A stretch of 64,000 nucleotides of DNA. Source: Myxococcales bacterium. GTDB taxonomy: Bacteria; Myxococcota_A; UBA9042. Both the position numbers and the translations under genes were made by a program. The stretch is from positions 45,308 through 109,307 of the forward strand of contig JBBISH010000006.1 of NCBI GenBank assembly GCA_037441385.1, in the 5' to 3' direction. This document shows positions 1 to 64,000 of this stretch, one piece after another. The notes beneath the pieces are model-generated. The model searched no databases. It was not told where the DNA came from and saw only the letters and a list, made by a program, of their open reading frames with translations. How positions within the stretch are numbered: the stretch's first letter is position 1; every line of letters begins with the position of its first letter.

Positions 1-1152
1 AGCGCGGCCCGCGCCAAGAGCACGTTCCTGGCCAACATGAGTCACGAGATCCGCACGCCGCTCAACGCGGTGCTGGGGCTGGTGCACCTAGTCAAGGCGC
101 AGGGCGTCGCGCCCAAACAGGCCGATCAACTGACCAAGGTGGAGAAGGCGGGCCGACACCTGCTGGAAATTTTGAACAATATCCTGGATCTGTCCCGTAT
201 CGAGGCCGACAGTTTGCCGATCGAGAAGCGCGATTTTGCCCTGAACGAGGTCGTGTACACGGCGACGGCAGCGTCGGGGGTGGCCGCGGCGGCCAAGGGC
301 CTGGAACTCACGGTCGCGATGGATGGCGTGCCCACCCAACTGCGCGGCGACCCGCTGCGGTTGAGCCAGATGCTCGTCAACTACCTGGGCAACGCCATCA
401 AGTTCACGGAAAAGGGCCGCATCGAGCTGCGCGGCCAGCTGGTCGACCAGACCGAAACGGCCTACCGGGTGCGCTTCGAGGTGACCGACACCGGCATCGG
501 CGTAGAGGCCAGTGAGATCGAACGTTTGTTCCACCCGTTTGAGCAGGCTGACAACTCGACCACCCGGCGTTTTGGCGGTACGGGCCTGGGCTTGGCCATC
601 AACCGCCGGCTGGCGGCCCTGATGGGCGGCGAGGTGGGCGCAGACAGCGAGCGCGGCCGCGGCAGCACCTTTTGGATCGAGGTATGGCTGGACCGGCCCC
701 AAGCGCCTGTGGCCCTGAGCTATGCCGTACGCTTCGAAGAACCGTTCCTGCGCCTCAAGCAGACCTACGCCGGCGCGCAGGTGCTGCTGGTCGAAGACGA
801 CGAACTCAATCTGGAAGTGGCGCGCGACATGCTGCTGACCGCCGGGCTCGTCGTCACCACCGCGGCGGGCGGCGCAGAGGCCGTAAGCCTGGCGGCGAGT
901 CATCCGTTCGACACGATCCTGATGGATATCCAGATGTCCGACTTGGATGGCCTGGAGGCGACTCGGCGGATTCGCCAGTTGCCGCAGGGGGCTGCGGTGC
1001 CGATTGTGGCGCTCACCGCCAACGCCTTCGCCGAGGACCGCGCCCGCGTCCTGGCGGCCGGGATGGACGACTTTGTGGCCAAACCCATCGAGCCCGAGCA
1101 GCTGTGTCAGGTCTTGGCGCAGCAGTTCGAGCGCCGGCGCCGGGCATCGTAG
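1..1152 (+). CDS. Hybrid sensor histidine kinase/response regulator (5'-truncated by window edge)
   Basis: H-box FLANMSHEIRTPLN, N-box NYLGNAIKFT, G1/F/G2 boxes (DTGIG, LFHPFEQAD, GGTGLGL) and C-terminal receiver (LLVEDD, ILMDIQM, ALTANA, KP). Frame is open from base 1. Confidence 0.95.
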   Translation, partial: SAARAKSTFLANMSHEIRTPLNAVLGLVHLVKAQGVAPKQADQLTKVEKAGRHLLEILNNILDLSRIEADSLPIEKRDFALNEVVYTATAASGVAAAAKGLELTVAMDGVPTQLRGDPLRLSQMLVNYLGNAIKFTEKGRIELRGQLVDQTETAYRVRFEVTDTGIGVEASEIERLFHPFEQADNSTTRRFGGTGLGLAINRRLAALMGGEVGADSERGRGSTFWIEVWLDRPQAPVALSYAVRFEEPFLRLKQTYAGAQVLLVEDDELNLEVARDMLLTAGLVVTTAAGGAEAVSLAASHPFDTILMDIQMSDLDGLEATRRIRQLPQGAAVPIVALTANAFAEDRARVLAAGMDDFVAKPIEPEQLCQVLAQQFERRRRAS

Positions 1153-1186
1153 AAACGCAGGTCCGCGCCCTCCCGCCCGAACCGCG

Positions 1187-2716
1187 CTACTTGGGCTGGC
1201 AGGCCTTGAACGTCGCCGAACTGGTGTCGCTGTAGGGGATGCCGGCCTGGCAAGTCCAGGTGGGGCAGTCGCCGTCGGCCTGGCACTTGGCGCCGTTGGC
1301 CGTGCACTTGCCGCCGCTGCACGCACCTTTGGCGGTGGCGCAGTCGGCGTCGTTCTGGCAGAGCGCGACGCAGCCCTTCCAGGTGCACCAGCCGGTCTGG
1401 CAGAGCGCCAACGTGCCGACGTTGGGGTCGATGTTGCACGCTTGCGACGGGACCGCGGCGGCCGTGCCGATCGGGTTGCTGACTTTGGGGCCGCAGCGAG
1501 CCTGGAAGTCCCCGTAAATTGGCGTTACGCGGCAGACCTCGCCAGGCGGGCATTCGGCCGAAGTTTGGCACGGCGAGAACGTGGTGCCCGGCAAGCAGAG
1601 CGGGTTGCTCTGGCCGGCGGTGACTTGGATGGCGCTGTACTGCTCGACGCAGCGGAAATTGCCGCCCGACGTGCCGATCGCCGCGCCCATGCAGTCGCTG
1701 GGCTGGCCCGGATCTTCGATGCCGTCGGGTCCGGGTGCGCCCGTGACGTTGTTTTGGGCGTCGGCGGCGATCTTGCATTTGCGCGTACACACGCCCTGGA
1801 CGCAGTGGCCGTCTTGGCACTGGTTGTCCAGGCACTCGACGAACTGCTTTTGGGCGTACTGGCTGGCGCCAAACAGCGGCACCGGGCAGGCCTCGCTGGG
1901 ACCGCACGGCTCGCCGAACTTCTTCTTTTGGCCTGGGTCGTCCAGCTTGCACTGGTTGGTAGAGCAGAACTGGTTGATTTGACAGGATCCGCACGACTTG
2001 CTGCAGGTCGTCTTGGCAAAGCCACAGGCGATGCCGTTGCACGGGCAGTCGGCACCGCCCGAGGTGCACTTGTTGGCGGTGCAGGTTTCGCCTGGTCCAC
2101 AGCTCCCGCAGTTGTTGGGGCAGGCCTTGCCGCTGCTGCCGGTCAAGACGCCGCAGACGCCGGGCTTGCAGGTGCAGCCCGGATCCGGCACGCACTGGTA
2201 CGCTTTGCACATCGAGCCGGCCGCGCAGTCGCCGCAGGTGTTTTCGCACCCAGGCAGCTGGCCGCAGCCCACGCCAGCGCACGAACAGTCAAAGGTGCAG
2301 AAGTTGTTCAGGCAAGTCATGCCTTGGTCGCAGCCGCCGCAGTCCTTGCCGCAAAATAGCTTGCCGCAATCCTGAGGGCCGCACGTGCAGTCGGGATCGG
2401 CCTCGCAGATGTTGCTTTTGCACAGCGCGCCCTTGGGGCAGTCGCCGCACTTCAGGCCGGGGCAGCCGGCTACCTCGCCGCACTCTAGGCCCGCGCAGCT
2501 GCAGGCGTCTTCGACGGGCCCCACGGTCGTCTCGCTGGCGGAGTCGGCGGCGGTCACGTCGGGTACGCTGGCGACATCGGCGGTTTGAAGTGTCGAGCCC
2601 GCGTCTTTGAACGTGAACTGCGTGGGCGACCAGCCCGAGTTCGTGGTGGCGCCGTTGCTGCACGCCAGCAGCGCCAGCACGGCTACGGCCCCGGCAAGGC
2701 ATCGAAGGGCGGTCAT
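1187..2716 (-). CDS. Cys-rich repeat lipoprotein (myxobacterial type)
   Basis: Lipobox LLAC, Ser/Thr/Asp-rich linker, about 5 tandem CxC..CG..CG..CG.C....C....C modules, then a Cys-rich C-terminal region. Confidence 0.85.
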   Translation of the reverse strand: MTALRCLAGAVAVLALLACSNGATTNSGWSPTQFTFKDAGSTLQTADVASVPDVTAADSASETTVGPVEDACSCAGLECGEVAGCPGLKCGDCPKGALCKSNICEADPDCTCGPQDCGKLFCGKDCGGCDQGMTCLNNFCTFDCSCAGVGCGQLPGCENTCGDCAAGSMCKAYQCVPDPGCTCKPGVCGVLTGSSGKACPNNCGSCGPGETCTANKCTSGGADCPCNGIACGFAKTTCSKSCGSCQINQFCSTNQCKLDDPGQKKKFGEPCGPSEACPVPLFGASQYAQKQFVECLDNQCQDGHCVQGVCTRKCKIAADAQNNVTGAPGPDGIEDPGQPSDCMGAAIGTSGGNFRCVEQYSAIQVTAGQSNPLCLPGTTFSPCQTSAECPPGEVCRVTPIYGDFQARCGPKVSNPIGTAAAVPSQACNIDPNVGTLALCQTGWCTWKGCVALCQNDADCATAKGACSGGKCTANGAKCQADGDCPTWTCQAGIPYSDTSSATFKACQPK

Positions 2717-2870
2717 CGCAGATCTCCCAGGCGGGCGCTCGCCGCGGAACGCCTGCCAGCGTAGCGAAAATGCCCGTGTGGCTCAAGCTGGTTGCGCTGG
2801 TTCCCGTCCGCCCCTTGCCCTGGCGCCGCAGTCGGGCTAGGCTCGCCGCATGGTCGAGGGCCGCGCCGCC

Positions 2871-4175
2871 ATGGCCAGTGCTGTCCAAGCCGACCTTGTC
2901 GACCGGCTGGGGCGGGCGCGCGTCTTGGTGGCCGACGAGGCGCGCAAGGTCTGCGGCCTAGAGGCCGGTGCCACGGGTCCCCTGGCGGTGGTCCGGCCGG
3001 CCAGCAGCGAACACGTCGAACATATTGTAAAAGTTGGGCGTCTCCGCCATGCCGCGGTGGTGCCGCGCGGGCGTTTTCCGGTCAGTCAGGCTGACGAAGT
3101 GCGCGACGTGGTCGTGCTCGACGTGGGCGCCCTGCAGCGGCCGCCCTCGGTCGACATCGGCCGCCGCACGGTTACGGCGGGCGTGGGCGTCGAGCTCGGG
3201 CACATCGACCGGGTGGCGCGGCAGGCGCGGCTGTGTCTGCGCGCCGTGCCGGGCTTTGACGACGGCGAAAAACTGGGCGTGCTGTTGGCGCGCGGCGTGC
3301 CCGGCGAGCTGGGGCTGGGCGAAGGCTCGCTGTTGGGCGACGTGGTCAGCGCGCTGGTGGTGACGGGCGGCGGCCGCGTGTTGGCGGTGGGCGCGGGCGA
3401 CATGCTGGCGCAGGCGCCCTGGTTGGGCGAAGGCGTAGCCAATCCTTTGGGGCAGTTGCTGGGCAGCGAAGGCCGGCTGGCGATCCTGTGCGAGGTGACC
3501 TTGCGGCTGCATCCGGCGCCCATTGCCGCATGGAGTTCGGCCGTTTTGCCGCCGACGCGCGATGCCTTGCTGGGCGCCGCGTCGCTGGTTCGCTCGCTGT
3601 ACTCGGCGCGCCTGGCCGATACCGGCATCGTGCGCAGCACCGCCACGGGCCAGCAGCTGGATGTGCGGCTGGTCACCTTCCGCGGCGAGGCCGACTTGCC
3701 GGCGGTGACCGCCCACGCCCGCGAGCTCGCCGGACGACTTGGGGTGCCGCTGAGCGATCCGGCTGCCGAGCCGCGCCGGGTCCGCCTTGGTCAGCAAGCG
3801 GGCGAGTGGCCGCTGCACGCGACGACCCAGCCCGCGTTGGAATTGCGCTTGAGCTGGCCGGACTTGCCCAGCCTGTACGACCTGACTGCGGCGCTCTATG
3901 CCGAGGCGGGTCAAACCGGCGACCGCACCTGGGTGCTGGGCGGCGACTCGGTGCTGCTGCGCTGCGGCTTTCAGTCGACTCGGCCGGAATTGCACCCGCT
4001 GGTGACTCGGGCGGTGTTGCTGCTGGATGCCGGCGCGGCGCCCCTGGGCTTTGGTTCTCTGCTGCGTGCGGCTGGGCGCGACCGCATGCCCACTTCGGCC
4101 AAAGTGCTGCTCACGGCGCTGCAGCGGGCCTGGGATCCTGAAGGCGTGCTGGCCAGCCGCGTCGGCGTACTGTAG
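2871..4175 (+). CDS. FAD-binding PCMH-type (GlcD/D-lactate dehydrogenase-like) protein, divergent
   Basis: LAVVRPASSEHV, VVPRG, VTAGVGV, LLGSEGRLAILCEVTLRL and terminal RAWDPEGVL resemble the FAD-linked oxidase fold. Alternative start at 2850. Confidence 0.7.
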   Translation: MASAVQADLVDRLGRARVLVADEARKVCGLEAGATGPLAVVRPASSEHVEHIVKVGRLRHAAVVPRGRFPVSQADEVRDVVVLDVGALQRPPSVDIGRRTVTAGVGVELGHIDRVARQARLCLRAVPGFDDGEKLGVLLARGVPGELGLGEGSLLGDVVSALVVTGGGRVLAVGAGDMLAQAPWLGEGVANPLGQLLGSEGRLAILCEVTLRLHPAPIAAWSSAVLPPTRDALLGAASLVRSLYSARLADTGIVRSTATGQQLDVRLVTFRGEADLPAVTAHARELAGRLGVPLSDPAAEPRRVRLGQQAGEWPLHATTQPALELRLSWPDLPSLYDLTAALYAEAGQTGDRTWVLGGDSVLLRCGFQSTRPELHPLVTRAVLLLDAGAAPLGFGSLLRAAGRDRMPTSAKVLLTALQRAWDPEGVLASRVGVL

Positions 4176-4178
4176 ATC

Positions 4179-4646
4179 CTACGTAGAGGGTAGGATTCCC
4201 GCGAAATTCTGTTGCCGCAGCGCTTCATACAGCACCAGCGTCGCAGTGTTCGACAGGTTCAGGCTGCGGATCGCGGGCAGGATCGGCACCCACAGCGTGC
4301 TGGGCGCCAAGCGCTCGCGCAGGTCGGGCGGGAAGCCGCGGGTCTCGCCGCCAAAAATCAGAATATCGTCAGGCTGGTACGCGACCTGATCGTAGCGTTG
4401 CCCGCCGTGGGACGAAAACGCCCAGGTGCGCCGACCCGGCAGCGCGGCCAGCAGGGCGTCCAAGTCGGCGTGATGGTGCAAGCGCACGTTTTTCCAGTAG
4501 TCCAGGCCGGCGCGCCGCACGTACTTTTCGTCCAGCGAGAAGCCGAGCTTGCCCACCAGGTGCAGATCCGTGCCGGTGCCGACGCAGACGCGGCCAATGC
4601 TGCCGGTGTTGCCAGGGATTTCGGGTTCGATGAGTGCGATGTGCAT
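4179..4646 (-). CDS. trmL: tRNA (cytidine/uridine-34-2'-O)-methyltransferase, SpoU family
   Basis: EPEIPGNTGSIGR, RRAGLDYW, FGGETRG, RSLNLSN motifs; 155 aa. Confidence 0.95.
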   Translation of the reverse strand: MHIALIEPEIPGNTGSIGRVCVGTGTDLHLVGKLGFSLDEKYVRRAGLDYWKNVRLHHHADLDALLAALPGRRTWAFSSHGGQRYDQVAYQPDDILIFGGETRGFPPDLRERLAPSTLWVPILPAIRSLNLSNTATLVLYEALRQQNFAGILPST

Positions 4647-4661
4647 GCTGGTGGGTCTAAC

Positions 4662-5453
4662 CTAGAAGTAGTAGCAGAAGCCCGCGCCCCCGGCGTAGCT
4701 GCCGGACGTGCCCAGCCAGGTCTCGCCGGCGGCCATGTGGCTGGTGATGGTGGTACTGGGGTACTCGGGCAGGCGTCCGCGCGCCAGGCCGATGGCGATT
4801 TGGCCGTAGAACGAGGCGTTGTCGGTCAAGAAGGCCTCGCCAACCAGCGGGATCTCCACGCCCCAGCGCATGGCCGGACTGCTGACGATCGGTGTGGCGC
4901 TGGCCGAGGTCGACGCGCCCGCCGAAGAGACGTTGACGGTGGCTTCGGTCAGGGTTTGCGTCGTCGTCTGCAACCACGGGCGCAGGCCCAGCGACAAGCT
5001 GGCGCGCGGACCATCGGCAATGCGGTACAGCATCCCCACGGCGACCCGCAAGTACGACAAGTCCAGCGTGGCGCTGCAGTTGGTGGTCGACGACGCGGCG
5101 GCGCCGATCTCTTTGGCCGCGGTAAGGCAGCCTTGCGCGGCCTGCAGCGTGGGCGTGGCTTGTCCAGCCTTGGGCGGCAGCACTTGGCCGGCCTGCACCG
5201 ACACGGGGTCCAAGTCGCGCTGCGTCGACTGCCAGCCAACCATCAGCTCAAAGGCCACCTTGGTGCGCCAATAGCGGATCACGGCGAGCGGCATGCCCTG
5301 GCCGCTCAGCCCCATGCCGACACCGATTTTTCCTGTCATGTCGCGGGCAAAAGCGGTATTCGCCGCCAGCGTCGCCGCCACGGCCGCCAGCACCGCGGAC
5401 CACCGTCGCAGGCTCTGGCCGGTCACGACAAGGTTGGGGGGGCGTGCTAGCAT
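4662..5453 (-). CDS. Secreted protein, probable outer-membrane beta-barrel
   Basis: Signal peptide ending AFA, alternating beta-strand pattern, C-terminal aromatic (GFCYYF). Start ATG at 5453 chosen over the longer ORF call. Confidence 0.6.
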   Translation of the reverse strand: MLARPPNLVVTGQSLRRWSAVLAAVAATLAANTAFARDMTGKIGVGMGLSGQGMPLAVIRYWRTKVAFELMVGWQSTQRDLDPVSVQAGQVLPPKAGQATPTLQAAQGCLTAAKEIGAAASSTTNCSATLDLSYLRVAVGMLYRIADGPRASLSLGLRPWLQTTTQTLTEATVNVSSAGASTSASATPIVSSPAMRWGVEIPLVGEAFLTDNASFYGQIAIGLARGRLPEYPSTTITSHMAAGETWLGTSGSYAGGAGFCYYF

Positions 5454-5459
5454 CGCGCC

Positions 5460-6134
5460 ATGGTGCCCAAACTGCCCCGTATCCTCAAGCGAGTGGCGAC
5501 CGGACTGCGGCGGTTGGCCGCGCTGCGGTGGCTGATGCTGTGGCTGACGCTGGCCTGGGGGTTGGCGGTGGCGCTGCCGATGGCCCTGAACTACCCAGAA
5601 CACGGGCTGGATCGCCCGGCGGTCCTGTGGCTGGGCGCGGCCGGGCCGCTGGGGGCGCTGGTGGCGGGCCTGACGGCGCGGCCGTGGTCGGTCCTAGCGG
5701 CGTGGCTGCTGGGCGCGGTGCCGCCGCTGGTCGCCTGTCCGCCGCTCTTAGAGACTAGCGCTGACAAACCATGGACTTCGTTGCTGCTGGCGCTGGCGCT
5801 GCTGGGCGCCGTCGACTCGGCGCTGCGCCTGGAGACCCAGGGCGCCGCCGACCTGCCGCGCTTCTTGGGGCTGCCGGCTTCGCTGCGCTGGCGGGTGCTG
5901 GCCGGACTGGGGGTCGTGTGGCTGGCCCTGGCCTGGTGGTGGCACCCGCTGGGCGTGCCCTTGCCGGATGCCGCGCGGTCCGTCCGCGTGGCCGGTGTCG
6001 CCTTGTGCTGGTCGCTAGTGGCCGGCGTGCCCATGGTCGGCCCCATTTCAGCGCAACCGTGGAAGGCCTTGCTCTTGCGCCGCGGGGCGTGGCTGCTGCT
6101 GCTGGGCGGGCTCTTGCGCCTGTGGCTGGGCTAG
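5460..6134 (+). CDS. Hypothetical integral membrane protein
   Basis: 224 aa, several hydrophobic Leu/Trp-rich segments. Confidence 0.6.
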   Translation: MVPKLPRILKRVATGLRRLAALRWLMLWLTLAWGLAVALPMALNYPEHGLDRPAVLWLGAAGPLGALVAGLTARPWSVLAAWLLGAVPPLVACPPLLETSADKPWTSLLLALALLGAVDSALRLETQGAADLPRFLGLPASLRWRVLAGLGVVWLALAWWWHPLGVPLPDAARSVRVAGVALCWSLVAGVPMVGPISAQPWKALLLRRGAWLLLLGGLLRLWLG

Positions 6135-6331
6135 CCCCAAATGGGGCGCAAGCGAGCGCCTGCAGCGACTCGCCGCCCCGAGTTCGAAGGTTTGGATGCG
6201 CGGAGAAATTTCAAATCGATAGGCCCTCGAGGGCCCCGATCGGGCGCGCGCGTGCAGAGGGCTTGTCGGCATGGCTGCCGCGCCGCACAATCACCGCCTG
6301 GTGCGGCCGGCGGGTCGCAGCGAGGTAGGCG

Positions 6332-6556
6332 GTGGCGGCAGTGCGCGGTCCCGACAATTCACCGCAGCCCAGTGTGCCGTTGTCGCGGCAGTTGTTGGCG
6401 GGCGTGCTGGAGTTGGCGGCGTTGGCGCCGATGGTGTACGCGCTGGATGCGCTAGAGCGCCGCGACTATCTGGCGGGCGGGCTGCTCCTGCTGCTAACTT
6501 GGGTGCTCGCCCGCACGGGCCTGGACTTGCTCCACTCCGCGGAGACGCAAGGATGA
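6332..6556 (+). CDS. Small hypothetical membrane protein
   Basis: GAGGT RBS upstream, two hydrophobic segments, stop overlaps next start (ATGA). Confidence 0.5.
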   Translation: MAAVRGPDNSPQPSVPLSRQLLAGVLELAALAPMVYALDALERRDYLAGGLLLLLTWVLARTGLDLLHSAETQG

Positions 6557-7614
6557 ACCGCCGCCCGACCGCCCTTGGCCTGCTGCTTGCGGGGCTGACC
6601 GCTTGCACGGCCGCGCCCGCGCCGACGGCGCTCGCGCCCAAGCCACCCGCTTTTGTTGCGCCCAAGCTGCCGATCGGCCCGCTGGCCCATGCCCCGTGGG
6701 TCGCGGCCCCGTGCACGCCGGGCGCGTTGCCGGCCGACGTGCTCGCTTGTGTCGGTGGCCGGCCGATTGCCCGCGCCGAGTTCGATCGCGCCTGGGCCCA
6801 GGCCGAGCCCGGCACCAGCAGCCGCGACCTGCTGCAAGCGATGATCGACGAAGAGCTTTTGGCGCAAGAGGCGGCGCGCAAGGGGCTGTGGGCCAACGCA
6901 GTGGTGCAGCAAACCCAGCGGCGCGCCATGGCTGGGCTGCAGCTCGACCGGGCGATGGCCAAAGTGACGCCCGAGAGCATTGCCCCGGCCGATCTGCAAA
7001 AGGCCTATCGTTTTCCGCAGATCATCGTCCGCTACGACCACGTCGACGCCTACTTCGTCATCGACGGCCAAATGCTGTGCTGCACGGGCGATTTCAAGCA
7101 GTGTTCGCAACGCGACGACGTGCGCGCCTGTATCGACGAGACGGCGCCCAAAGCCCAGGCCGTGTATGCGCATTTGCTGGCGGATCCGCCACAGACGCCC
7201 GCCGAGATGTTTGCGCGCCTGAAGGTCCTGGGCGAGACCCGCCCCGAGCTGGGCGCGGCCAACGTGCAATTCTACTACGACAAGTCCAAGCCGTACCGCG
7301 AGCAGAAGGGCTACGACGTGATGATTCAAGAGTTTGCCGAGGCGGTGGTGCAGATGCAGCCCGGCCAGCTCCACGAGCCGATCCGTTCCGCTTTTGGCTG
7401 GCACATTCCCTATCTAGAGCGGATCGATCCGGCTGTGCACAAACCCTGGAACGACCCCGACGTGCGCGCCGAGATCAGCGCCAACATCCTGACGCCGATT
7501 CGCGAGCGCGAGGCGCAGCGCTACGTGTTCGAGCTGCACCGCCAGCAAGGGGTCGAGATCTTTTTCGATGTGCTGGATCCGCCGGCATCGGGCGAAGCCG
7601 CCGAAGAACCTTAG
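6553..7614 (+). CDS. PpiC/SurA-type peptidyl-prolyl isomerase lipoprotein
   Basis: Lipobox LTAC; IDEELLAQEA (SurA-N like); MIQEFAEAV..MQPGQLHEPIRSAFGWHI parvulin motif. Confidence 0.85.
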   Translation: MNRRPTALGLLLAGLTACTAAPAPTALAPKPPAFVAPKLPIGPLAHAPWVAAPCTPGALPADVLACVGGRPIARAEFDRAWAQAEPGTSSRDLLQAMIDEELLAQEAARKGLWANAVVQQTQRRAMAGLQLDRAMAKVTPESIAPADLQKAYRFPQIIVRYDHVDAYFVIDGQMLCCTGDFKQCSQRDDVRACIDETAPKAQAVYAHLLADPPQTPAEMFARLKVLGETRPELGAANVQFYYDKSKPYREQKGYDVMIQEFAEAVVQMQPGQLHEPIRSAFGWHIPYLERIDPAVHKPWNDPDVRAEISANILTPIREREAQRYVFELHRQQGVEIFFDVLDPPASGEAAEEP

Positions 7615-8663
7615 GATTTTGCCGAGGTTGGCCCGCCCTGCCACACCGGCTGATCCAGCCCAGGCAGCTTGGCGTCGTCGCCATACAGGCCCTTGGCGAC
7701 TTCGGCCAGATCCGCAGGCCAGTCCAGCACAAAGCGCAGCATCGCCCCGGTGCGCGGGTGGCGAAAACCCAGCGCATAGGCGTGCAGGGCCTGCCGCTGG
7801 ATCTTGGCCAGCCAGGGCAGGTCGCGCGCCGTTCGCTCGGTGCGGGCATGGCTGCGCTGGCCGCCGTACAGGGCGTCGCCAGCGATCGGGTGGCCCATCT
7901 CGGCCAGATGCATCCGGATCTGGTGCGTACGGCCGGTCTCTAGCGTGCACACCACCAGGGTGGTCAGCGGCGAGCGCGCCAGCACCGTAAAGTGGCTGAC
8001 CGCCGCCTTGCCTTCTTTGACCCGGCCCGAAAACTTCTTGCGATCGACCGGATGGCGGCCGTGCAGGGTCCGCAGCGTCAGCTGCGCCTGGGGCAGATTC
8101 CCCAGCGCGATCGCCACGTAGCGCCGCTCTAGCCGGTGCGCGGCAAAGTCCGCCGCCAGCTTTTGCATCGAACGTTCGTTTTTGGACACCACCAGCAGGC
8201 CCGAGGTGTCCTTGTCGATGCGGTGCACCAGCCCCGGCCGCACCTCCACGCCGCCCAGCCCCTGCATCTGCGGCGCGTGGTGCAGCAGCGCGTTGACCAG
8301 GGTGCCCGATTCGTGGCCCGCCGCCGGGTGCACCACCAGCCCGGCCGGCTTGTCCAGCACCAGCAAGTCCTCGTCTTCGTACAGGATCGTCAGCGGCAGC
8401 GCCTCGGGCTCGGCCGAGAGCTCTGGACGCGGCTGCACCGCCACCTGCAGCACCATGGTCTTGTGGACGAGCAGGCTGGGCTTCAGCTTGGCGTTCTTGG
8501 GGCCTTGCACCCACGTCACGTGGCCGTCGGTCAAGTGATCGGTGGCACGGGCGCGGCTCATGCCCTCGATGCGGGCCACCAGCCAGGCGTCCAGGCGCAT
8601 CCCCGACTCGTGCGGCGCCACGGCCAGCACCAACGGCTCGGGCAGATCGTGAGGGTGCGTCAC
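7611..8663 (-). CDS. rluD: RluA-family pseudouridine synthase with S4 domain
   Basis: RLDAWL S4 domain, DKPAGLVVHP, catalytic HRIDKDTSG, LETGRTHQIR, QALHA. Confidence 0.93.
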   Translation of the reverse strand: MTHPHDLPEPLVLAVAPHESGMRLDAWLVARIEGMSRARATDHLTDGHVTWVQGPKNAKLKPSLLVHKTMVLQVAVQPRPELSAEPEALPLTILYEDEDLLVLDKPAGLVVHPAAGHESGTLVNALLHHAPQMQGLGGVEVRPGLVHRIDKDTSGLLVVSKNERSMQKLAADFAAHRLERRYVAIALGNLPQAQLTLRTLHGRHPVDRKKFSGRVKEGKAAVSHFTVLARSPLTTLVVCTLETGRTHQIRMHLAEMGHPIAGDALYGGQRSHARTERTARDLPWLAKIQRQALHAYALGFRHPRTGAMLRFVLDWPADLAEVAKGLYGDDAKLPGLDQPVWQGGPTSAKS

Positions 8664-8667
8664 GCGA

Positions 8668-11337
8668 TCACTCTTGTGGGGCGGGCGCAGGTTCCGCAGG
8701 CGCTGCCGCTGGTTCGGCGTACCAGGTCTGGGCGGCGGCGATCACCTTGGCCAGCCCGACCGGATCGGCCTTGCTGATCGTCTTCAGATCCTCGATCTCG
8801 CGGATGAGCTCGGCCTTCTCTTTGCGATCCAGGCGCACGGCCTCCCAGCCCTCGTGAATGGCTTGATCGAACTTGCCATTGGCCGCCAGGACCACGGAGT
8901 AGGCGCGCTTGAGGTCGGCGTGATCGGTGCCCGCCAGCTCGGCGGCGCTCTGGGCCCAGGGCAACGCCTTGTCGAACTGCCCCAACTTGCGCAGGCCGTC
9001 CGAAATTTCCGCAGCCCGCTCGCGGCGTTCCTTGCGCTTGGCCTCTTCGCCGCGGCCGTCGTTGGGGATGCCCAGCGCGTCCAAGATCTGCAGCCACTCG
9101 GTGTACTCCTTCCACTTTTGCAGCTTCTTGGCCGACTTGATGCCGTGGTTCAGCGAGGTCTTGTAGGCGCCGACCAACTGCCCGCCGTCGTCGCTGGGCC
9201 AATTGCCCGAGGCGCGGTAGGCCTGGTACCCCGGCACTTGCTTAGCCACCAGTTCCAGCACCTTGGCCTCGCCGTCGTGGGCCATCAGGTGTCCCAGCCG
9301 CACGTTCAAGGCGATCAGTTCGTCGGGCTTGAGCTCCAGCGACCGGTCCACTGCCTCGTCCATGTTCTTGGTGTCGCCGATGCGCGCCGAGAACATCGCG
9401 ACATTCACCCAGGCATTCAACAGGTTGGGATACAGCGCCAGCGAGCGGTGCAGGCTGTCGATCGCCTCCTTGGTGCGGCCCAGCGAATTGAGGCACAGCG
9501 CCTCGATGAAGTGGTTCTGGAAGTCGTCGGGATTGAGGGCGATCGCCTTGCGGATCTCGATCAACCCTTCGCCAGCGCGACCGGGCTGCTTCTGCAGGTT
9601 GCGGGCGTCGGTAAAGCCGTGCTCGGCGATCATCCAGCGCTCGTGCAGCCCCACATAGCCGCCAAACCCTTGCAGATACACCATGGTGAACAAGGCCGCG
9701 CCGATGAGCCCACTCGACTGGGCGCTGGTCCAGCGGCGCTGCGCGTCCGGCTCCTTGGGGCTCAGCAGGCCGTCGGCCGCGGCGATGATGCCCAGCTGCA
9801 CACAGAACAAGAACGTGGGCATCGGCAGCTGCAGCGGGAACGAGGCCATCGCGTCGCCGCAGATCCCCACGATGCCCATCAGCGAGCCGATCGCCGCAAA
9901 GGCGAGCGTCGCCGCGCCGCCCGGATCGTCTTGATTGTTCGAGGCCTTGCGCACCACCCGCAGCGTGGTCCAGGTCGCCAGACCCAGCAGCGCCAGCAGC
10001 GCCAGCAAGCCCTGGAAGCCGTACTCCGAGCCAAACATCAAGAAGTCGTTGTGGGCGCGGATCGGCTGCTTGGCGATGGTGAACATCTCGTTCTTTTCGC
10101 GCTGCAGCAGGTAAGTGGGGAACAGCACGCGCCAATTGCCGGCGCCGCCGCCCAGGGGCTCGTGCTTCATCGCGTTCCACGACGCGGCCAACATCGAGCC
10201 GCGCCAGCGGTAGGCGCTGGACTCGAAGTCAAAGAACGACTTGAGCAATTCGGGCACCGACTTGGTGCGCTTTTGATCGCCTTCTTCCACGCGCTCGGCG
10301 GCCGGCTTCTTGGCGTCGGCGATCGCGGCGATCCCGCCGTTCAGCGCCACCACCAGGGCGATCGGCACCATCACCGCCTTGGCCGAGCGCCCGAACAGGC
10401 CGATCGGCGCGCGCGCCGGGGGCGTCTCGCCCAATTCGCCACTCGTGGTCTGCTTGGCGTCGCGCTTGGCCCACAGCACGCCGGTCAGCCACAGCGCCGC
10501 GGCCACCCCGATGCCGGCGATCGCCCCGGCCCAAGCCGAGCGCGTCACCGTGAGCATCAGGTAATACAGAAGCAGATCCAGGGTGATCGACATCGAGACC
10601 ATCAGCAGCAGCCCGGTCAGGCGCTTGCCGTGGGCAAAGGCGCGCAGGCCAACGGCCATGCCGACGTAGGCAAACGGCACCACCGCGACCACGACCTCGG
10701 CCGCCATGTTGCGGTTGCCAAAGGTCGAGCCCGGTTTGCTGATGATTGTCCAACGTTTTTCGGGCAGCAGGCTGGCGATGCTGTGCTGCTCGCCGATGCC
10801 GATCAGCGCCACGATCAGGCCGCCGATGAGCAGGCCGCCGATCAGGTACGCCAAGTGCCGTGGTCGCCGCACGCCTACCACCGTCACCCAAAACACCGCC
10901 GCCGCGGCCAGCCAGCGGTGCACGTCGTAGCGCGCAAAAATCGACAGGATGCCGCCGGTGTGCGACGGCGCCAGCGCCAGCGAGAACAAGATCGACGCGA
11001 TCAGCGCGAAGCCGGCCCACACCATCGGCGTGATCCGGAAGCGCAGTGGCCGCCCCATCGCCGCCAGCACGCCGGCCAGACCGACCAGCAAGGTGGCGCC
11101 GGTAGCCAAGTACAACTGCTTGGGAAGCTGGAATAAATCGCGGATGCCCGGCTCGACGGCTCGCGCCATGACCATCGCCAGCAGGCCGATTCCCAGGGGC
11201 AACAGGTCGTCCAGGGGCGAGTCGTCGCTCGCCTCGTGATCCGCGCCCGCGCGCGGCTTGGCTTGCGCCGGGGCGGCCGTATCGGGCGCAGCGTCGGCAC
11301 GGATCACTTCAATTTGCTTGCGATTCTTCTTGGACAC
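8668..11337 (-). CDS. O-antigen ligase/oligosaccharyltransferase-like membrane protein with C-terminal TPRs
   Basis: Many TM helices; STFGNRN, LTVTRSAW, PLGGGAGNW, RAHNDFL..E.G..G Wzy_C motifs; TPR-like helices (ALNPDDFQNH, ALYPNLLNAW). GTG start at 11337 inferred. Confidence 0.85.
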   Translation of the reverse strand: MSKKNRKQIEVIRADAAPDTAAPAQAKPRAGADHEASDDSPLDDLLPLGIGLLAMVMARAVEPGIRDLFQLPKQLYLATGATLLVGLAGVLAAMGRPLRFRITPMVWAGFALIASILFSLALAPSHTGGILSIFARYDVHRWLAAAAVFWVTVVGVRRPRHLAYLIGGLLIGGLIVALIGIGEQHSIASLLPEKRWTIISKPGSTFGNRNMAAEVVVAVVPFAYVGMAVGLRAFAHGKRLTGLLLMVSMSITLDLLLYYLMLTVTRSAWAGAIAGIGVAAALWLTGVLWAKRDAKQTTSGELGETPPARAPIGLFGRSAKAVMVPIALVVALNGGIAAIADAKKPAAERVEEGDQKRTKSVPELLKSFFDFESSAYRWRGSMLAASWNAMKHEPLGGGAGNWRVLFPTYLLQREKNEMFTIAKQPIRAHNDFLMFGSEYGFQGLLALLALLGLATWTTLRVVRKASNNQDDPGGAATLAFAAIGSLMGIVGICGDAMASFPLQLPMPTFLFCVQLGIIAAADGLLSPKEPDAQRRWTSAQSSGLIGAALFTMVYLQGFGGYVGLHERWMIAEHGFTDARNLQKQPGRAGEGLIEIRKAIALNPDDFQNHFIEALCLNSLGRTKEAIDSLHRSLALYPNLLNAWVNVAMFSARIGDTKNMDEAVDRSLELKPDELIALNVRLGHLMAHDGEAKVLELVAKQVPGYQAYRASGNWPSDDGGQLVGAYKTSLNHGIKSAKKLQKWKEYTEWLQILDALGIPNDGRGEEAKRKERRERAAEISDGLRKLGQFDKALPWAQSAAELAGTDHADLKRAYSVVLAANGKFDQAIHEGWEAVRLDRKEKAELIREIEDLKTISKADPVGLAKVIAAAQTWYAEPAAAPAEPAPAPQE

Positions 11338-11602
11338 CCCTGCCTCCGACGCCCGTAGCGGGCGGTAGCCCGCCGCAAAAAACGGGCAAGAGTATAGATC
11401 ATTTTCGCCGCCGTGTAGATCGCCGCCGACGTTCTGATGTGGGCGCTGCAAAATTGCAGAGTTAGGTCCTGCCGGCCAACTATTTTTGCGGCAGACGAAA
11501 AAAGTTGCGCCGGAGCCGCGGCAAAAGTCGCGCTCGCATCGATCAACAAGATGACGCGGACGAACCGCGCGCCACCACCCCAAGCCCCGCAGGAGCCCAA
11601 CC

Positions 11603-11986
11603 ATGCTTTTGACGACCCCGACCGCGACCTTGGCCCCCGACCTGGACCCCAGTGTGGAGTTGCACTTGGACCATGCCGCAGACCCGCACCACTGGCACTG
11701 CGCGCCGCCGCAACTGCATCGCGAATTGGATCGCTTGGAGCACCTGCTGGTCGTGGCCCGCCAGCACCCGCGGTTGTGGCAGCAAGCGATTGCGGGGCGG
11801 GAACAGCCGCTCGCCCTGTGGCTGTTCGGCGTGGCGCTGGGCGTGGCGCAGTGGGGTTGCGGCGATACCGCGTTGCTGCTGCTAGAGGCGCTGCCGGGAG
11901 TGCCCGGCGCGGCCGGCGGTCGCGGCGAACTACTGCGCGAAATCCTGGATTGCGACAATACTTGTGCGGAATTGCGGGCAGCTTAG
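11603..11986 (+). CDS. Hypothetical protein
   Basis: AGGAG RBS upstream, 127 aa, same strand as the downstream activator. Confidence 0.55.
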   Translation: MLLTTPTATLAPDLDPSVELHLDHAADPHHWHCAPPQLHRELDRLEHLLVVARQHPRLWQQAIAGREQPLALWLFGVALGVAQWGCGDTALLLLEALPGVPGAAGGRGELLREILDCDNTCAELRAA

Positions 11987-12100
11987 GCCGGCCTTGGTCC
12001 GGCCGGGAAGCGAACACCGGCCCTCTTTGCTTGCGGCGTAGGCAAGCACTCCAGACTCCCTCCCTGCGGGCGGCGCCGCCCGCCCTTGCTCAAGGAAGCC

Positions 12101-13342
12101 ATGAACATGCAAACGAATCATTCGGGTTTTGCCGTCTTGCTGCCCACGGCCCAAGGCTGGCGGGCCGTGCCCGTGGCTCAAAAGCTGGTGGTGGGCTCGG
12201 CTTGCGTGCCCGGCTTGGTCGACGTGGCGGAGGTCGCCCCGCAACACTGTGTTTTTGAAGCCATCGGCGCCAAGCTGCTGGTGCGCGACGCCGGACCGGG
12301 CACCACTCGTGTCGACGATGTCGACGCCAGCTGCCGGGCCGTGCCCGTCCAAGCCGGCGCGGTGGTTCGCCTGGGCCGGGTACCCCTGGTAGTGGTCCAG
12401 CAACGCCGCGACCCCAACGGGTGGTGGTGCGGTGTCGGCGACCTGGGCTCGTGGTCGGCCAGCATGTGGCCCGTTCTGGCCCAACTGGCGCTGCTGGCGC
12501 CCGCGACGTGTCCGGTCCTCCTGCGCGGCGAGACGGGCACCGGCAAGGAAGTTGCCGCGCGGGCGTTGCACCAGCTTTCGGCGCGCGCCCATCGGCCGCT
12601 GGTGGCCGTCAACTGTGGAGCCTTGCACGGGGATTTGCTGCTGGCCGAGCTGTTCGGCGCCGAGCGTGGCGCCTACACCGGCTGCACAGAGCGGCGCAAA
12701 GGGGCCTTTGAGCGCGCCGACGGCGGGACACTGTTCCTGGACGAATTGGGCGAGTTGCCGGCCACGGCCCAGGCGGCGCTGCTGCGCGCGCTGGAATCGG
12801 GCGAGATCCAGGTCCTGGGCGGGGCGACGCGCAAGGTCGACGTCCGGCTGATTTGCGCCACCCACCGCGACCTGCCGGCGCTGGTTGCTATGCAACGTTT
12901 CCGCCTGGACCTGCTGCACCGCATCCACGTGGCCGAGCTGGCGCTGCCGGCGCTGCGCGATCGCCGCAACGACGTGGCCGGTCTGGCGCACCTCTGGTGG
13001 CCCGACGCGGAGTTGAGCGAGGCGCTGCTCGCCGCCCTGGCCGGCTACGCATTTCCGGGCAATCTCAGGGAATTGCGCAACGTCCTGCAGCGCTTGCAGC
13101 TGGTGGCGCGCTTTGGCGTGCCCGACCTGGGCGACTTGGCCACGGTCCTCGGCCCGGCGCGGCTGGGTGGCCCGGGGCGCGATGCGGCGGGTCAGACCTC
13201 GGCGCTGTTGGCCAGCCCCGGCGAGCTCGACTTCGAGCAACTGCGCGCCGCGGGGTTGTCGGCGCAGCAGGTGTGGCGGGCCAGTGGGCTGCCGCGCGCG
13301 ACGTTTTACCGACGTTGGCGGCAGGCCAAGCAGGCTGCGTGA
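12101..13342 (+). CDS. Sigma-54-type AAA+ enhancer-binding protein with N-terminal FHA-like region
   Basis: Walker A GETGTGKE, ELFG..RGAYTGC, GGTLFLDE, RLICATHRDL, FPGNLRELRN; C-terminal HTH (GLPRATFYRR). Confidence 0.9.
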   Translation: MNMQTNHSGFAVLLPTAQGWRAVPVAQKLVVGSACVPGLVDVAEVAPQHCVFEAIGAKLLVRDAGPGTTRVDDVDASCRAVPVQAGAVVRLGRVPLVVVQQRRDPNGWWCGVGDLGSWSASMWPVLAQLALLAPATCPVLLRGETGTGKEVAARALHQLSARAHRPLVAVNCGALHGDLLLAELFGAERGAYTGCTERRKGAFERADGGTLFLDELGELPATAQAALLRALESGEIQVLGGATRKVDVRLICATHRDLPALVAMQRFRLDLLHRIHVAELALPALRDRRNDVAGLAHLWWPDAELSEALLAALAGYAFPGNLRELRNVLQRLQLVARFGVPDLGDLATVLGPARLGGPGRDAAGQTSALLASPGELDFEQLRAAGLSAQQVWRASGLPRATFYRRWRQAKQAA

Positions 13343-13471
13343 TGAGCGCCAGGCGATGCCCCGGTTGGGCTTGGATTGGCGGCCAATTCGGGTTGCGCGG
13401 GCGATTTTGTTGACAGGCGCCGTGATCGGCCTTCCTCTAACCGCAGCGCCGGTGCGCGCTGAACTGAGTTC

Positions 13472-14164
13472 ATGCCGATGTTCCCCTCTTGCCGTCTTGG
13501 TCCTTTTGCGGTCGTTCTGGCCGTCGCCGCGGGGCTGGCGCTTGAAGCACAAGCCGCTGAGCCGTCCGTATGGGGGGCAACGCCGCTGGATCAGGGGCAA
13601 TGGGGCGTGTGGGGCACGCTCGGCGCTCCCGATGTCGAGGGCGGCGCGCGTTTTGGTCTGTCCAGCGTCGCCGACGTGGGGGCTCGCCTGCGCTTGTCGG
13701 GCGGGACGGGCGCGACCATGGGCGGCTTTGGCGTGACCATGAGCGGACTTACGCGGCTGCGGCTAGCGCGGCTGGGCGATTGGGAGGTGGCGCTGCAGGC
13801 CGAGCCGGGCCTCAACATCCACGGCTCGGCGCAGCATTGGGCGCCCCTGGTCAAAGCCAAGGCCGACAAAGCGGCCAATCTTGTCGCTTTGGATCTTGGT
13901 CTGCCTGCCGTGACGGCCTCGACCTGGCTCACCCCTTCGCTGCTGCTGGCCGTGGGGCTGGCCGCGCCGCTGCGCGTCTACGTGTTGCCCGAGGCCACGT
14001 TGGAGGTGCCGGTGCTGCTGCAGGTGGCGACCGAGGCGAAGGTCTCTGGCCATTGGTCGGCCCTGGCCGGCGGCGAATTGGGCGGCAATTTCTATGGTCC
14101 CGGCGCGGGCGCGGCGACCGCCGACTGGTCGTGGCGGCTGCGCTTGGGGCTGGGCTGGCGCTGA
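13472..14164 (+). CDS. Hypothetical secreted/outer-membrane beta-barrel protein
   Basis: Signal peptide (AQA), beta-strand pattern, ends RLGLGWR. Confidence 0.6.
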   Translation: MPMFPSCRLGPFAVVLAVAAGLALEAQAAEPSVWGATPLDQGQWGVWGTLGAPDVEGGARFGLSSVADVGARLRLSGGTGATMGGFGVTMSGLTRLRLARLGDWEVALQAEPGLNIHGSAQHWAPLVKAKADKAANLVALDLGLPAVTASTWLTPSLLLAVGLAAPLRVYVLPEATLEVPVLLQVATEAKVSGHWSALAGGELGGNFYGPGAGAATADWSWRLRLGLGWR

Positions 14165-14203
14165 CCGCAAGCTGGCGGGCAGGCGCAAAACGTGCGGCGC
14201 GGC

Positions 14204-14231
14204 TTGACTTTTTGACCCAGGATGGTAGAAC
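14204..14231 (+). promoter_or_regulatory. Putative sigma-70 promoter for the GT39 gene
   Basis: TTGACT-16 nt-TAGAAC with extended TG. Confidence 0.4.
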
Positions 14232-14255
14232 GCCGCGGCTTTTGGGTACCGCGCC

Positions 14256-16895
14256 ATGACCGACACTTCGCTCCCTCCCGATCCCAACGCTGAGTCCGAT
14301 GTGGCCAATCTGGCTACAGAATCGGCCGACGCCCCCCTGGACTCCGCTGCTCTGGCCGCCGGGGATCCCGCCCCTGTGGCGCTGGGCGAGCTGCCGAGCG
14401 TGGCGACCAGTGGTGGGGCCAGTAAGTCCGGGTATGTCATGGCGATCTTGGCCGACGCCCTGAGCGTGCCCGCCTTTGCGCCGGACTCCCCTGGCCAGAA
14501 GAGCCGCGACCGCCTGTGGCGCTGGGGCACGATCTTTGCCGTCTTTGCCCTGTATCTGCTGAACGCGGGCAGCTTTGGCCTGTGGGATCCATGGGAAACC
14601 CACTACGGCGAAGTGACCCGAAACATGGTCGAGACCTTTGACTGGGTCAACCCATGGTGGGGCTACCAGCGCAAGATCGGCAGCGAGCCCATCGGCGGCG
14701 AGTGGTTCTACAGCAAGCCGATCTACATTTTTTGGGCCGAGTGCACCTTCATCAAGCTGATCGGCCTGACGGACTGGGCCTTCCGCTTGCCGCAAGCCCT
14801 GCTGGGCGCCAGCGCGGCCGCATCCGTCCACCTGGGCGTCGAGCGCATTGCCAGTCGTCGCCTGGCCTTCTGGTCCACGACCGTGCTGGCGCTGTCGCCC
14901 TTCTTCTACATGGTGGCCCGCCAGGCCCAGACGGACATGCCGTTCGTCGCCACGCTGACCATCGGCCTCATGCTGCTGCTGACCGCCATGCTCGGCCGCC
15001 GCCAGGTGCTGACTGCGCGCGGTTTTGCCTTTGCCACCGCGGGGTTCGTGGGGTTCATGCTGCTGAACCTGCTGCCGCAGTTCGCCATCATCGCCACCGA
15101 CCTGTACGACGGCAACACGCAGGACCTGGGCTCGACGATTCAGCAAAACGGCGTCTGGCATGTGGCGCTGTTCTATGCCCCGGCCACCGTGGCGATCCTG
15201 GCGTCGGTGCTGCTGCCCGTGTTCCGCCAGCGCAAGACCGAAGCGGGTTGGAGCGACCCAGCCTTTGTCGATCGCTGGTTCCGCCGCTACCTGCTGCTTT
15301 CTGGCTACATGCTGCTGGCGCAGTCGACCTACGCCAAGGGTTTGCTGGGCTTTATGTTGCCCGGCGCCATCCTGCTGTTCTTTGTCATCGCGACCAAGCA
15401 GTGGCGCCTGTTCAAGGTGCTGGAGCTGGCGCGCGGCGTGCCGCTGTTCTTTGTCACCGTGCTGCCCTGGTACGTGGCGATGTTCTGCCGGCACGGCATG
15501 CCCTACTACCAGCGCTTCTTCATCCACGACCACTTCAACCGCGTGGGCGCGGGCGTGCATCAGATCGACACGGGAACCTTTGAATACTTTGTCGAGTGGC
15601 TGGGTTACGGCCTGTGGCCCTGGTCGGCCTTTGCGCCCTTGGCGGTGGTGGCCGTGCTGGCCTACGCGCGCCGCGACGACGACGACCGCCAGCCCAACGC
15701 CGATGCCCTGGAGCTGTCCGAGGCGGCGGCCCGCTTTGACCGCGCCGCGCTGCGCGACTTCCAAGTGTTCGCCCTGCTGTGGTTCCTGGTGTCGTTCATC
15801 GTCTTTACCCTGAGTTCCACGCGGTTCCACCACTACATCCTGCCCGGTGTTCCGCCGCTCGCGGCCATCACCGCGATCTTCTTGGCCAACCTGGCGCAGG
15901 ATCGCCGGCCGCAGGCGCGGCTGTCGGTGGTGCTGGGTCTGGGGTTCCTGGCGCTGCTGACCGTTGGCGTCATGAGCGAATTCCAGAACTTGCGCAGTCT
16001 GTTCACCTACAAGTACGACCGCCCCATGCCCGAGAACATGCCGTTTGACTGGGGCGCGACGGTGACCTGGGCCTCGGACGGTGCGCCGCTGCAGCGCTGG
16101 GCCGAACAGCCCTTTGGTCGCCACGTTGGGCCGATGGTCGCCAACATCTTGGCCATCCAATGGTTCCGCTTCGAGACCTTCTGGAAGATCGCGGGCGGTC
16201 TGGCCGGTCTTGGCATGGTCGCCATGCTTGCCGGTCGGCTGCGGCGTCTGGGCCTTGGCCTGGTCACGGCGGCGGCGGCCCTGGCGGCGTTTTGGGCGCT
16301 GAACTACTACATGCCCAGCTTGGCGCCGCACTGGTCGCAGAAGTACCTGTTCGAAAAGTACTACGAAGACTGCCACTTGCACCCCAATCCGCAGCTCGTC
16401 CAAGAGGCGTTTACGCCGCTGGTCCGGCGCGCCGGTCTCGGGTTCGTGGCCGACTTCTTCGACGCCAAGCCCAAGCGCGTCTGCACGGAAGACATCGTCA
16501 GCTGGCTGATCACTTGGCGCGGCGAGACCTATTACTCGAACAACGAGATCCGGCCACTGAACAAGGCCACCCAGCTCGGGCCGTACCTGCAAGAGATGAA
16601 CCGGGGCAAGACCTTCTATGCCTTGGCCGAGCGAGGTCGCACCCAGGCGTTCGAGAGCAAGGTCAAGAGCGAAAGCAAGAAGCTCCGCGACGACGGCGTC
16701 GCCGGGTTTACCGAGATCAAGGACTGGAATTGCGACGTGATGTCGAACGACTCGGCCTACTTCGTCCTGATCAAGTGCGTCCCCTTGCAGGGCGATGCCG
16801 CCGCGCGTCCCGGCCGCCCCGAGGGGCAGCGCCCGCCGCGACCGGCCACGCCACCGCCCGCCGAAGCGCCCAGCTCGCCCAATCCCAGCTTCTGA
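14256..16895 (+). CDS. GT-C glycosyltransferase, family 39/ArnT-PMT-like
   Basis: LWDPWETHYGEV, YSKPIYIFW, FRLPQAL, ARQAQTDMPF, AKG..G, LPWY..M, HHYILP; about 13 TM helices. Confidence 0.9.
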   Translation: MTDTSLPPDPNAESDVANLATESADAPLDSAALAAGDPAPVALGELPSVATSGGASKSGYVMAILADALSVPAFAPDSPGQKSRDRLWRWGTIFAVFALYLLNAGSFGLWDPWETHYGEVTRNMVETFDWVNPWWGYQRKIGSEPIGGEWFYSKPIYIFWAECTFIKLIGLTDWAFRLPQALLGASAAASVHLGVERIASRRLAFWSTTVLALSPFFYMVARQAQTDMPFVATLTIGLMLLLTAMLGRRQVLTARGFAFATAGFVGFMLLNLLPQFAIIATDLYDGNTQDLGSTIQQNGVWHVALFYAPATVAILASVLLPVFRQRKTEAGWSDPAFVDRWFRRYLLLSGYMLLAQSTYAKGLLGFMLPGAILLFFVIATKQWRLFKVLELARGVPLFFVTVLPWYVAMFCRHGMPYYQRFFIHDHFNRVGAGVHQIDTGTFEYFVEWLGYGLWPWSAFAPLAVVAVLAYARRDDDDRQPNADALELSEAAARFDRAALRDFQVFALLWFLVSFIVFTLSSTRFHHYILPGVPPLAAITAIFLANLAQDRRPQARLSVVLGLGFLALLTVGVMSEFQNLRSLFTYKYDRPMPENMPFDWGATVTWASDGAPLQRWAEQPFGRHVGPMVANILAIQWFRFETFWKIAGGLAGLGMVAMLAGRLRRLGLGLVTAAAALAAFWALNYYMPSLAPHWSQKYLFEKYYEDCHLHPNPQLVQEAFTPLVRRAGLGFVADFFDAKPKRVCTEDIVSWLITWRGETYYSNNEIRPLNKATQLGPYLQEMNRGKTFYALAERGRTQAFESKVKSESKKLRDDGVAGFTEIKDWNCDVMSNDSAYFVLIKCVPLQGDAAARPGRPEGQRPPRPATPPPAEAPSSPNPSF

Positions 16896-16988
16896 ACGGG
16901 TTGCGCTAGGTGGGGCACGGGTAGATACTCTGCAGCCACAAGGCTCCGCCGCAAGCGACCGAAGCGCGGCCTTGGGAGAAAATACCAA

Positions 16989-17018
16989 GGGGGCGCGCCG
17001 CCCCCTGCGACCCCCGCG
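16989..17018. repeat. 30-bp REP-like GC hairpin, copy 1
   Basis: GGGGGCGCGCCGCCCCCTGCGACCCCCGCG; 29/30 identical to 31396-31425. Confidence 0.8.
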
Positions 17019-17110
17019 CACGGCCGGCTGCACGGCCGCGTAGTCCAACATGCTGCTCGTCATCGATGCCGGCTGCCGGTAGGGCATGTTGAACTGGGAG
17101 AACTTGAGCA

Positions 17111-18436
17111 GTGGCCAAGACCTGCCCAACCTGCCATAGCCACCACAGCGACGAGCTGGAGTTCTGTCCACTCGACGGCGCGCATCTGCAAGTGGCGCCG
17201 CCGGCCATCCATCCGCCGCCTCCGCCCGCCAACCGGGCTCGACGTCCCCCTCCGGGGCAGGCGCCCGCTATGGCGGCGTCTGGCGAAGTGTCGCACGCCC
17301 AAGGCCTGCACCGCCCAACCTTGCTCCACGTGGGCGGAATTCTGCCCGCCAATGCGCCCACGCCGGCCGCGGAACCGATCGCACCCGCCTCGACCTTTGC
17401 CACGGCCCTGTCGCGCGGCCCAATGACCACCGATCAGGCGGTGGCCCGGCTCGAACTCATCGCCAAGCTGGTCAGCGATGCCCGTGCCGATCGCCATGGG
17501 GCGCTGACGCCCTGGCACCTGCAGTTCCTCAGCGCCGATGGCACGGGCCGGCCCAGCCTGGCCGAGCCCAGCGCCGTGACCGATCCTCTGCAGTTGGCAC
17601 TCTACTCGGCCCCTGAACTCCAACAGGCCGCCGGCCAGTACACGCCAGCAACCGAAGTGTACGCGCTGGGTTGCATGCTCTTCGAGGCGATTGCCGGGCG
17701 GGTGCCGTTCCCAGGCGCCAGCCTGGCGGAGGTGCAAAAACGCCATGCCAGTGCCGCGGTTCCGGCGGTGCGCATGGTGCGCCGCGACTGCGACCTGCCG
17801 CCCAGCCTGGAAGTGGAGATCCAGCGCGCCTTGAAGAAGCGGCCGGGCGATCGCCACCCCACCCCGCTCGCTTTTGCCGAAGCGATCCGCAGTGCCAATC
17901 GCGAAGATGACCGCGCGACCATGGCCTTTGACATGAAGAGCCCGGCCGTGCAGCGCGAGATCGCCGCGCGCTTGGCCGCCGCCGAGGCCGCCCGTGCCCC
18001 AGCGGCAGCGAACAGTTCGTCTGCGCCAGCGGTTGCCCCACCACCGGTCGCTGCGCCCGCCCCGCCAAAGAGCAACAAAGCCATGCTGATCCTGGCTCTG
18101 GTCGCCATCGTGGCGTTGGGCGTTGGCGTGGTCGTGCTCATGCAGCGCCAGCCCGAGAAGGTGGTGGTGCCGCAGCCCGTGCTGGTGCCCGTGCCCGTCG
18201 TTGCCGACGTGGTGGCGCCCGCGCCCGATGTCGCCCAACCCGACACGCAAGATACCGTGGATACAGCGGATACCGAAGACAGTCAGGACGCAGAGGACGA
18301 CGCGGCGCCCGACGCTGCGGCCGAAGCGACTCGACCCAAGGCGGGCCACACCCACGCCCCCGTCAAGACCCGCGACACGCCGCCGGACACCAAGACCGAA
18401 GAGCCCAAGAAGGGGAATCACCCCGCGGTGTTCTGA
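17111..18436 (+). CDS. Membrane-anchored Ser/Thr kinase-like protein (probable pseudokinase) with N-terminal Zn-ribbon
   Basis: CPTC..FCPLDG ribbon; C-lobe motifs YSAPE, EVYALGCMLFEAIAGRVPF, KRPGDR; HRDLKP replaced by HGALTP; TM helix then acidic tail. Confidence 0.8.
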   Translation: MAKTCPTCHSHHSDELEFCPLDGAHLQVAPPAIHPPPPPANRARRPPPGQAPAMAASGEVSHAQGLHRPTLLHVGGILPANAPTPAAEPIAPASTFATALSRGPMTTDQAVARLELIAKLVSDARADRHGALTPWHLQFLSADGTGRPSLAEPSAVTDPLQLALYSAPELQQAAGQYTPATEVYALGCMLFEAIAGRVPFPGASLAEVQKRHASAAVPAVRMVRRDCDLPPSLEVEIQRALKKRPGDRHPTPLAFAEAIRSANREDDRATMAFDMKSPAVQREIAARLAAAEAARAPAAANSSSAPAVAPPPVAAPAPPKSNKAMLILALVAIVALGVGVVVLMQRQPEKVVVPQPVLVPVPVVADVVAPAPDVAQPDTQDTVDTADTEDSQDAEDDAAPDAAAEATRPKAGHTHAPVKTRDTPPDTKTEEPKKGNHPAVF

Positions 18437-18449
18437 TCGCCACGCGCGC

Positions 18450-19127
18450 CTACGGCGTCGAGTTCAGCCACTCGCTGCCGTCCGTGCTCGTCTCTTTCTT
18501 CCAGATCGGCACGCGCGCTTTCAGTTCGTCGATGACGAATTGGCAGGCATCAAAGGCCTCTTTGCGGTGGGCCGCGCCGCAGGCGATCGACACAGCTACT
18601 TCGCCGATCTGCAGCACGCCCAGCCGGTGGATCACGCGCACATCGCACAGGCCGAAGCGCTCGATCGCCTCGCCGCAGATGCGCTCCATTTCCTTTTGCG
18701 CCATCGGCTCGTAGGCCGTGTACTCCAGCTGGGTGATGGCCCTGCCCAGGTTGTGGTCGCGCACGGTGCCGACAAAGGTGGCGATGCCGCCCACGCCGGT
18801 CAGGGTCAAGGCCCGCTCGGTCGCGCCCGGCTCGATGGGCGTGGGTTGCAGGGTCGCCCGCGGGCTGCCGCCTGCGGCCGGGGGCAGCACCAAGATCTCC
18901 TCGCCGCTGTACAGCTCCTCGGCTTCGAAAAGGAATTCGTCGTCGCGGGCAAAGCGGCTGTGGCGGGCCAGGTGCTGCCACTTGCCGCCGCGTTTGGCCA
19001 GAATTTTGCGTAGTTGCGCGACAGTGGTGCCGTCTTGCCACTCCAGCTGCTCGCTGTCCGAGCCCGCCAGGTCGCGGGCGGCGGCGAAGTGCCGCAGAGT
19101 CAACGTGGTGCCATGGGCGGTGCGCAT
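18450..19127 (-). CDS. Molybdopterin synthase MoaD-MoaE fusion (MoaX-like)
   Basis: N-terminal FAAARDLAG...LPPAAGG (MoaD), then GGIATFVGTVR, LEYTAYEPMA, HRLG, HRKEAF, PIWKKE (MoaE). Confidence 0.92.
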   Translation of the reverse strand: MRTAHGTTLTLRHFAAARDLAGSDSEQLEWQDGTTVAQLRKILAKRGGKWQHLARHSRFARDDEFLFEAEELYSGEEILVLPPAAGGSPRATLQPTPIEPGATERALTLTGVGGIATFVGTVRDHNLGRAITQLEYTAYEPMAQKEMERICGEAIERFGLCDVRVIHRLGVLQIGEVAVSIACGAAHRKEAFDACQFVIDELKARVPIWKKETSTDGSEWLNSTP

Positions 19128-19160
19128 AGTGTCCCCAAATCGACAAAGAAAATCGCCAGC

Positions 19161-21545
19161 TCAGGCTGGCTTCAAAAAGCGTGCGACGATCTTCTTGATC
19201 CCGACGCCAGGAAACTGCACGGTCAGCTGGGCCTCGCCCCCGTAGCCGGCGATGTCCAGGATTTTGCCAGTGCCAAAGCGGACATGCAGGGCCTTGCCCC
19301 CGACTTGGAACCCACTCTCGCCGTCGGACCGTTGGATGGCCGGGACGTCGTCGTCGTGGTGGGCCACGGTTCGGCTCGCGAGCGGATTGCCGTTGGACCA
19401 GGCGCCTGCAGCGGGCGCGGCGCGCTGACCCAGGCCGCTTGGCGCGCCCCAAGTCGGTCGGGCTGGGGCCGCGGTGGCGCTCCGAGTCGGCTGTCCCCAC
19501 GAGCTGCCCCACGAGCTGGCGCTGCGCATGCCGTAGCCGGCGTCGTCGATCTGCACCAACTCGCGCGGGACGGCCTGCAGAAACCGGCTGGGCTCGCTGG
19601 GCATTTCCCGGCCGTCAAAGCGCCGCCGCAGCCGCGCGTGGCTCAGGTGCAGCTTCTTGCGGGCGCGCGTCATCGCCACGTAGAACAGCCGCCGCTCCTC
19701 TTCCAGGTCGCGCGGGTCGGCCTCGCGCTCGGCCGTGCCGCCCAGCACGTTGGCATGGGGCAGCAGCCCTTCTTCCAGGCCGACCACGAACGCCACATCG
19801 AATTCCAAACCCTTGGCCGAGTGCATCGTCATCAGCGACACCCGCGCCTGCGCGTCGCTCAGCTTGTCCACGTCGCTGACCAGCGCCACGGTCTCCAAGA
19901 AGCTCCGCAGCCCGGGATCTTCGGCCGAGTCGGCATGCTCGCCCATCGCCGCCAGCAATTGCTGAAGATTCTCAAGGCGATCAGCGGCATCGGGATCCTT
20001 GTCCTCTTGCAGCGCCTTCTTCAAGCCCGACGCCTCCAGGATCCGCGCCCCGGCCTGGTCGGCGCGCATCGGCTCGATCTCCTCGCGCAGGCGCCCGATC
20101 AGCTCGTGAAAAGTCTTCAGCTTTTCGCTCGCCCGGCCCGCGCCGCCCAACCGGAGCAAGTCCAACGCCGCCGCCGGCAAGCTCCGCTCGATCTGACTGG
20201 CGTGCTTTTGCACCGCCTCGATGGTCGTGTCGCCGATGCCGCGCCGCGGGCTGACCACCGCGCGCAGCCACGCCGCCGAATCGTCCTGGTTGACCAGCAA
20301 GCGGCACCACGCCAAGGCGTCTTTGACCTCGGCGCGCTCGTAGAACTTCATGCCGCCGATGAGCACGTAGGGCAGGCGGAAGCGCCGCAGCGAGTCTTCC
20401 AGCACCCGCGAGCAGGCGTTGGTGCGATAGAACACCGCGAATTCGCCAAGCGGGGTCTCGTGTTGCCGGCGCTCGATCTGCCGCGCCACCCAATCGGCCT
20501 CGTCGCGATCACTGGCAGCGACGTGCAGGGTGATGGGGTCGCCCAGGCCGCGGTCGGTCCACAGCACCTTGCCGTGGCGGGTGGTGTTGCGCGACACCAC
20601 GGCGGTCGAGGCCCGCAAGATCGTCTCGGTCGACCGGTAGTTGCGCTCGAGCTTGATCACCTCAGCGCCGTCGAACATCTTGGGGAAGCCAAGAATGTTG
20701 CCCACTTCGGCGCCGCGCCAGCTGTAGATCGACTGGTCGTCGTCGCCCACCACGCACAGGTTTCCGTGGACCGAGGTCAGGTACTTGAGCAGCTCGAACT
20801 GAGCGAAGTTGGTGTCCTGGAACTCGTCGACCAGCACATAGCGGAAGCGTTGCGCCAGGTTGTGGCAGATGTTGGGATCGCTCGCCAAGGCCTGGGTCGG
20901 CAGCATGATCAGGTCGCCAAAGTCGACGGCATTGGCCAGCCGCATCTCTTTTTCGTAGGCTTGGTAGATACTTAGGGCCTTCTTGTCAAAGGCCGACGCG
21001 GCCAGCTCCTTCAGGCGCGGGTCCTGCGGTCCCATACAGCGGTTCTTGGCGCGATCGATGTAGCTCGCGAACATCTTGGGCTTGTGGGTCGCCTCCGAGA
21101 TGCCCAGCTCCTTCATGACGCGCACGATCACCCGCTGCTGATCGTCGGTATCGTAGATGGAAAAGGTAGGTTGCAGGCCCACATAGCCCGCCAGTTGCCG
21201 CAGCAGCCGCACGCCGACCGAGTGGAACGTGCCCAGCCACAGCTGGCTTGCCGAATCGCCTACCGCGTGCGCTACCCGCTCGCGCATCTCGCCCGCGGCC
21301 TTGTTGGTAAAGGTCATCGCCAGGATTTGCCAAGGGAACACGCCCAGCTCGCTGATCAGCCAGGCGATACGGTGGGTGATGACACGGGTCTTGCCCGAAC
21401 CAGCGCCGGCCAAAACCAGCACAGGTCCTTGAGTGTGCAAAACCGCTTGCTTTTGCTCCGTATTCAGCATCGAGAGCAGGGGGTGCTCACCGCCCTCTGC
21501 CCCGCCCGCGTCGCTCCCGTACCCGTTGCCTTGTTGCGGCTCCAC
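19161..21545 (-). CDS. pcrA: ATP-dependent DNA helicase UvrD/PcrA
   Basis: LAGAGSGKT, TFTNKAA, VDEFQDTN, VGDDDQSIY, LERNYRS, MTMHSAKGLEF, EERRLFYVAMTRA, C-terminal Tudor (HVRFGTG). GTG start inferred. Confidence 0.93.
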   Translation of the reverse strand: MEPQQGNGYGSDAGGAEGGEHPLLSMLNTEQKQAVLHTQGPVLVLAGAGSGKTRVITHRIAWLISELGVFPWQILAMTFTNKAAGEMRERVAHAVGDSASQLWLGTFHSVGVRLLRQLAGYVGLQPTFSIYDTDDQQRVIVRVMKELGISEATHKPKMFASYIDRAKNRCMGPQDPRLKELAASAFDKKALSIYQAYEKEMRLANAVDFGDLIMLPTQALASDPNICHNLAQRFRYVLVDEFQDTNFAQFELLKYLTSVHGNLCVVGDDDQSIYSWRGAEVGNILGFPKMFDGAEVIKLERNYRSTETILRASTAVVSRNTTRHGKVLWTDRGLGDPITLHVAASDRDEADWVARQIERRQHETPLGEFAVFYRTNACSRVLEDSLRRFRLPYVLIGGMKFYERAEVKDALAWCRLLVNQDDSAAWLRAVVSPRRGIGDTTIEAVQKHASQIERSLPAAALDLLRLGGAGRASEKLKTFHELIGRLREEIEPMRADQAGARILEASGLKKALQEDKDPDAADRLENLQQLLAAMGEHADSAEDPGLRSFLETVALVSDVDKLSDAQARVSLMTMHSAKGLEFDVAFVVGLEEGLLPHANVLGGTAEREADPRDLEEERRLFYVAMTRARKKLHLSHARLRRRFDGREMPSEPSRFLQAVPRELVQIDDAGYGMRSASSWGSSWGQPTRSATAAPARPTWGAPSGLGQRAAPAAGAWSNGNPLASRTVAHHDDDVPAIQRSDGESGFQVGGKALHVRFGTGKILDIAGYGGEAQLTVQFPGVGIKKIVARFLKPA

Positions 21546-21676
21546 GCCTTGCCCCACCTCGGCCGCCGGCCGGTGCGGCAGTGTCGCCAAAGCGCGGCCG
21601 TCGTTCAAGCGCCATCGACGCTCATGCCGGATCCGAACCGGACCCTTGTCGACTGGGTTCTGTGAACTGGGTTCTC

Positions 21677-22705
21677 TCAGCTGGGCTCGGCCAAGAAGCC
21701 GCGCAGCTCCGAAGGCCGCACTTCGTAGCGCTCCTTGCAGTAATCGCACAGCAATTCCAACGGCTCGTTGCCTGCGGCCAAATCGTGCAGGTCGCGCTTG
21801 GGCAGGGTCGACAGCATCGACAGCATGCGGTGGCGGCTGCAGCGGCACAGAAACGCCACGGCCTCGCGGGCGCACTGGTCCCAGACAAAGCCCTTGAGCA
21901 GCGCGCTGGCCCAGCCGCGCCCATCGGGATCATCGGCCGTCATCGCCTGGTGCAGCGGCGGCAGCGGGGCCAAGTTTTCTAGGATTTTCTGGATGTCGCC
22001 GCGCGTCCCTTCGGGCATCAGCTGGACCAGGTAGCCCACGGCGTGCTGGACCGTGCCATCCTCGGCCACGGCCACGTCGGTCTGCAGCAGCGACAGGATC
22101 TGCTCGGAGTCCAGCAGATAGTTCATGAAGTAGTCGGCCACGTTGTCGCCGTCCAGGGCCGTGGTGCTGCTGTACGACCGTGCGCCGGGAGCGCCCACGC
22201 CGGCCGACCGCGACACCAGCAACGTGCCCGCGCCGATCAAGAAGCCAAAGGCTTCGTTGACCTCTTGCGGGTGCGCCACATACGCGCGCATGCCGCCTTC
22301 GCGCCAGGCGTCCACGGTCACGCGGCCCATCGGCCCCTGGTGCTCCAGGGTCACCTGTAGCTGGTCGTCGGGGTTCAGGGTCGAGCGCACCAGCAGCGTG
22401 CCCACCATCAGCTCGCCCAGGGTCTTGGTCACGTCGGCCGAGCACTCCAAACGCCGCGCGGCCTCGGCCACCGTGCGGGTCGCGCGGACCACCAGCAGGC
22501 GCAATTCGCCGTTGCGGCTCAGGCTGCGCCACAGCGTGTCCACCTCCAGCGCTGGCGCCGGGTCCATCAGCTGGGTAGGGGCGGCCAGGCGCTGGGCCTC
22601 GCGCTCGCGCTGCAGGGCCTGCCGGCGCAGCACCGCCTCGGCGGTGATAGCCACGGGCCGATCGGCAAAGGCCTGTCCTTGGTTGTCTTTGGGGGTGTTG
22701 CTCAT
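21677..22705 (-). CDS. hslO: Hsp33 redox-regulated chaperone
   Basis: YLLDSEQI, GYLVQLMP, C-terminal CRCS...CDYC zinc switch. Confidence 0.9.
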   Translation of the reverse strand: MSNTPKDNQGQAFADRPVAITAEAVLRRQALQREREAQRLAAPTQLMDPAPALEVDTLWRSLSRNGELRLLVVRATRTVAEAARRLECSADVTKTLGELMVGTLLVRSTLNPDDQLQVTLEHQGPMGRVTVDAWREGGMRAYVAHPQEVNEAFGFLIGAGTLLVSRSAGVGAPGARSYSSTTALDGDNVADYFMNYLLDSEQILSLLQTDVAVAEDGTVQHAVGYLVQLMPEGTRGDIQKILENLAPLPPLHQAMTADDPDGRGWASALLKGFVWDQCAREAVAFLCRCSRHRMLSMLSTLPKRDLHDLAAGNEPLELLCDYCKERYEVRPSELRGFLAEPS

Positions 22706-22742
22706 GACACTCGTCCTGGCCGTTCTTTTCATTGGGGCGCGG

Positions 22743-24596
22743 TCAGCCGTCGATGTCGGCCGTCACGCGCAGCACTTCGTCAAAGGTCGTCAGCCCCAGG
22801 GCCATCTTTTTCAGCGCCGCCTCGCGCAGGGTGACCATGCCCTCTTCCACGGCCTGGCGCGTAATGCGCCCCGCGTCGGCCGACTCGGCGATCAGGCGCC
22901 GCAGCTTGTCGCTCATGGGCATCACTTCGTACACACCGGTGCGGCCTTTCAAGCCCGTCTCGCGGCAAACGGCGCAGCCGTGGCCTTGCCAAACCGCAAA
23001 TTGGTCGCCGCCCAGCTCTAGCCCCAGCGCTTGCGCCTGCTCGGGCGAAAGCACTGTCTCTTGGCGGCACTGCAGGCACACGGTCCGCACCAACCGCTGC
23101 GCCACCACCCCCAACAGCGACGCCGACAGCAGGTACGGCTGCACCCCCAGGTCCACCAGGCGCGCCACCGTCGACGGCGCGTCGTTGGTGTGGACTGTGC
23201 TCAGCACCAGGTGACCGGTCATGGCGGCCTGGATGGCGTTGTGGGCGGTCTCGCTGTCGCGGATCTCGCCCACCATGATCACGTCGGGATCCTGGCGCAG
23301 CAGCGTGCGCAGCGCCCCGGCAAAGGTCAGCCCCACCTTGGGTTGCACGGCGGTCTGGTTGAAGGCCTCCAGCACCATCTCGATCGGATCCTCGATGGTG
23401 GCGATGTTCAGCTGCGGCGAGGCGATGGCCCGCAAGCACGAGTAAAGCGTGGTGGTTTTGCCGGAACCGGTCGGACCGCACACCAGCACCAGCCCGTGCG
23501 GCCGGTGGATCATCTTTTGCACGTGCTCCAGGTCGCGTGGAAACAGGCCCAGGCCGGGCAGATCCTGCAGCAGCACTTCGGGATCAAAGATGCGCAGCAC
23601 GATCTTTTCGCCAAAGGCCGTGGGCATGGTCGACGCGCGCAGCTCCACCTCGCGGTCGCCGCCCTGCGGCCGCTGATGCTGCAGCTTGACCCGGCCGTCT
23701 TGCGGGCGGCGCTTGTCGGCGATGTCCAGGCGCGCCATGGTCTTGATCCGCGAGCTGATCGCCGCGAACACCAGCTTGGGCAACTGGTGCACCGTGTGCA
23801 GCACGCCGTCGATGCGCAGCCGCACTAGGGCTTGCTCGCGCTTGGGCTCCAGGTGAATGTCCGACGCGCCCTGATCCAGGGCGTAGCGCAGCAAGAAGTC
23901 CACCGCGCGGACCACATGGCGATCGTCGCCCTCGACCTCGCGACCGGCGGCGCCCAGCTTGACTAGCTGCTCCAAATTGCCCAGGTCGGTCAGGGGTTCG
24001 CCCAGGTCCGCCGCAGCGCCGCGCAAGGTGGCGCGGAAATGGAAGGTGTCGTCGATGGCCGGCACGATCTCGCTGCGCAGGCCCAGCACCAGTTCGACCG
24101 GCTGGCCCGTGCGGGCCGCCAAGGTGTCGGCCACATCGCGGCTGAGCGGCGAGTCCACCGCCACCACCAGCTTGCCGCCTTCGATCCCCAGCGGCAGCGC
24201 GCAGTTGCGGCGAGCATAGGCGCGCGAGACGCTCGCCGTGATCAGCTTGGCGTCTAGGCGCAAGGCGTCGATGCGCTGCAGGCGCAGGCCCGCGGCCTTG
24301 GCCAGCGTCTGAGCGATCCGCAGTTCGCTGACCGGGGTGCCATCGTCGGCGCCGATCAGGCCAAAACTGGCCAGCACATCCGCGGCACTGACCGGCACGC
24401 CCTCGTCGCCCTGATCCAGCTGGCGCTGGCGATCGAGCATCCGCCGCCGCCGTTCGCCGGCCGGCAGCACCTCGACCACCTGGGCGCGCCGAAGCACGCC
24501 TTGGTTCTCCAAGACATCCAGCAGAGTAGCCAAGTCCAGGTTGCCCGGCCACGGGCTGCCCTGGCGGTCGGCGGCGCCGGGTTCAGGCAAAGGCAT
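22743..24596 (-). CDS. GspE/PilB-family secretion ATPase
   Basis: ASDIHLEP, RIDGVL, PQDGR, GPTGSGKTTTLY, TIEDPIE, LRQDPDVIMVGEIRD, TGHLVLST, tetracysteine motif. Confidence 0.93.
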   Translation of the reverse strand: MPLPEPGAADRQGSPWPGNLDLATLLDVLENQGVLRRAQVVEVLPAGERRRRMLDRQRQLDQGDEGVPVSAADVLASFGLIGADDGTPVSELRIAQTLAKAAGLRLQRIDALRLDAKLITASVSRAYARRNCALPLGIEGGKLVVAVDSPLSRDVADTLAARTGQPVELVLGLRSEIVPAIDDTFHFRATLRGAAADLGEPLTDLGNLEQLVKLGAAGREVEGDDRHVVRAVDFLLRYALDQGASDIHLEPKREQALVRLRIDGVLHTVHQLPKLVFAAISSRIKTMARLDIADKRRPQDGRVKLQHQRPQGGDREVELRASTMPTAFGEKIVLRIFDPEVLLQDLPGLGLFPRDLEHVQKMIHRPHGLVLVCGPTGSGKTTTLYSCLRAIASPQLNIATIEDPIEMVLEAFNQTAVQPKVGLTFAGALRTLLRQDPDVIMVGEIRDSETAHNAIQAAMTGHLVLSTVHTNDAPSTVARLVDLGVQPYLLSASLLGVVAQRLVRTVCLQCRQETVLSPEQAQALGLELGGDQFAVWQGHGCAVCRETGLKGRTGVYEVMPMSDKLRRLIAESADAGRITRQAVEEGMVTLREAALKKMALGLTTFDEVLRVTADIDG

Positions 24597-25398
24597 CGTC
24601 GTCTCGCTCGTCGCCACCGGGCTGCGGCGTCGAGGCAAAGTCATACAGATCGCGGTCGTACAAGAAGCGCGGCGACACGTTCTGGATGGCGTTGAGGGCG
24701 GACGGCAGCGCACCGGGGTAGCGCTTGTCCAGCTCGCGCAGCAGGTCGTTCATCTGGGCGCGCTTCAGGTCGGGCTGCTTGCTGCACAGGTTGCAGGGAA
24801 GCACGGGATACTGCTTGATCTCTGCCCACTTGATGAGCATCGCTTCGGGCACGTAGGCCAGCGGCCGAATCACCGTGTTGACCCCGTCGTCCGCGCGCAG
24901 CAGCGGCGGCATCGACTTCAACTGCCCGCAAAAGAACAGGTTCAGCAGCAGCGTCGACAGGGCGTCGTCGCGGTGGTGACCCAGGGCAATCTTGCTGCAG
25001 CCCAGCCGCTTGGCGGTGTCGTACAGGATGCCGCGCCGCAGCCGCGAGCACAGCGAGCAGGTGGTCTTGCCGGGCTCCAGCTTGTCCATCACGATGTCGT
25101 AGGTGTTGTAACGAACGACTTCGTAAGGCGAACCGGCGGCGGCCATATAGGCCTCGAGTTGGTCGGACGGAAAGCCCGGCTGCCCTTGGTCCAGGTGCAC
25201 GGCGATCAGGTCGAACTTGACGGGCGAGTGCTTCTGCGTGCGCTGCATGAAGTGCAGCAGGGCGTAGCTGTCCTTGCCGCCCGACATGCAGACCATGACG
25301 CGCTCGCCGGCCTCGATCATGCCAAAGTCTTTGATGGCCTTGACGAACAGGTGCGAGATGCGCCGCTCTAGCAGCTGCGGATCCTCGGGGATCTCCAT
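24583..25398 (-). CDS. ttcA: tRNA 2-thiocytidine(32) synthetase
   Basis: PP-loop SGGKDS, CSLCSRLRRG, GHHRDD, IRPL, PCNLC. Start at MEIPED inferred. Confidence 0.93.
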   Translation of the reverse strand: MEIPEDPQLLERRISHLFVKAIKDFGMIEAGERVMVCMSGGKDSYALLHFMQRTQKHSPVKFDLIAVHLDQGQPGFPSDQLEAYMAAAGSPYEVVRYNTYDIVMDKLEPGKTTCSLCSRLRRGILYDTAKRLGCSKIALGHHRDDALSTLLLNLFFCGQLKSMPPLLRADDGVNTVIRPLAYVPEAMLIKWAEIKQYPVLPCNLCSKQPDLKRAQMNDLLRELDKRYPGALPSALNAIQNVSPRFLYDRDLYDFASTPQPGGDERDDDAFA

Positions 25399-25766
25399 CC
25401 GCCGCGGGACCCGAATCTGCGCCGGGCCAAGCTGGTCGATGCCCAGATCCCCAGGCCCCGACTCGGCTTGCCGCAGCGAGCGCGGCAGGGCCACGGTATT
25501 GGCCGGATTAGGGGCGCGCGCCGCCGGCTCTTCGTGAACCAGGTCGGCCAGGGGCACCGCGGGCTGTGGAGTAGCGTCGGCGCGCACAGCACCGGCGTCG
25601 GCAAGAGCGGCCAAGCAAACCTCGCACGCAAATTCAGGTGGAACGGGTTCGGAGGGAACGAATTCAGACCGAACGAAGCGATCGCCAAGCGGGCAGGCCC
25701 CGCGCGCAGCTCAAAGCGTAGCACAGCCGCGCGGCCGTCGGGCCTAAATTCGCCAGCGGTCTTGGG

Positions 25767-26189
25767 CTAGCCCTCTTTCTTCTTGCCCTTCTTGTCGGGC
25801 TGCTTGTCGGCGTGGCCTTCCTCGGCGGCCGGAGCGGCTTCGGCGGCGGGCGCGTCGGCGGCCGGGGCGGCCTCAGCGGCGGGCGCCTCGGCAGCGACTG
25901 GTTCGGCAGCGACTGGTTCGGCAGCTGGAGCGGCGGCGACGGGGGCGGGCGCAGCAGCCGGCGCGGGTGTGGCGGCGGGACCGGCGCTCAGGCGCTGCAG
26001 CACCGGCGCGGGGCGCGACACCACTTTTTCGATGGCCACGGTCACCTTGGCCAGCGCCGCGGCGTCGTAGGCGTTCGACTTGGCAAGGCCGGCGTTGTCA
26101 AGCACTTCGCCGAGCATGGTCCGCGCGGTCAGGTAATCGAACCGGGCCTCGAAGGCCGCGACGAGCTGGTCGTGAGTCAGAGCTGCCAT
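25767..26189 (-). CDS. Hypothetical protein with Ala/Pro/Glu-rich tail
   Basis: GGAGG RBS; small globular N-terminus plus low-complexity tail ending KKGKKKEG. Confidence 0.65.
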   Translation of the reverse strand: MAALTHDQLVAAFEARFDYLTARTMLGEVLDNAGLAKSNAYDAAALAKVTVAIEKVVSRPAPVLQRLSAGPAATPAPAAAPAPVAAAPAAEPVAAEPVAAEAPAAEAAPAADAPAAEAAPAAEEGHADKQPDKKGKKKEG

Positions 26190-26384
26190 AGAAGCGTCCT
26201 CCGTGAATTCATCGGCCTACGTGCCGAGATCGATCGTGCGGTTCAGCCCAGACGCCCAGGTCGCCTGCGCGCCATGCGCCATTGCGTTGGGGCAAGCCGA
26301 TCCGCGCCGCAAGCCTAGCAGGGCACCCGAAAATCGCAACTGTACGCCGCCGATCCGGACTGCGCCGCGTAGCGACCGCCGACA

Positions 26385-27602
26385 CTACGCAACGATGCGC
26401 CGTTGCACATGTTCGCCGATACGCGTCACCACCTCGTAGTGGATGGTGCCCAGCCAACCGGCCACCTGCTCGGCGCTGATCTCGTCGCCCGGTTCGCCGT
26501 GGCGGCCGGCCTGGGCCCCCAGCAGCACCACTTCGTCGCCTACCGCCACGCCTGCGCAATCGGTCGCGTCCACGGTGACCATGTTCATCGCCACGCGGCC
26601 GATCACGTGGGCGCGCTGGCCGTGGATCAGCACTTGCGCCAGGTTCGACAGGCCGCGGTCGTAGCCGTCGTAATAGCCGATCGGCAACAGCGCCACCTTG
26701 GTCGGCCGCACGGTGCGGAACGTGCGACCGTAGCCGATGTATTCCCCTGCAGGCATATCGCGCAGCTGGGCGATGCGGGTCTTCCACGTGAGCGCCGGTC
26801 GCAGCTCCACGGGCTGCCTGCCCGCCAGCTGGACCGAGAGCAGGGTCTCTTTGGACGGCCACAGCCCGTAGGCCGCGATGCCAAAGCGCACCATGGCGCC
26901 GCACACTTCGGGCCACAGCATCAGCGCCGCCGAATTGCTCACGTGCGTCAGCAGTTGGTCGCCCGGCTGGCCGGCGGGCGGCAGGCCCAGGCGCTCGCGC
27001 ACCGCCGTGGCACAGGCCTCGAACCGCTGCAACTGGCTGCGGGCAAACGCATGGTTGGTCGTATCTTCCACGTCGGCGAAGTGAGTGGCCAAGCCTTCCA
27101 GCTGCAGGTGTGGGTCGGCCGCGATCCGCATGGCCATCGCGACCGCAGCATCGTGGCGCAAACCTTGGCGGTTGTTGCCGGTTTCTACCTTGACGTGCAG
27201 CCGCGCCGGTCGCCCACAGGCCCGTGCCGCCGCCGCCGCGGCCGCCACCACGTCCTCGTCGTACACCACAAAGCGGGCGTCCAGCTCCACGGCGCGCGCC
27301 GCGTGGTGGGGCGGCAAATAGCACACGGCGTAGAGGGGCGCCGTGATGCCGCTGGCACGCAAGTATTCGATTTCGCTTAGGTCGCCTACACCCAGCCAGT
27401 CGACACCGGCGGTCAACAGCGCTTGCGCCGCCGCCAGCAGCCCGTGGCCGTAGGCGTTGCCCTTGACCATGGCGCACAACAGAGGCGATCGCCCGCCCGC
27501 GCGGCTGGCGTGCTGCAAGACGTTGATGTTATGCTGGAACGCCGATTGCGAGATCTCGACCCAGGTCAAGGGATCGGACAGCGTGCGGACAGGATCGGAC
27601 AT
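26385..27602 (-). CDS. alr: Alanine racemase
   Basis: PLP lysine motif AMVKGNAYGHG, HVKVETGNNRQG, THFA, HVSNSA, GRVAMN, GTIHYE. Confidence 0.95.
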   Translation of the reverse strand: MSDPVRTLSDPLTWVEISQSAFQHNINVLQHASRAGGRSPLLCAMVKGNAYGHGLLAAAQALLTAGVDWLGVGDLSEIEYLRASGITAPLYAVCYLPPHHAARAVELDARFVVYDEDVVAAAAAAARACGRPARLHVKVETGNNRQGLRHDAAVAMAMRIAADPHLQLEGLATHFADVEDTTNHAFARSQLQRFEACATAVRERLGLPPAGQPGDQLLTHVSNSAALMLWPEVCGAMVRFGIAAYGLWPSKETLLSVQLAGRQPVELRPALTWKTRIAQLRDMPAGEYIGYGRTFRTVRPTKVALLPIGYYDGYDRGLSNLAQVLIHGQRAHVIGRVAMNMVTVDATDCAGVAVGDEVVLLGAQAGRHGEPGDEISAEQVAGWLGTIHYEVVTRIGEHVQRRIVA

Positions 27603-27663
27603 GGCAAGTACCGGCCGCCAAGCGAGCGGCGGGCGTAGGCTACACCAATTCAGCAGAGCCGGC

Positions 27664-29454
27664 TCAAGGTCCGGAGTCGCACGGAGCGCGCCGCGGATCG
27701 CCCGGAAAGCGCACGACCACGTCGTAAGTCTGTGGGTCGGCGTCGCCCGGAATGCCTAGATCTCCGGCAAATCGGCCGTCGGTGTCGGTGGGCAAGACAC
27801 CCAGCAGGCGCCCCTGTTGCGGGTGGCCTGGGTCGATGAGCCAGACCTCGACGGCAAGCCGCTGCGCGCCCGCCTCGCTGACCAACTGACCGGCCAAATG
27901 CAGCGGTTCGCCCAGCCACGCCATCGCCGCCACGGGTTGCAGCGCGATCCGCGTGGCGCTTCGCCGATTGGTGTCGCTGGCTTGGCTGCGCGCCATCGCA
28001 GGCGGCACTCGCGGCGCGGCCAGCTCCTGTGCGCGTTGCTGCAGCCACAGTCGCCGGGCCGCGTCTTGATCTTGCGGGCGGCCCAGGCCGCTACCGTTGC
28101 TCGCGCCGGCCATCGTGCTGCTTTCGCCAGGTTCGGTACTCAACGTCCCGCCAGCCAGCCCCTCGGCGCCTTTGAGCTTGCGCGCGCCCGCCAAGGGCTG
28201 GGGCACGGCCACGCCATCGACTTTGACCTGTCCAGTCTGGCTGGTATACGCCTCTGGGCGGGGAAACGGGTCACCAAACTGCGGTTGGTGCAAGTGCTTT
28301 CCGGTCGCCGCGTGCAATTCCAGCGAGTCGGCACCGCCGCCCAAGTCCACGCGCAGCCAATGCCCGGCGCCGCTGGCCTCGGGAGCCCACACCTCGGCAA
28401 AGGCGTGGGCGTCGTTCATCACGTAGTGGGCCGGGATGCCTAGCGAGTGGCACAGCACCACAAAAGCCAACGTGCGGTGCCGACATACGCCCTTCTTGGC
28501 CAGCACGAGATCGGCCAGATCGTCGCCGCTGCTCGGCGGCGGTTCCCCGGGCTGGTAGCTGCGAAAGTACTCGACCAGGCGCGTCAATTGGCCGTCCCGC
28601 TCTTGCCCCGATCCCAAGCCGAGCGCAGGCCACAGCTTCTGGGCGCGCGCCTGCAACGCCGCTCCCAGCACTGGCTGTTCCGGGTCGTCGTCGCCACGCC
28701 AGCGCCCCAGCGGCGCGGCAAAATAGGTCGACGGCGCGTCCATCAAGAAGCGCAGGTCGACTTCGGCATCGGCTGGACCCGATACACTGTAATTGCCTGC
28801 ATCGTCTCGCGAAAACTCCAGCGCCTGCGGCGGCACCGCCTGCCACTGCAGGATGCGCGAAGTCGGCGCGACCGACGGCAACGCCACGCTCTGCCCGGCC
28901 AGCAGCTTCAGGCGCACATGCCCCCAGAACAGCTCGTGATCTGCGCGCGGCTTCTGCCCCGTCGGCAGCGGCTTCAACCCTTGGCCCGAGCGGTCCAGCG
29001 TCAAGTCGTCGCGCACCCGATCGAAGGAATGCTCGCGCTTGAACGGAGCTACCGTGGGGTCGAACACCACCTGGTAGTGCAGGTCCAGGTCGGCGCCCGT
29101 ACGGCGGTCCATCCCGACCCGCGGCGGCGGCCGCGGCTGGTAGGTCGGCACGCCTGGATCATCGGTTTTCGGCTTCTCGATGCGGCCTTGGGCGGTCAAG
29201 ATGGCGTCGGGCAGGTCGCTTGTGGCGCCGGGCGCGGCGGGACCCGGCTCGATCTGGTCGCTGCGCGGGGCCGAGGTCACGCCTTCGGGCAGCGGCTCGT
29301 GCAACACCGCCGCCAGCGGCGCGGCTTGGCTCCACAGAGCCCCCAGGGTCAGCGCGGCCATCCCGGCCAGCCCCACCGCTCCCACCGCGATCGCGATGTT
29401 TCTTGGAGTCTTCGTCGCCTGCCCCACGCCAGCGCTGGCCAGCTCGTCCAGCAT
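27664..29454 (-). CDS. Membrane-anchored transglutaminase-like domain protein
   Basis: N-terminal TM; putative Cys-His-Asp triad GVCRHR / HAFAEVW / RVDLGG; C-terminal Ig-like region. Confidence 0.8.
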   Translation of the reverse strand: MLDELASAGVGQATKTPRNIAIAVGAVGLAGMAALTLGALWSQAAPLAAVLHEPLPEGVTSAPRSDQIEPGPAAPGATSDLPDAILTAQGRIEKPKTDDPGVPTYQPRPPPRVGMDRRTGADLDLHYQVVFDPTVAPFKREHSFDRVRDDLTLDRSGQGLKPLPTGQKPRADHELFWGHVRLKLLAGQSVALPSVAPTSRILQWQAVPPQALEFSRDDAGNYSVSGPADAEVDLRFLMDAPSTYFAAPLGRWRGDDDPEQPVLGAALQARAQKLWPALGLGSGQERDGQLTRLVEYFRSYQPGEPPPSSGDDLADLVLAKKGVCRHRTLAFVVLCHSLGIPAHYVMNDAHAFAEVWAPEASGAGHWLRVDLGGGADSLELHAATGKHLHQPQFGDPFPRPEAYTSQTGQVKVDGVAVPQPLAGARKLKGAEGLAGGTLSTEPGESSTMAGASNGSGLGRPQDQDAARRLWLQQRAQELAAPRVPPAMARSQASDTNRRSATRIALQPVAAMAWLGEPLHLAGQLVSEAGAQRLAVEVWLIDPGHPQQGRLLGVLPTDTDGRFAGDLGIPGDADPQTYDVVVRFPGDPRRAPCDSGP

Positions 29455-29565
29455 GCCAATTCGACGCCCGCGCCGCCACTGCGGTCTGCGCCCACCGGCC
29501 GGTGGCCAAGAACTTCGGCGCCCGCTACGCTTGGTTCGCGGCCTTGCGCCGCTGTGGACTAGCCC

Positions 29566-30450
29566 GTGCCCTGGCTCCCGCTCACCGTTGCGCTTTTCGC
29601 CCTGCTCTGGGGCAGTTTGTGGGGCTCGTTCCTGAACGTGGTGGTGTATCGCCTGCCCGCCGGGCTGTCGGTGGTCCGGCCGCGGTCGCGCTGTGGCAGC
29701 TGCGGCACGCCGATCGCCGCTTGGCACAACATCCCAGTGGTATCGTGGCTGTGGCTGCGTGGCCGCTGCGCCGCGTGTCAGGCGCCGATCTCGCCGCGTT
29801 ATCCGGTCGTCGAGGCCACCGTGGCGGTGCTGTCGCTCGCCCTGGCCATGCCCTGGCTGCCGCTTCTGCTGGACCCGGCGGCGCTTTTGGACCCGGCGGG
29901 GCTGCCGTGGCGACCGGCGCTGGCCCTGCTGGGCGAGCAGGCGGTGGTGTTCACCTGGGTGGCGATCGCCCTCATCGACGCCGATACCTTCCTGATTCCC
30001 GATGTTTTGAGCCTGCCCTTGCCGCTGGTGGCGATCGCGCTGGCGGCTGCAACCGGCGACTTGCGCGGCGTGGACCTGCGCATGGCGGTGTTGGGTGCAG
30101 TCGTCGCCGGCTTGGGGTTGTGGTTGCTGATGTGGCTGTACGCGCGCATGACCGGTCGCGAGGGCCTGGGGTTCGGCGACGTCAAGCTGCTGGCCAGCAT
30201 TGGCGCCTTGCTGGGTCTGGCCTCCGTGCCGGTGGTGCTGCTGGCCGCAGCGCTGCAGGGGCTGGCTTTTGCATTGCTGTATGCGGTGTTGTCGCGCGGC
30301 AAGGCGACCGAGGAGCGCGGCCTGACCTCGCTGCGCCAACTGGCGATCCCCTTTGGCCCGTTCTTGGTGCTGGGGGCGGTGGAGTGGCTGCTGCTGCACC
30401 GCCTGGGCGCCGGCTTGATGGCCGCCCAGGGCTTGTGGTTGCCGTCCTGA
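29566..30450 (+). CDS. pilD: Prepilin peptidase/N-methyltransferase
   Basis: GSFLNVVVYRLP, SRCGSC, NIPVVSW..LRGRCAAC, RYPVVE, IDAD, GFGDVKL, IPFGPFL. Confidence 0.95.
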   Translation: MPWLPLTVALFALLWGSLWGSFLNVVVYRLPAGLSVVRPRSRCGSCGTPIAAWHNIPVVSWLWLRGRCAACQAPISPRYPVVEATVAVLSLALAMPWLPLLLDPAALLDPAGLPWRPALALLGEQAVVFTWVAIALIDADTFLIPDVLSLPLPLVAIALAAATGDLRGVDLRMAVLGAVVAGLGLWLLMWLYARMTGREGLGFGDVKLLASIGALLGLASVPVVLLAAALQGLAFALLYAVLSRGKATEERGLTSLRQLAIPFGPFLVLGAVEWLLLHRLGAGLMAAQGLWLPS

Positions 30451-30517
30451 AGGCTGCTGGTGGCGGCGTGGCAACGGCCAAAATCCACCACCAGAATTGG
30501 TTCCGGCCGTCGATTTG

Positions 30518-30684
30518 GGATGCAAATCAAGGCGCAAGGAGCGGAGCGACTGAGGCGACCTAAAGGTCGCCGCAGGGAGAAGGGCCCCAGCGGTCGCCCG
30601 AAGGGTGAACGGGTCGCCCCAGTGGGGCAACCCGTAGCTGGGACGACGCAGCAACGCCGAGTTGCGCCCAAAGCGGCGGGTCGG
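30518..30684 (+). repeat. 167-bp structured intergenic repeat (MITE/REP-like), copy 1
   Basis: 166/167 identical to the reverse complement of 42815-42981; nested hairpins. Confidence 0.9.
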
Positions 30685-30699
30685 CAAAGGCGCGTGCGA

Positions 30700-30728
30700 T
30701 TGACCGGGTAGGGCAACCCTGCTATAAC
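30700..30728 (+). promoter_or_regulatory. Sigma-70 promoter of yajC-secDF
   Basis: TTGACC-17 nt-TATAAC with extended TG. Confidence 0.65.
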
Positions 30729-30850
30729 TTTGCGGCTTCGCATCCCGGCTCTGGGTCGGCCTGCGAGCAAATGCCTTGCAATGGCGCACGGTTAGCTGCC
30801 GATTTCGCCCGCTCGCAAGTCCGCTTAGCGGAACCTAGGCCGAAGGGAAG

Positions 30851-31321
30851 ATGATGTTCGTACACATGCTGGGTACGGCCTTGAGCTCAGGGGTGATGCG
30901 GCTGGTAGCAGCCCACAACCTGTTGCTTGCACAGGCAGATCCCCTTGCGGCCGGTTCGGCGCCTTCCGCCTCGGCTGCCGCTGCGGCTCCGGCCGCCGCT
31001 GGATCGGCGAGCGCGGGTCCGGGCGGCGCTTCTGGATGGGTCACGTCGGCGATGATGCTGGGCATTTTCGCGGTGTTCTACTTCCTCGTGCTGCGGCCCC
31101 AGCAGAAGCGCGCCAGCCAGCACAAGACGTTCTTGGATGCCCTGCAGGTGGGCTCGTCGGTGATCACCACCGGCGGCATCTACGGCACCATCGTCGCCAT
31201 CGAAGATCAGATCGTCCGCGTCGAAGTGGCGCCGCGCACCGAGCTGCGCGTGCACAAGAGCCACATTGCGGGCAATTCGGCCGACGCGGCCAACGCCCTG
31301 GCTTCGGCCAATCAGCGCTAG
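30851..31321 (+). CDS. yajC: Preprotein translocase subunit YajC
   Basis: FYFLVLRPQQKR, VITTGGIYGTI; upstream of secD. Exact start uncertain. Confidence 0.92.
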   Translation: MMFVHMLGTALSSGVMRLVAAHNLLLAQADPLAAGSAPSASAAAAAPAAAGSASAGPGGASGWVTSAMMLGIFAVFYFLVLRPQQKRASQHKTFLDALQVGSSVITTGGIYGTIVAIEDQIVRVEVAPRTELRVHKSHIAGNSADAANALASANQR

Positions 31322-31379
31322 TACTACAAACCCGAATTCCACATCGGGTTGGGATAGTCCAATGGTTTGTAGTACTAGC
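31317..31379. repeat. Perfect 16-bp inverted repeat overlapping the yajC stop codon
   Basis: GCTAGTACTACAAACC (31317-31332) ... GGTTTGTAGTACTAGC (31364-31379). Confidence 0.85.
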
Positions 31380-31395
31380 CTCTTCAGCAACCAAA

Positions 31396-31425
31396 GGGGG
31401 CGTGCCGCCCCCTGCGACCCCCGCG
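31396..31425. repeat. 30-bp REP-like GC hairpin, copy 2
   Basis: GGGGGCGTGCCGCCCCCTGCGACCCCCGCG; matches 16989-17018. Confidence 0.8.
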
Positions 31426-31440
31426 TGCGGCAAACGCCGC

Positions 31441-31493
31441 TTAGTACACCAAGGGGTTGCATCTCGTTGCGAATCTACGATTTGGTGTACTAA
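31441..31493. repeat. Perfect 12-bp inverted repeat element
   Basis: TTAGTACACCAA (31441-31452) ... TTGGTGTACTAA (31482-31493). Confidence 0.85.
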
Positions 31494-31562
31494 CGCCCTA
31501 CTCTGTATCGCTTTCTGCCGTCGCGCGACGGCCCGCCGCATCGGCGTTTCCTGGAGTCCCTG

Positions 31563-33401
31563 ATGGAGAACAAGCGCAACTGGAAGGCCTACTGGGTTTT
31601 TGGCCTCCTCGCCGTCGCGATTCTGCAACTTCTGCCGACGTTTGCGCGCTACAAAGACGCCGACGGCACCGAGAAGTCGTACCTGCCTGCCGCCTACACC
31701 GCGATCTTTGACCGTACGCTCAGCTACGGCCTGGACCTGAAGGGCGGCTTGGAGTTGCGCTACACCGTCGACTACAAGAAAGCGATCTCGGACAACACCG
31801 GACGCCTGCTCGACACGTTGCAGGACCGCCTGGGCGACGGCTATGCCAAGAGCCAGAAGAAAGACTGGGCCACGCTGGGCGAGACCGAGAAGAAGGCGAT
31901 CCTGGACCGCTTCGAACTCAAGCGCGAGCGCTTCAACAAGATCGTCGTCAAGTTCAAGAGCCCCGGCGACAAGGCGCTGCTCGACAGCGACATGGTCAAC
32001 ACGGTCGATCGCGAGTTCCGCCTGGCCTCGGAAGGCGCCGACAGCGTCTCGCTGACCATGCCCGACAAGCACATCTTGGAACTGAAGGACAAGATCGTCT
32101 CGCAGACGCTGGATGTGATCCGCAAGCGCGTCGACGCCTTTGGTCTGGTCGAGCCCGATGTGCGCTCGTCGGGCGACGCCGACATCGACCTGCAGCTGCC
32201 GGGTCTGACCGGTCCGCAGATGGCTCGCATCCGCGAGCGCATTGGCCAGGCCGCCCAGTTGACGTTCCGTATGGTCAAGCCCGACGCCAAGGTCTTTGAC
32301 GACAAAGCGGCCGCAGTCGACGAGTGGAAGAAGGGCCACGCCGAAGAAGCCAAGTCCCTGACGCTGGTGCCCGACGGTCGCGGCGCCTACCTCAAGGCCG
32401 ACCACAAGTCCGAGATCCTGCGCTTCGTCAAGGACCTGCCCCTGCCGCAGGGCGTGATGATCGGCTACGAGCTGGTCGAGAACCGCGAGATGAATGGCAA
32501 GGTCGGCTCCAGCTTCTGGCGCACCCACGCCGTGGAAGACCGCGCCGAGCTGAGCGGCGACAACCTGACCCGCGCCAACATCGGCTACGCCCAGCAGGGC
32601 CGCCAAGAGCCGGTGGTGCATCTGGAATTCAACGCCCGCGGCGCCTCGATCCTGGGCGAAGTGTCCGAGAAGAACGTGGGCAACCAGATGGCGATCATGC
32701 TCGACGACGACGTCGCGTCGGCCCCACAGATCAAAGAGAAGCTGGGCGCCCGCGTGCAAATCACCTTGGGCCGCGGCACGGGCGCGCAGCAGATGATGGA
32801 AGAGGCCAAGGCCCTGGTCACCGTGCTGAACAACGGCGCCTACAAGGCCCCGGTCATCAAGGTCCACGACATCGAAGTCGGCCCCTCGCTGGGTGCGGAC
32901 GCGGTCAAGGGCGGCCTGATTTCGATGGTGGTCGGCGTGGTGCTGGTGATCTCGTTCATGGTGATCTACTACCGCCAGGGCGGCATGATCGCCAACGCGG
33001 CGCTGCTCCTGAACCTGATCCTGCAGCTGGCCTGCCTGGTGTGGTTCAACGCGGCGCTCACGCTGCCGGGCATGGCGGGCCTGACCCTGACCACCGCCAT
33101 GGCCGTGGACGCGAACATCCTGATCTTCGAGCGCATTCGTGAAGAGTTGCGCGCCGGACGCGGGGTGCGCAATGCCCTGGACCTGGGCTATGGCCGCGCG
33201 TTCTGGACCATCTTCGACTCGCACATCACCGCCGGCATGGCGGGCGGCGTGCTGATGGTCTACAGCTCGGGCCCGATCTACGGCTTTGCGGTGACCCTGC
33301 TGATCGGCATCGGCACGTCGATGTTCACGTCGATCGTCGCCACCCGCCTGGTCTACGACTGGATGATTCAAAAGGGCAACATCGAACAGCTTTCGGTCTA
33401 G
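31563..33401 (+). CDS. secD: Protein translocase subunit SecD
   Basis: GLDLKGG, RKRVDAFGLVEP, VGPSLG, LTLPGMAG, AVDANILIFERIREE, GFAVTL. Confidence 0.96.
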   Translation: MENKRNWKAYWVFGLLAVAILQLLPTFARYKDADGTEKSYLPAAYTAIFDRTLSYGLDLKGGLELRYTVDYKKAISDNTGRLLDTLQDRLGDGYAKSQKKDWATLGETEKKAILDRFELKRERFNKIVVKFKSPGDKALLDSDMVNTVDREFRLASEGADSVSLTMPDKHILELKDKIVSQTLDVIRKRVDAFGLVEPDVRSSGDADIDLQLPGLTGPQMARIRERIGQAAQLTFRMVKPDAKVFDDKAAAVDEWKKGHAEEAKSLTLVPDGRGAYLKADHKSEILRFVKDLPLPQGVMIGYELVENREMNGKVGSSFWRTHAVEDRAELSGDNLTRANIGYAQQGRQEPVVHLEFNARGASILGEVSEKNVGNQMAIMLDDDVASAPQIKEKLGARVQITLGRGTGAQQMMEEAKALVTVLNNGAYKAPVIKVHDIEVGPSLGADAVKGGLISMVVGVVLVISFMVIYYRQGGMIANAALLLNLILQLACLVWFNAALTLPGMAGLTLTTAMAVDANILIFERIREELRAGRGVRNALDLGYGRAFWTIFDSHITAGMAGGVLMVYSSGPIYGFAVTLLIGIGTSMFTSIVATRLVYDWMIQKGNIEQLSV

Positions 33402-33480
33402 CGGCGTCTGCCAAGGCCACCGACTCGAGACGTGCCCGGCCTGCGCCAGCGGCCCCATCCGAAGGGAATGCGAGAACGAA

Positions 33481-34851
33481 ATGAGCAACGACCACAAGCA
33501 CTTTAACTTGTTCAATCCCGACGCCAACTACGACTTCGTCGGTCGGCGGCGCCTGTACTACGCGCTGACCAGCGTCGGCATCGTCGCGTCGATCATCGCG
33601 TTGGCCACGGTCGGCTTCAACAAGGGCATCGACTTCAAGGGCGGCACCAAGCTGATCGTCGCCTTTGACGAAAAGACCCCGGTCGATCGCCACGAACTGC
33701 ACGACGTGGTGACCAAGGTGCTGCAGGAAGCTACCAAGAAGCAAGACGTCGGCCAGGTCGAAGTCCAGGACTTCTCGATGGGCGCTGGCGCCGCTGCGCA
33801 GAAGAACTTCTCGGTCATCACCGAAAAGACCTCGCTGGTCACCGACGTGAGCCGCAAGGACATCGACACCAAGCTGAACGCGCAGTTCCCCGGCGCCGAG
33901 ATCCAGTGGGCGACCGAAGGCGAAGACCGCGTGTTCATTGGCCTCAAGGCGCCCGCGCCGGTCGAGAAGACCTACGGCGACCTGCAAAAGATCTTTGCCG
34001 ACAGCGGCTTCCCCAAGGTGGCCACCGGCTCGGACGAAGAGAGCAAGCTGGACGTCGAGCTGTTCCGCAACCTGCAGATGATGGCGAGCGAAGGCAAGAA
34101 GCAGGATCAGGTCAACGCCGAAGAGCAGAAGCTGCGCGCCGCCAAGACCCAGGCTCTGCAAAGCCGCAGCGATCAGCACTACACGGTGGTCGTGGAAGAA
34201 TTCCGCGGCAAGCTCGAGACCGGCATCTCGGGCAAGTACGGCAAGGCCTTCATCGGCGTCGTCTCGTCGACCTCGGTGTCGTCGTCGGTCGCCGGCGACA
34301 TGCTGAGCCAGGGCCTAGTGGCGATCCTGTACGCCATCCTGGGTATCGTGCTCTACATCATCTTGCGCTTCGACATCCGCTACGCCCCCGGCGCGCTGAT
34401 CGCCACCGTCCACGACGTGGTGCTGGTCATCGGCGCCTTCTCGGTGGCGCAGGTCAAGTTCTCGATGCCCGTCGTGGCGGCGGTGCTGACGGTGGCCGGC
34501 TACTCGCTGACCGATACGATCGTGGTGTTCGACCGAATTCGCGAGAATCAAGAAAAGCACCCCGGCGTGGAGATCGGCGTGCTGATCAACAGCGCGGTCA
34601 ACACCACCATGAGCCGTACCGTGCTGACCTCGCTGACCACCCTGATGACCTCGCTGTCGATCTTCTTCTTTGGCGGCGGTCTGATCCGCGACTTCGCCTT
34701 CGCCATGGTCATCGGCGTCATCGTCGGCACGTTCTCGTCGATCTTCGTCGCCAGCCCGGTGTTCATGTGGCTGCACGAGCGCTTCGAAGCCCGCAAGGCG
34801 GCCGGCAAGGTCCACACGCGCCACATTCCCGAAGAAGCGGCCGTCGGCTAA
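33481..34851 (+). CDS. secF: Protein translocase subunit SecF
   Basis: GIDFKGG, HDV, GYSLTDTIVVFDRIRE, TMSRTVLTS, GTFSSIFVA. Confidence 0.96.
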   Translation: MSNDHKHFNLFNPDANYDFVGRRRLYYALTSVGIVASIIALATVGFNKGIDFKGGTKLIVAFDEKTPVDRHELHDVVTKVLQEATKKQDVGQVEVQDFSMGAGAAAQKNFSVITEKTSLVTDVSRKDIDTKLNAQFPGAEIQWATEGEDRVFIGLKAPAPVEKTYGDLQKIFADSGFPKVATGSDEESKLDVELFRNLQMMASEGKKQDQVNAEEQKLRAAKTQALQSRSDQHYTVVVEEFRGKLETGISGKYGKAFIGVVSSTSVSSSVAGDMLSQGLVAILYAILGIVLYIILRFDIRYAPGALIATVHDVVLVIGAFSVAQVKFSMPVVAAVLTVAGYSLTDTIVVFDRIRENQEKHPGVEIGVLINSAVNTTMSRTVLTSLTTLMTSLSIFFFGGGLIRDFAFAMVIGVIVGTFSSIFVASPVFMWLHERFEARKAAGKVHTRHIPEEAAVG

Positions 34852-34869
34852 GCCCGCTATTTCCTGCCC

Positions 34870-36630
34870 ATGACCGCGAGCCCCACGCCTCTGCGTCAGC
34901 CGCCCGTGTGGCAGGTGCTGACCGCGGATCCGCAGGCCGTGGCGCGCTTGACGACCGCGGGCATCGACCCGTTGGTGGCGCAGCTCCTGGTCCAGCGCGA
35001 CATCGTCGAACCCCAGGTGGCTCAGGCATTTCTGGCCCCGGCCCTGCGCGATTTGCCCGACCCGTACCTGATGGCCGACGCCCAGCGCGCCGCCGAGTTG
35101 ATCGCCCAGGCGATGCAGCAGCGGCAGAAGATCTGCGTGTACGGTGACTACGACGTCGATGGCGTGACCGCGGCGGCCTTGCTGCACGATGTGTTTGGCA
35201 AACTGGACTATCCAGTCCAGATCTTCTTGCCCGACCGGATGCGCGACGGCTACGGACTGCACGGCGAGCGTCTGGGCGAGTTGGTGGCGCAAGGGGTGCA
35301 GCTGTTCATCGCGGTGGACTGCGGCTCGACGGCGCTGGCCGAGATCGCGCAAGCCCGTGCAGCTGGTTGCGAATTCGTGGTGGTCGATCACCACACGCTG
35401 GGGCCATCTTGGCCCAACGCCAGCGCGCTGCTGAATCCCAAGCGCCAAGATTGTACGTATCCCGACAAGCACTTGTCGGCTGTGGGCGTGGCCCTGGTCT
35501 TGGCGCAGGCGCTGCGGCGCACGCTGGCGGGGCGGCAGTGGTCGGGCGCGGCGGCGCTGGACATGGGCGATCTGGTCGAATTGGCGGCCCTGGGCACCAT
35601 CGCCGATGTGGTCGAGCTTCGCCAGGTCAATCGGACGCTTGCCTGGCACGGTCTGCGCCGTCTGGGCAAGACCGGGCGATTGGGTCTGCGGGCGCTGGCC
35701 AAGAAGCTGCCGCTCGACGGGGTCGATGCCCAGCGGGTTGGCTTTCACCTGGGGCCCAAGATCAACGCCGCCGGTCGCATCGCCGACGCGCGCACGGCCT
35801 TTGAACTGCTGACCGAGAGTGACGCCGCCCGTGCCGAAGATCTGGCCATGCGTCTGGATTTGCACAACAACCATCGCCAGGACCTGACCGCGGTGGCCTT
35901 GGAGCAGGCGCTGGCGCAGGCCCACAGCCACGCCACTTCGGCCGATTGCGTGGTGGTGGCCGGCCAGGGCTGGCACCCCGGCGTGGTCGGCATCGTGGCT
36001 GGGCGGCTGCGCGAGCAGTTTGGGGTGCCCGCGTTCGCCTTGGCCGTGGACGAGGACGGGCTGGCGCGCGGCTCGGGTCGCTCGATCGCCGGCCTGGACT
36101 TGGTGGCGGCGCTGCAGGCGCTGGACCGCGACCAACCCGAGCTACTCCAACGCTTTGGCGGGCACGCCTTTGCCGCTGGGGTCACGCTGGCCAGCCAGCA
36201 GATCGAGCCCCTTCGGCAGGCGCTGGCCGAGCACGTGGCCCGCGTGTTGCCGCCCAGCGAGCGGGCCGAGGTCTTTCGCATCGACGCCGAACTGGCCGTT
36301 GAGCAAGCCAACCTGACGACACTGCAGCAGATCGAGCAGTTGGAGCCCTTTGGCAAGGGCAATCCGGCGCCGCTCTTCCTGCTGCGCGGCGTTGAGGTTC
36401 AAGGCGCGCAAGTAGTGGGAAAGACGCGCGGTTACCAGCGGGCTAAGCTGCACAGTCCCGGCAAGCAGCCCGCCTGGGCGCGGCCTTCGGTGGCAGCGTT
36501 TGCGGGTGTCGACGCCTGGGCCGGCGCGAAGTCGGGCGATCACGTCGACGCCGTGATCAAGTTGCAGCGCAATCACTTCCAGGGCACCACCACGGTCCAG
36601 GCCGACGTTTTGGCCGTGCGCCCGGCCTGA
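34870..36630 (+). CDS. recJ: Single-stranded-DNA exonuclease RecJ
   Basis: YGDYDVDG, PDRMRDGYG, VDCG, DHH, GTIADV, NAAGR, RGSGRS, GGHAFAAG, PFGKGNP. Confidence 0.96.
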   Translation: MTASPTPLRQPPVWQVLTADPQAVARLTTAGIDPLVAQLLVQRDIVEPQVAQAFLAPALRDLPDPYLMADAQRAAELIAQAMQQRQKICVYGDYDVDGVTAAALLHDVFGKLDYPVQIFLPDRMRDGYGLHGERLGELVAQGVQLFIAVDCGSTALAEIAQARAAGCEFVVVDHHTLGPSWPNASALLNPKRQDCTYPDKHLSAVGVALVLAQALRRTLAGRQWSGAAALDMGDLVELAALGTIADVVELRQVNRTLAWHGLRRLGKTGRLGLRALAKKLPLDGVDAQRVGFHLGPKINAAGRIADARTAFELLTESDAARAEDLAMRLDLHNNHRQDLTAVALEQALAQAHSHATSADCVVVAGQGWHPGVVGIVAGRLREQFGVPAFALAVDEDGLARGSGRSIAGLDLVAALQALDRDQPELLQRFGGHAFAAGVTLASQQIEPLRQALAEHVARVLPPSERAEVFRIDAELAVEQANLTTLQQIEQLEPFGKGNPAPLFLLRGVEVQGAQVVGKTRGYQRAKLHSPGKQPAWARPSVAAFAGVDAWAGAKSGDHVDAVIKLQRNHFQGTTTVQADVLAVRPA

Positions 36631-36858
36631 TCCGGCAAACCCATCCACCGTCGAACCCCGGCACACGTCCTGGCCCCTACCTTGGCGTTGTCCGGAGGCC
36701 CTTGGATTCGCGATCTGTCTTGCGATAAAAGAGTCTGCAGAAAAAACCAACAATATCGGATTTTCATGACGATCAACGGATATATTCATCTTGCGATCGT
36801 TGGGCACGCAGGCTACGCTCTTGCACCAGCGACATTGCCGTTGCATCGCGAGGTCACC

Positions 36859-37497
36859 ATGCGTTCATTTGCTCCTTTTACCCGTGTTGTTGCTCCCTTG
36901 GCCCTGGCCACGGCGGTCCTGTTGGCGTCCGCCTGTGCCAAACAGGCCGAAGCGCCCGCCCCTGCGCCTGCCCCTGCACCTGCACCTGCCGGTGAACCGG
37001 CCCCTGCGGCTCCCGCCGCCAAGGTGGAAGCCAAGCCGGCCGAACCGGCGGCTCCGGCCGCCCCCAAGGCCGACAGCGAGAAGACCGTGGTCGACGTCGC
37101 GCTGGGCTCCAAGGACCACACCACGCTGGTGGCCGCCGTCAAAGCCGCCGACCTGGTGGTCAGTCTGTCCAGCCCCGGCGGCGCCTACACCGTGTTCGCC
37201 CCCACCAACGCCGCCTTCGAGAAACTGCCCAAGGGCACGGTCGAAGAGCTGCTCAAGCCCGAAAAGAAAGCCGATCTGGCTGCGGTTCTGAAGCACCACG
37301 CCACCGTGCCGATCCTGAAGCTCGCTGACTTGAAGGACGGCCAGGTGATCCCCATGTCGGACGGCCAGAAGGTCACCGTGCACATCCAGGGCGACAAAGT
37401 GATGGTCGAGAACGCCACCATCCTCGCCTCGGTGCCCGCCATGAACGGTGTCGTCCACGTGGTGGACACCGTGCTGCTGCCGGCCGCGCCCAAGTAG
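36859..37497 (+). CDS. Fasciclin (FAS1) domain lipoprotein
   Basis: Lipobox ASAC, Pro/Ala linker, TTLVAAV, YTVFAPTNAAF, NGVVHVVDTVL. Confidence 0.92.
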   Translation: MRSFAPFTRVVAPLALATAVLLASACAKQAEAPAPAPAPAPAPAGEPAPAAPAAKVEAKPAEPAAPAAPKADSEKTVVDVALGSKDHTTLVAAVKAADLVVSLSSPGGAYTVFAPTNAAFEKLPKGTVEELLKPEKKADLAAVLKHHATVPILKLADLKDGQVIPMSDGQKVTVHIQGDKVMVENATILASVPAMNGVVHVVDTVLLPAAPK

Positions 37498-37566
37498 GCT
37501 GCCTGCGCCACGGCGAGGAATTCGGCCGCTCCAGTGCACTTCTGACCCAGTTTGCCGTCATTTGGT

Positions 37567-37595
37567 TTGACGGGCGCTCGGGGCGACGCTACCCT
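37567..37595 (+). promoter_or_regulatory. Putative sigma-70 promoter
   Basis: TTGACG-17 nt-TACCCT. Confidence 0.35.
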
Positions 37596-37804
37596 ACGCG
37601 CTGAGCCCTGTCTTGCCTGTGCTTGGCGCAGGCCGTCTCGTCAAGTCGAAGATTCATCGCAGTCGATGACTTTTGGGGATGCATGTTCCCCAGCCTCCGC
37701 GGCAGTCCCTCGGTGCGGCCTGCGTTCAACCTGCCGCGGTCAGGTTCACTTTGTCCAAGGGGTGCCGCGCAGCCGGCATGTCGAACAAGTCTGAAGGGTC
37801 AATC

Positions 37805-39721
37805 ATGACGTATCGCAATCGATTCCGTACTTTGCTGGCCATGTCCGGCGTGCTGGGAGCCCTGTGGGCTGTCGGCGCGCAGGCGGCCGTGCCGACCTCT
37901 GCCACGGTCGAAGGCCTGTTGCTTTCGGCGGGCGGTGGGCCCGCGGCCGACGGCACCTACACGGCCAACTTCGCCATCTACGCCGCCGAGTCGGGCGGCA
38001 CGGCCGTTTGGGCCGAAACGGGCGTCAGCGTCGTTGCCAAGGGCGGCCAGTTCACCTACTTGTTGGGCAGCAAGACGCCGCTCAGCGCTGCGGCGATCAA
38101 CCTGCAGACCGCGTACATGGGCGTGCAGATTGGTACCGACCCCGAGCTGCCGCGTAAGCCCCTGGGCGCTTCGCTGTTCGCGTTGCGCGCGGCGGTAGCT
38201 GAGTCGCTCGAGTGCTCGGGCTGCGTCAAGGCTACTGCGTTGGACGCCGCTGTCCTACAACCCTTTGCCAAGACTGCGGATCTGTCGGCCTACGCCAAGA
38301 CGACCGACCTGAGCGCCTACGCCAAGTCCACGGACCTGAGCGCCTACGCCAAGTCGGCCGACCTGAGCGCCTACGCCAAGTCCACGGATCTGGGCGCCTA
38401 CGCCAAGAGCACCGACCTGAGCGCCTACGTCAAGGCGGCCTCGCTCGCCACGGTCGCCGGCACGGGCAGCTACACCGACCTGACCAACACCCCGGTGCTG
38501 GCCAAGGTAGCGACCACGGGCGACTACGCCGACCTGAAGAACGCTCCGGCCATCCCGGCGGTGGGCAAGCTGTGTGGCACGGGCCTGTTCTTCAAGGGTT
38601 TCAACGCGGACGGCAGCATCAACTGCGTCGCGCTGAAAGAGACGGACATGCCGCCCGACGGCATCAACGAGATCAGCAACGGTTTGATCGCCAACCAGTT
38701 TGTCGACTCGACCGCCGGCACCGCCAACGTCAAGATCCCCGACGGTTTGGGCGCCGGCACCACCGACTCGCTGACCTTCCCCGACATCGGCGTAGCTCAG
38801 AAGATCTGGGTCAACATGACCATCACCAACTCGGACCTGAGCGGCGTGCGCGTCGAGCTGTACGGCCCCGGCATCTCGACGCCGTACGTCCTGTACGACA
38901 AGGGCAAGACCGGCACCACCCTGACCACCAATTTCAACACCGACACGCCGCTCGTCTCGGGCGACCTGACCGGCGACTGGGTCGGCAAGAACATCAAGGG
39001 CGCCTGGTCGATCACGGTCAAGGACCTGAAGGCCGGCGGCGGCTCGGGCACTCCGGCGACCGACGGCACCTTCAACTGGGCCATCAACATTCAGACCCTG
39101 TCGAGCAAGAAGGTGCAGATCAAGGGCAACGTCATCATCGACGGCAACACCACCCTGGGCGGCAGCATCGTGCCGGGTAACGACACGGCCGCCTGCGGTG
39201 CGACCAACCAGGGCGCGCTGCGCTACACGGCCTCCAAGGGTCTGGAGACGTGCGCGGGCACCTTCTGGGTGGCTGCGCTGCCCAAGAAGGTCTTGTTTAC
39301 CGGTGGCTGCAATCACCACGGCACGGCCAGCCTCTGGAGCAACCCGTACTGCCTGACCGACACCTATGTGGCCACGTCCAACTACACCGACTACTTCACG
39401 GTCACCGATACTGCAAACGGCATCATCACGGTGAAGATCCCGGGATACTACCGCCTGTACGGCAACTGGCTCACCAACCACTGCCCCAACAGCGACGGCG
39501 GTCAGTTGCTGATCAACGGCGCGCGGACCGGGTCGACCTACTCCAACCAGGTCAATGGCATCTGGCAGATGCAGCACATCGACATCACTTGGCCGCTCAA
39601 GGCGGGTGATACCGTGCAAAGCATCTGGTACAACGCTGGCTGCACCGGCTACGCCTACCACGTGGGCAGTGCTGCCGGCACCTGGAGCAAGTTCACGATG
39701 GAGTACGCTGGCCAGAACTAG
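37805..39721 (+). CDS. Secreted fibre-like protein: tail-fibre-type repeats, proprotein-convertase P-like domain, C1q/TNF-like C-terminus
   Basis: Signal peptide (AQA); six TDLSAYAK-type repeats; two VATTGDYADLKN-type motifs; P-domain-like DLSGVRVELYGP...GAWSITVKD; C1q-like ITVKIPGYY...PLKAGDTV. Confidence 0.8.
   Translation: MTYRNRFRTLLAMSGVLGALWAVGAQAAVPTSATVEGLLLSAGGGPAADGTYTANFAIYAAESGGTAVWAETGVSVVAKGGQFTYLLGSKTPLSAAAINLQTAYMGVQIGTDPELPRKPLGASLFALRAAVAESLECSGCVKATALDAAVLQPFAKTADLSAYAKTTDLSAYAKSTDLSAYAKSADLSAYAKSTDLGAYAKSTDLSAYVKAASLATVAGTGSYTDLTNTPVLAKVATTGDYADLKNAPAIPAVGKLCGTGLFFKGFNADGSINCVALKETDMPPDGINEISNGLIANQFVDSTAGTANVKIPDGLGAGTTDSLTFPDIGVAQKIWVNMTITNSDLSGVRVELYGPGISTPYVLYDKGKTGTTLTTNFNTDTPLVSGDLTGDWVGKNIKGAWSITVKDLKAGGGSGTPATDGTFNWAINIQTLSSKKVQIKGNVIIDGNTTLGGSIVPGNDTAACGATNQGALRYTASKGLETCAGTFWVAALPKKVLFTGGCNHHGTASLWSNPYCLTDTYVATSNYTDYFTVTDTANGIITVKIPGYYRLYGNWLTNHCPNSDGGQLLINGARTGSTYSNQVNGIWQMQHIDITWPLKAGDTVQSIWYNAGCTGYAYHVGSAAGTWSKFTMEYAGQN
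38267..38428 (+). repeat. Intragenic 27-bp tandem repeat, 6 copies
   Basis: GCCAAGnnnnnnGAYCTGnnnGCCTAC encoding AK(S/T)(T/A)DL(S/G)AY. Confidence 0.92.
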
Positions 39722-39736
39722 CGAACATCCGGTTCC

Positions 39737-39796
39737 AACACAGCGCCCGCCTCGCGCCCGGTTTGCCGGTGTCGCGACGGCGGGCGCGGTGTTTTT
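39737..39796 (+). terminator. Putative intrinsic terminator between convergent genes
   Basis: Long GC stem (GCGCCCGCC ... GGCGGGCGC) followed by GTGTTTTT. Confidence 0.55.
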
Positions 39797-39814
39797 GGGG
39801 CCCTGCAGCGACGG

Positions 39815-41451
39815 CTAGTCGGCGTCGAGCATCCCCGCCTGCACGGCCTGCATCATCACGTCGGCCATCAGGCCATCGCGGCACGGCGTCGGCGGCTCAT
39901 AGGTGCTGCCGTCCAGGCACTTGCGCTCGCCCTGGGTCAGGGGCAAAAAGCCGCTGCCCCCGCGCGCCAGGTAGTCGATGGTGGCGACTGTGTAGCGCGC
40001 ACCGAGGTCTACTGGCGCACCGTTCACGCTGGCACCCTGCAACCGCTCGCCGCGCTTGAGGATCTCGACCGGTCGGCCATCGACCACCCGGTACTGCGGC
40101 GTGGCCGCCTTGAAATTGCACGTGCCGGTCACGCCCCACAGCACCAGGCCCTGACCGTGACCTTCGCTGCCGGGGATGCAGGAATGCTCCAGGGTATCCA
40201 GTAGTTGCTGGCCGGTCAGCGTCACCAGCACCAGCCGGTTGTCAAAGGGGTGGATGGCCTTGACCTCCAGGTTGGTGACCGGGCCCGGCGGGTACAGGGT
40301 GTCGCTGCGGAAGCCGCCCACGTTGAGCAACGCCCCGATCACGCTGGGGACTTTGGCCTTGGCCCACAGACCAAAGGCGCGGCTGGCGCGCCGGCTGTAG
40401 TCGCCGCGGGCGTCGCGCAGGTCCCAGGCGAGCTTGCGCTGCCCGATCACCACCTCTTGCACCAGCGTTTGCCGCAGCGTGTCGACCTGCGCCTGCACTT
40501 GCGGGTCCTTGGCTTGCAGTTGCTCGATGGGCTGCAGTTTCCAGCTGCTGTGGGCCGGGTCGAAGTGGCCGGCGTCGTCGATCGCCAGCTCCAAGGCGCC
40601 CAGGTGCGAAAACCGCGAGCCGCTTTGGGTAATCCAGGTCTGGCCGCGCTGCTGCACCTGCGGGGTCTCGCTGTGCGAGTGCCCGCCGACGATGGCGTCC
40701 AGGCCGGTGACGTCGGCCGCCAGTTCCACGTCGTTGTCCAGGCCCAGGTGCGACAGAACCACCACCAACTGAGCACCTTGCGCACGCAGTTTTTGGGCTT
40801 CGATCTGCTGACTTGTGCGGTGGTGGCCTTGGCAAAGCGCACGTCGCCCAGCTGGCTGATGGTGCGGGTGGTGGGCGTGGTCAGGCCGATCAGGCCCAGC
40901 TGGATGCCGCCGCAGCGCACCAGCGCCGACGGGCCAAAAAGTCCTTGCGGATGTTGGGGATCGCTGGGGTCCAGCGAGGTGCCTTTGGCGTCCAGGTTGG
41001 CCGAGAGCAGGCGCATCTTGGTCAGGCCCTGCATCGCCATCCGCAGCGCCTTGGGCCCCGCGTCGAACTCGTGGTTGCCGACGGCGGCGTAGTCGTAGCC
41101 GGCAGCCTGATAGACCTGCCAGGCGTTCTGCATCGCCAGCGGGCGGTTGCCGTCTTTCCGCTCCATGTAGCGGCCCTGCAACATGTCGCCGCCTTCTACC
41201 AGCAGCACGCCGCCGGGGCGCTGGGCCAAAAGACGCAGCTTTTCTGCGGCGATGCGGGCGATGCGGTCTTGGAAGCCGGCGCCTTCCTTGGGGCCGTCCA
41301 AGTTGGCTTCGCTGTCGTTGCTGGTCAGCAGCAGGCACCGCTGGGCCTGGTCCGCCGCTGCACCCGCCAGATCTGCGGGCGCCGCTCGCTCCACGCCGCC
41401 ACATGCGCTCAGCCCCAGCAGCAGGGTCAGCACGATCGACAGTTTCTGCAT
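39815..41451 (-). pseudogene. 5'-nucleotidase/metallophosphoesterase lipoprotein split by a single frameshift near 40810
   Basis: N-half (41451 start: LSAC lipobox, GGDMLQG, VGNHEFD, SANL) and C-half (SHLG, GGHSH, NVGGFR, HPFDN, DYLARGGSGF) lie in different frames. Confidence 0.8.
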
Positions 41452-41466
41452 GTGTTTTCCTGTAGT

Positions 41467-42177
<711 letters not shown>

Positions 42178-42198
42178 GGTGGTCCTTTTCTGGGTCGG

Positions 42199-42471
42199 TT
42201 AGGCGGCCGGGGTCACGGCGTCGACGACACCCACGATCAGGCAGCGAATCGGGTTCTTGGGGTCGGCCAGGATCTGGCGGATGCCGTTGCCCTCGCGCAG
42301 GATGATCACCGTGTCGCCGGGTCCCGACTGGGCGTGGTCGACGGCGAGGAAGGTCTCGCCGGCGTCTTGGCCATGCTCGTCGATCGGCTGCACGCTGAAC
42401 ACCGCGTAGCTTTTCAGCCCCGGGTGCTTGATGGTCGAGACCACGTTGCCGATGACGCGCGCAAGAATCAT
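42199..42471 (-). CDS. Bacterial microcompartment vertex (BMC-P, EutN/CcmL) protein
   Basis: [16 protein letters not shown]...[12 protein letters not shown]...IVGVVD; 90 aa. Confidence 0.93.
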
Positions 42472-42493
42472 CTGGGGCTCCCTGCTGGATCGC

Positions 42494-42763
42494 CTACGCC
42501 TCGACGTGGACGTGGTCGACGATGGCGATGATGGCCGCGTCGACGGGCACGAACGCATCGGGCAACGCCAGCGCCGCCTCGCGGGATTCGGTGACATGCA
42601 CCAGATCGCCGGGCCCAGCCTGGGTCACGTCGGCGGCACACACCGGCTTGCCGCGCGGCTGGTCATCCTCGCCAACCGGCTGGACCATGAGCAAGCGAAT
42701 GCCGCCAAGCCCTTCGGCTTTCTTGGTGGCGACTACGGTTCCAATCACGCGGGCGAGAAACAT
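42494..42763 (-). CDS. Bacterial microcompartment vertex (BMC-P, EutN/CcmL) protein
   Basis: [15 protein letters not shown]...[12 protein letters not shown]...[11 protein letters not shown]; 89 aa. Confidence 0.93.
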
Positions 42764-42814
42764 GCGCGCGACTTTGGCACAAGCACGCCCCCACCGCAAG
42801 CGGACACGGGCCCC

Positions 42815-42981
42815 CCGATCCGCCGCTTTGGGCGCAACTCGGCGTTGCTGCGTCGTCCCAGCTACGGGTTGCCCCACTGGGGCGACCCGTTCACCCTTCG
42901 GGCGACCGCTGGGGCCCTTCTCCCTGCGGCGACCTTTAGGTCGCCTCAGTCGCTCCGCTCCTTGCGCCTTGATTTGCATCC
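42815..42981 (-). repeat. 167-bp structured intergenic repeat, copy 2
   Basis: Reverse complement of 30518-30684 with one mismatch. Confidence 0.9.
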
Positions 42982-43088
42982 AGGGGTCCTCGTGGTGGCC
43001 GCAGGCCAGAAAAGCAGTCCAGTGGACTGCTTTTCAGCGGGGATCGGCGGCCGGGGCGAATTTCGATGCTGGATCCTGGGGTGCAGCC

Positions 43089-44252
43089 TCAACCCTCTTG
43101 GCCGTCGATGCGCGGCCGGGTCAGGATCGGCCAGTACACCACCGCAAACACCGCGTAGCCCGCCGCCCACAGCACGCCCGCAAGCAGCACCAGGTTGGGG
43201 TCGCCGCCAAAAACCCGCAACAGCGCGCCCGCGATGACCAAGTAGTAGGCCACCACGGTCGGCGGCGCCGCCACCAGCGGTCGGCCCGAGTGCCCCAGCG
43301 CCGCGCGCGATGCCACCGCCAGGATCATCACGCCGATGGCACCGGCGGTCAGGGCGTGCAAGGCGGCAAACGCGCCGATCGGCCCGCCCAGGTCGCTGAT
43401 CCCCTTGAGCAGAAACCCCAGCGGAATGAAGGCATAGCCGGCGTGCAGGATCCACACGAGCGGCAGCCGGCGCGTCTGCCAGGTCCGCCAATGACGCATG
43501 CGCAGCCCCGTCACCAGCGCCGCCGCCAGCGCCCCCCCACCGCTCGTCGCCGAAAATGGCACGGCCAGCTCGGACACCACCACCAGCGCGACCAACGGCA
43601 CCGCCGCGCGATCGAGCCAAGCTGGCGTGCTGCAGGCGTGCTCGGCATGGCCGGCCTGGCGCAGCGCGTTTTGGGTGAAGCTGGGCACGATCCGCCCGCC
43701 GATCAGCGCAATCAGCGCGGCGATCAGGTACACGGCGGCGTGCAGGGCCTGGGCCTGCAACGGCCCAGCGGGCGCCAAATGGTACAGCAGGTTCAAGCCC
43801 CACAGCGCCAAAAGCATCGCCACCACCTGGTAGTTGCGGGCGTTCTTGGCGCGCAGGATGTCCAGGCCCACCCAGCCGGCCAGAATCGGCAGGAACAGCA
43901 GGTCCAGCGGCCAGGCCGGGATCCCGGCCGGGGTCAGCGCCATGCCCAGCCGCCCCAACAGCCACGCCACCGCCAGCACCCCGGCGCGCGTGCCGCGAAA
44001 CAGCGGGCCCTGCGTCCACTTGGGCACCGCCGCCTGCAGGAAACCGCCCACTGCGGCCACCGCAAAGCCAAAGATCAATTCATGGCCGTGCCACCACGGC
44101 GACAGCGGCAGGTGACCGCGCCAGGCCAGCAGCCACGCGGTCAGGGCCAGCGGCGCAAAAATCCCGGCGGCCAGGAACAGGCTGCGGTGGCCCGAGGCCA
44201 AGAAAACCGGGCCTTGCCAGCGCTGCGATGTCGGTCCAAGAGGTATCGGCAT
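43089..44252 (-). CDS. nnrS: NnrS family membrane protein
   Basis: GHRSLFL, WHGHELIFGF, GFLQAAVPKWT, GGRIVPSFT, WILHAGY, LHALTAG, RAALGHSGR. Confidence 0.92.
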   Translation of the reverse strand: MPIPLGPTSQRWQGPVFLASGHRSLFLAAGIFAPLALTAWLLAWRGHLPLSPWWHGHELIFGFAVAAVGGFLQAAVPKWTQGPLFRGTRAGVLAVAWLLGRLGMALTPAGIPAWPLDLLFLPILAGWVGLDILRAKNARNYQVVAMLLALWGLNLLYHLAPAGPLQAQALHAAVYLIAALIALIGGRIVPSFTQNALRQAGHAEHACSTPAWLDRAAVPLVALVVVSELAVPFSATSGGGALAAALVTGLRMRHWRTWQTRRLPLVWILHAGYAFIPLGFLLKGISDLGGPIGAFAALHALTAGAIGVMILAVASRAALGHSGRPLVAAPPTVVAYYLVIAGALLRVFGGDPNLVLLAGVLWAAGYAVFAVVYWPILTRPRIDGQEG

Positions 44253-44369
44253 GGTCGTCTCTCTGTCCACTGCGGGGGCAAGCGCCTATACTCCCCCGCG
44301 TCCGGCCATGTTAGGATAAAACGATAAATAAGTCTATAGACGATCGCACCGCGGTCGAGAGAGCCTGCG

Positions 44370-45803
44370 ATGAGCCGCAAGAATCGCCCGTACCAGTTCT
44401 ACGACACCACTGGCGCCGTGTGCAGCACCTGCCTGCGGCAGATCGAGGCCAAGGTGGTCATCGAAGCCGAACGCGTACTGCTGGACAAGTGGTGCCCGGT
44501 GCACGGCATGGAGCGCGTGTTGCTGGCCGATGACCCCGAGTGGTACCGCCTGGGCCGCGAGGTGTTTGTCAAACGGCCCGAGATGCCGGAAAAGTTCAGC
44601 ACGCAGATGGAGTTCGGCTGCCCGTACGATTGCGGCCTGTGCCCGGACCACATGCAGCACTCGTGCCTGACCGTGCTCGAGGTCACCGACCACTGCAACC
44701 TGCGCTGCCCCACCTGCTACGCCGCCTCGGGGCCCGAGCGCACCACCCACCGGCCGCTGACGACGGTGATCGCCATGCTGGACGCGGCGGTGCGCAATGA
44801 GGGCGAGGCCGACGTGGTGCAGATCTCGGGCGGCGAGCCGACCTTGCACCCCGACTTCTTTGCGATTTTGGACGCGGCGCGCGCGCGGTCGATCCGCCAC
44901 TTGATGGTCAACAGCAACGGTCTGCGCATCGCCCAGGACCAGGACTTTGTGACGCGGCTGGCCGAGTACAAGAAGGGCTTCGAGATCTATCTGCAATTCG
45001 ACTCGCTGCAACGCGAGCCCCTGCTGGACCTGCGCGGCGCGGACCTGCGCTCGGTGCACAGCAAGGCCCTGGACAACCTGAACGCCGCTGGGATCTCCAC
45101 CACCCTGGTGATGACCGTCAAGCGAGGCGTCAACGACGGCGAGATCGGCGCGGTCCTCGACTACGCCCGCCAGCAACCCTGCGTGCGCGGTGTGACGCTG
45201 CAACCGGTGCAAGAGGCGGGGCGCTGCGATCACTTCGACAGCCGGCAACACCGCCTGACCGTGAGCGAATTGCGCCGCAAGATCGCCGAGCAGTTCCCGA
45301 CCCTGACCTTGCGCGACATCGTGCCGGTGCCGTGCAACCCCGACACGCTGGCGATGGCCTATGCGATTCGCCAGGGGCCCGAGCTGGTGCCTCTGACCCG
45401 CTACCTGGACTACCAGACCTTGGTCGAGGGCGGCGGCAACACCATCGCTTTCGAGCGCGACCCGCAGTTGCGCGACAAGGTCTTCAGCCTGTTGTCGACG
45501 GGGCACTCGCCCGAGAGTCAGGCGAATTGTTTGTCGGATTTGCTGTGTTGCCTGCCGCAAGTCGCCGCGCCCAGCCACCTGGGCTACCAAGACGTGTTCC
45601 GCGTGCTGATCGTGCAGTTCATGGACGCCCACAACCTGGACCTGCGGGCGCTGAAAAAGAGCTGTGTACACATGGTCCAGCCCGACGGGCGCATGATCCC
45701 GTTCGAGAGCTACAACCTGCTGTACCGCGACGAGCGGGCGCAGACGCTGGCGCAATTGCGCAGCGAGCTCAAGGCTTTTCATCAACTCCGCTTGGGTCGC
45801 TAG
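44370..45803 (+). CDS. Radical SAM protein, MJ0619/Tes (GDGT-MAS)-like family
   Basis: N-terminal CSTC...CPVHG, CPYDCGLCPDH auxiliary motif, CNLRCPTC, QISGGEPTLHP, YLQFD, C-terminal KKSCVH..PDGRMIPFESYN. Confidence 0.88.
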   Translation: MSRKNRPYQFYDTTGAVCSTCLRQIEAKVVIEAERVLLDKWCPVHGMERVLLADDPEWYRLGREVFVKRPEMPEKFSTQMEFGCPYDCGLCPDHMQHSCLTVLEVTDHCNLRCPTCYAASGPERTTHRPLTTVIAMLDAAVRNEGEADVVQISGGEPTLHPDFFAILDAARARSIRHLMVNSNGLRIAQDQDFVTRLAEYKKGFEIYLQFDSLQREPLLDLRGADLRSVHSKALDNLNAAGISTTLVMTVKRGVNDGEIGAVLDYARQQPCVRGVTLQPVQEAGRCDHFDSRQHRLTVSELRRKIAEQFPTLTLRDIVPVPCNPDTLAMAYAIRQGPELVPLTRYLDYQTLVEGGGNTIAFERDPQLRDKVFSLLSTGHSPESQANCLSDLLCCLPQVAAPSHLGYQDVFRVLIVQFMDAHNLDLRALKKSCVHMVQPDGRMIPFESYNLLYRDERAQTLAQLRSELKAFHQLRLGR

Positions 45804-45808
45804 CGCAG

Positions 45809-46519
45809 CTACTTCGGTTTGTTGCAGCAGATCGCGGGCGCGCATGAGCCGATCACGAATTCCACGCCATATTCCACGGTTTTGCGTCGCCAGCACAGGG
45901 CGTTGTCGCCGCATTCCGAGTCGTCGGTGCACAGCATCGAGCACCAGGCTGGCGCGTCGGGACGGATCGCCACGGGGCAAGTCTTGGCGGCCAGGTTGCC
46001 CGCGCAGTCGCTCATGGTCGTGCAGGGCTTGCCCACGCCAAAGTTGTTGACGCTTCCCGAGTTGCAGGGCTGCGTGCAGGTGGCGCCGTCGGGAATGTCG
46101 ATGGAATACGTCGCGGCGCACTGGACCGGCATGCAAACCTTGGGCTCCTTGGGGCCGCGCGGCACGCAGACGCCGCCGTCGCCGCATTCGTTCGGCATGC
46201 CAAAGCAGTACTGGGCGCAGAAGTGCGGGGCGCCGTTGCCCAGGTTGTTCAAACAGGTCACGGCGTCCTGGCCGTAGCAGTCTTCTGGCTTGTTGCAGGG
46301 CTTGCCCAAGCCGCTGCTGTTGACGGGCGTGGCGGCGCAGGGCGGGCCCACGGCAGCGTCGCCAGCGTCCAACGAAGTATCTGATTTTGAGTTGGTTGCG
46401 CTGTCCGTGTCCGCGCTGGCGTCTACGGCGCCGCTCGTAGCCGGAGTGGTGGCGGGGCTGCTGCAGGCCAGCGCAAGCCATGTGGCCACGGCGGCGAGCG
46501 GGCGGATCGGGTACGGCAT
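45809..46519 (-). CDS. Cys-rich lipoprotein with two internal repeats
   Basis: Lipobox ALAC; two VN..G.GKPC....DC.G....C modules. Confidence 0.8.
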   Translation of the reverse strand: MPYPIRPLAAVATWLALACSSPATTPATSGAVDASADTDSATNSKSDTSLDAGDAAVGPPCAATPVNSSGLGKPCNKPEDCYGQDAVTCLNNLGNGAPHFCAQYCFGMPNECGDGGVCVPRGPKEPKVCMPVQCAATYSIDIPDGATCTQPCNSGSVNNFGVGKPCTTMSDCAGNLAAKTCPVAIRPDAPAWCSMLCTDDSECGDNALCWRRKTVEYGVEFVIGSCAPAICCNKPK

Positions 46520-46687
46520 GGTGGCCTGGCACGGGCAGCGGCCCACCGTTGCAGTCTACGCGGCGCATCCGGCAAAAGCACCCGCAACTTCTGGGCAATG
46601 GTTTGGCCGGCTTGCCCTTGCGGCCTTGTTGCAAGGGTCGAAAGCGACTAGCCTTCTTGGCACCGGCTTCTTGCTGGGCGGTGTGCG

Positions 46688-48055
46688 ATGCGCGTAGCCC
46701 TGGTCAATCCGCCGTGGATGTACAAGCGCCTGTATACGCACGGGATCTACCCGCCCTACGGCATCTTGATGCTGGCGACGCAGCTCAAGCTGGCCGGCCA
46801 CGACGTGCACCTCCTGGACGCCAACGCGCTGGAGTGGAGCGAGGACGAGACCCGCGCCCGCATTGCCGCGTGCGACCCCGATGTACTGGGAATTACAATT
46901 TTTACCGATGGGTTTGGCTTTGCCGAACGCACCGGGCCGTGGTGGAAGCGCCATTCCGGCGGCAAACCGCTGCTCATTGGCGGGCCTCTGGTGTCGGGCG
47001 CGCCGCAGACGCTGCTTCGGGCCAGTCAGGCGGACGTGGCGGCAATCGGTGAGTCGTTTGTCTCGGGGCCGCAGCTCGTGGCGGCGCTCGAAAAAGGCAC
47101 ACCGCTGAGCGAGGTTGCGGGTCTGATCCTGCACCACGCCGACGGCAGCTTGCAGCCCACCGGACCCACGCCGGCCTGGGGCGACCTGGACACGCTGCCC
47201 CTGCCCGACTGGGACCTGTTGCCGGTGGAGCTGTACCTGCAGGGCGGCATGCAGCCGTTCTTCAAGAAGCGCAGGATCAATCGCTACTTGTCGACCATCA
47301 CCACACTGGGCTGCGCCTGGCGCTGCAGTTTTTGCCAGGTGCCCGACCTGTACCCAGGCGTGCGGGCCCGCGATCCCGAGCGGGTGGCCGACGAGATCGC
47401 CCTGTATCGCGAAAAGTATTCCATTGGGGGAATGTACTTTCGCGACGACATCCTGTTCCGTCCCGGCAAGATCGCCGAAGCACTGGGTCGCAAGGTTCCG
47501 GGCCTGCCCTGGAGTTGTCTGCTGCGCGCCGACATGATGACCGACGCCGTGCTGGCCAAGATGGCGGCGGGTGGCTGCGTGGAGATCCGCGTGGGGTTCG
47601 AGAGCGGCGACGACTTGGTGCTGTCGCTGGCCAACAAGAAGACCGAGGTGGCGCAGAATCGCCGCTGCATCGAGCTGGCGCGCAAGCACGGCATCGCCAT
47701 CTCGGGCTTTCTGATCGTAGGTTTGCCCGGCGAGACGGAAGAGAGCCTGGCGGCCACCGAGCGGTTCGTGCGCGAGATGCAGGTCCGCGTTTCGGTTCAC
47801 TTTCCTTTGCCGCTCCCTGGCACGGACCTGTACCGTCAGACGCTGGCGCGCGGCGAGATCGGCGACGAGGCGGCCCTGTTGCGCAAGTTTTCGGAGCCGC
47901 AGCTGCCCGGCGCGGTCCTGCAACCGCCGCCCATCAACCAGTGCGATCTGCCCGAGGACGTGCTGGTGCACTGGGCCATGCGGCTTGCCGCCGCTGGTCA
48001 GGCCGCCGATGATGCGGCGAGCGCGCCCACTGGCCACGCCGACGCGCCGTTTTGA
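46688..48055 (+). CDS. Cobalamin-binding radical SAM protein (class B type)
   Basis: VNPP..YPPYG..LA, IGGP B12-binding domain; GCAWRCSFC; FRDD; GFESG; LIVGLPGET; PLPGTDLY. Confidence 0.9.
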   Translation: MRVALVNPPWMYKRLYTHGIYPPYGILMLATQLKLAGHDVHLLDANALEWSEDETRARIAACDPDVLGITIFTDGFGFAERTGPWWKRHSGGKPLLIGGPLVSGAPQTLLRASQADVAAIGESFVSGPQLVAALEKGTPLSEVAGLILHHADGSLQPTGPTPAWGDLDTLPLPDWDLLPVELYLQGGMQPFFKKRRINRYLSTITTLGCAWRCSFCQVPDLYPGVRARDPERVADEIALYREKYSIGGMYFRDDILFRPGKIAEALGRKVPGLPWSCLLRADMMTDAVLAKMAAGGCVEIRVGFESGDDLVLSLANKKTEVAQNRRCIELARKHGIAISGFLIVGLPGETEESLAATERFVREMQVRVSVHFPLPLPGTDLYRQTLARGEIGDEAALLRKFSEPQLPGAVLQPPPINQCDLPEDVLVHWAMRLAAAGQAADDAASAPTGHADAPF

Positions 48056-48071
48056 GCCCGCACGAGGTGCC

Positions 48072-50642
48072 GTGAGCCTTCCTTTGCCGACCCTGGACCA
48101 ACTCCGCCACGACTTGGGCGCGTTGGGGCTCGATCGCATGGCCCGAGCGGGGTTGCGGCGCGATCCGGGGCAGTACAACCTGCTGGTGCACATCGTGCCG
48201 CCCGAGGTGGCCAAGGATCACGCCGCCAGCGACCTGGTGGCCGATCGCCTGGCCGAGCCGCCGGGGCCGCTGTGCCTCTATGTCCACATCGCCGCTTGCA
48301 CCGGCCGCTGCACCTTTTGCCACTACGCCATCGAGGTCAACCCGAGCGACGAGCAGACTGAGCGGTACCTACGGGCGCTGGAGACGGAGATCACGGCCCG
48401 CTGGTCCGGCTTGGACGAGCGCAGCCCGGTCCGCTCGCTGATGATCGGCGGCGGCACCCCCACCTACCTCAGCGCCAAGCAACTTGACAGACTTTTCAAG
48501 CACTTGCATGGCACGGTTCGCCTGGATCCCGGCATCGAGCTGACCATCGAGGGCTCGCCCGAGACCATCACCCGCGACAAGCTGCAGGTGCTGAAGGACC
48601 ACGGCGTCAACCGCCTGAGCCTGGGCATCCAGAGCTTTGACGACGCCATGCTGCGGCTGCTGGGCCGGCGCCACGACCAGCGCGGGGCCCTGCACAGCCT
48701 GGAGCTGGCGAGGGAAATCGGCTTCGATCACCTGAACTTGGACCTGATCTACGCCTTGCCGGGCCAGACCCTGGAGGGGTGGCTGGCCGACGTGGCCCGC
48801 GCCGCCGACTTTGGCATCGACAGCCTGACCACCTACCACCTGCGCAAGCGGCCCGACACGGTCATCTCGCGCCACGCCTCGCCCGCCGAAGACCTGAATC
48901 TTTTGATGCATGTCGGGGCACTGCGGGTGCTGGAGGAGCGCGGTTACCGGCAGTCGCTGGTCGACTACTTCTGCAAGCGGGAGTTGGAGACCGCCCAGGT
49001 CCAGGCCCGCGACAAATGGCGCGACATGCAGCCGGTCGACGGGGTGGGGCTAGAGGCCTGTTCGCGCCGCCGTGGGGTGATCGCTTTTGATCACGCCGAG
49101 TTTTCGACGTGGATCGCCGCGGTGGAAAACGGCGACGGGCCGCGCGGCTGGCCGCTCGCGCATGGGCGGCTGCTGTCGATCGAAGAACAGATGGCGCAGC
49201 AGGCCATGTTCGGCCTCAAGGTCCTGGATCCGGGCGGTGGTCTGGACAAGGCGGCGTTTGCCCGCGACTTCGGCAAGACTGTGGACGAGGTTTTTGGCAG
49301 CGTTCCCAGCGAGTTGATGGACGCCGGCGCGCTGACCGACACCGGGACGCACCTGCAGTTCACGCCCGGCGGGACGCTGCTGGGCGACGAAGTGTGCCAG
49401 CGCTTCTACACCGAGGAGCTGCGCCGCAAGATGGTGTCGCGGGTGCGGGTGCGCGCCGAGGGCAGCACTGTGGCCGTGCCCCGGGGCAGCGAGCGGCAGG
49501 CGATTGACTCGGCCGAGGTCTTGGTCATTGGCGCCGGCGTGGCCGGCCTGCACACCGCCGCGGCGCTGGCGGCGGATCTGGGCGCGGGCGTGCTGCTGGT
49601 CGAGGCCGAGGGCGAGATCGGCCGTGGCGCTACGGCCGCCGCTCTGGGCGGCTTTCGCACGCAATTTGCCGATCCGCTGCTGGCCGAGCTGACGGCGCGG
49701 TCGCTGCAGTACTATCAGAAGCGGGCGCTGGGACCGGACGGCCATCGCCTGGGCCTGCAGCGCGACGGCTACGTGTTCTTGGTGGCCACTGCGGCGGACC
49801 GCGCGCTCTGCGAGGCTCAGGCCACGATCGCCCGCCAGCACGGGCAGGCGCTGCAGTGGCTGGAGCCCAAGCAACTGGCTGATCTGATTCCAGGTATCGC
49901 CACGGACGACCTGCTGGGCGCCTGGTACGGGCCCGACGACGGCCGCTTGGACCCGCACGGGGTGGCTTGGCTGGCGCGGCGCGATCTGCTCGAGCGCGGC
50001 GGCCGGCTGCGGCTCGACACGCCCGTCCAAAAGCTGAGGCTGCACAAGGGCTCGGTGGTGGGCGTGGACACGGCGCGCGGCTGGATCGCGGCGCGGCAGG
50101 TGGTGCTGTGCACGGGTGCGGCTACGCCCCAGCTGCTGCAGCAAGCCGGCGTGACGCTGCCCCTGGCGGTGGACAAGCGCCGCATCTTGATGGCCCAAGG
50201 CGCGGATCTTCCAGGCTATCCTGGGCCGCTGGTGCTGGGGCAGACGCCGCCGCTGTACTTCCGGCCCGAATCCAACGGTCTGCTGGTGTCGGCGCGCGAG
50301 CTGAGCAACGACGACGACTTGCCCTGGGACGCGGTGGTCCGCGAGCGGGCGATGGCGCGGCTTCCAGTGCTGAAAACTGCCCGCTGGATCCCGGGTTGGA
50401 GTGGTCAGCAGACCCACAGCCGCGACGGCCGGCCGCTGGTGGGGCCGTGCCCAGGGTTGGAGGGCGCGTTCCTATGCACTGCGTTGGGCGGCGCGGGGAT
50501 CATGCACGCTCCGGCGGTGGCGACCCTGGCGGCGGGTTGGGTGCTGGGTACCGCCGATGGCGCGCTGGCGGAGGAGCTGGATCCGCGGCGGGACCTTGGT
50601 CGCGGTCTGACACAGCTGCGCGATTTGCCGCCAGTAGGGTGA
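48072..50642 (+). CDS. Fusion: HemN-like radical SAM domain plus FAD-dependent DAO/sarcosine-oxidase-beta-like oxidoreductase
   Basis: LYVHIAACTGRCTFCHY, GGGTPT, NRLSLGIQSF, DLIYALPGQT; in the same frame VIGAGVAG, GATAAALGGFRTQF, DGRLDP, SRDGRPLVG, GAGIMHAP. GTG start with GAGGT RBS. Confidence 0.88.
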   Translation: MSLPLPTLDQLRHDLGALGLDRMARAGLRRDPGQYNLLVHIVPPEVAKDHAASDLVADRLAEPPGPLCLYVHIAACTGRCTFCHYAIEVNPSDEQTERYLRALETEITARWSGLDERSPVRSLMIGGGTPTYLSAKQLDRLFKHLHGTVRLDPGIELTIEGSPETITRDKLQVLKDHGVNRLSLGIQSFDDAMLRLLGRRHDQRGALHSLELAREIGFDHLNLDLIYALPGQTLEGWLADVARAADFGIDSLTTYHLRKRPDTVISRHASPAEDLNLLMHVGALRVLEERGYRQSLVDYFCKRELETAQVQARDKWRDMQPVDGVGLEACSRRRGVIAFDHAEFSTWIAAVENGDGPRGWPLAHGRLLSIEEQMAQQAMFGLKVLDPGGGLDKAAFARDFGKTVDEVFGSVPSELMDAGALTDTGTHLQFTPGGTLLGDEVCQRFYTEELRRKMVSRVRVRAEGSTVAVPRGSERQAIDSAEVLVIGAGVAGLHTAAALAADLGAGVLLVEAEGEIGRGATAAALGGFRTQFADPLLAELTARSLQYYQKRALGPDGHRLGLQRDGYVFLVATAADRALCEAQATIARQHGQALQWLEPKQLADLIPGIATDDLLGAWYGPDDGRLDPHGVAWLARRDLLERGGRLRLDTPVQKLRLHKGSVVGVDTARGWIAARQVVLCTGAATPQLLQQAGVTLPLAVDKRRILMAQGADLPGYPGPLVLGQTPPLYFRPESNGLLVSARELSNDDDLPWDAVVRERAMARLPVLKTARWIPGWSGQQTHSRDGRPLVGPCPGLEGAFLCTALGGAGIMHAPAVATLAAGWVLGTADGALAEELDPRRDLGRGLTQLRDLPPVG

Positions 50643-50649
50643 GGCCGCG

Positions 50650-50883
50650 ATGGCGCTCGACGATGGGCGGCAACGGGGACAAGCTAGGTATCTGCGGGGA
50701 CTTGAGTTCCGCCTGGGGCCGTGGGCCCCGGTGGGCGAAGGCAGGGACCACGATCACTGTGGCTACTGCTGGGCGAAATTCTCCATGGCCCAAGAGGATC
50801 TGCATTCCGGGTGGACGGACACCGCGCACGAACATTGGATCTGCGAGGACTGCTACCGAGACTTCGCCGACCAATTGCGGTAG
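50650..50883 (+). CDS. Small CxxC...CxxC putative zinc-binding protein
   Basis: DHDHCGYCWAKF...WICEDCYRDF; starts 7 nt after the previous stop with a GAGG RBS. Confidence 0.7.
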   Translation: MALDDGRQRGQARYLRGLEFRLGPWAPVGEGRDHDHCGYCWAKFSMAQEDLHSGWTDTAHEHWICEDCYRDFADQLR

Positions 50884-50989
50884 GCCTCGCGCCGTCGTGT
50901 CACGGGCTCGTCTCTATCCCCTTGTCAGGAAAGCATGAAATCGGCATTATCACAAATAGAGAAACGGGGCTTTCTCTATTTGGTAAGTC

Positions 50990-52423
50990 ATGCTGAAGAT
51001 TGCCGAAGCCGACATTGCGGCCCGCCTGCGGGCTGACAACCCGTGGTGGAGCGCCCCGCCCACCCGCAGCTCTGCGCCGCTTGCCTGGCCGCGCCGGGCC
51101 TACTTTGTCGCCCTGCTGCGGCTGCTCGACCTCCCCGTACAGCGAGCGATCATCTTGCTCGGCGCTCGCCGGGTGGGTAAGACCACGCTGCTGCGGCAAG
51201 TCATCGGCGAAACGGCGCTCGCCGACCCAGGCCGACCGATCTTGTATGCGTCGATCGATGCCCCAACCTATACCGGCCTGTCCCTTGACGATCTTCTGGG
51301 TCTTTTCGTGCGTGTCTGGCCACACGACGCCACGGGCCCAAGGCTCGTTGTCTTCGACGAAATCCAATATCTGTCCGAGTGGGAGCGACACCTCAAAGAC
51401 TTGGTCGACCGCTACCCGAACACTCGCTTTGTGGCAAGCGGTTCAGCCGGCGCGGCGCTGCGGCGAAAGAGCCAAGAGTCCGGCGCCGGCCGGTTCAGCG
51501 ACTTTGAACTCCCTCCACTTACGTTCGCTGAATTTCTTGAATTTGTTGGACAACTTGATCAGGTCATCGACCGATCTGCTCCTGTGCCGCGCGCCCGCGA
51601 TATCGGTGCGCTGAACGCGCTGTTCGTAGACTACGTGAACTTTGGCGGCTATCCCGAGGTCGTGGCCAACGCGGCGATTCGTGACGACCTTGCCCGCTTC
51701 GTTCGCAGCGACATCGTCGACAAGGTGTTGCTTCGCGACCTGCCGTCGCTGTACGGGATCTCCAACATTCCAGAGTTAAATAGGCTGTTTACGACGGTCG
51801 CCTACAACACGGGTCAGCTTGTCAGCTTGGACGCTTTGTCGAAAGGGTCGGGTATCAGCAAGCCGACACTGAACAAGTACTTGGAGTACTTGGAGGCGGC
51901 CTTTTTGATCGTACGGTTGCGGCGCGTCGATCAGAATGCTCGTCGATTTGAACGTGAGCGCGATTTCAAGGTGTACCTGACCAATCCGTCCATGCGGGCT
52001 GCGCTTTTTGGCCCCGAGACGATTGACGGCGCGGCGATGGGAGCGCTGGCAGAAACGGCACTTGTCACGCAATACCTGCACGCCCCGATGTTTGCCGACT
52101 TGGCCTTCGCGCGGTGGAAGCGCGGCGAAGTAGACCTGCTCGCCCTGGACCCGGCGACGCAGCGGCCGCGTTGGGCCCTGGAGGTCAAGTGGTCGGATGG
52201 CGCACCCGAGCGGCGCAGCGCGTGGACGCACCTGCTTGATTTCGCGGCGGCCAACCAACTCGACACCGTCCACCTGACTTGCCGTGCGGGCGAAGAGCAT
52301 CGAGGTTCGGGGAGTCCCCAGTGCGTGATTTGGCAACATGCGTTGCTCTGCTATCAGATCGCCACGCTTGCGGCCTCTCAGGCCGCAGTGCTGTCGCGGC
52401 ATGGGCTGCCGCCGCAGCCGTGA
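50990..52423 (+). CDS. AAA_14-type ATPase with DUF4143/PD-(D/E)xK-like C-terminus
   Basis: GARRVGKTT, FDEIQY, ASGS, ESGAGR, GGYPE, YLEYLEAAFL, KVYLTNP, GEVDL...LEVKW. Confidence 0.88.
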   Translation: MLKIAEADIAARLRADNPWWSAPPTRSSAPLAWPRRAYFVALLRLLDLPVQRAIILLGARRVGKTTLLRQVIGETALADPGRPILYASIDAPTYTGLSLDDLLGLFVRVWPHDATGPRLVVFDEIQYLSEWERHLKDLVDRYPNTRFVASGSAGAALRRKSQESGAGRFSDFELPPLTFAEFLEFVGQLDQVIDRSAPVPRARDIGALNALFVDYVNFGGYPEVVANAAIRDDLARFVRSDIVDKVLLRDLPSLYGISNIPELNRLFTTVAYNTGQLVSLDALSKGSGISKPTLNKYLEYLEAAFLIVRLRRVDQNARRFERERDFKVYLTNPSMRAALFGPETIDGAAMGALAETALVTQYLHAPMFADLAFARWKRGEVDLLALDPATQRPRWALEVKWSDGAPERRSAWTHLLDFAAANQLDTVHLTCRAGEEHRGSGSPQCVIWQHALLCYQIATLAASQAAVLSRHGLPPQP

Positions 52424-52475
52424 GGCCCGTGGCGCAATTCGATCCGTAAAACGCCCATCTGCCTGCACTTTGCCC

Positions 52476-52504
52476 TTGCTGGACCGGTCCCCTTGGCGTA
52501 GAAT
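52476..52504 (+). promoter_or_regulatory. Sigma-70 promoter of rpsB-tsf
   Basis: TTGCTG-17 nt-TAGAAT followed by a GC-rich discriminator. Confidence 0.55.
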
Positions 52505-52586
52505 GCCGCGCCCCGCCCGGGCGGACTTGGCGTTCGTTTTGGGCTGGGACTAGGGTAAGTAGAGAAAAGCAAGCGCTTTTCCAAGC

Positions 52587-52700
52587 AACACATGCCCCGG
52601 CACCGGTTCGTCGCAGCGAAGTGCGCTGCCCGTCCGGCGCAGAGTTCCGTGCGGAAAGCTCGCCTTTCCGTGCACTGCGGGGCAGAGGTTCAACGGAGCT
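52587..52700 (+). promoter_or_regulatory. Putative structured rpsB leader (S2 autoregulation)
   Basis: Long 5' UTR with closing stem TGCCCCG...CGGGGCA and internal hairpins. Confidence 0.4.
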
Positions 52701-52717
52701 AGGATACGGAGTTTAGA

Positions 52718-53539
52718 ATGGAAACGGTAACTGTTCGCGATATGCTCGAAGCCGGCGCCCACTACGGTCACCAGACCCGCCGCTGGAACCCCAAGATGAA
52801 GCCGTACATCTACGGCGCCCGCAACGGCATCTACATCATCAACCTGGGCCGCACCGCCAAGCTGCTGAAGGACGCGCAGAACTTCCTGTCGCGTCTGACC
52901 GCGCGCGGTGAGCAGGTGCTGTTCGTGGCGACCAAGCGCCAGGCCCGCGACATCGTTCGCGAAGAGGCCGCCCGCGCCAAGATGCCCGTCGTCGCCCACC
53001 GCTGGCTGGGTGGCACGCTGACCAACTTCCGTACGCTCAAGACCTCGATCGAGAAGCTGGCGGAGATCGAGCACATGCTGAGCCCCGAGATGGCCGGCCG
53101 CCTGCCCAAGAAGGAGCTGAGCAACCTGGGCAAGCAGCGCGACAAGCTGATGCGCAACATCGGCGGTCTGCGCGCCATGCCGTCGATGCCGGGCGCGATC
53201 TTCGTGGTCGATCCCAGCGAGGAGCACATCGCCATCGCCGAAGCGCGCCGCAAGGGCATCCCGGTCGTGGCCCTGTGCGACACCAACGCCGACCCGGATG
53301 TCTGCGACTACATCATCCCCGCCAACGACGACGCGATGCGCTCGATCCGCCTGTTCGTCAAGGCCGCCGCCGATGCCTGCATCACCGGCGCGCAGATGTC
53401 GCGCGACCAGATGGGCCGTGATTTCGAAGGCGGCGCGACCACTTCGGCGGCGACGGACAACGTGGAAGTGATCCGCAAGCCGCGCCACGTCGAGACGGTC
53501 GTGGACGACAGCGACGAAGGCGACGACGAGGAGGCGTAA
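52718..53539 (+). CDS. rpsB: 30S ribosomal protein S2
   Basis: LEAGAHYGHQTRRWNPKM, RWLGGTLTN, DTNADP, PANDDA. Confidence 0.98.
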   Translation: METVTVRDMLEAGAHYGHQTRRWNPKMKPYIYGARNGIYIINLGRTAKLLKDAQNFLSRLTARGEQVLFVATKRQARDIVREEAARAKMPVVAHRWLGGTLTNFRTLKTSIEKLAEIEHMLSPEMAGRLPKKELSNLGKQRDKLMRNIGGLRAMPSMPGAIFVVDPSEEHIAIAEARRKGIPVVALCDTNADPDVCDYIIPANDDAMRSIRLFVKAAADACITGAQMSRDQMGRDFEGGATTSAATDNVEVIRKPRHVETVVDDSDEGDDEEA

Positions 53540-53595
53540 GCCTTCGACTCTGCTCCAGAACTACCCTACTCACCATTCCGTTTCAGGAGATGACC

Positions 53596-55114
<1,519 letters not shown>

Positions 55115-55177
55115 GCCGGCGAGGCACGGTCTGAGCTAGACAACGACCCGGCCAATGGATTTTGCGGGAGGTTTGCC

Positions 55178-55726
55178 ATGGAAGAAGAGATTTTTGCGGA
55201 TCTGCAGCACGGCCTGGACGCCGCCATCGAACACTTTCGCCACGAGTGCGGCAAGCTGCGCACCGGCCGCGCCAATGCCTCGCTGATGGACGGCGTGCGC
55301 GTGGACTACTACGGCAGCGAGTCGCCGCTGAACCAAGTGGCGACCGTCAGCGTCGTCGACGCGCGCCTGCTGCAGATCAAGCCGTGGGAGCGCAACATGT
55401 GCGGCCCCATCGAAAAGGCCATCCTGGCGGCGAACTTGGGGCTCACGCCGTCGAACCGCGGCGACGTGGTGCTGGTGCCGATCCCGCCGATGACGGGCGA
55501 GCGTCGCAAGGAATTGGTCAAGGTGGTCAAGCACATGGCCGAGGTCGCCAAGACTAGCTGCCGCAATGCCCGTCGCGACGCGATCGACTTCTTGGAAGCC
55601 CTGGAAGACTACCCCGAAGACGATCTGACCCGCAGCAAGAAGAAGGTGCAGGACATGATCGACGCGAGCACCAAGAAGGTCGATCAGATCGAGAAAGAGA
55701 AGGAAGCTGAAGTCCTAGAAGTGTAG
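55178..55726 (+). CDS. frr: Ribosome recycling factor
   Basis: LRTGRAN, YYG, PLNQVA, IEKAI, PPMTGERRKEL, RNARRDA. Confidence 0.96.
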   Translation: MEEEIFADLQHGLDAAIEHFRHECGKLRTGRANASLMDGVRVDYYGSESPLNQVATVSVVDARLLQIKPWERNMCGPIEKAILAANLGLTPSNRGDVVLVPIPPMTGERRKELVKVVKHMAEVAKTSCRNARRDAIDFLEALEDYPEDDLTRSKKKVQDMIDASTKKVDQIEKEKEAEVLEV

Positions 55727-55744
55727 CGACCAAGCGGGTTTGGG

Positions 55745-56449
55745 CTACTGCGTGCGTGCTTCGGCTCGCCAGCGCGCCGCTTCGGCCACCACAAAGGCGC
55801 GGTCGTCCTGGCCACAAGCGACCTCGAAGGCCGCCGAAAATCCGCGCCCGGCCCGCAGTTCGCGGCACAAACTCGCATACGGCCGGGCCCCTTGCTCTTG
55901 CCACCACGCGGCAAACAGCTGTGCCGCCACGGCGTAGACCACGCCGCCCAAATCCGCGATGCCCGCGTCGTTGCTGTAGGCGGCGCTTTCCACTTGGTCG
56001 TCGGCCAGCACGCGCCGGCCATTGGGCGCGGGCATCCCTTGCGACGCGACTACGGCCAACCCCTCGCGAAACCAGGTGGGCGCATAGGCCGGCGGTCGGT
56101 CGGTCGGCGTGGTCCGCTGGAACCAGAGCACGTGGGCCAGTTCGTGCAGCACTAGCGTCGTCCACTCGGCAGGGTCGGGCGGTTCCGGCCAGCGCTCCGG
56201 TTTCAGCAGCCACAGCGCGTCGTTCCACGCCAAGCCGCGCAAGTCCAGCAGCGAAGGCACGGGCGCGTGCTGCCGCAGTTCGTCAGGGAGGTCGACCAAG
56301 TGCAGGGTCACGGGCCGGCCAAAGCGCCCCCAAGGCAGCAGGCGGGTGACGCGCCGAGGCAGGTCGCGCTGCAACTGCCGGCAGTACAGCGAGTCGTCGG
56401 CCAGGTTGGCGTGCAGCTCCAGGGCGATGCTCGAAATCGATAGAATCAT
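55745..56449 (-). CDS. Putative gluzincin (HExxH) metallopeptidase-like protein
   Basis: VLHELAHV ... PTWFREGLA motif pair. Start uncertain. Confidence 0.7.
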   Translation of the reverse strand: MILSISSIALELHANLADDSLYCRQLQRDLPRRVTRLLPWGRFGRPVTLHLVDLPDELRQHAPVPSLLDLRGLAWNDALWLLKPERWPEPPDPAEWTTLVLHELAHVLWFQRTTPTDRPPAYAPTWFREGLAVVASQGMPAPNGRRVLADDQVESAAYSNDAGIADLGGVVYAVAAQLFAAWWQEQGARPYASLCRELRAGRGFSAAFEVACGQDDRAFVVAEAARWRAEARTQ

Positions 56450-56591
56450 CGGTTGGTTCGAGCCCTGTCCGCGATCGGCCGTTGGCCGCAGAACTTGCCC
56501 ATGCTAGCATTGGCTTCCCGGGTCGGCCAGCACGCTGCCGTGCCGCTGCTCCCGGCGCCGCGCGCCCTTCCCCCGGGCGCAGAGAACGCGC

Positions 56592-57653
56592 ATGGTGATG
56601 TTGCCTTCCACGCGGGTTTCGCGCACTTCGATGATCCAGGCCGGCGCCACGCCGCTGCGCATCGGCCTGACGCTGGGCGATTTGGCCGGCATTGGCCCCG
56701 AAGTCACGGTGCAAGCCCTGCTCCAGACCGACCTGCACCGGCGCTGCCTGGTGCGCATCTACATCGCCGCCGAGCACCAGGATTGGCTGCGCGCCACTTG
56801 TCAGCGCTACGGACTGCTGGCCGGGACGTTGATTCCGGGTGCGGGGCTGCAGATCGTGCCCGTCGAGTGCGCCGCGCAGAGTGGCCCGCAGCGCCCCGGT
56901 CAGACGACGGAGGCGAGCCAGGCCCAAGCCTATGCGGCCCTAGAGGCGATGGCCGACGCGGCGGTGCTGGGCGAGATCGACGCGATGGTGACTGGGCCCG
57001 TGCCCAAAAGCATCTTTGATCACCTGACGCCGCGGCCGCCCGGCCAGACCGAATTCTTGGCGAGCCGTTTGGGCGCCCGGCGATTTGCGATGATGCTGGC
57101 CGGTCCGCGTCTGCGGGTCGTGCCGGTGACCACGCACATCGGGCTCAAAGACGTTGCGGCCGCGCTGTCGACCCAGCGCATCGTCGACTGCGCGCTGGCG
57201 GCGGTGGACGCGCTGACCCGCTGGATGGAGCTGAGCGCGCCGCGCCTGGCCATCTGCGCCCTGAACCCACACGCGGGCGAGGGCGGGCGCCTGGGCGACG
57301 AGGAAGAGCGGATCATCGTGCCGGCGGTCGAGCTGCTGCGCGACGCTGGCGTGCACGCCGAGGGGCCGCATGTGGCCGACACGGTGTTCTACCGCGCGAT
57401 GAACGGTCGCTTCGACGCAGTGTTGTGCATGTACCACGATCAGGCGCTGGGGCCCCTGAAGACCGTGCACTTCCACGACGCCGTCAACCTGACTTGTGGG
57501 TTGCCGGTGCCGCGCTTGTCGCCCGATCACGGCACGGCCTACGACATTGCGGGCCGCGGGACGGCGGACCCGACCAGCATGGTCCAGGCTCTGGCCCGGG
57601 CCGAGCGCATGGCCTCGCGGGCGGCGAGTTTGCACAGTCGATCTGCTGCCTGA
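56592..57653 (+). CDS. pdxA: 4-hydroxythreonine-4-phosphate dehydrogenase
   Basis: GDLAGIGPE, TGPV, GQTEFL, TTHI, LNPHAGE, ADT.F, MYHDQ, SPDHGTAYDIAG. Confidence 0.93.
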   Translation: MVMLPSTRVSRTSMIQAGATPLRIGLTLGDLAGIGPEVTVQALLQTDLHRRCLVRIYIAAEHQDWLRATCQRYGLLAGTLIPGAGLQIVPVECAAQSGPQRPGQTTEASQAQAYAALEAMADAAVLGEIDAMVTGPVPKSIFDHLTPRPPGQTEFLASRLGARRFAMMLAGPRLRVVPVTTHIGLKDVAAALSTQRIVDCALAAVDALTRWMELSAPRLAICALNPHAGEGGRLGDEEERIIVPAVELLRDAGVHAEGPHVADTVFYRAMNGRFDAVLCMYHDQALGPLKTVHFHDAVNLTCGLPVPRLSPDHGTAYDIAGRGTADPTSMVQALARAERMASRAASLHSRSAA

Positions 57654-57675
57654 CGGGCAGCGACAGGGAGGGGCC

Positions 57676-58893
57676 ATGGCAGCATTGCGTCGGCAGGTGT
57701 TCTTGGGCTTGTCTGCGGCGGTTGCACTATGGGCTGTGGCCGGCTGTCGCGGCCCCGGTGGCGCGCAAAACCAGGCGAACTCTGGGAATCCGCAGGCCGG
57801 CGCGGCCGGTCAGGGCGGCGGGCAGGGCGGACCTGGGGCGCAGGGCGCGGCGCAAGGGTTGTCCCACGGGGCGACGCAGCTCGCCCACGACGTGCCCTTT
57901 GGCGACGATCCGGTCAGCTGGTTGGACTTGAAGTACAAGCTGGAACTGCCTCGCTCGACCCAGACGCAGGCGCTCGCCTTGCCTTGGCAAGAGGTGACGC
58001 CCACGGCGGGACCTGCGACTGGGCCCGATGCCGGCGTCAAGCCGGCGCCCAAGGCCGTGGAGCACCGCTGGACCCAGCCCGTGCTGCTGCTGGGTCGCGG
58101 CGAGGTGGCGACCCCCGATCGCGTTCTTGGCAAGCTGCGCTGCCAGGCGGAACTGAAAGAGCTGTGCACGGAAGAGGGGTTGCGTGCTCCCACTGGCCGC
58201 CAGCGCCTCGACTTCGACCCGGCGGAGGCGGACAGCAATGGCCTGCCGGCGTGGCTGGTCAAGGCGGTGGCCGAGCAGGACTGGAAGGGCAAGCCGATCC
58301 TGCTGTTTGCCGACCGGCGCGTTTCGGCCCAGGCCGTGCTCCAGGCGCAGTCGGCCCTTTCCGCGGCCGGCGCGGAGACACGCCTGGTGGCGGCCACCCT
58401 TACGGGTACGCTGGGCTACGTCCTTCCGCCCCAGCCGCACCCCCCGACGCTGCTGGCCTTTGCGCCCACCACTGTTGTGTCAGACGTGGACGCCGCGCCC
58501 GATCGGGTGCCGCGCGACCTGACTGCGATGGTGGTCGAGGTCTCGACGACCGGCATGCACCTGCTCTTGATGCGGCCCGAGCCGCACCCAGCGACCACCC
58601 CCGAACTGCTGGGCGATGTGGTCCAGGCCTTGAACATTTGGGCCGAGCGGGCCCGCACCACCGCGCCCGAACTGAAGATTGCGACGATCCGCGCCACGCC
58701 CGACGCGCCGTGGGAAGAAGTCGTGCGCGCCATCGACGGTCTGCGCGACACTTGCGCCCGCGCCGCCAAGGGCACGCCCTGCCACGACAATCGGCCCCTG
58801 TTCTCGTGGATCGCCCTGTCTGTGCAGCCTGGGGCCAAGCCGGCCGCCGCGCCCGCGCCAACCGGCGTGGTTCAGCCGGCCGCACCGATGTAG
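57676..58893 (+). CDS. Hypothetical lipoprotein with two ExbD/TolR-like periplasmic motifs
   Basis: Lipobox VAGC; ILLFADRRVSAQAV and ATIRATPDAPWEEVVRAIDGLR resemble ExbD/AglS C-terminal domains. Confidence 0.6.
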   Translation: MAALRRQVFLGLSAAVALWAVAGCRGPGGAQNQANSGNPQAGAAGQGGGQGGPGAQGAAQGLSHGATQLAHDVPFGDDPVSWLDLKYKLELPRSTQTQALALPWQEVTPTAGPATGPDAGVKPAPKAVEHRWTQPVLLLGRGEVATPDRVLGKLRCQAELKELCTEEGLRAPTGRQRLDFDPAEADSNGLPAWLVKAVAEQDWKGKPILLFADRRVSAQAVLQAQSALSAAGAETRLVAATLTGTLGYVLPPQPHPPTLLAFAPTTVVSDVDAAPDRVPRDLTAMVVEVSTTGMHLLLMRPEPHPATTPELLGDVVQALNIWAERARTTAPELKIATIRATPDAPWEEVVRAIDGLRDTCARAAKGTPCHDNRPLFSWIALSVQPGAKPAAAPAPTGVVQPAAPM

Positions 58894-58898
58894 TCCCG

Positions 58899-59155
58899 TA
58901 GTTTCAAGCAGTAGAAAATGCCCCGCCGTGCTGGGTGGGTCGCCAAGCGCGCGTCCTCTTCGGCCGACGCGCGGCGACGCGACCCGAGCGAAGTCCGCGA
59001 TGATGTATTTCTATAGTTTCAAGTAGTAGAAATTGCCCCGCCGTGCTGGGTGGGTCGCCAAGCGCGCGCCCTGTCCGGCCGACGCGCGGCGACGCGACCC
59101 GAGCGAAGTCCGCGATGATGTATTTCTGTAGTTTCAAGTAGTAGAAAATGCCCCC
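58899..59155. repeat. 115-bp tandem repeat, 2 full copies plus a partial
   Basis: GTTTCAAG anchors at 58901, 59016 and 59131; units differ at only a few positions. Confidence 0.92.
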
Positions 59156-59296
59156 CAAGTTTCTGCCAACCTGCTGTCGTGTGCTGGCGCGTCATGGCTT
59201 CGTCGGTCGTTGGCCAGCAACGCTTGACTCATGCGCCCTTACGCGATAGACCCCTGCCCGCCCCGGCTGGCACCACGCCCGCACCCAGGAGTTCTG

Positions 59297-60691
59297 ATGA
59301 CCGCCCGCCCGTACATCTATGGCCCCACCTTTGACGAGATGCTGCACCCCGACACGATGCCGGCGGCCAAGCGCCAGAGCGCCCTGAACGCGCGCAAGAA
59401 CAACGACTTGCTGAACCCCGATCTGCTGTGGGACATCACCTGGCGCCGCCCCGACGGCAAGGTGCGCTGCCACGTGGTGCCCAAGGCGCTGACCGGCCTG
59501 GACTGCGACATCGTAGTGTTGCACGGCCACGGCTTCCCCACCGGCTCGCACAAGGTCGGCGCCACCTACTCGGGCGCGCTGGAGCGCCAGCTCAAGGGTG
59601 ACGTCACGCCGGGCGTGCATACGCTGGTGTGGCCGTCTACCGGCAACTACGGCATCGGCGGCGCCTGGGTCGGTCCGCGCATGGGCTACGAGTCCACCGT
59701 GATCCTGCCCGAAGAGATGAGCGCCGAGCGCTTCCAGCGCATCGAGAGCTACGGCGCCCACGTCATCAAGACGCCGGGCTGCGAGTCCAATGTCAAAGAG
59801 ATCTTTGACGCCTGCAAAGAGATCGCCAAGCGCGGCGAGATCCGCGTCCTGAACCAGTTCGAAGAGCTGGCCAACTACCGCTTCCACTGGCATGTCACCG
59901 GCAACTCGGCCTGCGACGCTGTAGAAGAGCTGGCGGCCGAAGGCAAAGTCGGCGGCAAGGTCGCGGCCTTCGTCTCGGCCATGGGCTCGGCGGGCACCAT
60001 CGCGGCGGGCGATCGCTGCAAGCAGCGCTACCACGAGTGCAAGATCGTGGGCCTGGAGCCGGTGCAGTGCCCCACGCTGTACAGCAACGGCTACGGCGGC
60101 CACGACATCCAGGGCATCGGCGACAAGCACGTCACCTGGATCCACAACGTGACCAACATGGACGCCCTGGCCTGCATCGACGACATCGAGTGCAAGCTGG
60201 TCCTGCAGGTGCTCACTGACGCCACCGGTCAGAAGTACCTCCGCGATCACCTGGGCTTGGCCGAGGACGATGTGCAGTTCTTTGGCAGCCAGGTCGGCAT
60301 CTCGGGCATCTGCAACATCCTGGGCGCCATCAAGACCGCCAAGCACTTCGGCCTCGGCAAGGGTCAGACCATCGTCACCGTCTGCACCGACGGCTTCGAT
60401 CGCTACCCCAGCGTGATGAAGCAGATGGCCGAGACCTATGGCCCGATCACCGAGATGGAGGCGCACGCGCGCATCCGCTCGATCTTGCTGAACCAGAAAA
60501 CCGATTACGTGCAAGAGGGTACGGTCATCAACCGCGCCCGCTGGCACCAGCTCAAGTACTACACTTGGGTCGAGCAGCAGGGCAAGACCGTCGCCGAGCT
60601 GGAGGCGATGCGCAGCCAGGACTTCTGGCTGGCCCAGCAGGCCAAGGTGGCCGAGGTCGACAAGGCCCAAAAGGCCGCGCGCGGCTTCTAA
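59297..60691 (+). CDS. PLP-dependent enzyme, fold type II (Trp synthase beta/Cys synthase superfamily)
   Basis: PTGSHKVG lysine motif, PSTGNYG, NQF, SAMGSAGT, HDIQGIG, GISGICN. Confidence 0.85.
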   Translation: MTARPYIYGPTFDEMLHPDTMPAAKRQSALNARKNNDLLNPDLLWDITWRRPDGKVRCHVVPKALTGLDCDIVVLHGHGFPTGSHKVGATYSGALERQLKGDVTPGVHTLVWPSTGNYGIGGAWVGPRMGYESTVILPEEMSAERFQRIESYGAHVIKTPGCESNVKEIFDACKEIAKRGEIRVLNQFEELANYRFHWHVTGNSACDAVEELAAEGKVGGKVAAFVSAMGSAGTIAAGDRCKQRYHECKIVGLEPVQCPTLYSNGYGGHDIQGIGDKHVTWIHNVTNMDALACIDDIECKLVLQVLTDATGQKYLRDHLGLAEDDVQFFGSQVGISGICNILGAIKTAKHFGLGKGQTIVTVCTDGFDRYPSVMKQMAETYGPITEMEAHARIRSILLNQKTDYVQEGTVINRARWHQLKYYTWVEQQGKTVAELEAMRSQDFWLAQQAKVAEVDKAQKAARGF

Positions 60692-60706
60692 CTTTACCGA
60701 CGCAGG

Positions 60707-60752
60707 CGCGGTCGCAGCAGCTTGGGACTGCTCGCGGCCGCGCGGCGTTTTT
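60707..60752 (+). terminator. Putative intrinsic terminator
   Basis: GCGCGGTCGCAGCAG ... CTGCTCGCGGCCGCGC stem followed by TTTTT. Confidence 0.45.
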
Positions 60753-60776
60753 CACTGACCTCTTCTGGAGTTCGCC

Positions 60777-61883
60777 GTGCCGCGCCGTCCCGCCCAAGTC
60801 ATCCTCTGCGGCCCCTTCCCCGAAGGCGGCGCCATCGGCGGCTACGCCCGCTGCAACAGCCTGATCGCCGGAAGTTTTTTGGACGACGAATTCGGCATCG
60901 CCAAGCTCGCCCTGACGGTGCCCGGCAACGGCGGACCGGCCAAGCGCATGGCCGAAGACATGAAACGGGCCGTCAGCGTCCTGCTGCGCGAGAAGGCCCC
61001 AGTCTTGCACCTGACCGCGCAGTACACCACCGGCACGCCGCGCGAGTACGCCATCTTCAAGATGGCCAAGGCCCACAAGCGCAAGTTCCTGCTCGACATT
61101 CGCGCCGGCTGGTTCATCGACATCTACAACGACCCCAAGGCGCCGGTGCGCCGCTGGATGCTGAGCGAGATGATCCGCGGCGCCGACGCGATCACCGTCG
61201 AGGGCCGCCGCTACATCCCCTGGCTCAAAGAGCATTTTGGCCGCGACGCCACCTACTTCTCCAACTTCGTGCTGGACCGCGAGCGCGAGCAGCGCCCCAC
61301 CGCGCCGCTGGTCCAGCCCGCGCCAGGTCAGCCGGTCGAACTGGTCTATGCCGGTCGCCTGGCCGAACTCAAGGGCATCGAAGAGGCCGTCGACGCCTGC
61401 GGAATCCTGCTGCAGCGCGGCGTCGCGGTGCGCCTGAACCTGGCCGGCAACGGCGACAAGGCCTTTACCGAGCCGCTGCAACGGCAGATCGATCGCCTGC
61501 CCGCCGGCACCGTGGTCCTGCACGGCACCCTGAGCCACAGCGGCGTGCTCGAACTGTTCAGCCGTAGCCACATGCTCGTCTTCCCTACCCGCTGGGTCGG
61601 CGAGGGCCACGCCAACGTGGTCAACGAGGCGATGCAATCCGGCCTGCCGCTCGTGACCACCCGCCAGGGCTTCTTGGGCGACGTCGTCACCCCCGAGTGC
61701 GGGGTGGTGCTCGACCAGGTGTCGCCGCAGACGGTCGCCGACGGCGTGGCCGCCCTGATCGCCGACTGGCCGCGCCTGCAGGCCGCCGGTCAAGCCGCTC
61801 GCGACCGCGTCTACAGCCAGTTCAGCGATCGCGTGGCCCTGACCGCGCTGGCCGGGGTGTACCGCACGCTATTGGCGAGTTAG
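60777..61883 (+). CDS. Glycosyltransferase family 4
   Basis: YAGRLAELKG, LVFPTRWVGEGHANVVNEAMQSGLP (Ex7E). Confidence 0.9.
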   Translation: MPRRPAQVILCGPFPEGGAIGGYARCNSLIAGSFLDDEFGIAKLALTVPGNGGPAKRMAEDMKRAVSVLLREKAPVLHLTAQYTTGTPREYAIFKMAKAHKRKFLLDIRAGWFIDIYNDPKAPVRRWMLSEMIRGADAITVEGRRYIPWLKEHFGRDATYFSNFVLDREREQRPTAPLVQPAPGQPVELVYAGRLAELKGIEEAVDACGILLQRGVAVRLNLAGNGDKAFTEPLQRQIDRLPAGTVVLHGTLSHSGVLELFSRSHMLVFPTRWVGEGHANVVNEAMQSGLPLVTTRQGFLGDVVTPECGVVLDQVSPQTVADGVAALIADWPRLQAAGQAARDRVYSQFSDRVALTALAGVYRTLLAS

Positions 61884-62021
61884 CGCTTGGGCGAGACGGC
61901 CCGCAGCAGTCGATCGGCCTCGCGCACTTGTCGGCCGGGCGGCATGCCTGTTACCTTGACGATTTTGCGCTAGGTTCGCGGCACGTCGTCGCACCTGCAG
62001 GCGCGGCGGCGTGGCACACGG

Positions 62022-63050
<1,029 letters not shown>

Positions 63051-63146
63051 CAATATCGTCGATCTGACACTTGGGCGCCGCGTGACCGGCACGACTGTCG
63101 CGACCGTGATCCGGCGTTCGTCCAAGCGGTGCGTGCAAAAACAACA

Positions 63147-63190
63147 ACCGCCGCGAGCACCCCGGGGGGTGGGCGCTCGCGACGGCTTTG
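63147..63190. terminator. Hairpin between convergent mreB and Tat-protein genes
   Basis: CCGCCGCGAGCACCC ... GGGCGCTCGCGACGG stem, A-rich flank on the left and TTT on the right. Confidence 0.5.
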
Positions 63191-63213
63191 AAGTTCAGAA
63201 CGACGACTGCGAA

Positions 63214-63702
63214 CTAGCCGACGGCAGAGTCGTCGTTGGTCGTGTGCAGTCCGCCGTGGACGCGCTGGCGCTTGGCCATCGTCAGCACGGTCTCGGGGAC
63301 CTGCTTGACGTTGCGGTCCAGGTGATCCGCCAGCGCGCGCAGGGCCACGTGGTGGTGGGCCTGGGTGGGCGCCGAGCCCTGGCCATTGTTGGCCAGGAAC
63401 AGATCGAAGCGGCGACCAGCGACCACCGGATTGGCCATGGCGCCCCCCAACCTGCTTCTTTGCCCAGAACGGCGGCAGGCCTCGACCAGCAGACGCTCGC
63501 CCGTCTGGTCGTGGCGCAACGTGATCGGCACGGCGCCCTTGTTTACGGCGCCAATCTGCTCGACGATCCAGTTGCCGGCCGGCAGCGAGCTCTGCCCGGC
63601 AGCGGCGGCGCTCTGGCCCTTGGAACCCACGGCGGCGACGGCGGCGGCAGCAGCAACCGAAGTGCCCAACAATGCGAGAAAATCGCGGCGAGATACAGAC
63701 AT
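63214..63702 (-). CDS. Small Tat-exported hypothetical protein
   Basis: Twin-arginine signal SRRDFL followed by a hydrophobic stretch; GGGGG RBS-like sequence upstream. Confidence 0.75.
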   Translation of the reverse strand: MSVSRRDFLALLGTSVAAAAAVAAVGSKGQSAAAAGQSSLPAGNWIVEQIGAVNKGAVPITLRHDQTGERLLVEACRRSGQRSRLGGAMANPVVAGRRFDLFLANNGQGSAPTQAHHHVALRALADHLDRNVKQVPETVLTMAKRQRVHGGLHTTNDDSAVG

Positions 63703-63796
63703 GACAAACCCCCGGAGGACGAACTCCCTGATGGTCAGTCTAAGGACGTACGTGCGCCGCTGTCAAACCAAATCAGCGATCGCCGCGGGGCGGCCA

Positions 63797-64000
63797 TGAC
63801 CCCACCCGTCGCGCTTGCCTGGCGAGCCTGGCCTGTGTCCCGCGCGCCCTTGGTCGAAGGGGCGGCAGCGACCTGGCCCGTGACCGCGGCTGCGTTGCGG
63901 CGCCACGCCCGCGTGGCCCTTGTGACGGCTGGCGATTTTCCGTCATCCCAGGGTCCGGCTTGGTGTGCCGCCGTCCGAGCAGCTGGGATGGTGGCCGGCA
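63797..64000 (+). CDS. Possible ORF start truncated by window edge
   Basis: ATG at 63797 open to the end (MTPPVALAWRAWP...); no recognisable motif. Confidence 0.3.

Follow-up and report, generated by a model that had tools for sequence, protein, structure and literature searches.

The locus and its genes

The five ORFs predicted by an earlier sequence-only reading of the window (the whole 64,000-nucleotide stretch of DNA that was analysed) were found at the expected positions (Table 1). The CxxxCxxC motif is intact in all three radical SAM genes, and the spacing of 16 nt between the B12-binding enzyme, here called B12a, and the HemN-like fusion and of 7 nt between the fusion and the CxxC ORF was confirmed. 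A scan of the region for promoters and terminators returned signals at the level of shuffled sequences, and the region had no listed RNA holder. The sequence-only reading had taken the five genes for one unit, whose three radical SAM enzymes share a substrate. That unit did not hold, since neither the Tes-like gene nor the CxxC ORF is co-inherited with the rest, and a common substrate is unsupported, as Tes-like orthologs are unlinked and distributed independently. The true system extends past the window. The place of the Tes-like protein as third radical SAM enzyme is taken by a second B12 enzyme, B12b, whose gene lies some 7 kb before the first position of the window.

Table 1. Genes of the radical SAM locus (positions in the window).
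Feature	Position	Strand	Remarks
Tes-like radical SAM gene	44370-45803	+	477 aa; C109/C113/C116
Cys-rich two-repeat lipoprotein	45809-46519	-	236 aa
B12-binding (class B) radical SAM enzyme B12a	46688-48055	+	455 aa; C209/C213/C216; PF02310 + PF04055
HemN-like/DAO fusion	48072-50642	+	856 aa; C76/C80/C83; PF04055, PF06969, PF01266
CxxC/CxxC ORF	50650-50883	+	77 aa; C37xxC40, C65xxC68
AAA_14/DUF4143 ATPase	50990-52423	+	Pfam; second gene of 1.84-kb insert

B12a and the HemN-amine oxidase fusion

Both Pfam domains of B12a score above their cut-offs (PF02310, 55.7 bits; PF04055, 76.2 bits), and its Cys triad is invariant in six orthologs. Orthologs with 61-94% identity are present in seven of the 37 genomes of the order (G000, G005, G007, G013, G017, G019 and G022, hereafter "carriers"). 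The family is narrow, its profile giving 848 bits against 317 for the next single-domain full-length match; that of B12b is narrow as well (54% identity, then a drop to 28%). In both enzymes the radical SAM domain comes after a B12-binding one, as in the class B enzymes HpnJ, BchE, BzaD, AprD4 and TokK, but unlike these they lie far under every equivalog cut-off. When B12a was compared with the NCBIfam equivalogs (24 families listed, with no Grs model among them), none was reached, the top score being that of HpnJ (123 vs. 578 bits; HpnR, 63 vs. 650). Since these scores are too low and no squalene-hopene cyclase family match was found in the five of five carriers tested, which leaves a hopanoid or sterol link unsupported, B12a was not assigned to the GrsAB or hopanoid HpnJ/HpnR-type enzymes. 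We take B12a to be a core pathway member that, judged by domain make-up, belongs to class B (cobalamin-dependent).

The fusion protein has a HemN-like radical SAM domain of the class C type at aa ~25-450, followed at aa ~479-840 by an FAD domain of the sarcosine-oxidase/DAO family. In the protein database it matches 15 clusters at E<=1e-60, of which 14 align across 95-99% of the length, and no stop separates the two domains in any of the 15 aligned rows; by these alignments the HemN-DAO fusion can be regarded as genuine. Its orthologs, found in 7 of 41 relatives, lie without exception on the contig of B12a, with mean pairwise identities of 64% in the HemN half and 50% in the DAO half. As in HemN (1OLT, E 9e-36) and NocN (E 3e-32), there are HemN fold residues, CxxxCxxC, GGGTP stretches and a HemN_C domain (PF06969, 25.4 vs. 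a cut-off of 24); the aligned region is conserved relative to both proteins and may include a second SAM site that acts in catalysis. Unlike HemW, HemN, HutW and STM4012, the fusion stays under all four cut-offs (HemW TIGR00539, 189.6 vs. 205.4). The HNXXYW motif, given as a HemW feature in a passage of PMC10114718, occurs in 0 of 15 rows, which together with the missed TIGR00539 cut-off speaks against a HemW heme chaperone. What sets the protein apart from known class C enzymes is the fused DAO-family flavin domain, a form seen in only those 15 clusters. The fusion is a core pathway member.

A wider module shared by related genomes

B12a, the fusion and the lipoprotein very probably belong to one module of about 15 genes, next to which the Tes-like and CxxC genes are bystanders. 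Among the 37 order genomes, B12a, B12b, an LdpA-like protein, a HAD phosphatase and an HpcH-like aldolase have an identical carrier set, the seven genomes named above. A tandem GGCT is found in the same seven and in G011, and a Mo-hydroxylase in six of the seven and G011, whose Mo-subunit orthologs score >=688 bits where other paralogs reach <=244. A PF12831 enzyme, whose match to solved structures is limited to the FAD-binding start, lies in the loci of G000, G005, G011, G013, G017, G019 and G022 and in none of 15 non-carriers tested. Mo-hydroxylase, amine oxidase, aldolase and GGCT genes are just as typical of catabolic loci.

The module is compact, with varying gene order, in G013, G019 and G022, and its genes are scattered in the source genome. 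The compact block spans ~68.5-83.6 kb of contig C32 in G022 and ~20.1-36.2 kb of C432 in G019. On a GyrA tree of 15 genomes carriers interleave with non-carriers; the module is therefore no simple clade effect. On the other hand, the carriers number only 7-8 MAGs of one family, and such relatives do not count as independent. In G011 (84% complete) a compact block holds the oxidoreductase/GGCT/lipoprotein half, and B12a, B12b, the fusion, HpcH, LdpA and HAD are missing, so that the two halves may be separable; its contig C78, however, ends exactly where B12b lies in G000. Of seven metagenome loci with a true B12a ortholog, two (L064 and L065, on contigs of 4.6-5.1 kb) show no further gene of the module. 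Gene content, co-occurrence, linkage and domain families of the module are observed, and its folds come from models. No NCBIfam equivalog cut-off that names a reaction was reached by the module proteins, save that of an accessory PfpI subfamily in G013. The compact clusters contain no PKS, NRPS or precursor peptide, and a search of the literature (largely non-subscription papers, main texts only) found no paper on the gene set; the earlier proposal of an undescribed biosynthetic system without PKS/NRPS is supported.

The HpcH/CitE-like aldolase, LdpA-like barrel, HisC-like transaminase and HAD phosphatase form one conserved operon. PF12617 exceeds its gathering cut-off in 6 of 401 phylum genomes, all of them module carriers. 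With cyanobacterial LdpA the protein shares PF12617, a central ferredoxin-like Cys insert and a TIM-barrel model; unlike it, the protein comes from non-photosynthetic Myxococcota, where its gene is flanked by those of an aldolase and a transaminase, and a passage of PMC5520375 describes LdpA as exclusive to Cyanobacteria. Because the equivalog NF045992 was missed (100.9 vs. 450 bits) and no photosynthetic reaction centre was found in five of five carriers tested, which leaves a link to phototrophy unsupported, the circadian input protein LdpA was rejected as an identity. A fold search returned generic TIM barrels only (Z 15-18), none standing out, and no match to the LdpA-like protein was found in phages. 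G022 differs in that its LdpA-like gene has no Fe-S insert and its HAD match falls in two frames. The HisC-like protein scores 248 bits against 277 required by TIGR01141, and a separate his operon on C51 in the source genome makes it a paralog; with the HAD gene in only 7 of 37 genomes, housekeeping histidine biosynthesis was rejected for this pair. A distant HpcH-like relative on a Novosphingobium plasmid record adjoins glycosyl- and nucleotidyl-transferase-like ORFs, as read from N-termini.

The Cys-rich lipoprotein belongs to the system. Its family occurs in 8 of 37 order genomes, namely the seven carriers and G011, and the gene lies within or next to module genes in G000, G005, G007, G011, G013 and G017; an Atlas search returned only Myxococcota Cys-rich clusters without names. 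The protein is predicted by complex modelling to bind a beta-propeller lipoprotein of the module that conserves His residues (C32:33049-34566): the score was 0.72 vs. 0.00 for the best control, on a scale whose mark is reached by 116 of 157 solved pairs and 2 of 215 mismatched pairs, contacts agreed across runs at >=58%, and the partner pLDDT was >=80. In TTQ/CTQ amine dehydrogenases, which pair a propeller with a small Cys-rich subunit, a cofactor-forming Trp pair lies at the propeller interface; W192 and W210 of the lipoprotein are invariant, and neither is among the named interface residues of the model. Fold matches of the propeller (QHNDH beta, hydrazine synthase beta, thiocyanate dehydrogenase) are unspecific, as WD40 proteins score equally; a module protein also has a weak PQQ-associated propeller match. 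An asparagine-synthase-like gene that neighbours the lipoprotein genes of G000, G007 and G011 was rejected as a core gene: it has a 39% match in G013 and only partial ones in G017 and G019, and G022 has no match.

PQQ, heme d1 and quinohemoprotein/methylamine dehydrogenase are cofactor pathways with periplasmic beta-propeller clients. The module resembles them in that cytoplasmic radical SAM genes are co-inherited with exported propellers of the 7-bladed type, and differs in that the module genes scanned include no ortholog of pqq, nir, qhp or mau. No MauG/QhpD-type maturase is conserved with the module; a two-heme cytochrome lies close by in G022 only.

Two probable bystanders at the locus

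The Tes-like protein aligns with GDGT-MAS (7TOL) over most of its length (E 3e-64). Like Tes/GDGT-MAS (MJ0619, 7TOL), it keeps CxxxCxxC, the rubredoxin CxxC...CxxH (C18/C21/C42/H45) and the N-terminal cluster motif (C84/C88/C91/H94), the residues of the latter two being invariant in six orthologs. It scores under the cut-offs of Tes (NF045702, 257 vs. 450 bits) and TrsS (NF045646, 311 vs. 490 bits), and three of four Cys of the C-terminal aligned block are gone, as counted on the 7TOL alignment. Met439 and Tyr459 of GDGT-MAS, completely conserved in 1000 archaeal homologs (PMC9433317), align to V415 and M435; since variants at these positions retain activity (PMC9433317), their loss lowers Tes membership more than function. 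Lists of bacterial Tes homologs in the supplements of PMC8941075 and PMC13159169 may bear on this family.

The gene adjoins the B12a-fusion pair in G000 and G007. It was not found in carriers G005, G013, G019 and G022, is missing at the syntenic site of G005, where the neighbourhood is otherwise the same, and has orthologs in non-carriers G012, G014, G020 and G021. In 25 family genomes its distribution is independent of the pair (Fisher p=1.0); unlinked orthologs in relatives, which the sequence-only reading had named as evidence against a common system, are thus a fact for this gene. Unlike Tes/GDGT-MAS, Tes-like orthologs adjoin an Lgt-like gene and a membrane protein gene. Distribution and absence at the G005 site rule the gene out as a member of the system; it is a bystander from a separate Lgt-like/membrane-protein cassette.

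The operon appearance of the locus is supported as a linkage of B12a with the fusion, which share a contig in all seven carrier genomes, and proved wrong for the CxxC ORF. A segment of 1.84 kb (~50592-52430) is absent from G005 and G007, the two closest relatives, as is the AAA_14/DUF4143 gene at the syntenic site. The 77-aa ORF has no match elsewhere in the genome or in the other loci compared, and shows a sub-threshold zinc-ribbon match only (E 0.16). Being the first gene of a strain-specific insert, it was excluded from the operon and is a bystander; the ATPase lies outside the system.

Proposed pathway and alternatives

The sequence-only reading had offered either a membrane lipid or a small amine metabolite as the substrate. 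The amine-type metabolite is probably right and the tetraether/Tes/Grs-type lipid is not supported: we somewhat favour biosynthesis of a small methylated nitrogen compound. The Mg aldolase of the HpcH/CitE-like family and the LdpA-like TIM barrel would make or rearrange a phosphorylated carbonyl skeleton; the HisC-like PLP transaminase would then bring in nitrogen and the HAD phosphatase remove the phosphate. Methyl groups or C-C bonds could come from the cobalamin enzymes B12a and B12b together with the class C domain, after which the fused flavin amine oxidase, the PF12831 flavoprotein and the three-subunit Mo-hydroxylase may oxidise the product (imine, ring, aldehyde-to-acid), and the tandem GGCT would take off a gamma-glutamyl group. 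The exported pair of beta-propeller and Cys-rich lipoproteins may be client, carrier or receptor of the product. All of these reactions are inferred, as are their sequence, the direction in which the pathway runs and the part played by the lipoproteins. Class B and C radical SAM enzymes include methylases, and a set of three such enzymes with two from class B is in keeping with biosynthesis. A partial parallel is the manlipyrrolamide (man) cluster, where, in passages of PMC12983305, a xanthine-dehydrogenase-like complex serves biosynthesis by turning aldehyde to acid on a sugar-derived pyrrole. That cluster likewise has an aminotransferase and a three-subunit complex, and its product is a sugar-derived N-heterocycle, but its chemistry is of the NDP-sugar kind, its aminotransferase is of DegT type, and those passages name no radical SAM, LdpA, HpcH or GGCT gene; the likeness is an analogy only.

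An opposite direction is unlikely, though by no means negligible: the module may be an uptake-and-remodelling or catabolic route, in which surface lipoproteins capture an external N-heterocycle or gamma-glutamyl amine, e.g. from prey, the Mo-hydroxylase, flavoproteins, GGCT, transaminase and aldolase degrade it and the radical SAM enzymes perform an unusual activation. To our knowledge, a catabolic route with two cobalamin radical SAM enzymes and a class C domain would be unusual, which counts against it, as does the lack of a conserved transporter or regulator in the three compact clusters; the Na/solute symporter next to B12a in G013 goes with bacillithiol-type genes in G013 and G000. Degradation would agree with the Mo subunits being nearest to XdhA, 4-hydroxybenzoyl-CoA reductase and PucD models, with the DAO half being nearest to sarcosine oxidase/dimethylglycine dehydrogenase-type chains, with the exported lipoproteins of the set, with the radical SAM-free half in G011 and with the heme-degrading ChuW/HutW, placed by PMC10114669 among HemN-like class C enzymes. 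An improbable alternative is that the product of the module (Tes excluded) is an unusual amino-polyol or a branched amino sugar, which is afterwards joined to a lipid or surface glycan. The Novosphingobium neighbourhood points that way, as do the glycosyltransferase, flippase and O-antigen ligase genes abutting the G019 cluster, the best B12a score being that of HpnJ and the nearest solved relative of B12a being AprD4; yet only G019 of the three compact clusters is flanked by glycan genes, no nucleotidyltransferase is conserved in the module, and Mo-hydroxylase, amine oxidase and GGCT would be left without an obvious role.

The idea that the Tes-like protein, B12a and the fusion jointly make a membrane-spanning, methylated or ring-containing lipid is largely refuted by the gene profile and is now highly improbable. 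The 7TOL alignment with its kept motifs and the adjacency in two genomes speak for it; the distribution of the Tes-like gene, the lost Met439 and Tyr459 equivalents and the lack of a cyclase-family match in the five carriers tested speak against it. No acyl-, prenyl- or glycerol-transfer gene turned up among the genes scanned with Pfam in the three compact clusters, and the diabolic-acid producers screened in PMC13159169 had no Tes homologs. Disfavoured, with the slimmest of chances, is the making or remodelling of a cobamide lower ligand or linker (BzaD/BzaE-, CobD- or CobC-like) or of a phosphonate. B12a has weak matches to BzaD and P-methyltransferase models, and the CobD model gives the HisC-like protein a score of 167 (cut-off 291), but that protein is nearer to HisC, the CobS family is present in 0 of 5 carriers vs. 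9 of 14 controls, and the PEP mutase family is unmatched in three of five carriers and merely partial in G000.

Significance

A bacterial Tes homolog beside other radical SAM genes is no evidence for tetraether lipids, and the Lgt-like cassette that holds this one merits a study of its own. The module offers a well-delimited gene set open to testing, in which three radical SAM families are uncharacterised and a HemN-amine oxidase fusion is known from only 15 clusters. Three relatives carry the set as a single expressible block, and the position of the LdpA-like gene in an aldolase-transaminase-phosphatase operon makes LdpA chemistry testable. Rather unlikely, and offered tentatively, is that the product is an organic cofactor or a small metal-binding molecule of a new kind, made by radical SAM and molybdenum chemistry and delivered to a His-lined beta-propeller lipoprotein clamped by the disulfide-rich lipoprotein, which would be a new class of surface enzyme. 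If this were true, the LdpA-type barrel would be an ordinary metabolic enzyme, and the clock protein LdpA would gain a testable catalytic ancestry.

Genes of the Site

The window belongs to contig C6 (45308-109307) of the host genome G000, a 6.6-Mb MAG. The sequence-only reading had proposed the five genes at 44370..50883 as a candidate three-class radical SAM cluster that may act on one lipid or amine substrate. Re-reading the sequence confirmed all five ORFs, the Cys motifs in them and the two gaps of 16 and 7 nt. The interpretation given in that reading is partly supported: the linkage of the B12-binding radical SAM enzyme (B12a) with the HemN-like/DAO fusion protein and the membership of the Cys-rich lipoprotein stand, while the Tes-like gene and the CxxC ORF fall outside. 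No Pfam family was assigned to the lipoprotein or the 77-aa CxxC ORF, and none of the three enzymes reached an NCBIfam equivalog cut-off.

Genes of the site, genes of the compact clusters that include B12a and the fusion, and their positions in the window or in G000
Feature	Position	Assignment or context
Tes-like gene	44370-45803	Tes-type zinc ribbon and radical SAM domain (Pfam)
Cys-rich lipoprotein	45809-46519	
B12a	46688-48055	B12-binding and radical SAM (Pfam)
Fusion	48072-50642	Radical SAM, HemN_C and DAO (Pfam)
CxxC ORF	50650-50883	
Second B12 radical SAM (B12b)	G000 C6:38407-39900	Compact clusters; ends 5.4 kb before window start
HpcH/CitE-like aldolase and LdpA-like protein	G000 C180	Compact clusters
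HisC-like transaminase and HAD-like phosphatase	G000, end of C32	Compact clusters
PF12831 flavoprotein and tandem GGACT/GGCT	G000 C32:28.9-34.6 kb	Compact clusters; between two beta-propeller genes
Three-subunit xanthine-dehydrogenase-type Mo enzyme	G000 C5:89-92.5 kb	Compact clusters

A tandem of two microcompartment vertex genes (EutN/CcmL) and a gene for a class II aldolase lies at window positions 41467-42979 (minus strand), a block also present in the relative G005; no hexamer shell genes were seen among the ORFs scanned near it.

B12a and the Fusion Form a Linked Pair

In a search of 41 relatives (25 members of the family; the remaining 16 belong to the class but to different families), we found close orthologs of B12a and of the fusion in the same seven genomes (G000, G005, G007, G013, G017, G019 and G022, below called carriers). 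The two genes share a contig in all seven, which bears out their proposed association; they are adjacent in five and lie ~3.9 kb apart in G017 and ~7.2 kb apart in G013. In G007, the fusion is represented by two contig-end pieces. B12a is present in 7 of the 37 genomes of the order; the fusion count covers the 41 relatives, without the 12 genomes added for the order-wide B12a search. Both halves of the fusion, which forms 15 clusters in the protein database, are conserved (mean identity 64% and 50%). Among eight metagenome loci, B12a accompanied the fusion in five and stood alone in two short contigs, the last being a distant (28%) relative.

Locus L049 carries the same genes as G017:C139, and its contig matches this Myxococcota family despite an Enterobacteriaceae label, which is likely a mislabel. 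A second partial B12a/fusion copy in G013 (L035, G013:C1, 3.9 kb) is 87-93% identical to the G000 type, whereas G013's own copies are 60-70% identical; this contig is probably mis-binned.

The CxxC ORF could not be retained as an operon member. Together with an AAA_14/DUF4143 ATPase gene, it occupies a 1.84-kb stretch between the fusion and rpsB (~50592-52430) that is missing from both G005 and G007 and is a strain-specific insert. This insert also gives the fusion a C-terminal end that differs over ~15 residues from that of the nearest ortholog.

The Tes-like Gene Is a Bystander

Matches to the Tes-like gene (E<=1e-30) were found in 8 of the 41 genomes and in none of carriers G005, G013, G019 and G022. 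Its overlap with the module, the gene set co-occurring with B12a and the fusion, is no greater than expected by chance (Fisher p=1.0 for 25 family genomes, which as kin are not independent), and G005, alignable to the window on both flanks, lacks 44251-45834. These results speak against the gene being part of one cluster. Orthologs at 49% or more occur in G000, G007, G012, G014, G020 and G021; G017 has a 38% relative adjoining a methyltransferase, and G006 has three remote Tes/TrsS-like genes (30-33%), all inside a 12-kb stretch of contig C313 (L043-L045).

The ortholog adjoins an Lgt-like gene (PF01790) in G020 and G021 and look-alike ORFs, judged from their N-termini, in G012 and G014; a small membrane-protein-like neighbour is present in all four (L038-L041). 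The G000 counterparts of these partners lie elsewhere (C78:18047-18709 and C17:31089-31745). The three genes thus look like a conserved cassette, dispersed in G000, of which a literature search found no description.

The Tes-like protein keeps the rubredoxin and N-terminal cluster motifs of GDGT-MAS, but three of the four C-terminal Cys, counted on the alignment, are lost, and V415 and M435 align with Met439 and Tyr459, which, according to an excerpt of PMC9433317, do not vary at all among 1000 archaeal homologs. Three Cys of its own (C322, C394 and C432) are invariant in the bacterial family. In a portion of PMC8941075, a lipid role of bacterial Tes homologs is put forward only as a hypothesis, and a portion of PMC13159169 reports no Tes homologs in the diabolic-acid producers screened.

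A Wider Module Co-occurs with the Pair

Compact clusters including B12a and the fusion are present in G013, G019 and G022, in three different gene orders; G000 holds every one of their genes, but scattered. The genes for B12b, LdpA-like, HAD and HpcH-like proteins each occur in 7 of the 37 genomes of the order, always the same seven carriers. GGCT is found in eight (the carriers and G011), and the Mo-subunit ortholog in seven, G011 being added and fragmented G007 lacking it; 10 further genomes of the order have distant paralogs of this subunit only. The PF12831 flavoprotein was absent from all 15 non-carriers tested (of 29), the HisC-like gene was seen in the loci of all seven carriers (only carrier loci were examined), and PF12617 matched 6 of 401 phylum genomes, all six carriers.

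Carriers and non-carriers are interleaved in a GyrA tree of 15 genomes. A tree of six B12a sequences groups G000, G005 and G013 as the GyrA tree does, and the distribution, in a sample of 7-8 MAGs from one family, would be consistent with ancient vertical inheritance followed by repeated loss of the complete set. In G011 (84% complete), the block of oxidoreductase, GGCT, propeller and lipoprotein genes is present, with no match to the module's radical SAM, HpcH, LdpA or HAD genes; contig C78 of this genome stops at the place that B12b occupies in G000.

In G000 and G005, nnrS (window 43089-44270, minus strand) immediately precedes the site; none of the three compact clusters showed this gene next to the module. 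An Na/solute symporter is tied to bacillithiol-type genes in G013 (L028:4267-11688; companions PIG-L, BshC and a glycosyltransferase) and G000 (L057, C9:472-8000; symporter and PIG-L scanned); this block abuts the module in G013 only.

Lipoprotein and Beta-Propeller Partners

The sequence-only reading had listed the lipoprotein in its cluster, and the lipoprotein family follows B12a and the fusion: eight of the 37 genomes (all seven carriers and G011) have it, usually in 2-4 copies, adjoining B12a, B12b, GGCT, Mo enzyme or beta-propeller genes. A search for the propellers found them in two carriers, G017 and G019, and in none of three non-carriers. One type has invariant H86, H132, H206 and H289 with M190, D244 and C390, the other H207, H400 and H457; the His pattern suggests a putative metal site.

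Complex prediction for the window lipoprotein (58-236) and the second propeller (170-505) scored 0.72 against 0.00 for the best control, on a scale whose mark 116 of 157 solved pairs attain, as do 2 of 215 mismatched ones; this calibration is only rough for the alignments used, and the score may reflect likeness to a complex already solved. Agreement between runs was at least 58% of contacts, with partner pLDDT of at least 80. The model supports a putative binding of the lipoprotein to the second propeller through a predicted interface with invariant propeller residues 485-488 and lipoprotein G83, V87 and F106; the invariant lipoprotein residues W192 and W210 are not among its named residues.

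In G022 only, the lipoprotein and propeller genes have among them a second gene for a HemN-like radical SAM protein, as well as one for a two-heme cytochrome c (L087:10600-12998; C32 ~102.6-105 kb).

LdpA-like and HisC-like Proteins

Modelling gave the LdpA-like protein a TIM-barrel fold in which the Fe-S insert is of low confidence (pLDDT 76). The best fold matches were unspecific and often sugar-phosphate enzymes, with none standing out (Z up to 17.8, rmsd 2.5, 198 aligned). In G022 the entire Fe-S insert is missing from the LdpA-like gene, so conservation lies in the barrel. The HAD match of G022 is split over two frames; the state of these genes (L059:219-1091 and G022 C32:77348-78085) may reflect either a natural deletion variant or early decay. 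A portion of PMC5520375 calls LdpA exclusive to Cyanobacteria, though the Atlas includes clusters in which another taxon is the most frequent. Among known enzymes, histidinol-phosphate aminotransferases come closest to the PLP enzyme, which is additional to the his operon on G000 C51.

Proposed Pathway

HisC and its phosphatase convert a phosphorylated carbonyl into an amino alcohol. By analogy, the four-gene operon (HpcH, LdpA, HisC, HAD) would do the same. Methylation or C-C bond formation would fall to the radical SAM enzymes of classes B and C, oxidation to the amine oxidase, the flavoprotein and the Mo enzyme, and removal of a gamma-glutamyl group to GGCT. For the Mo enzyme as oxidant, an analogy is the xanthine-dehydrogenase-like complex that, according to an excerpt of PMC12983305, oxidises in pyrrolamide biosynthesis. 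Half of the module enzymes are also suited to catabolism, which would count against a biosynthetic reading, as would the partial gene set of G011, the two-frame HAD match of G022 and the small sample from one family. The specific products tested found no support in five carriers: the photosynthetic reaction centre, triterpenoid cyclase and CobS were absent from all five, and the PEP mutase family matched in two, once partially.

No known system matched the module, and a literature search exclusive of supplements found no description of this gene set. Its components show likeness to radical SAM enzymes of classes B and C, to LdpA, to HisC and to Xdh, yet score below the cut-offs of the specific families.

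Follow-up and report, generated by a model that had tools for sequence, protein, structure and literature searches.

Origin and structure of the fused gene

The 64,000-nucleotide stretch of DNA analysed here (the window) contains a gene, P0001, that joins a HemN-like radical SAM half to a DAO-family flavoenzyme half, which raises the questions of whether the two truly form one protein and what such a protein could do. The P0001 frame runs from a GTG at 48072 to a TGA at 50642 with no internal stop codon, and its start residue coincides with that of the homologue P0003 (90% identity). The features of the gene are as follows.

48064 to 48067, plus strand: GAGG, putative Shine-Dalgarno sequence, 4 nt 5' of the GTG in a 16-nt intergenic gap
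48072 to 50642, plus strand: fused gene P0001, 856 aa, HemN-like radical SAM half and DAO-family flavoenzyme half
48279 to 48782, plus strand: radical SAM core, aa 70-237, with Y70, C76/C80/C83 (CxxxCxxC), GGGTP 126-130, R181, R199 and D224
48783 to 49436, plus strand: remainder of the HemN-like half, aa 238-455, with YHLR 255-258, DY 298-299, QARDKWRD 311-318 and HemN_C
49185 to 49382, plus strand: HemN_C, aa 372-437 (Pfam)
49437 to 49508, plus strand: linker, aa 456-479, pLDDT below 50 at aa 456-475, with 6 of its 24 positions invariant
49518 to 50537, plus strand: DAO-family FAD domain, aa 483-822, with GxGxxG 487-492, an acidic residue at 511, R529, Q531, R703, Y729, R731 and GxxH 809-812

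Pfam recognizes Radical_SAM at aa 70-237 (87.5 bits), HemN_C at aa 372-437 (25.4 bits, cut-off 24) and DAO at aa 483-822 (174.2 bits, cut-off 27.9). The original prediction had described a single uninterrupted frame of about 856 codons, with a set of HemN-like motifs, a linker at about 49420-49510 and a complete GxGxxG FAD oxidoreductase, and all of this was recovered. The quoted motifs were located at aa 72 (HIAACTGRCTFC), 126 (GGGTPT), 182 (LSLGIQSF), 224 (DLIYALPGQ) and 309 (QVQARDKW), with GAGVAG at aa 487, the linker was placed as listed above, and the DAO domain is complete by both Pfam and fold. A structure model of full-length P0001 reached a pTM of 0.55 with a low-confidence linker. 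Folding the SAM half from a single sequence gave a poor model (pLDDT 45), which was discarded, and a complex prediction of the two halves (score 0.00) was kept out of the evidence.

The fusion is genuine and rare

A stop codon or two separate genes at the junction in relatives had been named as grounds for abandoning the fusion; instead, 14 relatives are fused alike. Near-full-length fusions make up 14 of the 32 homologue matches, with 51-90% identity, and a 15th match is a fusion cut at its N terminus. A lost stop codon is excluded because the homologues conserve the fusion, and this conservation also rules out an assembly chimera, together with a contig of run X3, from another study, that covers positions 49377-49539. 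That contig bridges the junction without a gap, which answers at contig level the proposed check across 49400-49520, and carries 11 differences, of which the seven itemized are all synonymous and at third positions. The contig of run X1 spans P0001 with 0 differences and is possibly the source of the present DNA; the junction support from other studies consists of assembled contigs. The '1 TGA' flags raised in the homologue searches fall outside the frame because L058 and L060-L063 carry unbroken fused ORFs. This confirms that the P0001 fusion is genuine and not an assembly artefact.

The architecture is as unusual as was originally supposed. The fusion occurs in 7 of the 107 genomes of the class, all of them among the 37 of one family (f1). 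None of 72,556 plasmid records covers 80% of the query. Two rhizobial plasmid matches have unrelated neighbours, the atlas searches returned generic family names only, and no RNA holders of the gene were listed. Partial orthologues were also found. P0036 and P0188 consist of the SAM half alone and stop near aa 460. P0035 retains the SAM half and has lost about 120 residues of the flavin half, of which only the Rossmann start, GPCPGL and DPRR remain; it has a long branch (1.74), is the sister of P0036 and lies in a locus (L045) that contains no partner genes. P0037 is an intact, stand-alone orthologue of the flavin half. The decayed flavin half of P0035 at a partnerless locus indicates that an intact flavin half is not needed for the SAM half to be maintained. 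As to whether fusion or fission came first, the two SAM-only proteins nest inside the fused ones in the free tree, and a single fused clade survives the AU test (p 0.07).

P0001 falls outside the named families

To place the two halves we compared them with characterized families, using the HemN/CgdH and MenK/MqnK motif definitions of PMC10320005 (MenK/MqnK from its Table 2). The HemN/CgdH motifs GPRYTSYP and RNFxGY and the HemW motif HNxxYW were each found in 0 of 18 sequences, with the genome's own HemN and HemW scoring positive, and CxxxCxxC was present in all 18. P0001 reached 164.6 bits against the HemN/CgdH model TIGR00538 (cut-off 324.95) and 189.6 bits against the HemW model TIGR00539 (cut-off 205.4), and the genome has genes for genuine HemN (547.8 bits) and HemW (252.4 bits) at other positions. 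The earlier view that P0001 is neither a haem chaperone nor a coproporphyrinogen dehydrogenase, drawn from unrecognizable HNxxYW and RNFQGY motifs, thus holds. Each of the MenK/MqnK motifs YFxxxRxE, GxxFxxxYxGGGT, QxTxYPL and NxFxxxxY was found in 0 of 18 sequences, in a comparison run without a positive control sequence. The scores for ChuW/HutW (TIGR04107, 154.1 bits, cut-off 400) and the STM4012 family (NF006067, 222.6 bits, cut-off 380) were likewise too low.

The flavin half gave a similar picture. Glycine oxidase ThiO was rejected at 98.5 bits (TIGR02352, cut-off 250.8), P0001 having WSGQQT where 4ysh has WSGIRP; we take the Arg of this W-x-G-x-R-P motif to have a carboxylate role. Sarcosine oxidase beta (SoxB; TIGR01373, 66 bits, cut-off 529.45) and MnmC (NF002480, 54.3 bits, cut-off 540) were also rejected, the N-terminal half being radical SAM in place of that of MnmC. 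Dimethylglycine dehydrogenase/oxidase does not fit either: where that family has the His of its GSTWH loop, presumably the covalent FAD site, the fusions have A, G, S or V (position 522), and a GcvT-type Pfam domain is absent.

These comparisons largely refute a housekeeping role, whether in menaquinone methylation (MenK) or in the synthesis of haem (HemN/HemW), cobamides or thiamine (ThiO), and leave it highly improbable. STM4012, HemW, HemN and ThiO are indeed the nearest named models, and G000 has thiG with no ThiO above the cut-off. Yet every model score is below its cut-off, the signature motifs are missing throughout, the genome has its own HemN and HemW, and 30 of the 37 relatives yielded no fusion. 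A cobamide lower-ligand or CobD role was rejected as well, CobS and CbiB not being found in G000 (91% complete).

The radical SAM half resembles class C enzymes

Class C radical SAM enzymes require an sp2 acceptor, and their reactions need electrons to enter or leave (PMC10114718). In the class C enzyme NocN, roles in second-SAM binding or catalysis have been assigned to Y34, R153, D196, S225, Y227, R230 and Y276; the R230 contact was reported as unseen in HemN and Y276 as important for catalysis (PMC12871812). In a PDB alignment with positions counted by hand, these residues correspond to Y70, R181, D224, T253, Y255, R258 and Y299 of P0001, all invariant in 15 of 15 aligned sequences. Out of the set Y34, Y96, R153, D196, S225, R230 and Y276, six of seven are retained (S225 as Thr), the Y96 position being M or L in the 15 aligned sequences. 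In the SAM-only P0188, Asn takes the place of Y299. The core residues, including CxxxCxxC, GGGTP, R181, R199 and D224, are also invariant (15/15), and YHLR, DY 298-299 and QARDKWRD are motifs specific to the fusion family. The retention of six of the seven NocN residues makes class C-like action likely, and the SAM half is, judged from its sequence, likely a class C-like one-carbon transferase.

The flavin half resembles substrate dehydrogenases

The flavin half is a member of the DAO/sarcosine-oxidase superfamily (PF01266), with a score above the cut-off, GxGxxG, the acidic residue and the two-domain fold. Its top structural match is 1y56_B, L-proline dehydrogenase beta (Z 43.5, rmsd 2.5, 362 aligned), tied with sarcosine oxidase beta. 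G487, G489 and G492 of GxGxxG, R529, Q531, R703, Y729, R731 and H812 are invariant among the 15 aligned fusions, and residue 511 is E or D in all of them. From these residues and the modelled fold, the half appears to be of the substrate-oxidizing proline/sarcosine dehydrogenase type. Between G000 and G005 the linker has the lowest dN/dS (0.028), followed by the SAM half (0.085) and the flavin half (0.147), and mean pairwise identity is 50% for the flavin half versus 66% for the SAM core.

These data bear on two other explanations of the fusion. The flavin half could be a dispensable or non-catalytic binding or scaffold domain, with all chemistry done by the radical SAM half, as the remnant in P0035 and the absence of a flavin half from P0036 might suggest. 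We find this improbable: the FAD-binding residues and those of the putative substrate site do not vary among the 15 aligned intact fusions and are under purifying selection, and P0037 persists as an intact flavin half on its own. Alternatively, the halves could exchange electrons directly, the flavin acting as reductant of the [4Fe-4S] cluster or as sink in a NosN-type oxidative outcome. The electron demand of class C reactions (PMC10114718) and the conserved linker, with its low dN/dS and six invariant positions, speak for such an exchange, which is nevertheless rather unlikely. The flavin half looks like a substrate dehydrogenase and a second nucleotide-binding domain is absent; moreover, the gene's partners described below include other FeS carriers (a ferredoxin insert in the LdpA-like protein and a 2Fe-2S subunit). 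The idea of a built-in reductant, put forward in the original prediction, is weak because SAM-only (P0036, P0188) and flavin-decayed (P0035) orthologues exist. The flavins of amine oxidases are far too oxidizing to reduce a SAM-bound cluster, so that the sink version alone is plausible.

A co-inherited module of enzymes and lipoproteins

Within one uncultured Myxococcota family the fusion is inherited together with lipoproteins and other enzymes as a module, with about 11 enzymes in all. Two of its members lie beside P0001.

45809 to 46519, minus strand: predicted Cys-rich lipoprotein in which an 8-9-Cys module occurs twice; its gene is divergent from rSAM-A
46688 to 48055, plus strand: B12-binding radical SAM 'A' (rSAM-A), P0002, 455 aa, immediately 5' of the fusion and in the same 7 of 37 genomes

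Two B12 radical SAM genes, rSAM-A and rSAM-B, and an aldolase-like gene occur in exactly the seven fusion genomes of the 37. The same seven have a dedicated paralogue of HisC (E 4e-64 or better; 2.5e-41 or worse in 21 others), and the six genomes with the LdpA-like gene, out of 401 sampled across the phylum, are all among them. An FAD oxidoreductase and CoxL (Mo-hydroxylase) are found in six of the seven and in G011 (84% complete), which has the oxidative genes and the lipoproteins and no radical SAMs. Module genes are scattered in the present genome, whereas in three relatives (L021, L022 and L023) the enzyme set forms one cluster, in three gene orders, and in L022 (2261-16551) and L023 (3681-18819) a single piece of less than 20 kb. 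In G007 (81% complete) the fusion is present only as contig-end pieces, and two partners had no matches. The seven genomes are kin, belonging to five genera with three genomes in one, so the co-occurrence counts as fewer than seven independent events.

HisC and HAD are not ordinary histidine genes, a separate hisC adjoining hisB on C51. A phototrophy link was rejected (Photo_RC in 0 of 37 family genomes), no riboswitch was found in 10 loci or at window positions 42000-54000, and PDB searches named no functional relative for rSAM-A, the FAD oxidoreductase or the LdpA-like protein. An AsnB-type ligase gene lies downstream of the lipoproteins in G000, G007 and G011, with close matches in G005 (80%) and G013 (40%); because G017, G096 and G099 have generic paralogues only, we regard it as accessory and not core. 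A second HemN-like gene adjoins the lipoproteins in G099 and G096 and is likewise accessory, since it has no close match in G000, G005, G013, G017 or G011.

The lipoprotein family is found in 8 of the 37 genomes, the seven fusion genomes and G011, and gave no match in sequence searches of Pfam, NCBIfam and the PDB. This distribution raises the possibility that the enzymes mature the lipoproteins, a cofactor being attached to or formed in the Cys-rich modules and paired with the beta-propeller lipoprotein, a pairing that can be likened to the methylamine or quinohemoprotein amine dehydrogenases. Lipoprotein copies adjoin rSAM-A, rSAM-B, GGACT or the beta-propeller gene, varying by genome, the beta-propeller has a weak QH_beta match (E 1.2e-6, far below the cut-off), and the position of the ligase gene after the lipoproteins would also fit. 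We nevertheless consider maturation unlikely. The aldolase, HisC, HAD and Mo-hydroxylase act on small molecules, Pfam scans showed no peptide-recognition domain, the invariant residues of the module are Cys, Gly, Ala and Pro only, with no invariant Trp or Tyr, and the close AsnB match fails in three genomes.

It is quite improbable that the module degrades or salvages an external N-heterocycle, captured by the lipoproteins and oxidized by the Mo and flavin enzymes, with the radical SAMs removing or shifting groups and the aldolase cleaving the chain. The Mo-enzyme does score best against XdhA and 4-hydroxybenzoyl-CoA reductase (378 bits each, below cut-off), HpcH aldolases are usually catabolic, and G011 carries the oxidative half with the lipoproteins. 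Against this, L021-L023 share no conserved transporter or regulator, and the closest outside relative of the aldolase lies in L073, a sugar-biosynthesis-like locus. Three SAM-consuming radical enzymes are, besides, costly and mostly biosynthetic.

Proposed function

Co-inheritance with the partner enzymes and lipoproteins makes two linked steps toward a small molecule likely. Our specific proposal, to which we give an even chance, is that P0001 is a two-domain enzyme that tailors one small, nitrogen-containing intermediate of an as yet undescribed pathway in two successive steps; the order of the steps and the common substrate are read solely from the fusion. In the first step the flavin half, as an enzyme with non-covalent FAD similar to L-proline dehydrogenase beta or dimethylglycine dehydrogenase, would take a secondary or cyclic amino acid and oxidize one of its C-N bonds, giving an imine or enamine. 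In the second, the SAM half would bind two SAMs and generate a SAM-methylene radical that joins the sp2 carbon exposed by the first step, giving a methyl group, methylene bridge or ring plus SAH. The fusion may serve to hold an unstable imine near, though it would not be obligatory. The earlier suggestion that radical chemistry is coupled to amine oxidation would fit in this form, as sequential pathway steps.

The scaffold may come from pyruvate and a phosphorylated aldehyde through the aldolase, the HisC-like transaminase, the HAD phosphatase and the LdpA-like FeS barrel, and may be decorated by the two B12 radical SAMs, the Mo-hydroxylase, a second flavoprotein and a tandem gamma-glutamylcyclotransferase. 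The Cys-rich and beta-propeller lipoproteins could act beyond the cytoplasm, binding the product or making use of it. More tentatively, and less likely than not, the fusion could be the core of a wholly undescribed biosynthetic system of about 15 genes. A new N-heterocyclic cofactor or signal, methylated several times, would be the product of three radical SAMs, the Mo-hydroxylase and two flavoenzymes, and would be passed to a new family of disulfide-rich lipoprotein modules. Flavin oxidation and class C chemistry would then be directly coupled within the fusion, the imine being generated for radical C1 addition and FAD serving as electron sink.

To our knowledge only a handful of class C enzymes are characterized. 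As in the original prediction, which knew of no characterized example, our literature searches, an abstract-level view with subscription papers mostly outside it, found no description of the fusion or the cluster, no flavoenzyme carried by the class C enzymes met there, and no example of directly coupled flavin and class C logic. Supply of the sp2 substrate and disposal of electrons vary among class C enzymes, and a single-chain fusion makes both testable. The sharply bounded partner list and its single-piece arrangement in L022 and L023 make this a cloneable orphan pathway of an uncultured Myxococcota family, likely to yield a new metabolite and endowed with a lipoprotein module that matches nothing in Pfam, NCBIfam or the PDB by sequence.

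Comparison with known systems

The closest PDB sequence match of the SAM half is HemN/CgdH (1olt, E 5.5e-51; Foldseek TM 0.79 over the target), from which, as from HemW, P0001 differs in lacking GPRYTSYP, RNFxGY and HNxxYW and in scoring below both NCBIfam cut-offs. STM4012 (NF006067), the top-scoring NCBIfam model, is a family of uncharacterized function with different neighbours. With the class C enzymes (NocN/NosN, PDB 9p2u; TbtI, C10P, Jaw5, ChuW) P0001 shares a HemN-like core and C-terminal domain, the second-SAM Tyr, the bridging Asp and the equivalents of NocN R230, Y227 and Y276. Unlike them it carries a whole DAO domain, lacks Y96, has its own motifs YHLR and QARDKWRD, and belongs to a cluster without RiPP or polyketide machinery; C10P requires a methyltransferase as partner, whereas P0001 carries a flavoenzyme.

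The flavin half has the fold of L-proline dehydrogenase beta, sarcosine oxidase beta and the N-terminal domain of dimethylglycine dehydrogenase (Z 41-43.5), and shares their GxGxxG, GxxxR loop and DP motif; its C-terminal GIMHAP resembles their GFMMAP and GIIHAG. It differs in lacking the covalent-flavin His, an alpha subunit and a folate domain, in having Arg703 in place of the His of PYKHQ, and in its fusion to a radical SAM enzyme. MnmC, which acts on tRNA mnm5U, also combines a SAM-using and a DAO domain in one chain that act sequentially on one substrate, and its structures match the fold of the flavin half (3ps9, 3awi, Z 36.7). Its SAM-using domain is a polar class I methyltransferase, whereas that of P0001, a protein without a tRNA link, is a radical SAM domain.

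Architecture and conservation of the fusion gene

The fusion gene and the two genes upstream of it are arranged as follows.

45809-46519 (-): Cys-rich predicted lipoprotein, member of a family co-inherited with the enzyme module
46688-48055 (+): rSAM-A, a B12-binding radical SAM gene with its stop codon 16 nt before the GTG of the fusion
48072-50642 (+): fusion, a single 856-codon frame with a GTG start

The uninterrupted frame joining a HemN-like half to an FAD half, as originally predicted, was recovered with three Pfam domains above cut-off: Radical_SAM (aa 70-237), HemN_C (372-437) and DAO (483-822). Structure prediction, which had been proposed as a check, modelled both halves confidently and the linker at low confidence (AlphaFold2, 15-row alignment, mean pLDDT 82.9, pTM 0.55). 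Matched separately with Foldseek, the SAM half hit HemN (1olt) and the flavin half sarcosine oxidase beta and proline dehydrogenase; VIA-align, run on the flavin half only, superposed it on L-proline dehydrogenase beta (1y56_B; Z 43.5, rmsd 2.5, 362 aligned residues).

A search of 5.8 billion proteins returned 32 matches, including 14 near-full-length fusions (51-90% identity) and one more that is N-terminally cut; the others reach at most 42% identity over less than half of the query. A contig from a second study runs through the junction (49377-49539) ungapped; it differs at 11 positions, and the seven differences listed are all synonymous. The concern that a stop codon had been lost between two genes is thus removed. 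The dN/dS values between the window's genome and its relative G005, which are rough (one pair, NG86, high GC3), were 0.085 for the SAM half, 0.028 for the linker and 0.147 for the flavin half. The fusion is real and conserved. It is also as unusual as had been supposed, being present in 7/107 genomes of the class, all within one family, and in 0/72,556 plasmid records. Scanned by pattern, the GTDB species collection yielded it only in five full-length and two contig-end loci, mostly from uncultured Myxococcales.

Split and decayed orthologues

Stand-alone orthologues were sought by profile among 1.84 billion representatives and by a search for shorter homologues. Two SAM-only orthologues, P0036 and P0188 (54-57% identity), both stop at the equivalent of aa 460, and P0037 is a flavin-only orthologue. 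A sequencing frameshift may lie behind these three split proteins; P0188 and one rSAM-A orthologue each come from a contig of size 8,874. All SAM halves form a single clade on a long stem (support 100/100), and P0037 groups with the fused flavin halves, away from other DAO proteins (100/100). A single fused clade was not rejected by the AU test (p 0.07), and either fusion or fission may have come first. From these comparisons the fusion appears conserved but separable, not obligatory.

In P0035, from the same searches, the flavin half has lost about 120 aa and the GIMHAP motif. The same protein (L045:9884-12250) has an intact SAM half, and its neighbours are a HypB-like GTPase and an ABC-type ATPase, with no module genes.

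The SAM half resembles class C C1-transferases

Family definitions and motifs were taken from PMC9692996, PMC13459092 and PMC10320005. The SAM half failed each curated cut-off for STM4012, HemW, HemN, HutW and HemZ. HemN, HemW and MenK motifs are absent from 18/18 SAM-half orthologues, and the genome's own HemN and HemW, encoded elsewhere, pass both motif and cut-off tests; the prediction that this is neither a haem chaperone nor a coproporphyrinogen dehydrogenase therefore holds, and a housekeeping role is hardly credible.

We compared the SAM half with NocN, a class C radical SAM C1-transferase (PDB 9p2u), by HMMER alignment, with residue numbers counted by hand. NocN Y34, R153, D196, S225, Y227, R230 and Y276 correspond to Y70, R181, D224, T253, Y255, R258 and Y299, which are invariant in 15/15 fusion sequences; NocN Y96 is not kept. 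According to PMC12871812, these NocN residues serve in binding the second SAM, in a cation-pi contact that has not been seen in HemN, and in shuttling protons. The Y299 position is not Tyr in 6/6 stand-alone outgroup proteins. Since second-SAM and catalytic residues are kept, the SAM half likely acts in the manner of class C C1-transferases, in which a SAM-methylene radical is added to an sp2 carbon (PMC10114718).

Other HemN-like fusions were also seen (P0027, P0048, P0042, P0124), several of which rank with the SAM half's nearest outgroups. Their partners are an Amino_oxidase domain (in a protein of 949 aa), PRTase-CE and DUF7436-like domains. ANME-1 archaea (L027-L037) encode a HemN-like protein that shares the CTGRCTFC motif and aligns with part of the SAM half at 33-38% identity.

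The flavin half is a candidate amino acid dehydrogenase

GxGxxG, R529, Q531, P628, R703, Y729, R731, D785, G809 and H812 are invariant in 15/15 flavin halves, and position 511 is always acidic (E or D). That the flavin half is non-catalytic seems quite improbable. A His in the GSTWH loop holds FAD covalently, and the Arg of WSGIRP binds carboxylate. Compared with solved structures, the flavin half lacks both the former, found in dimethylglycine dehydrogenase, and the latter, found in glycine oxidase, and its GIMHAP motif is similar to GIIHAG and GFMMAP. These features point to a putative dehydrogenase that binds FAD non-covalently and acts on a secondary or cyclic amino acid, and two invariant arginines suggest an anionic substrate.

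The fusion belongs to an enzyme module

In three relatives (loci L021, L022, L023) the fusion is part of a single cluster whose gene order differs from locus to locus. Alongside it are rSAM-A and another B12 radical SAM, rSAM-B; a Mo enzyme of the xanthine dehydrogenase family that includes FAD and 2Fe-2S parts; an FAD oxidoreductase (PF12831); a tandem gamma-glutamylcyclotransferase (GGACT); an aldolase, an FeS barrel and a PLP enzyme that resemble HpcH, LdpA and HisC, respectively; and a HAD hydrolase (TIGR01548). The window's genome (G000) carries all of these genes, but dispersed (C6:38404-39900; C5:88994-92462; C32:30627-33011; C32:50044-51994; C180).

With E-value limits chosen per search, and among genomes that are kin and in part incomplete, the 7/37 family genomes with the fusion are also those that carry rSAM-A, rSAM-B, the aldolase and the spare HisC; outside the family the aldolase has one weak match (1/70). 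The FAD oxidoreductase and the Mo-hydroxylase subunit CoxL occur in six of these seven and in the relative G011. LdpA-like and rSAM-A were each found in 6/401 sampled phylum genomes, all among the seven (4-5 candidates scored per genome). GGACT and HAD presence was assessed in fetched loci and G000.

G011 (84% complete; L085 = C3, L106 = C78) has the Mo enzyme, FAD oxidoreductase, GGACT, DJ-1, lipoproteins and AsnB, with no radical SAM, aldolase or spare HisC matches. The ferredoxin insert present in all five other aligned LdpA-like copies is missing from the one at L023:14392-15264. In G013 a second rSAM-A with a fusion fragment (C1:1-3920, L016) is 87-93% identical to the window's proteins, against 60-70% for the main copy, and is probably bin contamination.

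Predicted Cys-rich lipoproteins

Further members of the lipoprotein family lie at G000:C6:36564-38278 and at L101, L102, L104, L105 and L106. The family occurs, in several copies, in 8/37 genomes, namely the seven fusion genomes and G011. Its proteins consist of two or three modules of about 85 aa with 8-9 Cys each (N-x-x-G-x-G-K-x-C ...) and have no match in Pfam, NCBIfam or PDB sequences. Their genes are interspersed with those of module enzymes and of a beta-propeller lipoprotein, itself present in 3/3 further fusion genomes tested (one at only 29% identity) and 0/2 fusion-less ones. An AsnB-type amidotransferase (TIGR01536, 327.5 bits, above cut-off) directly follows the lipoproteins in three genomes:

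G000:C6:34526-36535
L106:6236-8131
L109:3437-5350

Nothing close to it turned up in three other fusion genomes. That the module enzymes mature the lipoproteins seems unlikely.

A second, divergent HemN-like radical SAM (518 aa) adjoins lipoproteins in two genomes, at L101:16600-18156 and L103:129-1730 (76% mutual identity); in four other genomes, the closest sequence to it is the SAM half of the fusion (29-32%).

Other genes near the locus

Several further genes were noted in the window.

41467-42979 (-): three genes, one class II aldolase-like and two EutN/CcmL-like, read from translations
44370-45803 (+): TrsS/Tes-like radical SAM adjoining the module (TrsS 310.9 bits, cut-off 490; Tes 257.3, cut-off 450)
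50990-52423 (+): AAA_14/DUF4143 ATPase separating the fusion from rpsB, in a stretch where GC is lower, at about 0.63-0.64

The first group suggests putative microcompartment parts. The other two genes are missing from the syntenic locus L020, the ATPase being an insertion. Elsewhere, G000:C39:9223-12335 encodes a ThiH/HydG-like protein (297 bits, below the ThiH cut-off) with a weaker neighbour, possibly hydrogenase maturases; thiG is present in G000, with no ThiO above cut-off.

Proposed reaction and comparison with known systems

The aldolase, transaminase, phosphatase and Mo-hydroxylase, together with the absence of any carrier protein, kinase, or prenyl-, acyl- or glycosyltransferase conserved across the three clusters, suggest that the module product is a free, methylated N-containing small molecule; a catabolic role appears very improbable. 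Neither CobS nor CbiB turned up in G000, so its B12 would come from outside.

A conserved yet separable fusion in such a module would be most simply explained if its halves acted one after the other on a single intermediate, as in MnmC. The flavin half would first carry out a DAO-type oxidation to a C=N or enamine carbon, and the SAM half would then add a SAM-methylene to that sp2 carbon. We favour this order, at about an even chance, because class C chemistry requires an sp2 carbon and DAO-type oxidation makes C=N or enamine carbons. The predicted coupling of radical chemistry with amine oxidation is thus retained as consecutive steps. The alternative proposed with it, the flavin domain as a built-in reductant, is a case of direct electron exchange between the halves, which is rather unlikely.

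A flavoenzyme fusion is not described among the class C enzymes in PMC10114718. In a full-text literature search, judged at abstract level, neither the architecture nor the cluster was described, in keeping with the earlier statement that no characterised example was known. Both halves belong to known superfamilies, but neither passes the tests for any named family; the fusion is apparently an undescribed variant inside an orphan pathway.
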